Origin: a phage
Reading direction: 5' to 3' (one strand)
DNA: 34,803 nt
Assembly: GCA_021149145.1 (NCBI GenBank)
Contig: GCA_021149145.1_4322.1
Below the pieces are notes generated by a model. The model was not told the origin of the DNA. It saw only the letters and a list, made by a program, of their open reading frames with translations, and ran no database searches. The position numbers and the translations under genes were made by a program. Numbering within the stretch: the stretch's first letter is position 1; each line of letters starts with the position of its first letter. Below are positions 1 to 34,803 of this stretch, piece after piece.

Positions 1-184
1 CTTGCTTATCAGCCAGCAGGGTCGAAGCTGAGCTGGTAAATAGCAGGTAATCACCTTTTTTAATATCAGCAGTGCTGGACAAAGTTAAAACAGGAGTAAC
101 AGCATTGGAAATTGCAGTTACGTTAATAGTATTTCCCCTGGAGCCTTCTACGAAGACCCGAGTGCCATTACTAAGATGGGCCAT
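1..184 (-). CDS. 5' part of probable major tail protein (runs off the left edge)
   Basis: ATG at 184-182 (MAHLSNGTRVFVEGSRGNTINV...) stays open to the window edge. It lies directly downstream of the tail-terminator-like gene in the morphogenesis operon. Function is from synteny only. Confidence 0.4.
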   Translation of the reverse strand, partial: MAHLSNGTRVFVEGSRGNTINVTAISNAVTPVLTLSSTADIKKGDYLLFTSSASTLLADKQ

Positions 185-195
185 ATATTTTCCTT

Positions 196-594
196 TTAGT
201 CAAGACGAACATAGAAACGAACTGGAATAAACCAGCCAGATTTTGACTTCACTACTGGGTGAACCACGCCGCCCTCATAAATGTAGCCTGTGTCAAGCAT
301 TGTACCATCAGTCATGGATTCTGCCAATTGATTAGCAACCCTCCTTGCACTGTCGACACCATCACCTGGTGAGAAAAAGACGGATACCTGGACCATGCCA
401 ACATAGTACTTACACTTGCGACTCAGGCTGTAGGTTACGGTATCTGCCTCTGTGTAATCGTATTTCAGCCACATACCACCATTATTGGGAGGAGAGAAGG
501 CTACGTTTTCATAGGAAATTGGATACCTGACTGGAAACGTTTTAACCAAATCAGTCACAAACCTCCTTGCTGCTAAGGATAGCTCATACTGCAT
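196..594 (-). CDS. tail terminator / tail completion-like protein
   Basis: 132-aa ORF whose start overlaps the upstream stop (TAATG). It is the last neck gene before the major tail gene. The call rests on size and position. Confidence 0.45.
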   Translation of the reverse strand: MQYELSLAARRFVTDLVKTFPVRYPISYENVAFSPPNNGGMWLKYDYTEADTVTYSLSRKCKYYVGMVQVSVFFSPGDGVDSARRVANQLAESMTDGTMLDTGYIYEGGVVHPVVKSKSGWFIPVRFYVRLD

Positions 595-1031
595 TATCTT
601 TTACTCCTTGCTTCGGCAACTGCCTCTTCGAAGTATCTTCCTAACCTGGTATTCACAACGCCAAGGACACCTGCTGGAGCTTGTCGTGACGCTCCATACT
701 CAAGGTCAGAGGCGTAATCAAGCCTGTTAGTTATGTAGATAACCTTTGTCGCTGGTGAATTAGCCACAGCTCGAGCTTGCCTTGCCAGATACCTTTTTGT
801 ATCTCCACCTGTTTTGTCGTAATCATTCAGAGACTGAGCGGCTGGGGAGTTCGCTGTAATCTGCCAGTTAGCCTTAAACCTACCAGTATCAACAGGCGAT
901 AAATCAACGATGGCGTTAGCAGCCTTAATTACAGTGCCAGAAACAATATCAGAGAAGTTATCATCAGCTCTATCAATCCAATCAGCAATACTATTCGTAA
1001 ATGTAGCCAACCCACCAATATTTCTAGCCAT
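594..1031 (-). CDS. HK97 gp10-like neck/tail-attachment protein
   Basis: Contains SPVDTGRFKANW and DYASDLEYG, which resemble the HK97 gp10 family. AAGGAGG lies upstream of the ATG at 1031; the track start at 1040 is a TTG immediately after the SD. Confidence 0.55.
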   Translation of the reverse strand: MARNIGGLATFTNSIADWIDRADDNFSDIVSGTVIKAANAIVDLSPVDTGRFKANWQITANSPAAQSLNDYDKTGGDTKRYLARQARAVANSPATKVIYITNRLDYASDLEYGASRQAPAGVLGVVNTRLGRYFEEAVAEARSKR

Positions 1032-1395
1032 AGGTAGCAACCCTCCTTAGAATTGGTCTGTAAGCCACTATAGTTCCTGTTGGTTTGACTGGCCCCGGGT
1101 CGACTACAGTGTAAGTTTCATCGCCAACTATAATCCTGTAGCCCTGCAAGATTGGGACTTCAGAAGTGAAAATTCCACGCTTGTCACCAAACTGGATATA
1201 TTCGCCATCAATATCTCTGGTTTTAATCTCCCTCACCAGCCCCTTGATTAATACAGTGCCGCCAGCTACAGGAACCTCAACGCCGTCAACAATTTCGACA
1301 CCACCTTTACCAGTATTCATCGTGAATGTACCATCGCCATCACTAAAGATATTGATGCCCGTGCGCATTAATGATTCTACTTGGGAGTAATTCAT
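1024..1395 (-). CDS. head closure / head-tail joining protein
   Basis: The ATG at 1395 overlaps the upstream stop (ATGA). The small beta-rich protein ends YRIIVGDETYTVVD..., typical of head-closure proteins. Position supports the call. Confidence 0.45.
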   Translation of the reverse strand: MNYSQVESLMRTGINIFSDGDGTFTMNTGKGGVEIVDGVEVPVAGGTVLIKGLVREIKTRDIDGEYIQFGDKRGIFTSEVPILQGYRIIVGDETYTVVDPGPVKPTGTIVAYRPILRRVATYG

Positions 1396-1787
1396 TGGCA
1401 ACCGCACTCACGCCCAGCGGACGCAATCAAACCAAATCCGCCGCCTTTCTTGCGCAGGAGATTCCAGTAAAGTCGGCCCCACGGCGTAGCTGTCAATGAT
1501 GATTGAGTTTGCGAGGTGGATTCATAGCTGATAGAAAATTCACCGCTCAGGGAGTAACTTGCCACCTTCTTGCCATAATCATCCAGCGACTCATTCTGCT
1601 TAAGCGCGCCATCAAGAAAGGCAATGTGCAGAGTGTATAGCGACAGCGCTTTATAAGCATCATCACCAAACTTACTGGTGCAGATGTATAGCTTAGCTAA
1701 CTCAAGCCATACGTCCAGCGTTTCATCTGGAATATTCTTAAGAGCAGGAACCAGCGACTTCATAAAGGCTAATGCTTGTTCGTTCAT
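1392..1787 (-). CDS. head-tail connector (DUF4054/gp6-like) protein
   Basis: GGAGG lies 4 nt before the ATG at 1787 (MNEQALAF...), so the track start at 1802 sits inside the SD. The gene follows the capsid gene, as connector genes do. Confidence 0.45.
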   Translation of the reverse strand: MNEQALAFMKSLVPALKNIPDETLDVWLELAKLYICTSKFGDDAYKALSLYTLHIAFLDGALKQNESLDDYGKKVASYSLSGEFSISYESTSQTQSSLTATPWGRLYWNLLRKKGGGFGLIASAGRECGCQ

Positions 1788-1828
1788 AAAACCTCCATAC
1801 AAAAACGGACGCCTAAGCGCCCATTTGG

Positions 1829-2074
1829 TTATTTATACTCCTGACCAGTCTGAGCTTCGTCAATGGTCTTCGGTTTTTTGCGCTTAGATTTTGATTTAAC
1901 CTCTGCGATAATCTCTTTGGTTGCCTTCGCGTCTCCATCAACCTGCAAGCGACCTTCTGCAATGAGGCTTTTAAGTCCAGCGTTGATTTCCTCAACCTCA
2001 ATGAATTCACCTGGCATGTAATTCACTCCACGAAAGGTAATCATGCACGCGCCAGTGTGTTCTAAACGAATCAT
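1829..2074 (-). CDS. hypothetical protein, lysine-rich C-terminus
   Basis: 81-aa ORF with AAGGAGAG upstream, between the major capsid terminator and the connector gene. Confidence 0.4.
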   Translation of the reverse strand: MIRLEHTGACMITFRGVNYMPGEFIEVEEINAGLKSLIAEGRLQVDGDAKATKEIIAEVKSKSKRKKPKTIDEAQTGQEYK

Positions 2075-2138
2075 TTATTGCTCTCCTTTTATTAATTGAT
2101 GATTGATTATAACCCATCATATAATTTTGGTACAGGCG

Positions 2139-2161
2139 AAAAAAAGCCCTCCGTAGAGGGC
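2139..2161 (-). terminator. rho-independent terminator after the major capsid gene
   Basis: Minus strand reads GCCCTC-TACG-GAGGGC followed by TTTTTTT, 7 nt after the capsid stop. Confidence 0.75.
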
Positions 2162-2167
2162 GATTTA

Positions 2168-3112
2168 TTAGGGGTAGGTAATGCCCTTCAGTACTGATAC
2201 AGTTAGCGGCCTATAGATGATCAAGCCCGTCGCTTTAGAGGTTACCGGGTACTTGAAATGCAAATCCTTCGGCTGGCCAGGTAGCACGTTCGTCACTTCC
2301 GGAATCTCAATACTCAGGTTGAGCGGATTTTTTTCAAATGCCAGTGCAGCTTTGTTATTAGCACCGTCGTAGTTATCCAGGCATTGCAGATAACGCAGAG
2401 TGATGCCGGAGTTATTGGTTGCAAACAACTGCGCGTAGCTGATAGAGGTGTTCGGCACCAGTTCTTGCATCAGGCGGCGAGCGGAAGCAGGCAGCAGGAT
2501 ATCAGTCGCGGTGTGAGCACCATTGGTAGCTGTTTCGATAGCATCGATAAGCGCTGTGATATCAGTCATAGCAGTAGCCGCGGAGCCCCAAACATCAGTA
2601 GCAACAACCTGGTTAACGTTCGGCGCATCGAATACGCTAGGAATGCCGTGCGGTGCAGAGCCAGACCATACCAGTTTATCGAGCAGGTTGTCATGAGCTT
2701 CAAAAGCCAAAGCCTGTTTACGAGCTGACAGTGACTGACCAGTTGCTGCGCCAGCTTTGATTTCGTCGGTGGAAATAAGGAACGCGTTACCAAAACGGAA
2801 AACTTTGCCTTGCTTCTCGGTCATGAACGCATCAACCAGCGGAAGGTCATCAGAGTAATCAGCGATAATCTGTGCGATTGCCGTTCCGTCAAACTCAGGG
2901 TACTCAAAATACTTTGCATGGGCCGGGATTTCGTTAGTTACTGGGAAGATATTAACTACGGAGTTTTCCGGATATTCTGCTTCGTACGCACGCGCCAGGT
3001 TGGCGGTCAACTGCTTGACGGTCCAGATACCAGCAGCATCAGCTTTATCTACACCCATTTGCTCAAGGTGAGCGGTGATTTTTGCTTGTTCTGCATCAAA
3101 TTTAATGGCCAT
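2168..3112 (-). CDS. major capsid protein (HK97-fold, DUF2184-like)
   Basis: 314 aa, with its own strong promoter and terminator. It follows the scaffold and decoration genes. Sequence (MAIKFDAEQAK...IIYRPLTVSVL) resembles T1-group capsid proteins. Confidence 0.75.
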   Translation of the reverse strand: MAIKFDAEQAKITAHLEQMGVDKADAAGIWTVKQLTANLARAYEAEYPENSVVNIFPVTNEIPAHAKYFEYPEFDGTAIAQIIADYSDDLPLVDAFMTEKQGKVFRFGNAFLISTDEIKAGAATGQSLSARKQALAFEAHDNLLDKLVWSGSAPHGIPSVFDAPNVNQVVATDVWGSAATAMTDITALIDAIETATNGAHTATDILLPASARRLMQELVPNTSISYAQLFATNNSGITLRYLQCLDNYDGANNKAALAFEKNPLNLSIEIPEVTNVLPGQPKDLHFKYPVTSKATGLIIYRPLTVSVLKGITYP

Positions 3113-3150
3113 TCTTGTTTATTCCTTTTCGGTTAGGTATGTACGAGTCA

Positions 3151-3178
3151 ATTATACACGAGTTTATGGCTGTTACAA
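3151..3178 (-). promoter_or_regulatory. sigma70-type promoter for the capsid gene
   Basis: Minus strand reads TTGTAA, a 16-nt spacer, then TATAAT (preceded by TG), about 40 nt upstream of the capsid ATG. Confidence 0.55.
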
Positions 3179-3220
3179 TAACATCATACATGAGGCTTAA
3201 ATCTGCCTGGCAAAATACAC

Positions 3221-3243
3221 AAAAAAAACCTCCCGAAGGAGGC
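3221..3243 (-). terminator. rho-independent terminator
   Basis: Minus strand reads CCTCC-TTCG-GGAGG followed by TTTTTTTT, downstream of the decoration-like gene. Confidence 0.75.
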
Positions 3244-3263
3244 TTGTTTAATTAATGATAATC

Positions 3264-3758
3264 TTACTTCTGCTTAACCTGAACTTCTACCAGAGGACCA
3301 TCAACGCCACCATCTTGAGCTGACATTGCGCCAACTGCGGTTGCTTTGGGAATGAATCCGCCAGCGAATGTCCAGCCAGTTGCCACGCCGCCAGCTGCGG
3401 CTGCAACAACTACGCCAGTTGAATTCACAAAAACGGCGTCACCGAAGCTTGGCGCTGCTTCAAGGTTAGTGCGCATCCAGATTCGGCCAGCGGTCATTAC
3501 GTTAACAGCCTCTTTCACTTTAGCGGTGCCACCTGGAGTCTCGTAATGAGAACGAACAACTACGCCACAAGCCGAGTTTGCAGTAATACCAGTTGCAACA
3601 ACGGTTTTGTGACCATCAGATAACAATTCTGGCGTAGATACTCTAACAGCTACACCAACAGGAATTTCAGTGGCACCGCCAACTACACACGCGCCATCGA
3701 TATTATACAGGGAGGTATCAGATACCATACCAGCCAGAGCTACAGAACGAATTGCCAT
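3264..3758 (-). CDS. head decoration / cement-like protein
   Basis: 164-aa Gly/Ala/Val-rich beta protein between the scaffold-protease and the capsid gene. The call is mainly from position. Confidence 0.4.
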   Translation of the reverse strand: MAIRSVALAGMVSDTSLYNIDGACVVGGATEIPVGVAVRVSTPELLSDGHKTVVATGITANSACGVVVRSHYETPGGTAKVKEAVNVMTAGRIWMRTNLEAAPSFGDAVFVNSTGVVVAAAAGGVATGWTFAGGFIPKATAVGAMSAQDGGVDGPLVEVQVKQK

Positions 3759-3769
3759 TATCTATCTCC

Positions 3770-4891
3770 TTACTTTTTAATTTTTGCTAAACGAGCGCGC
3801 GGGTCTAATTTCTTAGGTGAGTCGGCAGCATCAGATTTGTCGGAAGCTGCGGTTGCCTTGCGAACTTCAGCCATTTTATCAGAATCTTTGGCAATGTCGA
3901 ACGCTGCATCGATGTATGCGTCGGACTTCTCGGAAACATCAAGGCCGGAAACTTCTTTAACGTATAATACCTTAATGCCTTTAGCATCCAGGCCATCAGT
4001 CTTAACACCAGCTTCAGTGGCTACAGTAACCAGAGCGGCAAGTGCTTCAGCGTCAGCTTTGGCAGCTTTGACTGCTTTCTCGATTTCAGCTGGCATTGCG
4101 TCTACTTTGGCTTTCAGTGCGTCACGCTCAGCTTCGATGGAATCAACCTTAGCTTTCTGTGCTTCAACAGCGGAGTTAATTTTGGAGATGTGGTCTGCAA
4201 CCTCTTTAGACACCTCAACTTCAACAGAGTCAATCTTAATCTTAACTGTCATTTTGTTTTCCTTAGTATTTAAATCAACGTTGTCAGTATACGGGTTTTC
4301 TTGCTGCCCGTCCATATTTAGCTTAGCAATTCCAGCCCTACCCCTGAAGACCATAGCTAAATGGTTTACCTTAATGTCTCTCTGGATTGCGTCGAACTCT
4401 TGCCAGTCAGGGGGTATATCCAAACCCTGCGTGTTGTCAGTCCTAAGAATGTACTTACCAGTTGCCGGGTCGCCCCAACCTGGAGTTTCATCAAGAACTG
4501 CCGAGTAACCTACAGATAATTCCTTAGCGTTACCTGAGCGAGCCTCGTCAATAGCCTCTTGAGAGTATACGACAATTGGCGCAATTACCGTACTTCCTAA
4601 AGCCTCAGCTTTACCAGTTACCGAGCCGACCACTACGTCTTTAGCGTTATCGGAGTTTACAAAGACGTGGTCAAGAGTCATTGGCTTACCCTGGTAACTG
4701 GCTAGCGACTCCTCTTTGAAGACTTCTTCTGCTGGCCTGAACTCTCGAACAGTCGAACCGTCCTCTGTGAAATAAACCTGCACACCAACCCTTGCTACTA
4801 CTGGCGTATCGACGAGAAAACCATTCTCGTCAATGGTGGCTTTGAATGTTGCTGTATCAAAGCGATTCTTATACACCCCAATTCTCCTCAC
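3770..4891 (-). CDS. prohead protease/scaffold fusion (DUF2213-like N-domain plus coiled-coil scaffold)
   Basis: N-terminal region has RVGVQVY, FRPAEEVF and GKPMTLDH. The C-terminal 170 aa are A/E/K-rich coiled coil. A more likely start is the GTG at 4876, 7 nt after GAGGAG. Confidence 0.65.
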   Translation of the reverse strand: MRRIGVYKNRFDTATFKATIDENGFLVDTPVVARVGVQVYFTEDGSTVREFRPAEEVFKEESLASYQGKPMTLDHVFVNSDNAKDVVVGSVTGKAEALGSTVIAPIVVYSQEAIDEARSGNAKELSVGYSAVLDETPGWGDPATGKYILRTDNTQGLDIPPDWQEFDAIQRDIKVNHLAMVFRGRAGIAKLNMDGQQENPYTDNVDLNTKENKMTVKIKIDSVEVEVSKEVADHISKINSAVEAQKAKVDSIEAERDALKAKVDAMPAEIEKAVKAAKADAEALAALVTVATEAGVKTDGLDAKGIKVLYVKEVSGLDVSEKSDAYIDAAFDIAKDSDKMAEVRKATAASDKSDAADSPKKLDPRARLAKIKK

Positions 4892-4924
4892 TAAAATCCA
4901 TCGAATTCATCTTTCATCCTCATG

Positions 4925-5653
4925 TTATGACTCCCAATCCGGCACAGCCCAACAACGACAGCCGTATTCCTGACCAGGGAAGAGATCGTTACCGCCCAAC
5001 CTGAAGCTTAGGCCCTCTTTCTTGAAATGGGTCATTCGCTCCCTTTCATCAAGCATGCCGTGCCAAATGTAATGGGTAACACCAGCATCCTCTAGCCTCC
5101 TGCGCATGAACGTAGAGTTAATACTGGACGTGATGCCTGAGGCTATATTAGCAGTTCTCTTGCGGTAAATCTTGTACCTTTCGTTAATCTTAAGGTAGTC
5201 ACCACTCTGTATGATTGATGCAGACTGAATAAAGTCGTCCTTGATATTGTTGAGTAACTTTTCAACGGACTTATTTGATGTGTAAAGCCACTGGTTTAAA
5301 TCCGGCTGATACCAATCTTCATCTCCATTTATACCGTTAAGTCTCAAGTCCATAACTGACTGGACCGAGCCGCCACCGGTCTTGATTGCCAGCACAAGAA
5401 ACTGCGATGAATTATACCTGTATATTGACGCTCCAATTGCCGGAAGTGTAGCTACAACAGAAGCTATAAGCGCTGCTATGATTGCGTCGAGGTAATTATC
5501 TTCCTGCTCTAGCTCCTCGGCAGTGTCAATCTTAAGCCGCGTAGCTGATTCTTTCATTGCAGATATTAGCTCAGTTACCGCAACGCTAAGGTTGCGGTTT
5601 ACCTGATTCTCAATTGTCTGCGGGTACTTCCAGCGGGTCTTCACTGGTTTCAT
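4925..5653 (-). CDS. head morphogenesis protein, SPP1 gp7 / Mu F family
   Basis: C-terminal signature HYIWHGMLDERERMTHF...FPGQEYGCRCWAVP. The gene follows the portal. Confidence 0.75.
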   Translation of the reverse strand: MKPVKTRWKYPQTIENQVNRNLSVAVTELISAMKESATRLKIDTAEELEQEDNYLDAIIAALIASVVATLPAIGASIYRYNSSQFLVLAIKTGGGSVQSVMDLRLNGINGDEDWYQPDLNQWLYTSNKSVEKLLNNIKDDFIQSASIIQSGDYLKINERYKIYRKRTANIASGITSSINSTFMRRRLEDAGVTHYIWHGMLDERERMTHFKKEGLSFRLGGNDLFPGQEYGCRCWAVPDWES

Positions 5654-6887
5654 TGATTGTTACCTCTGTCTCAATTGAACCTTCACCAATCTTAACCTCA
5701 GGGGCTAATGCGCGCAAGGTATCTCGTGCTTCGTCTGCATCCATCACGCCGTTAGTGATAAGAGCAGTAATTGAATCAACGTTATTCTTCAGTGTTTCAG
5801 CGCGGTCTTTCTTCGATTCCTGAGCTAGAGGGTTAAACTCAACTGACCATTCTTGCTTGGTTGTGATGAACGGGATTAAGAACCCAAGAACTGGAAGTAG
5901 CTCTTCGTTACGCTTGCGGTCAACCAACTTATGGAATGTCTCTAGCGCTGTGTTTTGGCTAGATGATAACCCGCCAACGTTACGACCTTTGAGAATGACT
6001 TCATGGATACCACTCAGAGCAACAATTCTGTCGAACTTCTTATCGAGGAATCCATCAATCCCACCAATATCCGAGTTAAGAACGCTGTACTCTTCAGCTT
6101 CAGCGTCGATACCAATCGCGCGACCAACGCCAGAGTTATCATCAACCTGGGCAAGCCTCAACCTGGCCGCACCAAAACCTTCCGCGTCGTCACACAGTTC
6201 AGCAAGGCCTTTAGCCTTCCACACCGCCTGCTGCTTGCGGCGCAATAACTGAGTTGCCAGTTTCTCACACGTCTGATAATCCCTGATTGATTCAAGCAGG
6301 TCAGGAACCAGAACGCTAGCACCCCACCCGTCATTACCGCGACGCAATGAACTAGGAATCTTCTCGCCATCCATAATGTGAATTCGCGAGTAGTGCACAT
6401 CATAAAACATGGCGCCACCTTCTGGCGTGATGCGGTACGTTAATGGCTTACCGAATCGCACATTGCGAGGGTTTTCCTCCCTAGTCTGAACTCTTACCTG
6501 GCTACGCTCATAAACGCGAAGTGATTCAAGTTCCGCACCTTCACGTACCGGGCTAGTTAGCGCACGATTGTCCTTAACGATAGCCACAATTGCAGAGCCG
6601 CCAAATAACCTCGACCATGACCATGCGTCAGAGATTGACTCGTTAACCCTCAGGTAATCCCACCTGGACCAGAATTCACCTTCGTCATCAATACCATCGA
6701 TATGGAAACCTGCAGCGATTGCTGTCTCCGGTATGGTGTCGACGATGCGGCGTACAATTGAGTTTGATGCGTACAGTGAATCAGCGAAAGGAGGTGTAAG
6801 ATACGTGTTGCCAAAGTGCCCGTAAATCTCGCTACCATCACTGGGGCCACCAAGAAATTGCGTGGCGTATGAATCTGCTTTTACCAT
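5610..6887 (-). CDS. portal protein
   Basis: 425 aa, the first structural gene after the terminase and moron. Acidic C-terminus; size and position fit a portal (DUF1073-like). Confidence 0.75.
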   Translation of the reverse strand: MVKADSYATQFLGGPSDGSEIYGHFGNTYLTPPFADSLYASNSIVRRIVDTIPETAIAAGFHIDGIDDEGEFWSRWDYLRVNESISDAWSWSRLFGGSAIVAIVKDNRALTSPVREGAELESLRVYERSQVRVQTREENPRNVRFGKPLTYRITPEGGAMFYDVHYSRIHIMDGEKIPSSLRRGNDGWGASVLVPDLLESIRDYQTCEKLATQLLRRKQQAVWKAKGLAELCDDAEGFGAARLRLAQVDDNSGVGRAIGIDAEAEEYSVLNSDIGGIDGFLDKKFDRIVALSGIHEVILKGRNVGGLSSSQNTALETFHKLVDRKRNEELLPVLGFLIPFITTKQEWSVEFNPLAQESKKDRAETLKNNVDSITALITNGVMDADEARDTLRALAPEVKIGEGSIETEVTINETSEDPLEVPADN

Positions 6888-6902
6888 TTTATTTGCTCCA
6901 AT

Positions 6903-6923
6903 AAAAAAGCCCCATTTAGGGGC
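6903..6923 (-). terminator. rho-independent terminator closing the moron
   Basis: Minus strand reads GCCCC-TAAAT-GGGGC followed by TTTTTT. It lies 15 nt upstream of the portal ATG. Confidence 0.7.
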
Positions 6924-6946
6924 TTAGTTTAGCATAGCTTTTATGG

Positions 6947-7300
6947 TTACTCGAATTTTACTTCGAACTCGATTGATGATGTTTTCACTCCATTAAGTGT
7001 TAACTGGCGAACCTCCCTTCTGACTTCATAAAATACCTCTTTAGTTACTATGTCTTTGTTGATGAAGTATTTAATCCCAGCCTTTTCAACTTTAAAATTA
7101 TCACCTTTAACGACAAAATCGGTAGGCTCTATAACTTCGAAATCATAAACACTAAGATTAATTACGCCCAAATAGCCTTTATCATCCTTAACTTTGACGT
7201 ATTCATTATTACTTCCAGGCGTTCTTGATAAGTCATAAATCTTACCAACGGTAAAATCAAAATAACCAGCTTTTTTATACCCTTTAAATACTGCTTTCAT
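6947..7300 (-). CDS. hypothetical protein (moron between TerL and portal)
   Basis: 117-aa K/V/F-rich ORF in a visibly AT-rich segment, with its own cassette promoter upstream and its own terminator downstream. Confidence 0.6.
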   Translation of the reverse strand: MKAVFKGYKKAGYFDFTVGKIYDLSRTPGSNNEYVKVKDDKGYLGVINLSVYDFEVIEPTDFVVKGDNFKVEKAGIKYFINKDIVTKEVFYEVRREVRQLTLNGVKTSSIEFEVKFE

Positions 7301-7375
7301 TTTTTACTCCTCTCGTTTGCGTGAAGTAACTATAAGCCACCCTTGGCGGCGCGTCTTTAGCAAAACGTGCTATTT
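7301..7375 (-). promoter_or_regulatory. promoter-leader cassette copy
   Basis: Minus strand reads AATAGCACGTTTTGCTAAAGACG, 17 nt, TATAGT, then TACTTCACGCAAACGAGAGGAG and the ATG. The TAG inside the box is the TerL stop codon. Confidence 0.6.
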
Positions 7376-8989
7376 GATGCCAGCGAGGCGCATCATCCTC
7401 GATTTAGGGTCTTCTGCAATGTTCAGTACCAGGTTGACAGCCATTGTCAAACAGTCTATCTGGTCATCGTGAACATGTGAATCATCTGCCGTGAATGCCG
7501 CAATCTCCGTTAGCAAGCCATTAAGCCAAGTAGCAGACTCCGGAAGGATTACGTTACCAGCTTTAATCTGCGGCAATGCACTCATTACGCGAGTCAGCTT
7601 ATCGTTATCCGGAACGTACGGCTCGATAGGCGTTCGCATAACCCTTCCGGCTGATTGAATCAGGCCAATACCAGAGGCTTTCTTCTCGATGATGATTTTA
7701 CGAAGGATGCCATCTATCTGATTGGATGCCCTAGCCATCTTCTCGAAATCCAATAACTCAGCCTCGAGCTCAGGAGCTTCAAATTTACCGCGCCGCTGGT
7801 CAAGAAGATAAATCTTCCCATCCTTATAACCCCATAGCTGCATGACGCTAAAGTCGCTGTAACTTTTGGTTGTCATCGCAGTATCAAGGACCATAAACCT
7901 GTAATCGTACTTAGCTGGCGGTCGCAGAGTGTCGCTAATGCGTTGAAGCCAGTCTACGTTAATCAGGTTGCCGCCAAGTGCTACTGGTTCTTGCTGATAC
8001 TGGCTAAGGAATGTATAGCTATCAGAATCCCACATTGCAACCAGGTCGTGAACAGACTCCTTGCCAGGGAAATAGCTATAGTACCTAACACCATCACGCT
8101 CAATATATTCGCTTGATAGAACGTCATCAATGAATTGCTGCTTAATCCAGTCAGGAAGCGTGTCGACGTAATCCTCAGTTACGAGCGCCGGTATCTTAAT
8201 CAAGTCGAAGCTAATACCCATACCGCCATTCATCATGAACCACGTACTATCGTTCACATGAAGGCGCTGTTGGATAGAGATAATCGGCGTCGCCTTTCCT
8301 TTTACGGAGCTCGCCCTACGAGAGCGTATTGTATTCTTTAGCATCATGTGATTGTTAGCGCGAAAAACAGCAGAAAGCATGTCGGCTGGTTTGTCAAAAT
8401 CATCTAACAGTACCGCACCACTATACGAATCGGTTATATATCCACCCCTCGCGCCTGTAATTTGGCCGCCAGTGGCTTTAGAGATTGACTCAAACCTGAC
8501 CTTGCCATAGTCATCCAGGACCTGTAGCTCATCATCCTTACACGTACCAAACTTACATGGGAACAACTCCTGGAACTCAACAGACTTAATTAAGTCGCGC
8601 ACACGCTTGGAGTTACGCTTAACCAGTGAGTCAGCATACGATATATTCAGGTTCCTTACCTTTCTCAACTTAACCATTGAGTAGGCTGGGAAGTGAATTG
8701 AGGCAATCTCTGTTTTTCCGCTACCAGGTGCTATGTTGATGATGGTATCTTTACGCTCACCCGCAATAATCTCATCAATGATTCTGCAAAGGTATTTATG
8801 ATGCCAGTTTGGGATGTACCGCTCTCCCTGAGTTATCTGGAACCACACTCGCAAGAATCCCTCGAAGCTATGAGTGGATATCGCCTTAACCGCCATCTTT
8901 TCTGCTGGCGTCATTTCCTCCCAAACTAAATTAGCCATAATTTCACCAATCCAACCATCACGCCAATTAAGAATCCAGTTGTGAAGCAT
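7370..8989 (-). CDS. terL: terminase large subunit
   Basis: Walker A NIAPGSGKTE, an ATPase/nuclease two-domain size of 539 aa, and a position downstream of TerS. An alternative start is the ATG at 8938 (MANLVWEEM). Confidence 0.85.
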   Translation of the reverse strand: MLHNWILNWRDGWIGEIMANLVWEEMTPAEKMAVKAISTHSFEGFLRVWFQITQGERYIPNWHHKYLCRIIDEIIAGERKDTIINIAPGSGKTEIASIHFPAYSMVKLRKVRNLNISYADSLVKRNSKRVRDLIKSVEFQELFPCKFGTCKDDELQVLDDYGKVRFESISKATGGQITGARGGYITDSYSGAVLLDDFDKPADMLSAVFRANNHMMLKNTIRSRRASSVKGKATPIISIQQRLHVNDSTWFMMNGGMGISFDLIKIPALVTEDYVDTLPDWIKQQFIDDVLSSEYIERDGVRYYSYFPGKESVHDLVAMWDSDSYTFLSQYQQEPVALGGNLINVDWLQRISDTLRPPAKYDYRFMVLDTAMTTKSYSDFSVMQLWGYKDGKIYLLDQRRGKFEAPELEAELLDFEKMARASNQIDGILRKIIIEKKASGIGLIQSAGRVMRTPIEPYVPDNDKLTRVMSALPQIKAGNVILPESATWLNGLLTEIAAFTADDSHVHDDQIDCLTMAVNLVLNIAEDPKSRMMRLAGIK

Positions 8990-9056
8990 GTAGCTGCTAT
9001 CATGTAATACGCCAATAATGCCTTAATCAATTATATCATACCAACCCGCCATGTTC

Positions 9057-9581
9057 TTACAGTTTGCTAATCACAGACTCCAGGGCTTCCTTCATCGTTT
9101 CGACGTCGTTAGCAGAAGAGTTATTGCTTATAGTGATCTCCTGCGGTTTGTCGATTCCAAGCTCCTTGGAAATCATGCCAGGGTTAACAATGCCAGATGC
9201 TGCAAGCTGGTATTTCTGCTCGCGAATCACGGAATCAATGAATGCAATCACCTCATCATAACCAGCCGACTTCCTCCATTTCTCGATGGCGCCATGGGTG
9301 ACACCGCAGTAAAGGCAGAATCCGGTTAGCGTGAAGACTCTTGGTTTGTGCACCAGGCTCTCTTTTACCACACCCTGGAAGCTGGCTGTCTCGATTGCAT
9401 TGATTGCCTGGTCCTCAGCCCATGAGAAGTATTTCACGGCGAATTCAAATAGCTGTTCGGGTGTCATGCTTCTGTTTTTGGCTAGCGTTGTAATGTCTGA
9501 GTACTTTTTATTGTACATGGCTTTAAAGTTGCCAGAGCGGACCTTTTCTTGCGCCTGACTGGTGAAGTTTTCGTCTTTCAT
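9057..9581 (-). CDS. terS: terminase small subunit
   Basis: 174 aa immediately upstream of TerL, with an HTH-like segment (FTLTGFCLYCGVTHGAIEKW). AGGAGG lies upstream of the ATG. Confidence 0.6.
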   Translation of the reverse strand: MKDENFTSQAQEKVRSGNFKAMYNKKYSDITTLAKNRSMTPEQLFEFAVKYFSWAEDQAINAIETASFQGVVKESLVHKPRVFTLTGFCLYCGVTHGAIEKWRKSAGYDEVIAFIDSVIREQKYQLAASGIVNPGMISKELGIDKPQEITISNNSSANDVETMKEALESVISKL

Positions 9582-9608
9582 TTTGTTACCTCCTTTGTTT
9601 AGAGATGC

Positions 9609-9617
9609 ATTATATCA
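9609..9617 (-). promoter_or_regulatory. extended -10 promoter candidate for the packaging operon
   Basis: Minus strand reads TGATATAAT just downstream of the terminator and about 30 nt upstream of the terS ATG. No good -35 is present. Confidence 0.35.
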
Positions 9618-9628
9618 TATAGCAAACG

Positions 9629-9651
9629 AAAAAAGCCCTCAAGAATAGGGC
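9629..9651 (-). terminator. rho-independent terminator
   Basis: Minus strand reads GCCCT-ATTCTTG-AGGGC followed by TTTTTT, after the 62-aa ORF. Confidence 0.65.
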
Positions 9652-9704
9652 GAAGTATCGAACAACAACGAGAGATATGAAACAAACAGAGAGTAGAACT
9701 TCTT

Positions 9705-9893
9705 TTACTTTCGCTCACGAACGTAAGCTACTAGGAATTTGTGGTAATCCGGGTCGGCACCGGACATTACCTTAACTTTCGCTACTGCTACCTCTGAGGA
9801 CTTAGCAGTAACCGACGCGATAAATTCTTGAGTGCAACTTTTGCAACTACGACCCATTAATCGGATTGAAAGCTTAACATCCCAGAGCTGCAT
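9705..9893 (-). CDS. hypothetical protein
   Basis: 62-aa ORF that overlaps the upstream ORF by 20 nt in the small-gene run. Confidence 0.4.
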   Translation of the reverse strand: MQLWDVKLSIRLMGRSCKSCTQEFIASVTAKSSEVAVAKVKVMSGADPDYHKFLVAYVRERK

Positions 9894-10086
9894 TTTTTAT
9901 CTTCCCGCTCTGATTGCTATAGTTTTGAGTTTCTCTTTCAAGCTCGAGATAACCTTTAATATCCGCGCTAACTGAAACCCCGCCAATCACACCCTTTAAG
10001 CATTTATGTTCACGGTCAAGTGTTGCGTTGAATTTTTGGGAAGTGCCGCTTTCAATATCTTTTACGATGATTGTTACTTTTTTCAT
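9874..10086 (-). CDS. hypothetical protein
   Basis: 70-aa ORF with GGGGGA upstream of the ATG, directly downstream of the tRNA. Confidence 0.45.
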   Translation of the reverse strand: MKKVTIIVKDIESGTSQKFNATLDREHKCLKGVIGGVSVSADIKGYLELERETQNYSNQSGKIKNAALGC

Positions 10087-10117
10087 TTAATCCCCCAGGA
10101 TTATTGGTTTCTTAATT

Positions 10118-10193
10118 TGGTGTTCCGCACTGGACTCGAACCAGTAACTAAGACTTAGGAGGTCTTTGCGTTATCCTGTTACGCCAGCAGAAC
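10118..10193 (-). tRNA. tRNA-Arg (anticodon CCU), CCA encoded
   Basis: Hand-folded 76-nt cloverleaf. Acceptor GTTCTGC/GCGGAAC has one G-U pair. D stem is GCGT/ACGC with GG in the loop. Anticodon stem is AAGAC/GTCTT with loop CT-CCT-AA. T arm is ACTGG-TTCGAGT-CCAGT, with discriminator A and CCA. Confidence 0.85.
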
Positions 10194-10202
10194 AAATCCT
10201 TG

Positions 10203-10220
10203 AGTAGCGATTGCGCTATT
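10203..10220 (-). promoter_or_regulatory. variant copy of the palindromic box, abutting the tRNA
   Basis: Minus strand reads AATAGCGCAATCGCTAC, one nt shorter than consensus. It ends 12 nt before tRNA position 1, and no cassette -10 or leader follows. Confidence 0.4.
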
Positions 10221-10381
10221 GAGGGATTGCTGGTTACGCTTCCAGCGTCGAGTTCCTCGACCGATTTCGCCATATACGCTGCTTAGTGAGTTATGGACTT
10301 TGTGTTGCACTCCGTGCGCCGTTGCCACTTGGTGGCCTCGTCTGTCTACAGTTGTTAATGTACCAGTCAGGGTTAGATGTG

Positions 10382-10579
10382 TCAACTTACTCTTTCGAAT
10401 TTCCCATAATTCTGGTCATACGGGTAGTCAATGCTCACCAATTCGCCATTATCGCTGTAGCAGAATGCGTGGCCAGTCTTCGATACCTTTTCGACCTGGT
10501 AATCGCATCCATCCATGAAGTCATCCGATGCCGCCTTTGTGCACTTGATAGCATCGCCTTTCTTAATAATCTTACTCAT
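10382..10579 (-). CDS. hypothetical protein
   Basis: 65-aa ORF whose start overlaps the upstream stop. Confidence 0.45.
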   Translation of the reverse strand: MSKIIKKGDAIKCTKAASDDFMDGCDYQVEKVSKTGHAFCYSDNGELVSIDYPYDQNYGKFERVS

Positions 10580-10770
10580 TAAAACTCCTCAGTGATAAGC
10601 ATCTTGCCACAATATTTGCACTCGTAGAACGCACATGTTTCACCTATTGATACACTTGGTTTTGTTGACTCGTGGTATGCAGAGCTTATCGCCTTAATGT
10701 CAAAATCGTGAATGATTGATGTGAACACGTAAATGTAATGATGTTTGTGATTATTGTCGTTATCACTCAT
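10579..10770 (-). CDS. hypothetical Cys-containing small protein
   Basis: The start ATGAGTGAT at 10770 (MSDNDNNHK...) lies inside a 29-bp repeat that also carries the start of the neighbouring mini-ORF. The C-terminus has a CxxC (CKYC). Confidence 0.45.
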   Translation of the reverse strand: MSDNDNNHKHHYIYVFTSIIHDFDIKAISSAYHESTKPSVSIGETCAFYECKYCGKMLITEEF

Positions 10771-10789
10771 AAAGGCTATTCCCATTCTC
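10761..10789. repeat. 29-bp perfect direct repeat, copy 1
   Basis: TATCACTCATAAAGGCTATTCCCATTCTC is identical to 10886-10914, and the flanking bases differ. Confidence 0.9.
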
Positions 10790-10793
10790 TAAC

Positions 10794-10895
10794 CTAATTC
10801 AATGTAAATATGAAGAAAATCATCCCAATTGCCGTAGCTATAGCCAATCCGATGGCGATCAGAGTTAGTACTAAATCAATGATAATATCACTCAT
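10794..10895 (-). CDS. 33-aa hydrophobic mini-protein (single predicted TM helix), absent from the ORF track
   Basis: Translation is MSDIIIDLVLTLIAIGLAIATAIGMIFFIFTLN. The ATG overlaps the upstream stop (ATGAGTGA). The ORF is bracketed by the 29-bp repeats. Confidence 0.5.
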   Translation of the reverse strand: MSDIIIDLVLTLIAIGLAIATAIGMIFFIFTLN

Positions 10896-10914
10896 AAAGG
10901 CTATTCCCATTCTC
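10886..10914. repeat. 29-bp perfect direct repeat, copy 2
   Basis: Identical to 10761-10789. Confidence 0.9.
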
Positions 10915-11124
10915 ATCATGACCCACACGCCCTCGACGATAGCCCGCTATCCACACAAACTTATCACGTGCGATTATCGTGGATACCGGCCCCCATATCT
11001 GAGTGATAAGCGCCGCAACAACCTTATCATCTTTCTTTTTTGCGCCCAATTTGCCGTATTCGTCATTCAGCTTGTCAGCCTGTCGCTTAACTGCGTTAAA
11101 GTATGCGTCGTCTAACCCGAACAT
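10888..11124 (-). CDS. hypothetical protein
   Basis: 78-aa ORF, the first gene after a cassette copy, with GAGAGG upstream of the ATG. Confidence 0.5.
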   Translation of the reverse strand: MFGLDDAYFNAVKRQADKLNDEYGKLGAKKKDDKVVAALITQIWGPVSTIIARDKFVWIAGYRRGRVGHDENGNSLYE

Positions 11125-11200
11125 TTTCTAACCTCTCGCTGTTTGATATATAAATTATATGGCATACATGCCTTTGGTGTTTAGCTATTCGTGCTGTTTA
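11125..11200 (-). promoter_or_regulatory. promoter-leader cassette copy
   Basis: Minus strand reads AACAGCACGAATAGCTAAACAC, 17 nt, TATAAT, then TTATATATCAAACAGCGAGAGG and the ATG. Confidence 0.6.
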
Positions 11201-11321
11201 TTTTATCTTCACGCTCCTTCCATAGATTCATCAGCTCGAAGTACATCATGGCAACCTCGCCAGTCTTAGCCTCATCCATCATCCGTTTAGCCCACTGGCT
11301 TGGTGTTTCGTAGTTATCCAT
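11181..11321 (-). CDS. 46-aa hypothetical protein (below the ORF-track cutoff)
   Basis: Translation is MDNYETPSQWAKRMMDEAKTGEVAMMYFELMNLWKEREDKINSTNS. The start shows TAATG coupling. The last 6 codons and the stop are the palindromic box. Confidence 0.45.
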   Translation of the reverse strand: MDNYETPSQWAKRMMDEAKTGEVAMMYFELMNLWKEREDKINSTNS

Positions 11322-11482
11322 TAGTAAACAAGAGCCTCGTGGTTTGCTATGTAAATCTCCTCATCGTGCTTGTTTTTAATGAAGTACCCATTGCCATCTT
11401 CGCTAGGCTCTGCATAGAATACGTCGCCATGCTTTAAGCGCGCCATATAATCATCCTCACCAATATATACGATCTTAATCAT
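11321..11482 (-). CDS. 53-aa hypothetical protein (below the ORF-track cutoff)
   Basis: Translation is MIKIVYIGEDDYMARLKHGDVFYAEPSEDGNGYFIKNKHDEEIYIANHEALVY. GTGAGGTGA lies upstream of the ATG. Confidence 0.45.
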   Translation of the reverse strand: MIKIVYIGEDDYMARLKHGDVFYAEPSEDGNGYFIKNKHDEEIYIANHEALVY

Positions 11483-11500
11483 GCAATCACCTCACTTAAA

Positions 11501-11635
11501 TTATAGTTCGTTAGAATCGCTTTTAGCGTCATCTACGGCTGCTGAAATCATGTAAATAATTATGAAGCCCAATAACCAGAGTAACCATGGCAATGCTTCA
11601 ACCAGAACTTCATCCATCATTAACCCAGTATTCAT
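11501..11635 (-). CDS. 44-aa membrane mini-protein
   Basis: GAGGA lies 7 nt before the ATG at 11635. The protein MNTGLMMDEVLVEALPWLLWLLGFIIIYMISAAV... has one hydrophobic helix. The track start at 11689 would overlap the HNH gene. Confidence 0.45.
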   Translation of the reverse strand: MNTGLMMDEVLVEALPWLLWLLGFIIIYMISAAVDDAKSDSNEL

Positions 11636-11645
11636 TTCTCTATCC

Positions 11646-12068
11646 TCAGATTTTGTTAATTTGCTCAAACTTCTCAAACCAGAAAACAACTGGAGCCTCC
11701 ACTATGGAGATGAGGCCGAACCGCTCTGCCGTGCGAAAATTCATGCTGCTCTTACGCCCGCGAGCTACTTGAAGAGACACCTGTTCCCTGAACATTTCAA
11801 GGGAATAGCAATTTTTCATGAGGTTGCATGGAGCACATGCAGGGTAAAGGTTTTCCATTCGATCAGCTTGTGGTCGATTAAACTCACCTGTCGCCTTCAG
11901 CTTGAAAGTTCCTTTCTCCGCTGCCTTCATGCATACCTCAGATTTACGTAGCACCGGTTCAACATGGTCAGCATGCCAGCCTTTCTCAGGTAGTTCACAC
12001 CCACAATAAGCGCAGCGACCACCGAACTTGCCCTTCAACTCTTCCCTTTGAGATTTGCTTAATTTCAT
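11646..12068 (-). CDS. HNH endonuclease
   Basis: Contains CAYCGCEL...WHADHVEPV...NLYPACAPCNLMKN, i.e. two Cys pairs plus the H-N-H core. Confidence 0.8.
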   Translation of the reverse strand: MKLSKSQREELKGKFGGRCAYCGCELPEKGWHADHVEPVLRKSEVCMKAAEKGTFKLKATGEFNRPQADRMENLYPACAPCNLMKNCYSLEMFREQVSLQVARGRKSSMNFRTAERFGLISIVEAPVVFWFEKFEQINKI

Positions 12069-12078
12069 TTTATAAACC

Positions 12079-12258
12079 TTAAATTTTATTCAATTGATCA
12101 AGAATCTCGAAAGCCAGTTCTCGAGCTTGCTCTTCATTTAAGTGGATAGTATGAACCTTAGGTTCATCATGCAAACCGAAAGCCTGGGCGATGATAAATG
12201 TTGTGTAACCATCGAAGTTGTTAGCCTGGAGCTTAGGGTTACTTTGCTGGAATTTCAT
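12079..12258 (-). CDS. 59-aa hypothetical protein (below the ORF-track cutoff)
   Basis: Translation is MKFQQSNPKLQANNFDGYTTFIIAQAFGLHDEPKVHTIHLNEEQARELAFEILDQLNKI. The ATG overlaps the upstream stop (ATGA). Confidence 0.45.
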   Translation of the reverse strand: MKFQQSNPKLQANNFDGYTTFIIAQAFGLHDEPKVHTIHLNEEQARELAFEILDQLNKI

Positions 12259-12446
12259 TCTTCGACCACCTTGTACTCGCCTTCTTCAAAACTAACCATC
12301 TGTCCTATTGATACAAACTCAGTATCACGAATCGCTAGAGCTGATAAGCTACCGCACCTGTACCGACCGGTTACTTCTAATACGTCACCAACCTTAAACC
12401 CGCATTCTTCAAGTGTCAGAACGCCTTCTTCTGGTATGTAGTTCAC
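12255..12446 (-). CDS. hypothetical protein (start uncertain)
   Basis: 63-aa ORF that starts at a GTG without a clear SD. It is the first ORF after a cassette copy. Confidence 0.35.
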   Translation of the reverse strand: MNYIPEEGVLTLEECGFKVGDVLEVTGRYRCGSLSALAIRDTEFVSIGQMVSFEEGEYKVVEE

Positions 12447-12544
12447 GTCGATAATTTTAATTTTCGTCTCTATACTCCATCTCGTTGTTGGTGTGGTAAT
12501 TATGCCATCCTTGGCGTCATATCGTTAGGCAAAAAGTGCCATTT
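12447..12544 (-). promoter_or_regulatory. promoter-leader cassette copy (box variant)
   Basis: Minus strand reads AATGGCACTTTTTGCCTAACGATATGACGCCAAGGATGG, CATAAT, then TACCACACCAACAACGAGATGGAG. Confidence 0.5.
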
Positions 12545-12618
12545 CCCACTCAGTAGTAATTTAGCTTTCCGATATAAATCCATAGCCACCTCAACCTCAT
12601 CCTCACTGTACCGCGGAT

Positions 12619-12642
12619 GGTATGGTAGTAGACTACCATACC
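12619..12642 (-). promoter_or_regulatory. perfect 11-bp inverted repeat (hairpin or protein-binding palindrome)
   Basis: GGTATGGTAGT-AG-ACTACCATACC lies 1 nt after the stop of the 173-aa gene. No U-tract follows. Confidence 0.5.
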
Positions 12643-12643
12643 A

Positions 12644-13165
12644 CTATTTAGCCTCCTTAATCATTTCTTGGTATGCGTTAATCATTGATACTGCACCCTT
12701 AAGTTCATCACCTTCAAGACCAGCGACGCTTGGTGATAGTTTCAACAATCGAGCCTTGAACCTTTCAATGGTAGCCGCCTCCTTCTCTTGCTCTGCTTTG
12801 CTTCTTGAGCCGGATTTTACAGCGCCAGGAACCAGGCTAAGTGATGCGCAGTATGTCTCACTCTCGCCATCAAAGTCGGTAAAACTAAGTGAGAACCTTG
12901 AGCGCACGTCAGCCGCCTTAATCTCAGGCATTCGGCTTACGGTGTTTGAAACGTATGACGCTTTTAGTTTTGGCATGTGGTATTCACCACCAGGTAGAAC
13001 CTCCTGACCACTTAGCGATACGAACGTCTCACGACTCATGCCGAAGTATTGACGAGCAATCATGGTCACAGGGACTGTGCACACTTTGTCTTCTGACTTG
13101 AGCGCCTGACTCGCCATGTATCGAATGATTTCACCCAAACTTACTGCTTCTTTATGTTCTGACAT
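12644..13165 (-). CDS. hypothetical protein, first gene of the leftward early operon (possible DNA-binding protein)
   Basis: 173 aa with CAGGAG upstream. An HTH-like stretch (VTMIARQYFGMSRETFVSLSG) is a weak, eye-only call. Confidence 0.5.
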   Translation of the reverse strand: MSEHKEAVSLGEIIRYMASQALKSEDKVCTVPVTMIARQYFGMSRETFVSLSGQEVLPGGEYHMPKLKASYVSNTVSRMPEIKAADVRSRFSLSFTDFDGESETYCASLSLVPGAVKSGSRSKAEQEKEAATIERFKARLLKLSPSVAGLEGDELKGAVSMINAYQEMIKEAK

Positions 13166-13210
13166 ATTCGTTACTCCTGATTGGTTGCCCTTCGTTAAGA
13201 TGAAACCATG

Positions 13211-13530
13211 GTATCATGAATATACGCGTTATCAAGTGTTATGTTGTGTTTATATCTGCATTGGTTACGCTTTTTGACCTCTCAGCCCAGCTATAGCTGG
13301 TGTAATTACCCTGTGTAAGATTTTACGCGGATTCGCCGGGGGTATGCATATGTATCTATATAGATAAAATTAGTAGTTTTCATAGAAAAACTATCGACCC
13401 ATCCATACGACCAATCTACACCATATACATACATATATACAATAATAATAATAATATAGTAAAAGGTTGATATATATAGATATTATTATGTAACCATTGC
13501 GTAATCTAGCGTGGTAGGCGTATATGATTC
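13211..13530. repeat. AT-rich switch-region module, copy A
   Basis: Collinear with 32981-33327. Shared blocks are TATACGCGT, CATTGG..TTACG, AGCTATAGCT, (AAT)5 at 13441-13455 and a 29-bp identical core at 13458-13486. Iterons TGCGTA, AGCGTG and GGCGTA sit at 13498, 13508 and 13518. Confidence 0.8.
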
Positions 13531-13650
13531 TTCGGAAGCGCACCTCATATACACACCATAACTTCGATAACGTGTATATCCAAATTGGCTCAGCAAGAAT
13601 CAAAATCAACTTGTATGGTAGTTCATCCACCATTCATTCACCCCACATCA

Positions 13651-13750
13651 ATCATTGCAAATCCCGCAACAATCAAAAACATCATTGCATTCGATGCAAT
13701 ATTGTTATATGTGCAATAGTAAGATTAATCATTGCAATATCTGCAACAAT
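13651..13750 (+). promoter_or_regulatory. array of three ATCATTGCAA-type operator-like repeats
   Basis: The repeats are ATCATTGCAAATCCCGCAACAATC (13651), ATCATTGCATTCGATGCAATATTG (13681, containing the palindrome ATTGCAT-TCG-ATGCAAT) and ATCATTGCAATATCTGCAACAAT (13728). An extra TGCAATAGT lies at 13712. Confidence 0.55.
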
Positions 13751-13764
13751 AAATAAATCCAACT

Positions 13765-13837
13765 AATAGCACTTTTTGCTAAAGACATTTAGGTATTGCG
13801 GAGTTATGGTTCACTCATCAACAACGAGGAGAGAGAT
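13765..13837 (+). promoter_or_regulatory. promoter-leader cassette copy (rightward early operon)
   Basis: Reads AATAGCACTTTTTGCTAAAGACA, 17 nt, TATGGT, then TCACTCATCAACAACGAGGAGAGAG and the ATG. Confidence 0.6.
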
Positions 13838-14023
13838 ATGAAACTTAAAGACGAAGCATTTGAGCAATTAAAGCAGGAATGTGCGCTGATTGGATTGAAC
13901 AGTGACTATACTGATATGGTTTTACGCGGACGCATCAATATCGACCTTGCTAAGCAATTCCAGTCAGATGATGAATATATGTGCTGCGATGGCCTCGGCT
14001 GCGACGAATGTTTACCATGGTAA
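13838..14023 (+). CDS. hypothetical early protein (Cys-rich C-terminus)
   Basis: The ATG at 13838 follows GAGGAGAGAG. The 61-aa protein ends YMCCDGLGCDECLPW. The track start at 13796 lies inside the leader. Confidence 0.5.
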   Translation: MKLKDEAFEQLKQECALIGLNSDYTDMVLRGRINIDLAKQFQSDDEYMCCDGLGCDECLPW

Positions 14024-14034
14024 GGAGCCGAATA

Positions 14035-14226
14035 ATGAAAGTTAAGTGCTTAAATAATCTTAATGATGGAACCTGGGAATTCAGTAGTTGAAAGCATTAC
14101 AGTTATGATGAAATTTATGGTTACGTAGTTGGTGATAACTTCAAGCCAGTTTACTGCTACATTGAAAATGGCCTTGTTATTGCCGCTGTTAAGCGTCGAT
14201 TGATTTTTGAAATTTTAGAGGATTAA
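14035..14226 (+). pseudogene. small ORF interrupted by an in-frame TGA at 14089-14091
   Basis: The ATG follows AAGGAG. Translation is MKVKCLNNLNDGTWEFSS-TGA-KHYSYDEIYGYVVGDNFKPVYCYIENGLVIAAVKRRLIFEILED, in a single frame. The distal part has no start codon. The gene ends 1 nt before the next gene. Confidence 0.45.
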
Positions 14227-14227
14227 C

Positions 14228-14431
14228 ATGAAACTTCTTTGCACTAACATAATTGAAGACTTTAACGACGCCTTCAATAAGGGCTCTGAATACAACGCTA
14301 CCGAGTTTAAAAATGATATGTGCCTTGTTACCGGCGAACGTCCACACAAGCATCACGACACGTTCCAGGCGCTTAAATGCCTTGATTACGTAATCATCCA
14401 CGGCATCGCAACTTTTAAGGTGATTGAATAA
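14228..14431 (+). CDS. hypothetical early protein
   Basis: 67 aa with AGAGGA upstream. The stop overlaps the next start (TAATG). Confidence 0.5.
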   Translation: MKLLCTNIIEDFNDAFNKGSEYNATEFKNDMCLVTGERPHKHHDTFQALKCLDYVIIHGIATFKVIE

Positions 14432-14595
14432 TGCTTTTACCATCTGAGATAAACTATTTCGATCTGGAAATTATTAGTGCTTACAGCGGAAAGGGTTGGC
14501 CTTGCGGGGGCTGGTTTAACGAGGACCTGCTTGAGTCTCACGAGATTATGTTGAAGGCAATTGAGAAGGCCAGAAGAAATAGCACTAATTGCTAA
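14431..14595 (+). CDS. 54-aa hypothetical protein (below the ORF-track cutoff)
   Basis: Translation is MLLPSEINYFDLEIISAYSGKGWPCGGWFNEDLLESHEIMLKAIEKARRNSTNC. The last codons and the stop are the palindromic box. Confidence 0.45.
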   Translation: MLLPSEINYFDLEIISAYSGKGWPCGGWFNEDLLESHEIMLKAIEKARRNSTNC

Positions 14596-14654
14596 AACTC
14601 ACCGCCACGGATGGCGTATATTTACTCCATCGAAACGAAAGAGAGCAAGAGATC
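14578..14654 (+). promoter_or_regulatory. promoter-leader cassette copy
   Basis: Reads AATAGCACTAATTGCTAAAACT, 17 nt (containing CGCCACGGATGGCG), TATATT, then TACTCCATCGAAACGAAAGAGAGCAAGAG and the ATG. Confidence 0.6.
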
Positions 14655-14816
14655 ATGTTCGACAACTTTTATGACGCGATGGAAGAGGCGGTTTTCAGGG
14701 CGTCGATAGATGGTAAGATTTACGGTTTAGTTCAGAAGTTTGATAAGATTGTTGTGCGTATTGTGCGCAAATCAGTACCAAACAAATTCATGTGGACAAC
14801 TAAGAGATTAAAATAA
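14655..14816 (+). CDS. hypothetical protein
   Basis: The ATG at 14655 (MFDNFYDAMEE...) follows the cassette leader. The track start at 14589 is a TTG inside the promoter box. Confidence 0.5.
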   Translation: MFDNFYDAMEEAVFRASIDGKIYGLVQKFDKIVVRIVRKSVPNKFMWTTKRLK

Positions 14817-15205
14817 TGACTACTACGATAACCAAAAATTTCATTAGCAACGACAACAAGCTATTTAAAGCTCGCGTTAAAAAGATTCACCAGTGGGTTA
14901 ACGGTGTCGCTGAGGAAGTTGAATTTGAGCAAATCAAAAAAGACGGCAAATGGATCAACCTGGAAGAACGTGGAAAATACATTAAAACCAAAACTCTTTA
15001 CTGCACAAAGGTTAACCATAAGTCTGGCGTTAAGAAAGACTTCAAAGAAGGTAAGCGATACCAGGTCAACATGCATAGCGGACTTTGTCAGTCAACTGGA
15101 TACATTTACGATGAAGATGGCAACGCCTGGCAGCTATATCGCAGCGAAGATGTTGGCTTTTATACGTTGTGTGAAACTTACCACTTTGAGGCTCAATACA
15201 AATGA
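14816..15205 (+). CDS. hypothetical protein
   Basis: 129 aa, with TAATG coupling to the upstream gene. Confidence 0.5.
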   Translation: MTTTITKNFISNDNKLFKARVKKIHQWVNGVAEEVEFEQIKKDGKWINLEERGKYIKTKTLYCTKVNHKSGVKKDFKEGKRYQVNMHSGLCQSTGYIYDEDGNAWQLYRSEDVGFYTLCETYHFEAQYK

Positions 15206-15372
15206 AATTATACATTGTAAGTGGTTGCACACACTATGATGGAAGCGAAGTGATTGCCGCTTTCGATGAAGAATTCAAAGCACAGGAGTTTAAATATAAC
15301 AAAGAAATATCTTCAGAAAATCACTTTGACTACTACAAGATAGATTGCATCTTACTAAATAGCACTAATTGA
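15202..15372 (+). CDS. 56-aa hypothetical protein (below the ORF-track cutoff)
   Basis: Translation is MKLYIVSGCTHYDGSEVIAAFDEEFKAQEFKYNKEISSENHFDYYKIDCILLNSTN. It shows ATGA coupling, and its C-terminus is encoded by the palindromic box. Confidence 0.45.
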   Translation: MKLYIVSGCTHYDGSEVIAAFDEEFKAQEFKYNKEISSENHFDYYKIDCILLNSTN

Positions 15373-15431
15373 TAATGCATTATAAGCGGCTATTGATATA
15401 ATGGCCGCTCAGAACAACACGGAGAGAAGTA
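15358..15431 (+). promoter_or_regulatory. promoter-leader cassette copy
   Basis: Reads AATAGCACTAATTGATAATGC..., TATAAT (flanked by GCGGC/GCCGC), then CAGAACAACACGGAGAGAAG and the ATG. Confidence 0.6.
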
Positions 15432-17015
15432 ATGTTTGATTTCAACGAAGATAAACTATCTGTTGAGCAGGTTATGGCAATCGCTGCCAATGACAACCTA
15501 CCACCGCTTCGCGTGGCTATTAATGCCAATGGCTATCGACAGTCTCAATCGTTCTGGAAAGCACCTGTCGAGATTGATACAGGTAATGATAAGTATCCAG
15601 TAATCTCACTCGGTAATGATATTGATGTTGTTGGTAAGCTATCGGCTAATATCGCTCGCTCGGTTCAGTTCCCTGAGTCGTCAGCTTACATGCACTTTCT
15701 TGGTTGTGTTTCTGCTGCAATGCTTGGGCGTTTTACTGTCGAGTATCATGGAACCCAACAGCCAACATCTTTGTACGTGGTAACAAGTCAGCCGCCTTCA
15801 ACTGGTAAATCAGCCATTAACTCGCTATCAATTGCGCCGATGATTGCTGAGACTGCGCGGTTGAATGAAGTACGTAAACGTGATCGAAAAAAGATTATGG
15901 CTAAACTGTCCGCTCTGGCTAAAGAGATGAAGCAGGAAAAATCACCTTCTGAAATGGCTTCACTTTTTGAGGAGAAGGAGGATTTAGAGGAGAAGCTCGA
16001 GAAGCTATGCGATATAGTATTCCCTGTCTCCGATACTACTCCGGAAGGTCTTGCGCGAATCAACAATCGCCAGGGTAGTTTTGCGGTAATCTCTGATGAG
16101 GCTACTAGCGTCAACTCACTGTTAGGCATGACTTACGGTGATGGCTCGAAGAAAACGAACAGCGAGCTCGTGCTGAAAGCATGGGATGCAGGTAATGTGT
16201 CAATTGCCCGTGCGAACGCAGAAAATAACATGAGCTTTGTGGCTATGGGATGCATCTCCGTAATTGCTCAGGATGAAACAATCAATGCCATTATGAATGC
16301 TGGTGCGCGTGGTATTGGTGTATCTGAGCGTTTCCTTCTGGTGCGTGAAAAATCATTTCTTGGCGACCGTGTATTTGTTGATGAAAATGGTGATTCAACC
16401 TATGAGGCTATTGATGGCGGCCTGAAAGCAGACTATTTCCGTCTTGTTCATGAGATTATGAATGAAGTTGAAGTGAAACTTACTGTAAGCGCGTCATCAA
16501 TGCGTTACCTTAACCGCGCTCGTCAAGAGATGGAGCCTCATCTTGGTGATGGTGGCAAGTATTCTCACACAATGTTGCGCGGTGCTCTTGGTAAGTTTGA
16601 TAAGCAAGCAATCCGCATCGCTTCTGTTCTGCACGTAATTCGTAACTGGTTCTCACCAGCCGGATCCAGCCCTCAAAAGTCAAGAGAGATTGAACTGGAT
16701 ACAATGCAGGAAGCGATTATGATTTTCAACGAACTAAGCAAGACTTATTTATCATCCGCTAGTGCTGCTGGTCATGCTGGTGACAATGCCGAGATGAACA
16801 AGCTGGTTGATATCCTGATTAAGCAGGGCAAGAATGGTAAAGGTGTTGTTGGTGTTCGCTCGTTGTATGAGGCTGCACGCAAGGTTAAACCTTTTGAAGG
16901 TCAGGCTGGAATTATGACTCGCATTAAGGACCACTTGATTCCTATGCTTGATGAGAAAAACTACACATGCCTGATTGGTGATAAAATTTACATTAATCCA
17001 CGATTGCTGGGGTAA
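15432..17015 (+). CDS. DUF3987/YfjI-like P-loop ATPase, putative replication protein
   Basis: 527 aa with Walker A SQPPSTGKSA and a Walker-B-like AVISDEA. It sits in the replication/early operon. Confidence 0.5.
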   Translation: MFDFNEDKLSVEQVMAIAANDNLPPLRVAINANGYRQSQSFWKAPVEIDTGNDKYPVISLGNDIDVVGKLSANIARSVQFPESSAYMHFLGCVSAAMLGRFTVEYHGTQQPTSLYVVTSQPPSTGKSAINSLSIAPMIAETARLNEVRKRDRKKIMAKLSALAKEMKQEKSPSEMASLFEEKEDLEEKLEKLCDIVFPVSDTTPEGLARINNRQGSFAVISDEATSVNSLLGMTYGDGSKKTNSELVLKAWDAGNVSIARANAENNMSFVAMGCISVIAQDETINAIMNAGARGIGVSERFLLVREKSFLGDRVFVDENGDSTYEAIDGGLKADYFRLVHEIMNEVEVKLTVSASSMRYLNRARQEMEPHLGDGGKYSHTMLRGALGKFDKQAIRIASVLHVIRNWFSPAGSSPQKSREIELDTMQEAIMIFNELSKTYLSSASAAGHAGDNAEMNKLVDILIKQGKNGKGVVGVRSLYEAARKVKPFEGQAGIMTRIKDHLIPMLDEKNYTCLIGDKIYINPRLLG

Positions 17016-17018
17016 TTT

Positions 17019-17360
17019 ATGTACCTGCTCGACCTGTATAATTTCTGCGAAGGATACAAGAACTTCAACCGCCAGCACCTGGCAAGATTCATCTATAAGC
17101 ACAAGGATTGCGCAAGGATGGCCAAGGCTGCCGGGGTTGATGAAAGGTATTTTGCCTCAAGTTGCTCGAAGGAGTTTATAGCGAGAATGCTTACGGCTGG
17201 GTATCTTGATGGGGTTAATGGAGTGTACTGGTGTAAGGGTTCAATTAAGCGACCATTTCAGTTTGAATTCATGAGCCTTGAAGGTAGGTCCAGTGATTAC
17301 GTCAGTGAGATGATGAACATAGCCAACATGAGTGATGACGAATTGTTTGCACAAAAATAG
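17019..17360 (+). CDS. hypothetical protein
   Basis: 113 aa, starting 1 nt after the upstream stop (TAA 17013-17015) and ending at the shared terminator. Confidence 0.5.
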   Translation: MYLLDLYNFCEGYKNFNRQHLARFIYKHKDCARMAKAAGVDERYFASSCSKEFIARMLTAGYLDGVNGVYWCKGSIKRPFQFEFMSLEGRSSDYVSEMMNIANMSDDELFAQK

Positions 17361-17381
17361 CCCCATTACGGGGCTTTTTTG
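17356..17381. terminator. terminator shared by convergent operons
   Basis: GCCCC-ATTAC-GGGGC followed by TTTTTT on the plus strand. The spanin stop codon (17366-17368) lies in the loop. Confidence 0.7.
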
Positions 17382-17752
17382 TTTTTCCTGAATATCATTA
17401 AGAGCAGAATGATGATGACGCAAAACATGATTCCACTCCCAATCCACGGGATTGCAGACGAATCATTGTTGGTGATTTCAATCTTCTCAGCCGTGATTGT
17501 TGATGCCTTGATTGAGTTATCAGAAGTCTTTTTACCGCTTGAACTATCAAGAGTGTCAACCTTAGAGTTCTTCACTTCAGCCTTTGCGCTGGAACTTGAA
17601 TCAACCTTATTAGTTAGCCCTACTCCAACCTTGTTATTCTCCGCACCTGCTTGAGCGCTAATCTCTGGCTTACTACCAATCAACCCGGCCAGCGCAGATG
17701 TTGCCGAGCAACCAGAAAGCAGAATTACCGCAGCAATTAATACAGCCTTCAT
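17366..17752 (-). CDS. unimolecular spanin (T1 gp11-type)
   Basis: N-terminal lipobox LLSGC, a Ser/Lys-rich periplasmic body and a C-terminal TM helix (GIMFCVIIILLLMIF). It is the last gene of the lysis cassette and overlaps the endolysin stop. Confidence 0.75.
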   Translation of the reverse strand: MKAVLIAAVILLSGCSATSALAGLIGSKPEISAQAGAENNKVGVGLTNKVDSSSSAKAEVKNSKVDTLDSSSGKKTSDNSIKASTITAEKIEITNNDSSAIPWIGSGIMFCVIIILLLMIFRKNKKAP

Positions 17753-18234
17753 TTACCCACCCCACTTAAGCATAATTTAATCTCCTCGTTGCGCCTGTTA
17801 ACGAGGCCTTTAACAACTTTTAGCTTGCCATTTACTCGAGCTTTATTCCAGGAGGCGAGAGCATTACAACCCTCTTCAATCTTGCCCTGATTAATCAGCT
17901 TAACAGCTGTTGACTTCCTCATTGCAGAACCGCCAACGTTGTAGCTAAAGCTGATTAACGCAGCCCTTGTTTCTGCAGCAATTGGATATGTAACTGCATC
18001 CTGCACATACTTGCCATGAATCTGAATGTGCTTCTCCAGTAAGTTCCTGCACTCCCTTGCACTGTACTTTTTACCCCACACTACATCAGGACCAGTGATA
18101 CCTGAACAAACCGTAGGAATGCCTGAAATGTCCATGTAAGGCCTGTATTCCACACCTTCTACTAGCTCAATAATCGGCGCTGCGATGTATATTGCCACAG
18201 CCGTCGCTGCACTAATTAACAACTTCCGCTTCAT
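17749..18234 (-). CDS. SAR endolysin (GH24 lysozyme-like)
   Basis: N-terminal weakly hydrophobic signal-anchor LLISAATAVAIYIAAPII, then an E-x8-D-x5-T catalytic spacing (EGVEYRPYMDISGIPT). Confidence 0.75.
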   Translation of the reverse strand: MKRKLLISAATAVAIYIAAPIIELVEGVEYRPYMDISGIPTVCSGITGPDVVWGKKYSARECRNLLEKHIQIHGKYVQDAVTYPIAAETRAALISFSYNVGGSAMRKSTAVKLINQGKIEEGCNALASWNKARVNGKLKVVKGLVNRRNEEIKLCLSGVGK

Positions 18235-18449
18235 TGCTTACTCCTGATATTGATAGCTGTCTTTAAATCACCCGACTCTAGAGCCTTCCTGATTGCCTGA
18301 CTGTCCTTAAACCTCCAATATGCTTCCCACAGCCAGAAAACAACAAAAGCCACAGTGCTGATTATTGCTATAGTCATTTGACCAGTTGCGGCACCAGTTA
18401 CAGCGGCCCCGCAGGTTGATGCCGTGGCGGCGTTAATTACTTCCCTCAT
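18231..18449 (-). CDS. holin
   Basis: The ATG at 18449 follows AAAGGTGA. The 72-aa protein has the hydrophobic helix MTIAIISTVAFVVFWLW and a charged C-terminus. It overlaps the endolysin start. Confidence 0.65.
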   Translation of the reverse strand: MREVINAATASTCGAAVTGAATGQMTIAIISTVAFVVFWLWEAYWRFKDSQAIRKALESGDLKTAINIRSKQ

Positions 18450-18525
18450 GTGATCACCTTTAAATCCTAATTTGTCAATACATAGTGCAAATATCATATA
18501 TTAGCACTTTCTGAATTGTAAGCAC

Positions 18526-18549
18526 AAAAAAAGGGAGCCAAAGGCCCCC
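18526..18549 (-). terminator. rho-independent terminator
   Basis: Minus strand reads GGGGGCC-TTT-GGCTCCC (one G-U pair) followed by TTTTTTT. It lies between the 57-aa ORF and the holin. Confidence 0.6.
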
Positions 18550-18576
18550 TGCTTGCAAATCTATGTTTTGTATATT

Positions 18577-18750
18577 CTATTCTGCGATAATAAATTCCAC
18601 CAAAGAGCCATCAATTGGCGCCAGGATGTGAGTCATATCGTCTCCGTAAATCTTGTAGTAACCATCTCCAAGCGACTCTCCGCTATAAGGTTGGCTCTCG
18701 GTAAAAGGCAGTGTCTTGGAGTTGTTTTTAACGCAGTATAATTTAGTCAT
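18577..18750 (-). CDS. 57-aa hypothetical protein (below the ORF-track cutoff)
   Basis: Translation is MTKLYCVKNNSKTLPFTESQPYSGESLGDGYYKIYGDDMTHILAPIDGSLVEFIIAE. It is a single gene between a cassette copy and a terminator. Confidence 0.5.
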   Translation of the reverse strand: MTKLYCVKNNSKTLPFTESQPYSGESLGDGYYKIYGDDMTHILAPIDGSLVEFIIAE

Positions 18751-18827
18751 TTTCGAACCCTCTGTTGTTTTCGATGTTGTGATTATGCCGCATCTCTACG
18801 GCGATTGTTTAGCAATTCGTGCTATTG
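18751..18827 (-). promoter_or_regulatory. promoter-leader cassette copy
   Basis: Minus strand reads AATAGCACGAATTGCTAAACAA..., CATAAT, then CACAACATCGAAAACAACAGAGGG and the ATG. Confidence 0.6.
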
Positions 18828-19363
18828 ATCACATCAATTACTATTTCTGTGGTTCTTTTAATATCACCTTCAATAACATCAATATCAATCTCCCTGGCGC
18901 AGACACCACTAAGATACGACCTACTATCTCCTTCGAAAGTGTATCCATGTCGATGAAGTCTAATTAATGTAACTTCAACACCTTCATCAATTAGTGGCTT
19001 AATCTCACTCGCGAACCCACCATCAGAACAAATGTAGCATCCATCACCAAGTGATTGCGCGAGCCTTTTACCAAAAACATCATCGCCAAAAACTGGCTTC
19101 ATCACTGATTCGCTAATCCAAATCATAAATTCACGAACAGTCATTCCACCAAGAAATTCGTGTGGTGATTCTTTGTACCCTCGGTCATCGTAATTATTAA
19201 TAAATCCATCAAACTCATCGCTTGATAGTATTCCTTTTGCAACATTAAACATTGGTGACTTGAATGAAACCTTATCCTTGCAAATTCCAAGATTAACAAT
19301 GATATCTGCAACTGTATCTTTTCCAGCACCAGGGGGTGCATTAATGATGATTAACTTTTTCAT
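18809..19363 (-). CDS. P-loop kinase, dNMP-kinase-like
   Basis: The start MKKLIIINAPPGAGKDT at 19363 has an N-terminal Walker A with the GKDT ending seen in T4/T5 dNMP kinases. The C-terminus INSTNC is encoded by the box. Confidence 0.55.
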   Translation of the reverse strand: MKKLIIINAPPGAGKDTVADIIVNLGICKDKVSFKSPMFNVAKGILSSDEFDGFINNYDDRGYKESPHEFLGGMTVREFMIWISESVMKPVFGDDVFGKRLAQSLGDGCYICSDGGFASEIKPLIDEGVEVTLIRLHRHGYTFEGDSRSYLSGVCAREIDIDVIEGDIKRTTEIVIDVINSTNC

Positions 19364-19364
19364 T

Positions 19365-19827
19365 TTATTCTCTGTGAGATTCGCAGTCTTTTGGTAATTC
19401 TTTATATTCACAAACTGACATTACAGTATATCCGCAATTCCTTAGGTGACTGATAACATTAGGATTATCCTCAAAGATTATCACACTTGCTTTGTCACCA
19501 TTACACAAATCATTTAGCCACATCTCTTTAATGATATAGTCATTTCTGTTATCCAATCTACTCCTCATATATATTCCATCATAATTAATATTATTATACT
19601 GAAGCCATTCAAGCGTCATACATTCGACTTCGTCACTTCTTGAAGTCATGATGTAAACTGGCGATAACTCAGCTAACGCATTCATCATGTATTATAGGTG
19701 AATCTCCAGAACAGGCTCTATTGTAATCACCCCAACTTGAAGTCAAGTGAAGGTCACTAGATGGTAAGAGGTAGCTTCTATGTTCATTGTTAGCAATAGT
19801 TCCATCAATATCAAACACGTAAATCAT
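19365..19827 (-). pseudogene. HAD-family phosphatase (Pnkp 3'-phosphatase-like) split by a 1-nt frameshift
   Basis: Fragment 19827-19669 reads MIYVFDIDGTIANNEHR... (HAD motif I) and stops. The ORF 19688-19365 in the next frame carries motifs II (IMTSR), III (K in IIKEMW) and IV (FEDNPN). The frames switch within CATGATGAATG. Confidence 0.6.
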
Positions 19828-19904
19828 TACAACTCCTCATCTCGTTATCGTTTATTCATTTTGCCTCAATCCTTTGAGGCTTTATTAACAAAAAAGTGCT
19901 ACTT
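19828..19904 (-). promoter_or_regulatory. promoter-leader cassette copy (variant)
   Basis: Minus strand reads AGTAGCACTTTTTTGTTAATAAA, the hairpin GCCTCAA-AGGA-TTGAGGC, ATGAAT, then AAACGATAACGAGATGAGGAG and the ATG. Confidence 0.5.
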
Positions 19905-21036
19905 AGAACATCTCAGGGCGACAAATAAATCGACCAACCTCACCAAAACGCTTATGGTAAACGATTACCGCTGCTTGACGCATTGAGCGCCATCCTCCAT
20001 TAGCTGAGTAGGCATCTGGCGCGCCAAGCTGACCATGAACTTCATCGATACCCAGGTTTGTTTCTGTAATTTTCTGACTATGCCAGTGGCCCGAGTGTGT
20101 ATAGACATATTTGCTGTTACCGAATAGTTTACGAAAGTCTGTAGCCATTACTGTAAGTCGAGTTTCAGCTTTTCGCATCTGGTGACCATGAGTATAACCA
20201 ATCAATGTTGAGCCGAAGCTTGTCATCAGCATTGCTGCTGGGCTTACGTCGACAGTAACTCGCTCCTCGTCTTCATAGAATGCCGCCAATGCTGCACGCA
20301 ACCAAACCATCCCAGCTTCGTCGTGATTTCCACTTATTACTTTAATATCAATGATTTGGTGCTTCTCAAGCATCCTTGAAACCGCACGACGCACTGAGCG
20401 GATTGCTACGTAAACCAATTTAGCATAGCGACTGTCGCTGTCTAAGATATGTCCTGATGCTGGTGTTTTAGCCTCTAGAGAGTCGTAATGCAGAAAATCA
20501 CCCCCCAAAACTAATGTCGCATTTCTTGATTTAGGAGCCTTATCTACAGCATAATCAAAGAAGCCATTCATTACCTTCTCTGCTGTTGCAGTGTCGTAGT
20601 TTTCACCGCACTCATGCTTATGAGCCATTGCGCCAATGTGAAGGTCGAAAACAGGATACATAGCCATAGTGTCATCGTCAAAATCAATGTCTGGGCACTC
20701 GCTGGCAATTGCCTTTGGTAAATCAGAACAGAAGGCTTCACGCGCTTGCTCAAGCAGAATCTCAAGGCGTTCATTATCAACGCTTGTCTTAACCCACCGG
20801 ATTTTCTCATTCCCTTCCGCATCAATCATGGTAGAAGTGCCTTTTACCATGTATCCATCTGGCACTAGCTTCTTGATACCTTCATTACCATGCCCAACAC
20901 CACTCTTGGCTAACTTGCTGCGACGAAGCTCAACGTTGCGAATGTTCATGCCGTACTTCTCTGCAATTGCCTTGTTAGTCAGGCCATTCTTCAATTCTTC
21001 AGTTAACTGTTCATTTGTAATCTTTGCTACTGCCAT
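19903..21036 (-). CDS. HTH domain fused to a calcineurin-like metallophosphoesterase
   Basis: The N-terminus has LTNKAIAEKYGMNIRNVELRRSKL. The remainder has the phosphoesterase motifs DLHIG, GGDFLH, GNHD and GHxH (THGH, HSGHWH). Confidence 0.65.
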   Translation of the reverse strand: MAVAKITNEQLTEELKNGLTNKAIAEKYGMNIRNVELRRSKLAKSGVGHGNEGIKKLVPDGYMVKGTSTMIDAEGNEKIRWVKTSVDNERLEILLEQAREAFCSDLPKAIASECPDIDFDDDTMAMYPVFDLHIGAMAHKHECGENYDTATAEKVMNGFFDYAVDKAPKSRNATLVLGGDFLHYDSLEAKTPASGHILDSDSRYAKLVYVAIRSVRRAVSRMLEKHQIIDIKVISGNHDEAGMVWLRAALAAFYEDEERVTVDVSPAAMLMTSFGSTLIGYTHGHQMRKAETRLTVMATDFRKLFGNSKYVYTHSGHWHSQKITETNLGIDEVHGQLGAPDAYSANGGWRSMRQAAVIVYHKRFGEVGRFICRPEMF

Positions 21037-21085
21037 TTTTAAGTCCTTAGTTCATCACGATAAAATATAAGATAGTAAAGCTAAA

Positions 21086-21104
21086 CAGTGGCACTAATGC
21101 TACT
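21086..21104. promoter_or_regulatory. degenerate copy of the palindromic box
   Basis: CAGTGGCACTAATGCTACT lies in the 81-nt gap upstream of the phosphoesterase gene. On the minus strand it is followed by TTTAGC...TATATT. Confidence 0.35.
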
Positions 21105-21117
21105 GGGGCGGCGTACT

Positions 21118-21369
21118 TCATACAACCTCTTTCAGCCAGTAATCAATTAAATCAGCACTAATTGCTAATTTTTGGTCCAGGTCTGTCATGCACAGATTAC
21201 CGCACGCTGGAGAGTAGTAAATCTGTACCCATTTACCGTCCTTCGTCTTCGCGTTAACATCCACATAGTCAGGTGGAAACCAGTCATCAATAGGTATCGC
21301 TCTAAACTTCTTCCCACTATCACTATGCACTAAATTATAATGCTCAGGCTGAAAATCTAATCCCAACAT
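21118..21369 (-). CDS. hypothetical protein
   Basis: 83-aa ORF. Confidence 0.45.
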   Translation of the reverse strand: MLGLDFQPEHYNLVHSDSGKKFRAIPIDDWFPPDYVDVNAKTKDGKWVQIYYSPACGNLCMTDLDQKLAISADLIDYWLKEVV

Positions 21370-21371
21370 AA

Positions 21372-21614
21372 CTAAACCTTCGTTATCTTAAATTTGAATC
21401 CCTTCTCTTTCAGGAACTCATTCGTGTTTATCGTGACGCCAGGTTTAACCCTGACATACTTGCGCGGCCTTTCATCCATGTACGTAAACTTACCGTTGAA
21501 GATGACACTGATATCTTTTATATCGAAGTACTTAGATATCATCTTAATGTCGTCCTGAATGCCAGCATCTGCGCAGTGGGCCCAGACTGCGGCCCGTCCT
21601 GTTTCAACTATCAT
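21372..21614 (-). CDS. hypothetical protein
   Basis: 80-aa ORF whose ATG overlaps the upstream stop (ATGA). Confidence 0.45.
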   Translation of the reverse strand: MIVETGRAAVWAHCADAGIQDDIKMISKYFDIKDISVIFNGKFTYMDERPRKYVRVKPGVTINTNEFLKEKGFKFKITKV

Positions 21615-21736
21615 AAGCCGTATGCCATTTTCAGGTATTCTTTAGCACACATCCATGACCATTCTGATTTATTCTTAACAGCATCAATAGCGTAAACCTG
21701 TGCAATATCGAGCATCTCTTTATCTACAATTTTCAT
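21611..21736 (-). CDS. 41-aa hypothetical protein (below the ORF-track cutoff)
   Basis: Translation is MKIVDKEMLDIAQVYAIDAVKNKSEWSWMCAKEYLKMAYGL, with ATGA coupling at both ends. Confidence 0.4.
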   Translation of the reverse strand: MKIVDKEMLDIAQVYAIDAVKNKSEWSWMCAKEYLKMAYGL

Positions 21737-21903
21737 CAGTTCAATACCTCACATTCAAAACTAAAAACAATCATATCGTCATAATCAGTTAAGTAGAAAG
21801 CTGTGCCATCAAAGCTCTTCTCAGCCTCAAGCACGGTTTTACCGCCATTGCTTTTAATCCAGTTCGATAATGCCATCGTTGGGTTTGTTATTACGATTTT
21901 CAT
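21736..21903 (-). CDS. 55-aa hypothetical protein (below the ORF-track cutoff)
   Basis: Translation is MKIVITNPTMALSNWIKSNGGKTVLEAEKSFDGTAFYLTDYDDMIVFSFECEVLN, with TAATG coupling upstream. Confidence 0.4.
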   Translation of the reverse strand: MKIVITNPTMALSNWIKSNGGKTVLEAEKSFDGTAFYLTDYDDMIVFSFECEVLN

Positions 21904-22124
21904 TATTCAAAATCCCCCTTGCAATCTTTCTTCATCTCTGCAATATCTGCAACCATGCGGTCGCGCCACGTCTCGATATCAGTTCGCAAGTAATCTTCTT
22001 CAAAACTGTAATCAAGGCACCGGGCCAAATCCCAAACATCACCTTTATATCCAGCCTTGTGTAATTCCTGGGCCGCCATCGCCTGAAAGAGTTCCCATTG
22101 CTTGTCAAAAGTTAAAATTGCCAT
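21903..22124 (-). CDS. hypothetical protein
   Basis: 73-aa ORF. Confidence 0.45.
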   Translation of the reverse strand: MAILTFDKQWELFQAMAAQELHKAGYKGDVWDLARCLDYSFEEDYLRTDIETWRDRMVADIAEMKKDCKGDFE

Positions 22125-22129
22125 TACTC

Positions 22130-22324
22130 CTATACCTCATCAAATTTTTCGCCGAATTCGTTTTTAACAGTTTCCAGATCATGTTTGTAAGTTGGGCTAA
22201 CTTCGAATGCATATGTGCAGTCTTCAATGTCAACCAAAACATAACCATCTTCAGTTACTTGCATCTCGTAGATGTAGCCAGTCTTGCGTGATTCGTAGAA
22301 TTTACCAGTATAGATAGTAGCCAT
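22130..22324 (-). CDS. hypothetical protein
   Basis: 64-aa ORF, the first gene after a cassette copy. Confidence 0.5.
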   Translation of the reverse strand: MATIYTGKFYESRKTGYIYEMQVTEDGYVLVDIEDCTYAFEVSPTYKHDLETVKNEFGEKFDEV

Positions 22325-22409
22325 TTTCTTTCTCTCTTTGTGTGTTTCGTTTCGATGAGTTGATAATACACCAACTCACCAGTTCGTCTTTGGAAATTCG
22401 TGCTATTTT
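22325..22409 (-). promoter_or_regulatory. promoter-leader cassette copy
   Basis: Minus strand reads AATAGCACGAATTTCCAAAGACG, 16 nt, TATTAT, then CAACTCATCGAAACGAAACACACAAAGAGAG and the ATG. The TAG in the box is the VRR-NUC stop. Confidence 0.6.
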
Positions 22410-22822
22410 CTTATCATCTCTGCGAATGCCGCAAGAAAACCCTCTCTTCCATAAGCCACCGCTGCGAAACCGCCTGATTCACTTACGCTTTTTAGGAATG
22501 ACTTTTGCTCATTGCTAACTGGGCTTGCTTGCGTTTTACCAGCCCTCTTTAACTCTATGGCGCCAAATGGATAACCGCCACGCAATGACTCAGGTATCAG
22601 AAATAAGCAGTCTGACACACCTTTGAGAAGCCCCTTGGCTTGGTCTTTTCTTGCTTGACCAATGCTCTTTTTATTTTCGTTAATCGTGTGCCAGTAAACA
22701 ATCTGCGGATAGTTGTATTTCACCCAATCAGAGCAGAAGATTTGTTCATCGTCTTCCTTTGGGCATGACTTCACCGGTCCGCCATAGAACTCGAGGTAAT
22801 CACCTTTGTCTGTGATTTTCAT
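22403..22822 (-). CDS. VRR-NUC domain nuclease
   Basis: PD-(D/E)xK core: GVSDCLF...GAIELKR...SNEQKSF. Confidence 0.65.
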   Translation of the reverse strand: MKITDKGDYLEFYGGPVKSCPKEDDEQIFCSDWVKYNYPQIVYWHTINENKKSIGQARKDQAKGLLKGVSDCLFLIPESLRGGYPFGAIELKRAGKTQASPVSNEQKSFLKSVSESGGFAAVAYGREGFLAAFAEMIRK

Positions 22823-22823
22823 A

Positions 22824-24533
22824 TCAATCCTCCATCGTAAATGATTTGTTGGCGATAATATCTTGAGACTTCTGGTTTTTACGGTGTGTGATTCTCAATG
22901 GGGCACGGAATAGATGTGCATTTGTCATAATCATTCTAGCATTACGCAATCTGCCAATTCTGAATGCCTCATTCCTGTTATCGATGTGTGTTGAGCAGAA
23001 AGCCTTCCATTTAACAGAGCAAACGCGATGGTCTGATTCAGGGAAGAATGTTTCATAAGCTCGGAATCTGTCACCACTGTGAGCCATAACCTCATATGAA
23101 GCAATAATCCCTGACTGGTTCTTTGTTAACCCAATCTTGAAGTCATAAACTCGCAACCAGTCCCCCTTACGATACATTTTTCCTGATAACTTAGCATTCG
23201 GGTCTATGAGCATCTCACCACAGCATCTGCAATTCTTAGCTGCAATATCATTCTTCTCACCGCATCCTTTCTTGATGATAGCTTTGGTCTGTGGGTCCGC
23301 CATATCTTCACACAGTATAAACTGAAAGAAGTGCTCGCAACGCTTACCGTCAATTACATTATTACAACGCCGTGCGAACGGAGAGTTCTCATAAGAACAT
23401 GCCGGGCATACCCTAGGTTCATCACCTCCTTTCCTTGATGACTTAAACTTCTGGTCCTGAACTTCTTCTATAATTGGGTCAAAGTAAAGCTCTGCCATAT
23501 CGTCAAGCGTTCCGGCGAAATCGAGAACAACATGGTCTTCTTTTACCATCCCTGAATCCTTGTGTTTTTTCTTAAGAATTCGCATACCACGACCAAGCAA
23601 CTGAATGAGTAGAGTAATGCTACCAACCTTCCTCAGGATAATGCTTGTATCCCACGGGGGGCAGTTTACGCCAGTTGTGAGGCAACCAATCTGAAATATG
23701 AACTTATATTCTCCGTTGGCTGCCTTCTCAAGTATCTCTCTACGCTTCTTCTCACCAGTGGAGTTGGTAACTATCGCCCAAGTAACACCTTCTGGAAGTG
23801 CGGCTGCCGCCTCCTCGCAATGCCGTTTGCCAGCGCAAGTTACCAATGCAGCATTCCTTGTTTCCATAAACTTAGCAGCAAATCTCATTATCTTTTGTGT
23901 CATCGTTTGGTTTTCGTGAATCTTTGCAGCCATCGCATCCATTTCTTTCTTGCTGAAGTCCTTAACCCCATCACTTCCATCAGGAGTGAACTCACTAAGG
24001 TCGTAGCCCAAATCACCAACTTCACCGTAGACAGTAGGAACAACGAACCCCAAGTCAACAAGGTAGCTGGTTGGCACTTGCATTACAGTTTTGCGCCAGA
24101 ATCCACGGACATTTGGGTTACTAACTACAATGTGGTCGTTGTTACGGTACGGGCTACCAGTTAACCCAAAGATACGAAGTTCGCGACCGTACTTCTCCCT
24201 GCATCGACGCTTCATTTCGGTAATGATTAACGTGTATTGCGCGCGACCAGTGCCAAGAAGCCCGGTATTCACACCATCCTTAAAGACCATCTCACCATTC
24301 TTCGTGCTCATCTGCTCGAATGTTTCCTCATTCTCTTCAGCTTCTACGATATCCATATGGTCCACCATGTGGCAATTATGTGCCACGACCCCGTCAGCAA
24401 TGAAATTATGGTGCTCAGGCATCTCTATATCCCAAACAAGTTCCTTGCCAATTGGTGAGATGTCTTTAATTTTGCTTGATTTTGTATTCCACGCCATTTT
24501 CCATGTGCTTACTAATTCTCTTAAAAAACTCAT
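22824..24533 (-). CDS. intein C-terminal splicing segment plus helicase C-extein (SF2 motifs III-VI, Zn ribbons)
   Basis: Residues 31-53 (ELVWDIEMPEHHNFIADGVVAHN) are intein blocks F/G, followed by Cys54-HMVD. Later motifs are GLTGSP, LTTGVN, QLLGRGMR and the CxxC clusters CPACS...CNNV, CGEK...CRCCGE. The frame is closed upstream by a stop at 24552-24554. Confidence 0.75.
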   Translation of the reverse strand: MSFLRELVSTWKMAWNTKSSKIKDISPIGKELVWDIEMPEHHNFIADGVVAHNCHMVDHMDIVEAEENEETFEQMSTKNGEMVFKDGVNTGLLGTGRAQYTLIITEMKRRCREKYGRELRIFGLTGSPYRNNDHIVVSNPNVRGFWRKTVMQVPTSYLVDLGFVVPTVYGEVGDLGYDLSEFTPDGSDGVKDFSKKEMDAMAAKIHENQTMTQKIMRFAAKFMETRNAALVTCAGKRHCEEAAAALPEGVTWAIVTNSTGEKKRREILEKAANGEYKFIFQIGCLTTGVNCPPWDTSIILRKVGSITLLIQLLGRGMRILKKKHKDSGMVKEDHVVLDFAGTLDDMAELYFDPIIEEVQDQKFKSSRKGGDEPRVCPACSYENSPFARRCNNVIDGKRCEHFFQFILCEDMADPQTKAIIKKGCGEKNDIAAKNCRCCGEMLIDPNAKLSGKMYRKGDWLRVYDFKIGLTKNQSGIIASYEVMAHSGDRFRAYETFFPESDHRVCSVKWKAFCSTHIDNRNEAFRIGRLRNARMIMTNAHLFRAPLRITHRKNQKSQDIIANKSFTMED

Positions 24534-25514
24534 CTTGTGCCGACCTCGTTGTTATTGATACTGAGTAAAGCTCTCTCTTTTTCTTGCCGCCAATATAGCT
24601 TCTAACCTTAACTCCGTCATTAGCAATAAATGCTATTAGCGCATCAACTACTGATTGAACTTCACTCCTGCTAAATGATTCGGTGTGGATTTCTACAACC
24701 CTCTTCCCTGAGCTTACAGTGCAATGACCATCATCACCAAAGTAAGCAGCCCAACCAACTGGATCAAGCTCTCTGCATATCTTTCCAATATCGTAACCAT
24801 CCTTAGAATTTCCGTACTTATCAGCATATGAATCCAGAACTTTCGTACATGATGTTGATACGCAAAACCAGTTGTCGCCAAATCCAGGGTTTTTCTTCTC
24901 CCTGTATCTAGGGTTTAGTTTTGCAAACCTTTCAACCTTGCTTAGTGCGTGCTCCTTATTTCCAATATTCCAAGATAGCCTATGCGTTCCTTTTTCTGTA
25001 TTTTTAATCAAGCAACCATCACCAGCCATTGCCGCAAGAATGTTTTGATGTAAAAAGTCATCAACCTCCATTGATGGGTTGACGGTTGAATTATGATGCC
25101 CCGTTCTGTAATCCAAATAGAAATCGAAAGGGTTCTTAAGAAGTACGCCTAACCCCTTGCTTGAATGCGGCATAACTTTTTCACCACAGCCACACTTGCA
25201 CGCAGGAGCTTTTTCGTAAATTTGTCCTGCGAGCCGTCTAGCGACAGATTCATCCCAATACGAAGTTTTCCCGCTCCTACCCAGCAGCCGTTCGAATAAA
25301 GTTTGTGTGTACTCGTGCATTTTATTTCCTCTCCGCTTTCTAATTTAATTGATGATACATGTCTTACACCATTAGTAAAAACTCTTTTTGGCTTATGATA
25401 GAAGTAATCACCAGTGCTTTCGTTTATGCATTTTATTTTATGATTGATAAGGTCTTCGCTATCAATCCTCATCATCCCTGAATCGGTGGTTATCATCGTG
25501 TCTCCAGTTAAGCA
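24375..25514 (-). mobile_element. intein element in helicase motif II (1140 nt = 380 codons)
   Basis: Bounded by AIDE|CLTGDTMI (Cys codon 25514-25512) and VVAHN|CH (Cys codon 24374-24372). The two exteins are in the same frame. Confidence 0.8.
24466..25320 (-). CDS. double-motif LAGLIDADG homing endonuclease, separate ORF nested in the intein
   Basis: Carries LAAMAGDGCL and AAYFGDDGHC and ends ...VEYKIKQN. It has its own ATG 7 nt after GGAGAGGA. Its frame differs from both intein halves, and it is closed upstream by a stop at 25345-25347. Confidence 0.75.
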   Translation of the reverse strand: MHEYTQTLFERLLGRSGKTSYWDESVARRLAGQIYEKAPACKCGCGEKVMPHSSKGLGVLLKNPFDFYLDYRTGHHNSTVNPSMEVDDFLHQNILAAMAGDGCLIKNTEKGTHRLSWNIGNKEHALSKVERFAKLNPRYREKKNPGFGDNWFCVSTSCTKVLDSYADKYGNSKDGYDIGKICRELDPVGWAAYFGDDGHCTVSSGKRVVEIHTESFSRSEVQSVVDALIAFIANDGVKVRSYIGGKKKRELYSVSITTRSAQDEFFKRISKHMENGVEYKIKQN

Positions 25515-25958
25515 CTCATCTATCGCGATAACAGCAGGAGCATAGTCACCAAGCCCCTTAAACAAGCCGTTAGCAGCCGTTCCCTCACTAGCCACTATGG
25601 TTGGATAGTAAACTGATTTAACGTTAAGGCCAGCGCAATAGACGCTATTACGGATGCCGAAATTACGAAGTTCCTCTGCGTTCTGGCTGACAATCTCTGA
25701 CTGGCGAGATAGGACCATGTAAGGAAGGCCAAGCTGTTCCATTCGTTTCCCAATCATGGCGAGAATAATCGTCTTGCCAGCCGAAACCGATAGGTCTGCT
25801 ATGAATGGCGCTTCGTACTTGCCAATAGCCTTTCCGATTGCGTCAAATGTCACGCACTGGAATGGGTATGGTGTGATTTCTCCGAACTGATAATCATTTT
25901 GAATCTGCTTGATTTTATCTTGGTCAAAGTTTGCTACTAAGCGTTCTACTGGAAGCAT
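25149..25958 (-). CDS. helicase N-extein (motifs I-II) plus intein N-terminal splicing segment
   Basis: Walker A DLSVSAGKT, then AIDE followed at residue 149 by block A CLTGDTMI and block B CTSTHKL. It stops after 121 intein residues. Confidence 0.75.
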   Translation of the reverse strand: MLPVERLVANFDQDKIKQIQNDYQFGEITPYPFQCVTFDAIGKAIGKYEAPFIADLSVSAGKTIILAMIGKRMEQLGLPYMVLSRQSEIVSQNAEELRNFGIRNSVYCAGLNVKSVYYPTIVASEGTAANGLFKGLGDYAPAVIAIDECLTGDTMITTDSGMMRIDSEDLINHKIKCINESTGDYFYHKPKRVFTNGVRHVSSIKLESGEEIKCTSTHKLYSNGCWVGAGKLRIGMNLSLDGSQDKFTKKLLRASVAVVKKLCRIQARG

Positions 25959-26044
25959 TTTAAATATCCTGATAGTTCTTTAGTTCGTTGCATTGATGTA
26001 TAATAACAGCCATAGAACCCATTGTTTAACAAAAAGTGCTATTG
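25959..26044 (-). promoter_or_regulatory. promoter-leader cassette copy (helicase operon) in a divergent region
   Basis: Minus strand reads AATAGCACTTTTTGTTAAACAA, 16 nt, TATTAT, then ACATCAATGCAACGAAC... and the ATG. The box ends 10 nt before the ATG of the divergent HTH gene. Confidence 0.55.
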
Positions 26045-26054
26045 AGGTAATGAG

Positions 26055-26528
26055 ATGTGTAAAATTGACAAGCGAACTATTAACGGCAATAACGGGACCG
26101 TCCGCACGCAAGACAAGAAGCAACGCAAGCGACCTTCAGGCTACTACGTATTGAAAGATGAAGTAAAGGCTGGTCTACGCGCGCGTCTGGAAATGATTCT
26201 TGATTTCTACGGCACGAAAGCCAATATCGCCAAGCAGTTAAATGTATCTCACCAGACTGTAGAGCAATGGTTTAATCGCGGGATGATTTCGGCTCGAGGG
26301 GCTCAGAGAGCGCATAATGCGTACAAGCGAAATAAGGAAGGGTTCCGAGCTACATTCTGCCGACCAGACCTGCAATTCGACGGTAACGGAAAGCCGCTAA
26401 CACTTCGATGCAAGAAACGCCATATGCTTCGCGTAGTTACCGAGGCAGAACTAGCAATAAAACCACCCTGTCGACCGTGGCGCAAGAATAAGATTGCTAA
26501 CGAAGCAGCACGAAAAGCTAAAGGGTAA
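26055..26528 (+). CDS. HTH DNA-binding protein (Cro/YdaS-like), basic
   Basis: Contains GTKANIAKQLNVSHQTVEQWFNRGMIS. The N- and C-terminal regions are Arg/Lys-rich. Confidence 0.6.
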   Translation: MCKIDKRTINGNNGTVRTQDKKQRKRPSGYYVLKDEVKAGLRARLEMILDFYGTKANIAKQLNVSHQTVEQWFNRGMISARGAQRAHNAYKRNKEGFRATFCRPDLQFDGNGKPLTLRCKKRHMLRVVTEAELAIKPPCRPWRKNKIANEAARKAKG

Positions 26529-26579
26529 GTGATTGGATGTGCCATAATAGGCACATCCTTTTTTATTGGAGAGAAGAAA

Positions 26580-27059
26580 ATGAACTGGCATGATTATTTT
26601 TACTATGTAGATGGCAAATTGCATTGGAAGATTAGCACTGCAAGACGTGTTAAGGTTGGCGATGAGTGCAACTCACTATCTACATCTGGCTATTACAAAG
26701 TGTCTGTTAATGGCTTTAGGACTTATGTACATAGAGTTGTGTGGGAGATGTTTAATGGATAACTTCAAAATGGCGACTACATTGATCATATAAACCATAA
26801 CAAATTAGATAACAGAATAGAAAACCTAAGAGTAACAACAAATCAAGGTAACTCAAGAAATTGCAAGCTTAGCGTTTTATCAACAACTGGTTATTGTGGA
26901 GTGGCAAAGCTAAATCACGGAAAATTTAAGGCTCACATCACGGTTGACGGCAAGCAGCTACACCTTGGTAACTTCGATACTCCAGAACGGGCGTATAAAG
27001 TAAGAATTGAAGCAGAGAGAAAATACAACTTTCACGAAAATAACGGGTTAAGCAAATGA
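26580..27059 (+). pseudogene. HNH (HNH_3-type) plus AP2-domain homing endonuclease with an in-frame TAA at 26760-26762
   Basis: The ATG follows GGAGAGAAG. Translation is MNWHDYFYYVDGKLHWK...HRVVWEMFNG-TAA-LQNGDYIDHINHNKLDNRIENLRVTTNQGN...GVAKLNHGKFKAHITVDGKQLHLGNFDTPERAY, all in one frame. The stop overlaps the primase ATG (ATGA). Confidence 0.65.
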
Positions 27060-27979
27060 ATTACGATAAGAATGAAGTTATACCTAAGATGGCCGGATTG
27101 TGGAAATCATTTTATGTAAAGGAACTTGGTTGGAATGATAGACACATAAGTAAGAAGCACGGACCATGCCCATGCTGCTTTGGCACTGACAGATTCAGAT
27201 TTACCGACGAAATAGGCAGTGAAAAAGGAAATGGCGCGGCAGTTTGTTCGAAATGCGGAAGTGACTCCGGTATAGGATGGGTCATGAAGTGCACCGGATT
27301 GTCCTTCGCCGATTCAGTAAATTTGCTTGGTGACTGGCTGAACTTAACACCAATTGAGGTTATAGTTAAAGCAAACAAGCAAGCCTCGAGAACTAAGCGT
27401 TACAAAATGGGCGCTCAAGTCGACCATGAGAAAGTCCTGGAGGTTATGGAGAGAACTAAGAGAGTGGAATCGAGTCCACTCACGACATACGAGGGTATTT
27501 ATGACGCGTTTGGTTTTGATGTTGGTATAGCTAAAAATGGTTCAATGATTCACGCAATCCCTTGTTCGATGGTTTATGAAGATGGGCTTAGTGATGAGTT
27601 CTGTAACGTAATGTTTATCGATGAGGATTCAAATGTTAAGTTCCTTGCTGGTGATTACACTCGTGATTCTGTTTCCGTTATTGGTTCTAAGCAGGATGAT
27701 AGTTATACTTATGTTGTTGACAATTATATTGATGGCATGCGTGTTCACCTTGCTACTGGTGGGCGCGAAGTGTTTGTTGCTTTCTCCTGTTACAATATGG
27801 AGATGGTTATCCACCGCGACAAGTCAAGGAAGTTCAGAATTGCTTGCCGTGATTCTGATAGCGATATACTCGCCGTTGCTGACGATAGGGGTGTTGATGT
27901 TGTAGTTCCTAATGACGGTGAGTCATTTAAAACAGGCATACGAAAGAAAGTGTACAAAGCAAACGACTTGCTAAACTAG
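27056..27979 (+). CDS. DNA primase (primase-helicase-type zinc ribbon N-domain)
   Basis: Contains HGPCPCCFGTDRFRFTD...CSKCG and sits in the replication gene neighbourhood. Confidence 0.65.
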   Translation: MNYDKNEVIPKMAGLWKSFYVKELGWNDRHISKKHGPCPCCFGTDRFRFTDEIGSEKGNGAAVCSKCGSDSGIGWVMKCTGLSFADSVNLLGDWLNLTPIEVIVKANKQASRTKRYKMGAQVDHEKVLEVMERTKRVESSPLTTYEGIYDAFGFDVGIAKNGSMIHAIPCSMVYEDGLSDEFCNVMFIDEDSNVKFLAGDYTRDSVSVIGSKQDDSYTYVVDNYIDGMRVHLATGGREVFVAFSCYNMEMVIHRDKSRKFRIACRDSDSDILAVADDRGVDVVVPNDGESFKTGIRKKVYKANDLLN

Positions 27980-28000
27980 CCTCCTTCGGGAGGTTTTTTA
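27979..28000 (+). terminator. rho-independent terminator
   Basis: CCTCC-TTCG-GGAGG followed by TTTTTT, immediately after the primase stop. Confidence 0.75.
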
Positions 28001-28026
28001 TTGCCTGAAAGATGGTAGAATGAATT

Positions 28027-28046
28027 TTGGCAATTAGTGCTACTTT
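28027..28046. promoter_or_regulatory. palindromic box copy in reverse orientation, in the tailspike 5' region
   Basis: TTTGGCAATTAGTGCTACTT lies 19 nt upstream of the tailspike ATG. Read on the minus strand it matches AGTAGCACTAATTGCCAAA, but no minus-strand gene follows. TGGTAGAAT (extended -10) lies upstream on the plus strand. Confidence 0.45.
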
Positions 28047-28064
28047 ACAAATGGAGACTTTACA

Positions 28065-30518
28065 ATGGCAATTTATGACTTAGGAACAGCATCGCTAGCC
28101 TCAAATGGCGAGGTTACTGGCGTAGGTACTACATGGAAAGCACCTCTTACACTGATTCGTGTAGGTGCTACTATCATTTTCAAAACCAGCCCTCTGAAAA
28201 TTTACACCATCTCTGAAATCATCAGCGATACTCAGGTTAATGTTTATAATCCAAGTTCTGAAACTGTTCCCGCTGGTACTGGTTACGCAATTCTTGCTCA
28301 TGATGGAATTACTGTTCAGGGGTTGGCGCAGGATGTTGCGGAAACATTGCGTTACTACCAGTCAAAAGAGACTTCTATTGAAAGTCTACTGCAATTTATT
28401 GGTCAAGATACTTTTGATTGGCCTCGTCTTGAACAACTGGCAACTCAGTCAACTACCGGAGCTGCCGAGGCGCTTGCTAGTCAGATCTCTGCCGCTGAGA
28501 GTGCCTCTACAGCGGTAGGTGCTAGCAATAACGCACAAAATTCATATAACAGGACGGTTGCAGCAATAAATGCGGCTGGAAATACAGCGGCTGTTGCTTA
28601 CTTTGCTGATCACGGAATAGGTAGCACGACAACGCCATTTCTTACCTCTTTAGATTGGCAAACAATGCAATTTTGTTCCGGAGGTCGTTATCAGTGCACA
28701 CTTAGGGATATGTTAAACACCCCAAAAGAAATTAGTTCAATGTTTCCGGTTTCAACAACTCCTATTTGTATTGATGTTATTGCAACTAGGGGTGTTAATT
28801 CGGCTAGTGTATTAAGGTTATCTCCGTCTACTGGGTCAAACTCAAATTTTAGGATTGCAGATGTCACAATTTCTGGTGCGACTGGATCTAGGGTTTTTTA
28901 TGTAAGGGAAGCACTAAGCTTGCCTGGCGGTGATGCTGCAACTGGTGGAGCAAGCGCGTCAAGGGTTAGGGGGTTGCTTGATGTTTACTCAAAGGGTGAG
29001 GTGTTATCAATTTTAAATACAGATTCAAAAAAAAGCACATCAAGCTATGGCGGCTCAATATCTTCAGCAATAGAAACCGCTGGCGATGGCGGGTCGGTAG
29101 TTATAGGCCCGGGAACTTATGAGAGTAATAACTACTCCTTTGCTGGCAGGAACATATCAGGCTCTGGATATAATACCGTAATAAGTGTTAAACCTTTTGA
29201 AACCGGACTCACATCAACGCTATCGGTTCCGCACTGGAGGCAAAAGCATTTATCGGATTTGCAGTTTACAGGTACTGCAATACAAGGTAATAACGGCTTT
29301 CAATTCCCGGATGACCCTTATGCTGGAAGGGTTGTATTGGATAGGCTTTACTTCAATGACCTGGATGTTGGTATAAGGAAAAATGCTGGCAACATTGGAA
29401 ATACCTACAGAAACGTAAGTGTTAGAAATGCGAATTACGGGTATAGAGCAAAAGCTCATGACAAAATGCATATAGGATCGGACACTTTATACGGATACCA
29501 CTCAGATACAATCTCTCAATATTCAGTAATGCTAGATGCGACAAGCACAAGTAGCGCAACGAACCATGGCGCTGGAGGAATTGGTGGGTGGTGGATTAGG
29601 GATTCAATAATGGAGGACTCTGCTGGCGGCGGTATAAGGTTAAAGAATAAACCTGGAGATTGCCCAACATCACCTTGCGGATTGTCTAACGTATGGTTTG
29701 AAGCGATAGCAACTGGGGGAGCAGTTAACGTAGGTGAGGGAGCTGAACTCCCAAGGGTTTTGAAGCTCATCGATACGTCCGTTTTCTTTGCTGAGCATTC
29801 TTATATTAATAACATTGAGTTATCAAATTCAAACCTTGTAACTTATGGGTGCAGGTTTGATAACGCTGATGGGCGCCAAAGTTTCTCTCTTGATTCGAAC
29901 AGTATTATTTTTGCTAAGGATGCATACCTGAATGGATCTTCAACATCAAACGTTATAGTTGAGTCGCTGGTATCACAGACAGCCAAGATAACGGGTACAT
30001 CTGACTTATCTGTTAGAGGATATGTTACTAAAGGTCGAGTTTTTAATCCAGATTCCGGAACTGTTTTAGTCAGGAGGCCTTTTGGTACTGGTGGGAGCAA
30101 CTTTGGTGGAACAGCGTCGGCAAGTGAAGGTCCTGATACAAGGGGTATACACTCGCTATCATCTGGATACTACGAATTGCTTGGTGCGGCTCAGTACGAA
30201 TTGATAAATGGTGCCTTTAATATAACCGCTGGCAAATGGTATGTTTGGGGTATCTCTGCAAACAGAATTCAAGGTGGTGCTGATGGTGTTATCCGTATTT
30301 TTGGTAGAGCATCTTTAGGGCAGGTATTCACTGAGGGCGGTAAGTGGGTTCACACATTTGGAGTTGCTCAGGCTTCAGTCTCTGGCACTGCAAACCTGCA
30401 TATCAACCTTAATGGGCTACCTGGTATGGCATTAAGTCTTGCTGATTACTTCGTTGTAGAGTTCGATAACCAAAGAGACGCTTTAATATTTGCCAACTCA
30501 AGGATGGCGCTTCAATAA
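28065..30518 (+). CDS. tailspike / tail fibre with a probable parallel beta-helix (depolymerase-like) domain
   Basis: 817 aa. It has an N-terminal domain of about 110 aa (MAIYDLGTASLASNGEVTG...AILAHDGITVQGLAQDVAETLRYYQ), an Ala-rich linker, and Gly/Asn/Ser-rich repeats (GSVVIGPGTYESNNY, NISGSGYNTVIS) typical of pectate-lyase-fold spikes. Confidence 0.6.
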   Translation: MAIYDLGTASLASNGEVTGVGTTWKAPLTLIRVGATIIFKTSPLKIYTISEIISDTQVNVYNPSSETVPAGTGYAILAHDGITVQGLAQDVAETLRYYQSKETSIESLLQFIGQDTFDWPRLEQLATQSTTGAAEALASQISAAESASTAVGASNNAQNSYNRTVAAINAAGNTAAVAYFADHGIGSTTTPFLTSLDWQTMQFCSGGRYQCTLRDMLNTPKEISSMFPVSTTPICIDVIATRGVNSASVLRLSPSTGSNSNFRIADVTISGATGSRVFYVREALSLPGGDAATGGASASRVRGLLDVYSKGEVLSILNTDSKKSTSSYGGSISSAIETAGDGGSVVIGPGTYESNNYSFAGRNISGSGYNTVISVKPFETGLTSTLSVPHWRQKHLSDLQFTGTAIQGNNGFQFPDDPYAGRVVLDRLYFNDLDVGIRKNAGNIGNTYRNVSVRNANYGYRAKAHDKMHIGSDTLYGYHSDTISQYSVMLDATSTSSATNHGAGGIGGWWIRDSIMEDSAGGGIRLKNKPGDCPTSPCGLSNVWFEAIATGGAVNVGEGAELPRVLKLIDTSVFFAEHSYINNIELSNSNLVTYGCRFDNADGRQSFSLDSNSIIFAKDAYLNGSSTSNVIVESLVSQTAKITGTSDLSVRGYVTKGRVFNPDSGTVLVRRPFGTGGSNFGGTASASEGPDTRGIHSLSSGYYELLGAAQYELINGAFNITAGKWYVWGISANRIQGGADGVIRIFGRASLGQVFTEGGKWVHTFGVAQASVSGTANLHINLNGLPGMALSLADYFVVEFDNQRDALIFANSRMALQ

Positions 30519-30546
30519 AAAAAGCCCCGAAAGGGGCTTTATCTTT
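30519..30546. terminator. bidirectional terminator between the tailspike and SSB
   Basis: AAAAAA-GCCCC-GAAA-GGGGC-TTTATCTTTT. Confidence 0.7.
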
Positions 30547-30548
30547 TA

Positions 30549-30977
<429 letters not shown>

Positions 30978-31017
30978 TTTATTTCTCTCTTAATGCTGTG
31001 GCCGAAGCCCCGTTAAA

Positions 31018-31668
31018 TTAGAATGTATCGATTTCTTGAGATTGTACTTCAACTTTTTCTTCTTGAGCGGGCTTTTGTGCAACCTGCTTAGGTTTTGCTG
31101 GGTTAAAGCCGCTAGCTGCATTGGCCTGAATCTCTGCCTTGCGCTCGATAATGTGAGGCTCAAGCACTAACCAGCCGGCTGAATCAAGTGACTGCTTCGC
31201 CTCTTTGTAAACATTACGGAGGTCATCAAGAGTACTGCACTTAGCCAAGTCTTTCTTGAATGAGTTGATGCTTTTAACTGCTAACTGACCATCATCATCT
31301 GCCTGGCTTAAACCTAACGCCGCTGTGATTGCGTAACGGCGAGCGTATGTAAGTGATGACCCATAACCTTGAGCATCTTGCTTACTGATTGGGACTATGG
31401 TCAGGAAACTAACCCACTCTCCAGATTCTGCATGGTAAACTGTTGTTTCAACCTTAATACGAGTGCTTACATCATCATCAATCATCGACTGAAACATCAC
31501 CAGTCCGCTATCAGCCAAGCCTGGCTCTACAGCTGCTAAAACATCATCTAAAGTAGCGTACTTGTTCTTGAGGTGCGAGTTCTGCTTTGACTTTTCAGCC
31601 TTTGCAAACTTTGATTTAGCCTCGAATAACGCCTTCAATACTTGCTTGTTTTGCTCAGAAGTTTTCAT
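31018..31668 (-). CDS. erf: Erf-family single-strand annealing protein
   Basis: The ATG at 31668 (MKTSEQ...) follows the cassette leader. It contains KNKYATLDDVLAAVEPGL and GYGSSLTYARRYAITAALGL, comparable to the P22 Erf core. The track start at 31710 lies inside the promoter. Confidence 0.7.
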   Translation of the reverse strand: MKTSEQNKQVLKALFEAKSKFAKAEKSKQNSHLKNKYATLDDVLAAVEPGLADSGLVMFQSMIDDDVSTRIKVETTVYHAESGEWVSFLTIVPISKQDAQGYGSSLTYARRYAITAALGLSQADDDGQLAVKSINSFKKDLAKCSTLDDLRNVYKEAKQSLDSAGWLVLEPHIIERKAEIQANAASGFNPAKPKQVAQKPAQEEKVEVQSQEIDTF

Positions 31669-31744
31669 TCCCCATCTCTCTTTCGTTTCGATGGGGTAAT
31701 GATACCCCACCTGTTAATTTTGTCTTTAGCAATTAGTGCTATTT
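31669..31744 (-). promoter_or_regulatory. promoter-leader cassette copy (best consensus match)
   Basis: Minus strand reads AATAGCACTAATTGCTAAAGACA, 17 nt, TATCAT, then TACCCCATCGAAACGAAAGAGAGATGGGGA and the ATG. The TAG in the box is the exonuclease stop. Confidence 0.65.
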
Positions 31745-32710
31745 TAGAAGTTCTTGATACTGCTTACTTACCCACTCAGGAATCATCAAATCTTGCTCTG
31801 TAATTCCATTACTGTATCCAGGCCACTCATCAAGTTCCTTGCACTGCTTGTAAACAGCCAGAGCCTCTAAATATTGTAAGCGCCCAATGCGAAGCTGCTC
31901 ATCTGTAAGTGTGTAGCACATAGGTAAGTAGGGCTCTGTTTTCTCCTGAGCCAGAAGTCGAACCACAACCTTACGCTTTTCGTTGAATGCTTTAACAAAC
32001 AAATCGCGCTGAAGTGCCATCTTACACAGGTAACCATGGTCATAAGCTGACTTACCAAATCCTCTAGGGCTTGCGTCTGCTGTTGTTTTATAGTCAGTAA
32101 TGTAAACCACTCCATTAACAACATCCACGTGGTCAAGCCGAACCTTAACGCCGCAGCCGAGAATCTCACCAAAGATTGACAGCTCTTTCTGTGCTATTGG
32201 TGAATTAATTACCGCATCGTAAGCCGGAATATTGGTCAGAACTTCTCGCATTGCGATTACCTTGTCGTAATCTTTAGCACTAACCAGCTCCTTGCCACTA
32301 ATTAACGCCTCAGCGCTCTCCTGCTGCTCAATTAACCATTTAACCGGCCAATCCTCGCCAGACTTATACATCATCTCCACAAGCTCGTTATAACCCTTCC
32401 CTGACGTGCCGGAAACGCCAACTTTTTTAAGCGCTGCCGATAAAGCTGTTTTGCTAGTAATCAATCCTTCCACTTCGTCAAAGTCAGTAGCTCGCATGTA
32501 AGTGGAATCGAACACTTCACGTTCTAGCATCATCGTATGTCCCAAAGTGCCAAACTTTAGTGCTGCACTTGAGTTGCTGCGCTGCTTAAATTTCCATTTT
32601 GCTGGAGAAGTAGCAAGAATCTCAGCCAGCGAAGAGCCAGAGATATGGTCTTTCTCTTCGTGATAGGATTCATTTGTTAGCTCGTCGTTCGTATAAACTT
32701 TAAATGTCAT
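31739..32710 (-). CDS. RecE-like PD-(D/E)xK exonuclease
   Basis: Contains LDHVDVVNGVVYITDYKT (D...D-x-K core). It is paired with Erf and SSB downstream. Confidence 0.6.
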   Translation of the reverse strand: MTFKVYTNDELTNESYHEEKDHISGSSLAEILATSPAKWKFKQRSNSSAALKFGTLGHTMMLEREVFDSTYMRATDFDEVEGLITSKTALSAALKKVGVSGTSGKGYNELVEMMYKSGEDWPVKWLIEQQESAEALISGKELVSAKDYDKVIAMREVLTNIPAYDAVINSPIAQKELSIFGEILGCGVKVRLDHVDVVNGVVYITDYKTTADASPRGFGKSAYDHGYLCKMALQRDLFVKAFNEKRKVVVRLLAQEKTEPYLPMCYTLTDEQLRIGRLQYLEALAVYKQCKELDEWPGYSNGITEQDLMIPEWVSKQYQELLK

Positions 32711-32713
32711 GGC

Positions 32714-32908
32714 TCAATCCTTAATTTTAACAATCTTAACAGCTTTCAAATCTTCCTCAGTGAAATATCCGGTCAGAATAGATTTTGCCTCTTTCTTGCT
32801 ATCGAATCGGTCCGCTTCAGATTTGTGAACTGTATATCCAGCGGGGCCACCAAAGTAGCAATCGCCGAACAGTGCGTTGTTTTTCTCTTTAATAATGAAG
32901 TATGGCAT
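32714..32908 (-). CDS. hypothetical protein, first gene of the recombination operon
   Basis: 64-aa ORF with AGAGAGATAGAG upstream. Confidence 0.5.
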   Translation of the reverse strand: MPYFIIKEKNNALFGDCYFGGPAGYTVHKSEADRFDSKKEAKSILTGYFTEEDLKAVKIVKIKD

Positions 32909-32980
32909 TTCTCTATCTCTCTATTGTTGCGTGCTTTCGATTAGTTAATGATGCCGTACGCACAACGCATAGTCCAATTG

Positions 32981-33327
32981 GTATCACCTATTAATTAATC
33001 AAGTATACGCGTATAATTTTGTAACTACGTGTAGACATTGGCATGAGTTACGTTTTTAGCCACTTAAGCCAAGCTATAGCTCAATGTAAATAGTGAGTAT
33101 ACCGTGTATACCGATTTTAGCGGAGGGTGCATAGGTATAGGTGCTGCGCAATACTGTATAAAATCACATGGTATAAAAATTATAAGCGGAACACTCAAGA
33201 ACAGTAGTTACATGATATACAAGATATACATATATAATAATAATAATAAGAGTAAAAGGTTGATATATATAGATATTATAATGTAACTATGGCGTAAACT
33301 GGCGTAACTGGGCGTATACGATTTCCA
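32981..33327. repeat. AT-rich switch-region module, copy B
   Basis: Collinear with 13211-13530. It has the palindrome TATACGCGTATA (33004-33015), AGCTATAGCT (33072-33081), (AAT)4 at 33236-33247 and a 29-bp identical core at 33251-33279. GGCGTA iterons sit at 33291, 33301 and 33311. Confidence 0.8.
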
Positions 33328-33373
33328 GCGGATGCATATGGTATACATGGAGTTACATTGGTTACGCGTAAAC

Positions 33374-33449
33374 AATAGCACGAATAGCTAAAACTAATAC
33401 GCAAAACCCTGTATAGTTGGTCACACAAAAAACGAGAGAGGATTTCAAA
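33374..33449 (+). promoter_or_regulatory. promoter-leader cassette copy
   Basis: Reads AATAGCACGAATAGCTAAAACT, 16 nt, TATAGT, then TGGTCACACAAAAAACGAGAGAGG and the ATG. Confidence 0.6.
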
Positions 33450-34121
33450 ATGGTTATTTGGTCTTTATTTGATGGTTCAGGGCTGGCTGTGAAAGATTGG
33501 GCTGAGGCTTGTCACGAGTGCTACTGTTTCAACTTTGATGAGTCTGACCACGGTAGTTACGGGGATTTAAATGCAAAATTTGAACATGAGAACATCACCT
33601 ACGTTAATGCCTGGATAGATGGCAACTTCGACTTTGATGTGAAGCCTGATATCATTTTAGCGTTCCCGCCGTGTACGGATTTAGCCGTGAGCGGGTCAAG
33701 GCACTTTGAGCGAAAGCGACTGGTTAACCATAACTTCCAGATTGAAGCTGCGGAAACATGTAAAGTTGCTTTTAACTTGGCTAATAAGTACGAAGTCCCA
33801 TACATGATTGAGAATCCAATCAGCGTACTGTCATCACTCTGGAGAAAGCCTAATAAGACTTTCCACCCATATGAATACGGAGGCTATTTGCCGGAAGATG
33901 ATTTACACCCGTTTTTTAGCGACCTAATAAAGCCAAAAGACGCATATCCCAAGAAGACATGCATTTGGTATGGCAATGGGTTTAAATGGCCAGAGGCGAT
34001 TCCTGTGGACGTTAACGATGGATTCTCTGACCAATACAAGAAGCTTGGTGGGAAGAGTAAGAAGACAAAGGTAATTCGCAGTCTAACTCCTCGCGGTTTT
34101 GCAAAAGCAGTCTTCATAGCA

Positions 34122-34139
<18 letters not shown>
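33450..34139 (+). CDS. compact C5-cytosine DNA methyltransferase-like protein
   Basis: The ATG at 33450 follows the leader. Motif I is LFDGSGL, motif IV is FPPCTDLAVSG, motif VI is MIENP, and a motif-IX-like RSLTPRGFAKAVF is present. At only 229 aa, no obvious target-recognition domain is visible. Confidence 0.55.
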
Positions 34140-34437
<298 letters not shown>

Positions 34438-34438
<1 letters not shown>

Positions 34439-34803
34439 TGGCTCAGGGTATCTATATAGACCTTAATGACGGAAGGAATCCAATGACAATTACCTCAGGG
34501 ATGAGGGCGTTAAGCTTCGCTGGAAACTTTAACGTTAATAGTCGTGGCTTTAGTAAGACATTCTCAATTCAGGGAAATGAAGGTGCATCACGTTTTTTAA
34601 TTCCTAATAATGGTGCCTTCAGCTTCAGGCTTGACAGGGGTGTTGAGCTTTATTATATAAGTGGATTTTCATCAACACCTACATCTGGGACAATCTCAAT
34701 AGGTTCAGTGAATGGATATTCTAACAGGATCACGTCATTTTCAGGGACTGTTATTGAGGTCTTGGGGGCATCAAGCGGCCATGGCATATACGTTGCTGAT
34801 AGT
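34438..34803 (+). CDS. hypothetical protein (runs off the right edge)
   Basis: The ATG overlaps the upstream stop (TAATG). MAQGIYIDLNDGRNPMTITSG... stays open to the window end. Confidence 0.45.

Follow-up and report, generated by a model that had tools for sequence, protein, structure and literature searches.

A duplicated, conserved non-coding module as a candidate replication origin and/or early-gene control region of T1-like coliphages

Two paralogous modules at fixed map positions

The DNA analysed here, a stretch of 34,803 nucleotides (the window), comes from a T1-like phage (Drexlerviridae, Braunvirinae). It contains a conserved non-coding element, module B, flanked on the left by the ERF and PDDEXK exonuclease genes and on the right by genes for a DNA methyltransferase (MTase, ATG at 33450) and a Cor-type lipoprotein (Table 1), in agreement with an earlier sequence-only reading that had placed it between a leftward recombination operon and a rightward MTase/Cor operon. 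The gene on the right differs among relatives (MTase, Cor or a Rha-like protein), and copy B has a mosaic junction at its right edge, where homology to relatives stops (~33392). The second copy, module A, is a direct paralogue of module B; the modules are ~370-400 bp long and ~18-20 kb apart. In nine genomes, representing four subfamilies, their map positions are the same: one module lies upstream of the recombination operon, and the other is found at the map's left end. Direct orientation of A and B was observed in the window and five complete genomes; a sixth phage, IME542, also has both copies, seen on two contig fragments. A search of a plasmid collection gave no match to the module, and a pattern scan of IMG/VR returned only 10 stretches on 8 contigs, most of which duplicated phages already in GenBank.

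Table 1. Positions of the features of modules A and B and of associated elements in the window.
Feature	Position	Strand	Description
Module B	~32975-33395		conserved non-coding element; recombination operon leftward, MTase/Cor genes rightward
Leftward promoter-like element, copy B	33002-32978	-	TTGATT 33002-32997, 13-nt spacer, TGATACCAA 32986-32978
Left boundary palindrome TATACGCGTATA	33004-33015		two inverted GCGTATA units, perfect palindrome
Terminal inverted repeat, left arm TGTAACTACGTGTAGAC	33020-33036		pairs with 33341-33357, imperfect, 82% complementary
Palindrome AGCTATAGCT	33072-33081		in the window (13289, 33072) and Rtp, all occurrences inside modules
Left repeat array	33083-33124	+	TGTAAA, GTATACC x2, then GATTTTAGCGGA; internal paralogue of right array
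AT-rich centre	33205-33285		84% A+T; least stable 80-bp duplex of the window; DNA-unwinding-element-like
(AAT)4 / (ATA)5.3 microsatellite	33234-33249		TRF ATA x5.3
Invariant 26-bp core AGTAAAAGGTTGATATATATAGATAT	33251-33276	-	TATCAACCTTTTA on minus strand (33253-33265) matches IHF consensus WATCAANNNNTTR; AT-rich element 5'
Right array, phased direct repeats	33281-33318	+	TGTAAC 33281, GGCGTAA 33291, GGCGTAA 33301, GGCGTAT 33311, then GATTTCCAGCGGA
Terminal inverted repeat, right arm GTATACATGGAGTTACAT	33341-33358		invariant block
Right boundary palindrome TTACGCGTAA	33362-33371		inverted GCGTAA units
Outward 21-nt DR box ATAGCACGAATAGCTAAA + TATAGT	33375-33392 + 33412-33417	+	upstream of MTase ATG 33450
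DUF7174 gene	12644-13165	-	first gene transcribed from PL-A; candidate trans-acting repeat binder
Module A, paralogue of copy B	~13200-13590		contains the six sub-parts listed last
PL-A	13208-13235	-	strong sigma-70-type TTGATA-16-TGnTACCAT, score 12.5, palindrome within spacer
Module A: TATACGCGTTAT	13221-13232
Module A: AGCTATAGCT	13289-13298
Module A: (AAT)5	13441-13456
Module A: IHF core	13458-13483
Module A: phased repeats	13499-13522
Module A: ATAACGTGTATA	13567-13578

Copies A and B share a 29-bp exact match, 91% identity over 55 nt and 83.6% identity over 116 bp, and weaker homology reaches further and includes GC-containing blocks (AGCTATAGCT, GGTTACG, GCGGA). The similarity is thus not confined to AT-rich low-complexity sequence, and these alignments bear out the earlier view that copy B is a true paralogue of copy A. 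The duplication is ancient, orthologous A and B types having split from each other long ago. Between module B and 12 orthologous copies, identity was 74-87% (core 0.83-0.90), compared with 35-52% at the 4-fold degenerate sites of flanking genes in the same comparison. Dense constraint over ~400 bp of the module is at the level of the best-conserved coding genes, and the two modules are the most constrained non-coding DNA of these genomes. This degree of conservation argues that copy B is a constrained cis-acting element under strong purifying selection, not junk.

Phased repeats, boundary palindromes and the AT-rich centre

Each module carries two arrays of phased GTAWAC/GCGTA units, and inverted copies of these flank the module beside outward-facing promoters. 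In the right array of copy B, the three GGCGTA units at 10-bp spacing were located where they had been read before (GGCGTAA 33291-33297, GGCGTAA 33301-33307 and GGCGTAT 33311-33317; TRF period 10); the conserved unit, however, is not strictly GGCGTA x3 but (Y)GTAWAC/GCGTA, in four phased units. The phasing is kept in all A and B copies, in Rogue1 and in a metagenomic relative, and the pattern GCGTA-N4-6-GCGT-N5-7-GCGTA matched twice in the window, once per copy, and not at all in 100 shuffles. Tandem phased repeats beside an unwinding element, as looked for in an iteron origin, are accordingly present (3-4 units, 10-bp period). The left array lies ~200 bp to the left of the right array, with the IHF consensus between them; it is 75% and 74% identical to 33280-33332, and GTGTATATCGTGTATA is invariant among B copies.

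The left boundary palindrome is perfect, as had been noted, and its TAC-NN-GTA core is kept in 13/13 B copies. The window has exact TACGCGTA at just two places, 33006 and 33363, one at either end of copy B, and ACATTGG...TTACG copies at 33036-33053 and 33355-33366 bracket the module as described before. The positions of the imperfect, ~31-bp terminal inverted repeats are invariant across relatives. B copies have their boundary palindromes 351-357 bp apart; for A copies the distance is 346-349 or 373-376 bp, and no consistent helical phase emerges. A host regulator of the CpxR/OmpR type acting on GTAAA-N5-GTAAC was considered and set aside: the conserved positions are those of GCGT/GTAW and A copies break the pattern, leaving it only an outside chance.

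The central segments of the modules stand out in duplex instability. In the window, copy B scored z = 4.9 and copy A 4.8, the next segment reaching 3.6. The two cores were the two least stable 80-bp segments in 9/9 genomes (window, Rtp, T1, 12397V, Msk, Rogue1, TLS, A110b and T145P1; z ~4.4-6.3, third-ranked segments ~3.2-3.7), so that an easily melted AT-rich element of the kind found in iteron origins was present in both cores throughout. The instability persists where the sequence has diverged (T1, TLS). As a control, the P4 genome was ranked in the same way; its known ori came only third, and instability is therefore supportive but not diagnostic of an origin.

Next to the microsatellite, TATCAACCTTTTA matches the IHF consensus on the minus strand in both copies (33253-33265 and 13460-13472) and has an AT-rich element 5' of it, as expected of a putative IHF site. 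The window holds 3 consensus matches against 2.4 expected, 2 of them in the module cores, which is statistically not unusual on its own. The consensus was found in 18/23 copies, at 4-5 bp from the tract in all but DTL_B (2 bp); it is missing from the Rogunavirus copies and from Rtp copy A and is therefore not a family-wide requirement. The (AAT)n tract itself was present in 23/23 copies, with a modal length of 4 units in B (range 2-5) and 6 in A (range 4-6), and in the window it is one unit shorter in copy B than in copy A, as first read. The tract slips over evolutionary time but looks length-constrained; it is conserved, not hypervariable. The earlier suggestion that it is mutable thus holds for the variation of 2-6 units among phages, but the modal length is fixed for each copy type and evidence for a contingency tract was not found. 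A sigma-70 promoter within the core was also considered and rejected: TTGATA and TATAAT are just 11 bp apart, and neither strand has a canonical promoter.

Outward promoters and candidate binding proteins

PL-A, the leftward promoter of module A, is kept in 7/7 copies. Equivalent promoters overlap the lineage-specific motif (in the spacer or at the -10) in Rogue1, the metagenomic relative, TLS and T1, and a repeat-unit palindrome is located at PL-A, upstream of the DUF7174 gene, in all lineages. A canonically spaced sigma-70 promoter overlapped by a palindrome was thus found in copy A (16-bp spacer with TATACGCGTTAT) but not in the window copy of B, where the TTGATT-13-TACCAA element has non-canonical spacing and a PWM scan gave no strong sigma-70 site. 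Most relatives have another element, TTGGAC-17-TATAGT, as the leftward promoter of copy B; it lies further downstream and is absent from the window. The sequence-only reading had proposed that the two leftward promoters are spaced differently relative to the palindrome, and may therefore be wired differently to the same protein. The palindrome is indeed inside the 16-bp spacer in A and just upstream of TTGATT in B, and the shared motifs fit a common factor; the weak part of the proposal is the copy B 'promoter' of the window, which is non-canonical.

On the right side of copy B, the DR box and TATAGT upstream of the MTase gene probably form a rightward promoter. The DR sequence occurs in 14 copies in the window against 0.8 expected, and a TAnnnT hexamer is conserved downstream. 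German et al. (2024, PMC11447400) list a 21-nt intergenic repeat of T1-like phages, aaATAGCACnnnTTGnTAAAA, as unexplained. Its copy at 33375-33392 makes up the right margin of copy B, and relatives have a degenerate copy at the left margin; this dispersed element, described before, is distinct from the duplicated module.

Motif counts differ between the modules and the rest of each genome. ACGCGTA occurs 5 times in the modules of the window and 0 times elsewhere (4:0 in Rogue1), TGTAACA 6:0 in T1 and GTGAACA 4:4 in TLS; GTATA/TATAC is enriched 12-fold and GCGTA 8-fold in the modules of the window, and TATACA is enriched in the modules of all lineages. Since copies A and B share their lineage-specific motifs and these change together between subfamilies, the repeated GCGTA units and palindromes behave like binding sites for one common factor.

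The best candidate for the protein that binds the repeat arrays is the DUF7174 protein (~170 aa), which has a predicted winged-helix fold with a single winged-helix domain and a helical hairpin. By sequence it had no match in the PDB. An HMM search of 1.8 billion representatives gave only 60 clusters, nearly all of small (~150-200 aa) stand-alone proteins and none a credible fusion, and ten distant members that were checked all fell in PHROG 4841 (function not known). DUF7174 divergence does not follow the variant A-copy repeats of Veterinaerplatzvirus-type phages, whose B copies are canonical. A further candidate regulator is a Cro/CI-like HTH protein encoded at 26055-26528; neither this HTH regulator nor the DUF3987 helicase had an informative sequence match in the PDB.

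Origin-type and transcriptional readings of the modules

We favor, with a probability of roughly 0.4, a reading in which the module is an origin-type assembly site that bears iterons, is bent by IHF and is coupled to early promoters under operator control. The two arrays of ~10-bp-spaced YGTAWAC/GCGTA units and the inverted copies at the boundaries would be occupied by a phage DNA-binding protein specific to the lineage; DUF7174, encoded immediately downstream of PL-A, may be this protein. Host IHF would bind the invariant core and bend the DNA between the arrays, and the ~80-bp, 84% A+T centre with its (AAT)n tract, predicted to be the easiest melting point of the whole genome, would serve as the DNA-unwinding element. 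The flanking inverted copies would act as operators of the outward early promoters, and at copy A the DUF7174 operon would be autoregulated. The two copies might be a pair of origins, or an origin and a cis-acting enhancer as in satellite phage P4 (ori and crr). In this scheme we infer the identity of the repeat binder, actual IHF binding and the start of replication at the modules. Three features are new over the sequence-only reading, namely the IHF match of the core, the extremely unstable duplex and the additional internal array; together they favor an origin-type element at least as strongly as a transcriptional switch.

Two further origin indicators were inspected. GC skew flips with the coding strand at every junction, including a third divergent junction at ~26000, and is uninformative because it follows the coding strand. 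For the DnaA box, the best match was 7/9 (AAATCCACA), which most B copies have but the one in the window lacks. For T1-like phages no replication origin is established, and a 2024 re-analysis of TLS reported no origin-type repeats or iterons anywhere in the genome and predicted only three sigma-70 promoters (PMC11447400). In the literature searched, no transcription-start, origin or IHF data for T1-like phages were found; an earlier mention in the T1 or Rtp genome papers is possible. Two origins are not needed for replication, and both copies sit exactly at the starts of early operons, a placement that transcription alone would account for just as well.

Among known systems, the P4 ori and crr, to which the alpha primase-helicase binds, resemble the modules in having short iterons with 10-11 bp phasing, in clusters of three and in both orientations, as well as a further set of three tandem 10-bp repeats and AT-rich stretches; the P4 iterons are 8 bp long. 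P4 likewise has two separate cis elements with the same iterons in one genome, crr lying several kb from ori. The N-terminal primase domain of P4 alpha has a homologue in the primase of the window (E = 1e-14), and the P4 iteron core GGTGAACA differs only slightly from GTGAACA, the module motif of TLS. No homologue of the C-terminal origin-binding domain or of the helicase of P4 alpha was detected by BLASTP, the window helicase not being similar. In contrast to P4, the modules of the window are ~18-20 kb apart and are full paralogues with an IHF consensus and a microsatellite. In iteron plasmids (pSC101, R6K gamma, F, pPS10), inverted copies of the repeat core are operators at the adjacent promoter. 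The modules share with these plasmid origins an AT-rich region with an IHF site, putative in the modules, adjoining three direct repeats. They differ in repeat units of 5-7 bp on a 10-bp period, where classical iterons are 17-22 bp on a 22-bp period, in having no DnaA box beyond the 7/9 match, in number (two modules per genome), and in the candidate binder, since DUF7174 has a single winged-helix domain plus a helical hairpin instead of the two domains of Rep. T4 ori(uvsY) and ori(34) and the T7 primary origin consist of a promoter and a downstream DNA-unwinding element; like the putative ones of the modules, such AT-rich elements lie close to promoters and at two or more sites of a virulent phage's genome. 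However, these origins are without iteron arrays and IHF sites, and a promoter firing into the AT-rich centre would be hypothetical for the modules. A fully P4-like, bipartite replication system is rather unlikely in our estimate; in it the paired iteron/IHF/unwinding modules would be twin origins or an origin plus a crr-type enhancer, and DUF7174 would be an initiator that autoregulates through inverted iterons and has co-evolved with ACGCGTA/GCGTAA, TGTAACA and GTGAACA.

Nearly equal in standing to the origin-type reading, and like it short of even odds, is purely transcriptional early control. Modules A and B would then be paralogous operator/promoter hubs with no replication role, on the pattern of lambda (OL/PL and OR/PR) or of Mu, whose early operator has an IHF site; a phage regulator, for which DUF7174 and the Cro/CI-like HTH protein are candidates, would bind palindromes and repeats, an IHF-induced bend would form a repression or activation loop, and the early operons of both modules would be turned off or on jointly. 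Consistent with this, both modules head operons with early-type functions, the conserved PL-A, near the sigma-70 consensus, carries in every lineage the module motif in the spacer or at the -10, and in copy B outward-facing promoter elements directly follow the palindrome on each side. At the divergent promoters of Mu, operator clusters flank an IHF site. As in lambda and Mu, there are two paralogous control regions with the same sites in threes, and operators, putative in the modules, overlap strong early promoters; however, the modules use direct 10-bp-phased repeats and short palindromes, not 17-bp palindromes, are much larger, have an extreme AT-rich segment at the centre, and belong to phages without a lysogeny module. 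The word 'switch', used in the first reading, has no basis in the lysis/lysogeny sense, T1-like phages being described as virulent (PMC11447400). Because few sigma-70 promoters are predicted in T1-like genomes (PMC11447400), early promoters are expected at the modules. The AT-rich centre contributes sigma-70-like candidates (TTTACT-18-TATATT in 10/13 B and 6/7 A copies, ATGATA-17/18-AATAAT in 13/13 B copies), but these are weak in both window copies, and such matches are expected by chance in TA-rich DNA. Moreover, dense constraint over ~400 bp far exceeds the needs of simple operators, the centre is 130-270 bp from the flanking promoters and so too far for an UP element, its instability is conserved as a physical property despite sequence divergence in T1 and TLS, and copy B of TLS, which lies away from any divergent junction, still keeps the AT-rich core. 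The same geometry has a more specific version, in which the tract is the spacer of a leftward promoter (-35 TTTACT in the IHF core, -10 TATATT) and slippage turns it on or off. Tract lengths of 2 to 6 units that differ between copies and phages would suit such a phase-variable switch, which is nevertheless very unlikely: each copy type keeps its length across genera, neither window copy has more than a poor version of the putative promoter, and -10-like hexamers arise by chance in this composition. The comparison among isolates that had been suggested gave no repeat-number polymorphism, the region alignments of 43 near-identical Veterinaerplatzvirus records (genome length 44,219 bp in all but one, 44,091 bp) being identical.

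The other explanations are less probable again. Imperfect terminal inverted repeats, two copies per genome and the mosaic junction at the right edge of copy B could be the marks of a MITE-like selfish element, or of a conserved 'linker' promoting recombination between phage gene modules; such an origin has very little going for it, as both sites are filled in every genome examined, A and B are orthologous by type, there is no presence/absence polymorphism, and the interior is under strong purifying selection. Least credible are the two that follow. P1 pac has phased short repeats around an IHF site, and the resemblance of the modules to it, together with the position of copy A ~130-250 bp from the record starts of T1 (start of the 2.8-kb terminal repeat), Rtp and several others, could suggest a terminase pac site, assisted by IHF as at lambda cosB or P1 pac. 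The record ends, however, map to another, copy-A-specific block (13597-13790, with ATCATTGCA / GCAACAAT repeats), which is 82-86% conserved, has no counterpart beside copy B and takes in the T1 and Rtp starts outside the module. T1-type packaging reportedly begins at one pac site (PMC11447400). The duplicated module is therefore something other than the pac site, which is certain in the case of copy B. High conservation over ~400 bp, and hypothetical ORFs annotated across the region in some GenBank records, would also fit a non-coding RNA gene or an unannotated small protein gene. No ORF is conserved in module B, however: frame, position and length vary between copies, and indels are not multiples of three. 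At gathering thresholds, the sole Rfam match in the window was a tRNA elsewhere, the modules giving none; the RNAalifold covariation term was -0.49 kcal/mol, with compensatory change in only 4/88 predicted pairs, and no terminator-like sites were found. What the folding predicts as 'helices' are inverted repeats of the DNA that do not vary.

T1 belongs to the classical set of seven T phages, and coliphages of the Drexlerviridae are abundant and serve in phage therapy and defence-system screens. As a candidate replication origin and/or early-gene control region of T1-like coliphages, the modules supply concrete parts, namely a putative IHF site, phased repeats, putative boundary operators and a candidate binding protein, through which the start of replication and the timing of early genes in T1-type phages become directly addressable. 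Their motifs also provide a simple marker of subfamily-specific specificity switches.

Conservation and anatomy of the paired module

The features that the sequence-only reading had reported in copy B, one of two paralogous non-coding modules of the phage, were all confirmed at the positions it gave, and its interpretation was partly supported. The GGCGTAA and GGCGTAT units recur with a 10-bp period (TRF), TATACGCGTATA is a perfect palindrome, the ACATTGG...TTACG brackets are present, and the trinucleotide tract is one unit shorter than in copy A (see table). Chance does not account for these features: the phased triplet pattern matched only the two copies in the window and 0 of 100 shuffles, and exact TACGCGTA was confined to the two ends of copy B. 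The two copies are identical over 29 bp and 83.6% identical over 116 bp, within weaker homology spanning about 370 bp. Since this homology includes GC-containing blocks, the similarity is not restricted to AT-rich low-complexity sequence, the outcome that the sequence-only reading had named as telling against it.

Megablast and blastn placed the window among the T1-like phages (Drexlerviridae, subfamily Braunvirinae), with Escherichia phages ES and AN_ECEAS as nearest records; its gene order is that of reversed phage Rtp. Homologues of copy B were found in about 130 phage records, and those of copy A in a similar number. In an alignment of 14 B and 7 A copies from 14 phages, A copies clustered with A and B copies with B, and the duplication is therefore ancient; the two copies are direct repeats in the window and in each of five complete genomes. 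Four-fold degenerate sites of the flanking genes are only 35–52% identical between the window and Rtp, 12397V, A110b, T145P1 and Msk. Module B (33000–33395) shows 74–82% identity to these five phages and 74–87% to its twelve aligned orthologues, rising to 83–90% in the core (33203–33370). As this roughly equals the best-conserved gene in the region, strong purifying selection acts along the whole length of module B. The paired cis-module of T1-like phages is real, ancient and strongly constrained, and as far as the searchable literature goes it is so far undescribed, a brief earlier mention in the T1/Rtp genome papers being possible. On its right edge, copy B forms a mosaic junction, homology to relatives ending at ~33392; the first rightward gene beyond it encodes a Dcm-like methyltransferase in the window, a Cor-type lipoprotein in Rtp, AN_ECEAS and Rogue1 (gp40), and a Rha-domain protein in CEB_EC3a. 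Rogue1 carries an additional Rha-domain gene (gp41) on the opposite, exonuclease side.

Two arrays flank the module core. The right array consists of four phased units (TGTAAC, CGTAAA, CGTAAC, CGTATA) followed by GATTTCCAGCGGA; about 200 bp to its left lies a second, paralogous array (TGTAAA, GTATACC twice, GATTTTAGCGGA), and an IHF consensus site sits between them. This site is the minus strand (TATCAACCTTTTA) of a block, AGTAAAAGGTTGATATATATAGATAT, identical in nearly all 21 aligned copies; it matches the consensus WATCAANNNNTTR perfectly and is preceded by the usual AT-rich element. The window holds three such matches, two of them the module cores, where 2.4 are expected, so that the site's significance rests on the invariant core and the fixed offset from the microsatellite and not on the count, which alone is not significant. 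Of 23 copies, 18 carry the consensus, always 4–5 bp from the microsatellite except in DTL_B (2 bp); it has been lost from the Rogunavirus copies and Rtp copy A. Imperfect inverted repeats, about 31 bp long, delimit the module. At their outer ends stand the palindromes TATACGCGTATA and TTACGCGTAA, each composed of two repeat units in opposite orientation; these palindromes obeyed no helical-phase rule.

The 80-bp stretch surrounding the core (84% A+T) and its copy A counterpart are the window's two least stable duplex segments (z = 4.9 and 4.8; next segment, 3.6), by a criterion that is non-specific, the known P4 ori ranking only third in its own genome. The two least stable segments lie at the corresponding map positions in Rtp, T1, 12397V, Msk, Rogue1, TLS, A110b and T145P1. 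Core instability persists in T1 and TLS despite diverged sequence, and in TLS it is kept at position B though this is not a divergent junction there.

Positions of features in the window and in two comparison sequences
Feature	Position	Strand or direction	Remark
Terminase and head-tail genes	from ~13.1 kb	leftward	
Small early genes and DUF3987 helicase	from ~13.8 kb	rightward	
PDDEXK exonuclease, ERF, SSB-position gene	from 32.9 kb	leftward	
DNA methyltransferase and Cor-type lipoprotein	from 33.45 kb	rightward	
DUF7174 gene	12644-13165	-	first gene transcribed from PL-A
PL-A, leftward promoter of copy A	13208-13235	-	
(AAT)5, copy A	13441-13456		
A-specific non-coding block	13597-13790		
Palindrome TATACGCGTATA, copy B	33004-33015		
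ACATTGG...TTACG brackets, copy B	about 33036, about 33353		
Left array, copy B	33083-33124		
(AAT)4, copy B	33234-33249		
GGCGTAA, GGCGTAA, GGCGTAT, copy B	33291, 33301, 33311		
Cro/CI-like HTH protein	26055-26528		
21-nt repeat (18-nt matches)	7356, 11180, 13766, 14579, 15359, 18808, 22389, 24619, 26012, 26025, 28026, 31725, 33375, 34123		
tRNA-Arg (anticodon CCT)	10118-10193	-	amid small genes upstream of terminase genes
Direct repeat TATCACTCATAAAGGCTATTCCCATTCTC	10761-10789, 10886-10914		perfect, 29 bp, 125 bp apart; small-gene region
SNF2-type helicase gene	22824-25958	-	intein present; three overlapping ORFs in different frames suggest decaying intein or assembly frameshift errors
Its ORF, Intein_splicing N part	25149-25958	-	
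Its ORF, LAGLIDADG_2	24466-25320	-	
Its ORF, Intein_splicing C part and Helicase_C	22824-24533	-	
CAG/CAA tract (TGCTGTTGC...)	30565-30656		inside SSB-position gene ORF 30549-30977 (-); Gln-rich run on coding strand
Terminator-like hairpin (AAAAAGCCCCnnnnGGGGCTTtttt)	6895-6925		between same-strand (minus) genes
Related hairpins	17346-17376, 30509-30539		convergent gene junctions; would be bidirectional
TLS module-motif regions	L024 28707-29117, 1-588		
P4 type-1 iteron region	L025 9310-9413		

Promoters and candidate binding proteins

Among sigma-70-type promoters, PL-A alone is both strong and universally conserved. Its window sequence is TTGATA-16-TGnTACCAT, with the palindrome TATACGCGTTAT inside the spacer, and it is kept in 7/7 aligned copies. 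In each lineage examined, the equivalent promoter overlaps the module motif of that lineage: Rogue1 (TTGATA-17-TATAGT, ATACACGTAT), a metagenomic relative (TTGACC-17-TATAGT, ACGCGTATAC), TLS (TTGACG-17-TAATAT, AGAACAAA) and T1 (TTGACA, with TGTAACAC at the -10 position). An outward-facing promoter element lies just outside each boundary palindrome. The one to the right of copy B comprises a 21-nt DR box and a TATAGT hexamer, ahead of the methyltransferase gene; its left-hand counterpart is a degenerate DR-like element, after which most relatives have TTGGAC-17-TATAGT. The relatives' leftward promoter is absent from the window because the sequence beside the 64-codon gene has been replaced, and the promoter-like element that the sequence-only reading had proposed there has a non-canonical 13-bp spacer. 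Shared putative binding sites and differently wired leftward promoters were borne out; the designation as a switch was not.

The DR box is a dispersed repeat, ATAGCACnnnTwGnTAAA, distinct from the module and occurring 14 times in the window versus 0.8 expected. At least 12 of the 14 copies are oriented with transcription; that at 28026–28043 (-) opposes its flanking plus-strand genes. The copies inspected have a TAnnnT hexamer and a conserved leader (..CCATCGAAACGAAAgagag..ATG) roughly 20 nt downstream; the repeat seems to represent a class of promoter and to take the place of the -35 element in it. It is known in T1-like phages but unexplained (PMC11447400).

Module-restricted k-mers vary by subfamily, yet are always common to both copies of a genome. 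The counts in the modules and elsewhere were 5:0 for ACGCGTA in the window (none in the other 33.6 kb), 4:0 for the same motif in Rogue1, 6:0 for CCGCGGA in Rtp, 6:0 for TGTAACA in T1 and 4:4 for GTGAACA in TLS; TATACA was enriched in all five. A lineage-specific protein, encoded by the phage and reading both modules, would be expected to leave this pattern. The product of the DUF7174 gene is a candidate repeat binder. This small family (PHROG 4841, function unknown), nearly all of whose members are stand-alone proteins of 150–200 residues, always provides the first gene after the copy A leftward promoter in Braunvirinae, Rogunavirinae and Tempevirinae; Rogue1 and TLS have it at the same position, where the T1 gene gives a sub-threshold match. 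In the structural model, the N-terminal domain is predicted to be a winged helix (pLDDT 92), with a helical hairpin at the C terminus, and comparisons named CtsR on DNA, pPS10 RepA and many OmpR/PhoB-type domains. The protein is therefore probably a DNA-binding winged helix, a description that goes no further. The Cro/CI-like HTH protein is an alternative candidate.

Origin-type element or early control region

Several readings of the module were rejected or judged unlikely. A protein gene does not fit, as module ORFs vary in frame, place and length between copies, with indels that are not multiples of three, and the "hypothetical proteins" annotated across the module in some records are not conserved. 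For an RNA gene, the only Rfam match in the window was one tRNA, outside the modules; RNAalifold on 13 B copies gave a covariation term of -0.49 kcal/mol, with compensatory change in 4 of 88 predicted pairs. A simple scan of 13000–13900 and 32600–33600 found no terminator-like sites in the modules. Mutability of (AAT)n, proposed from the length difference, was unsupported: all 23 copies have the tract, with a modal length that is copy-type-specific and conserved across genera, and 43 near-identical isolates had identical alignments of the region, against phase variation. A mobile element was disfavored, both sites being always filled by orthologous copies. So was a pac site: the record starts of T1 (beginning of its 2.8-kb terminal repeat), Rtp and several others fall at a homologous place, about 13705, in the separate A-specific block. 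That block is 82–86% conserved, has ATCATTGCA, GCAACAAT and TGCAAT repeats and no copy B counterpart, and is probably the pac region.

We favor, at a probability of about 0.4, an origin-type element. This reading draws on the conserved unwinding-element property, on the phased short repeats adjoining it together with the IHF consensus site, and on the inverted repeat copies placed as putative operators at adjacent promoters, as in iteron plasmids. It also draws on the lack of another origin candidate in the T1-like family (PMC11447400) and on the precedent of P4, for whose replication two cis elements are needed: an ori, with 8-bp iterons at 10–11 bp phasing and three tandem 10-bp repeats, and crr, with the iterons of ori. 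Homology links the window primase to the primase domain of P4 alpha (E = 1e-14). TLS-type phages also have a P4-alpha-like primase, and in TLS the tandem motif GTGAACA/TGTTCAC, spaced at about 10 bp, differs only slightly from the P4 type-1 iteron (GGTGAACA). GC skew in the window carried no information on the origin. A region controlling transcription only, comparable to lambda OL/OR or to the Mu early region with its IHF site, is a tentative alternative that fits almost equally well: both modules head early operons, and putative operators lie within promoters. The two readings are not mutually exclusive, because T4 and T7 origins and lambda ori activation couple promoters to unwinding elements.

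Judged by its motifs, the module would belong to a kind already known, the iteron/IHF/AT-rich nucleoprotein site. Its value lies in giving a classical phage family a concrete candidate for its origin and early control region.
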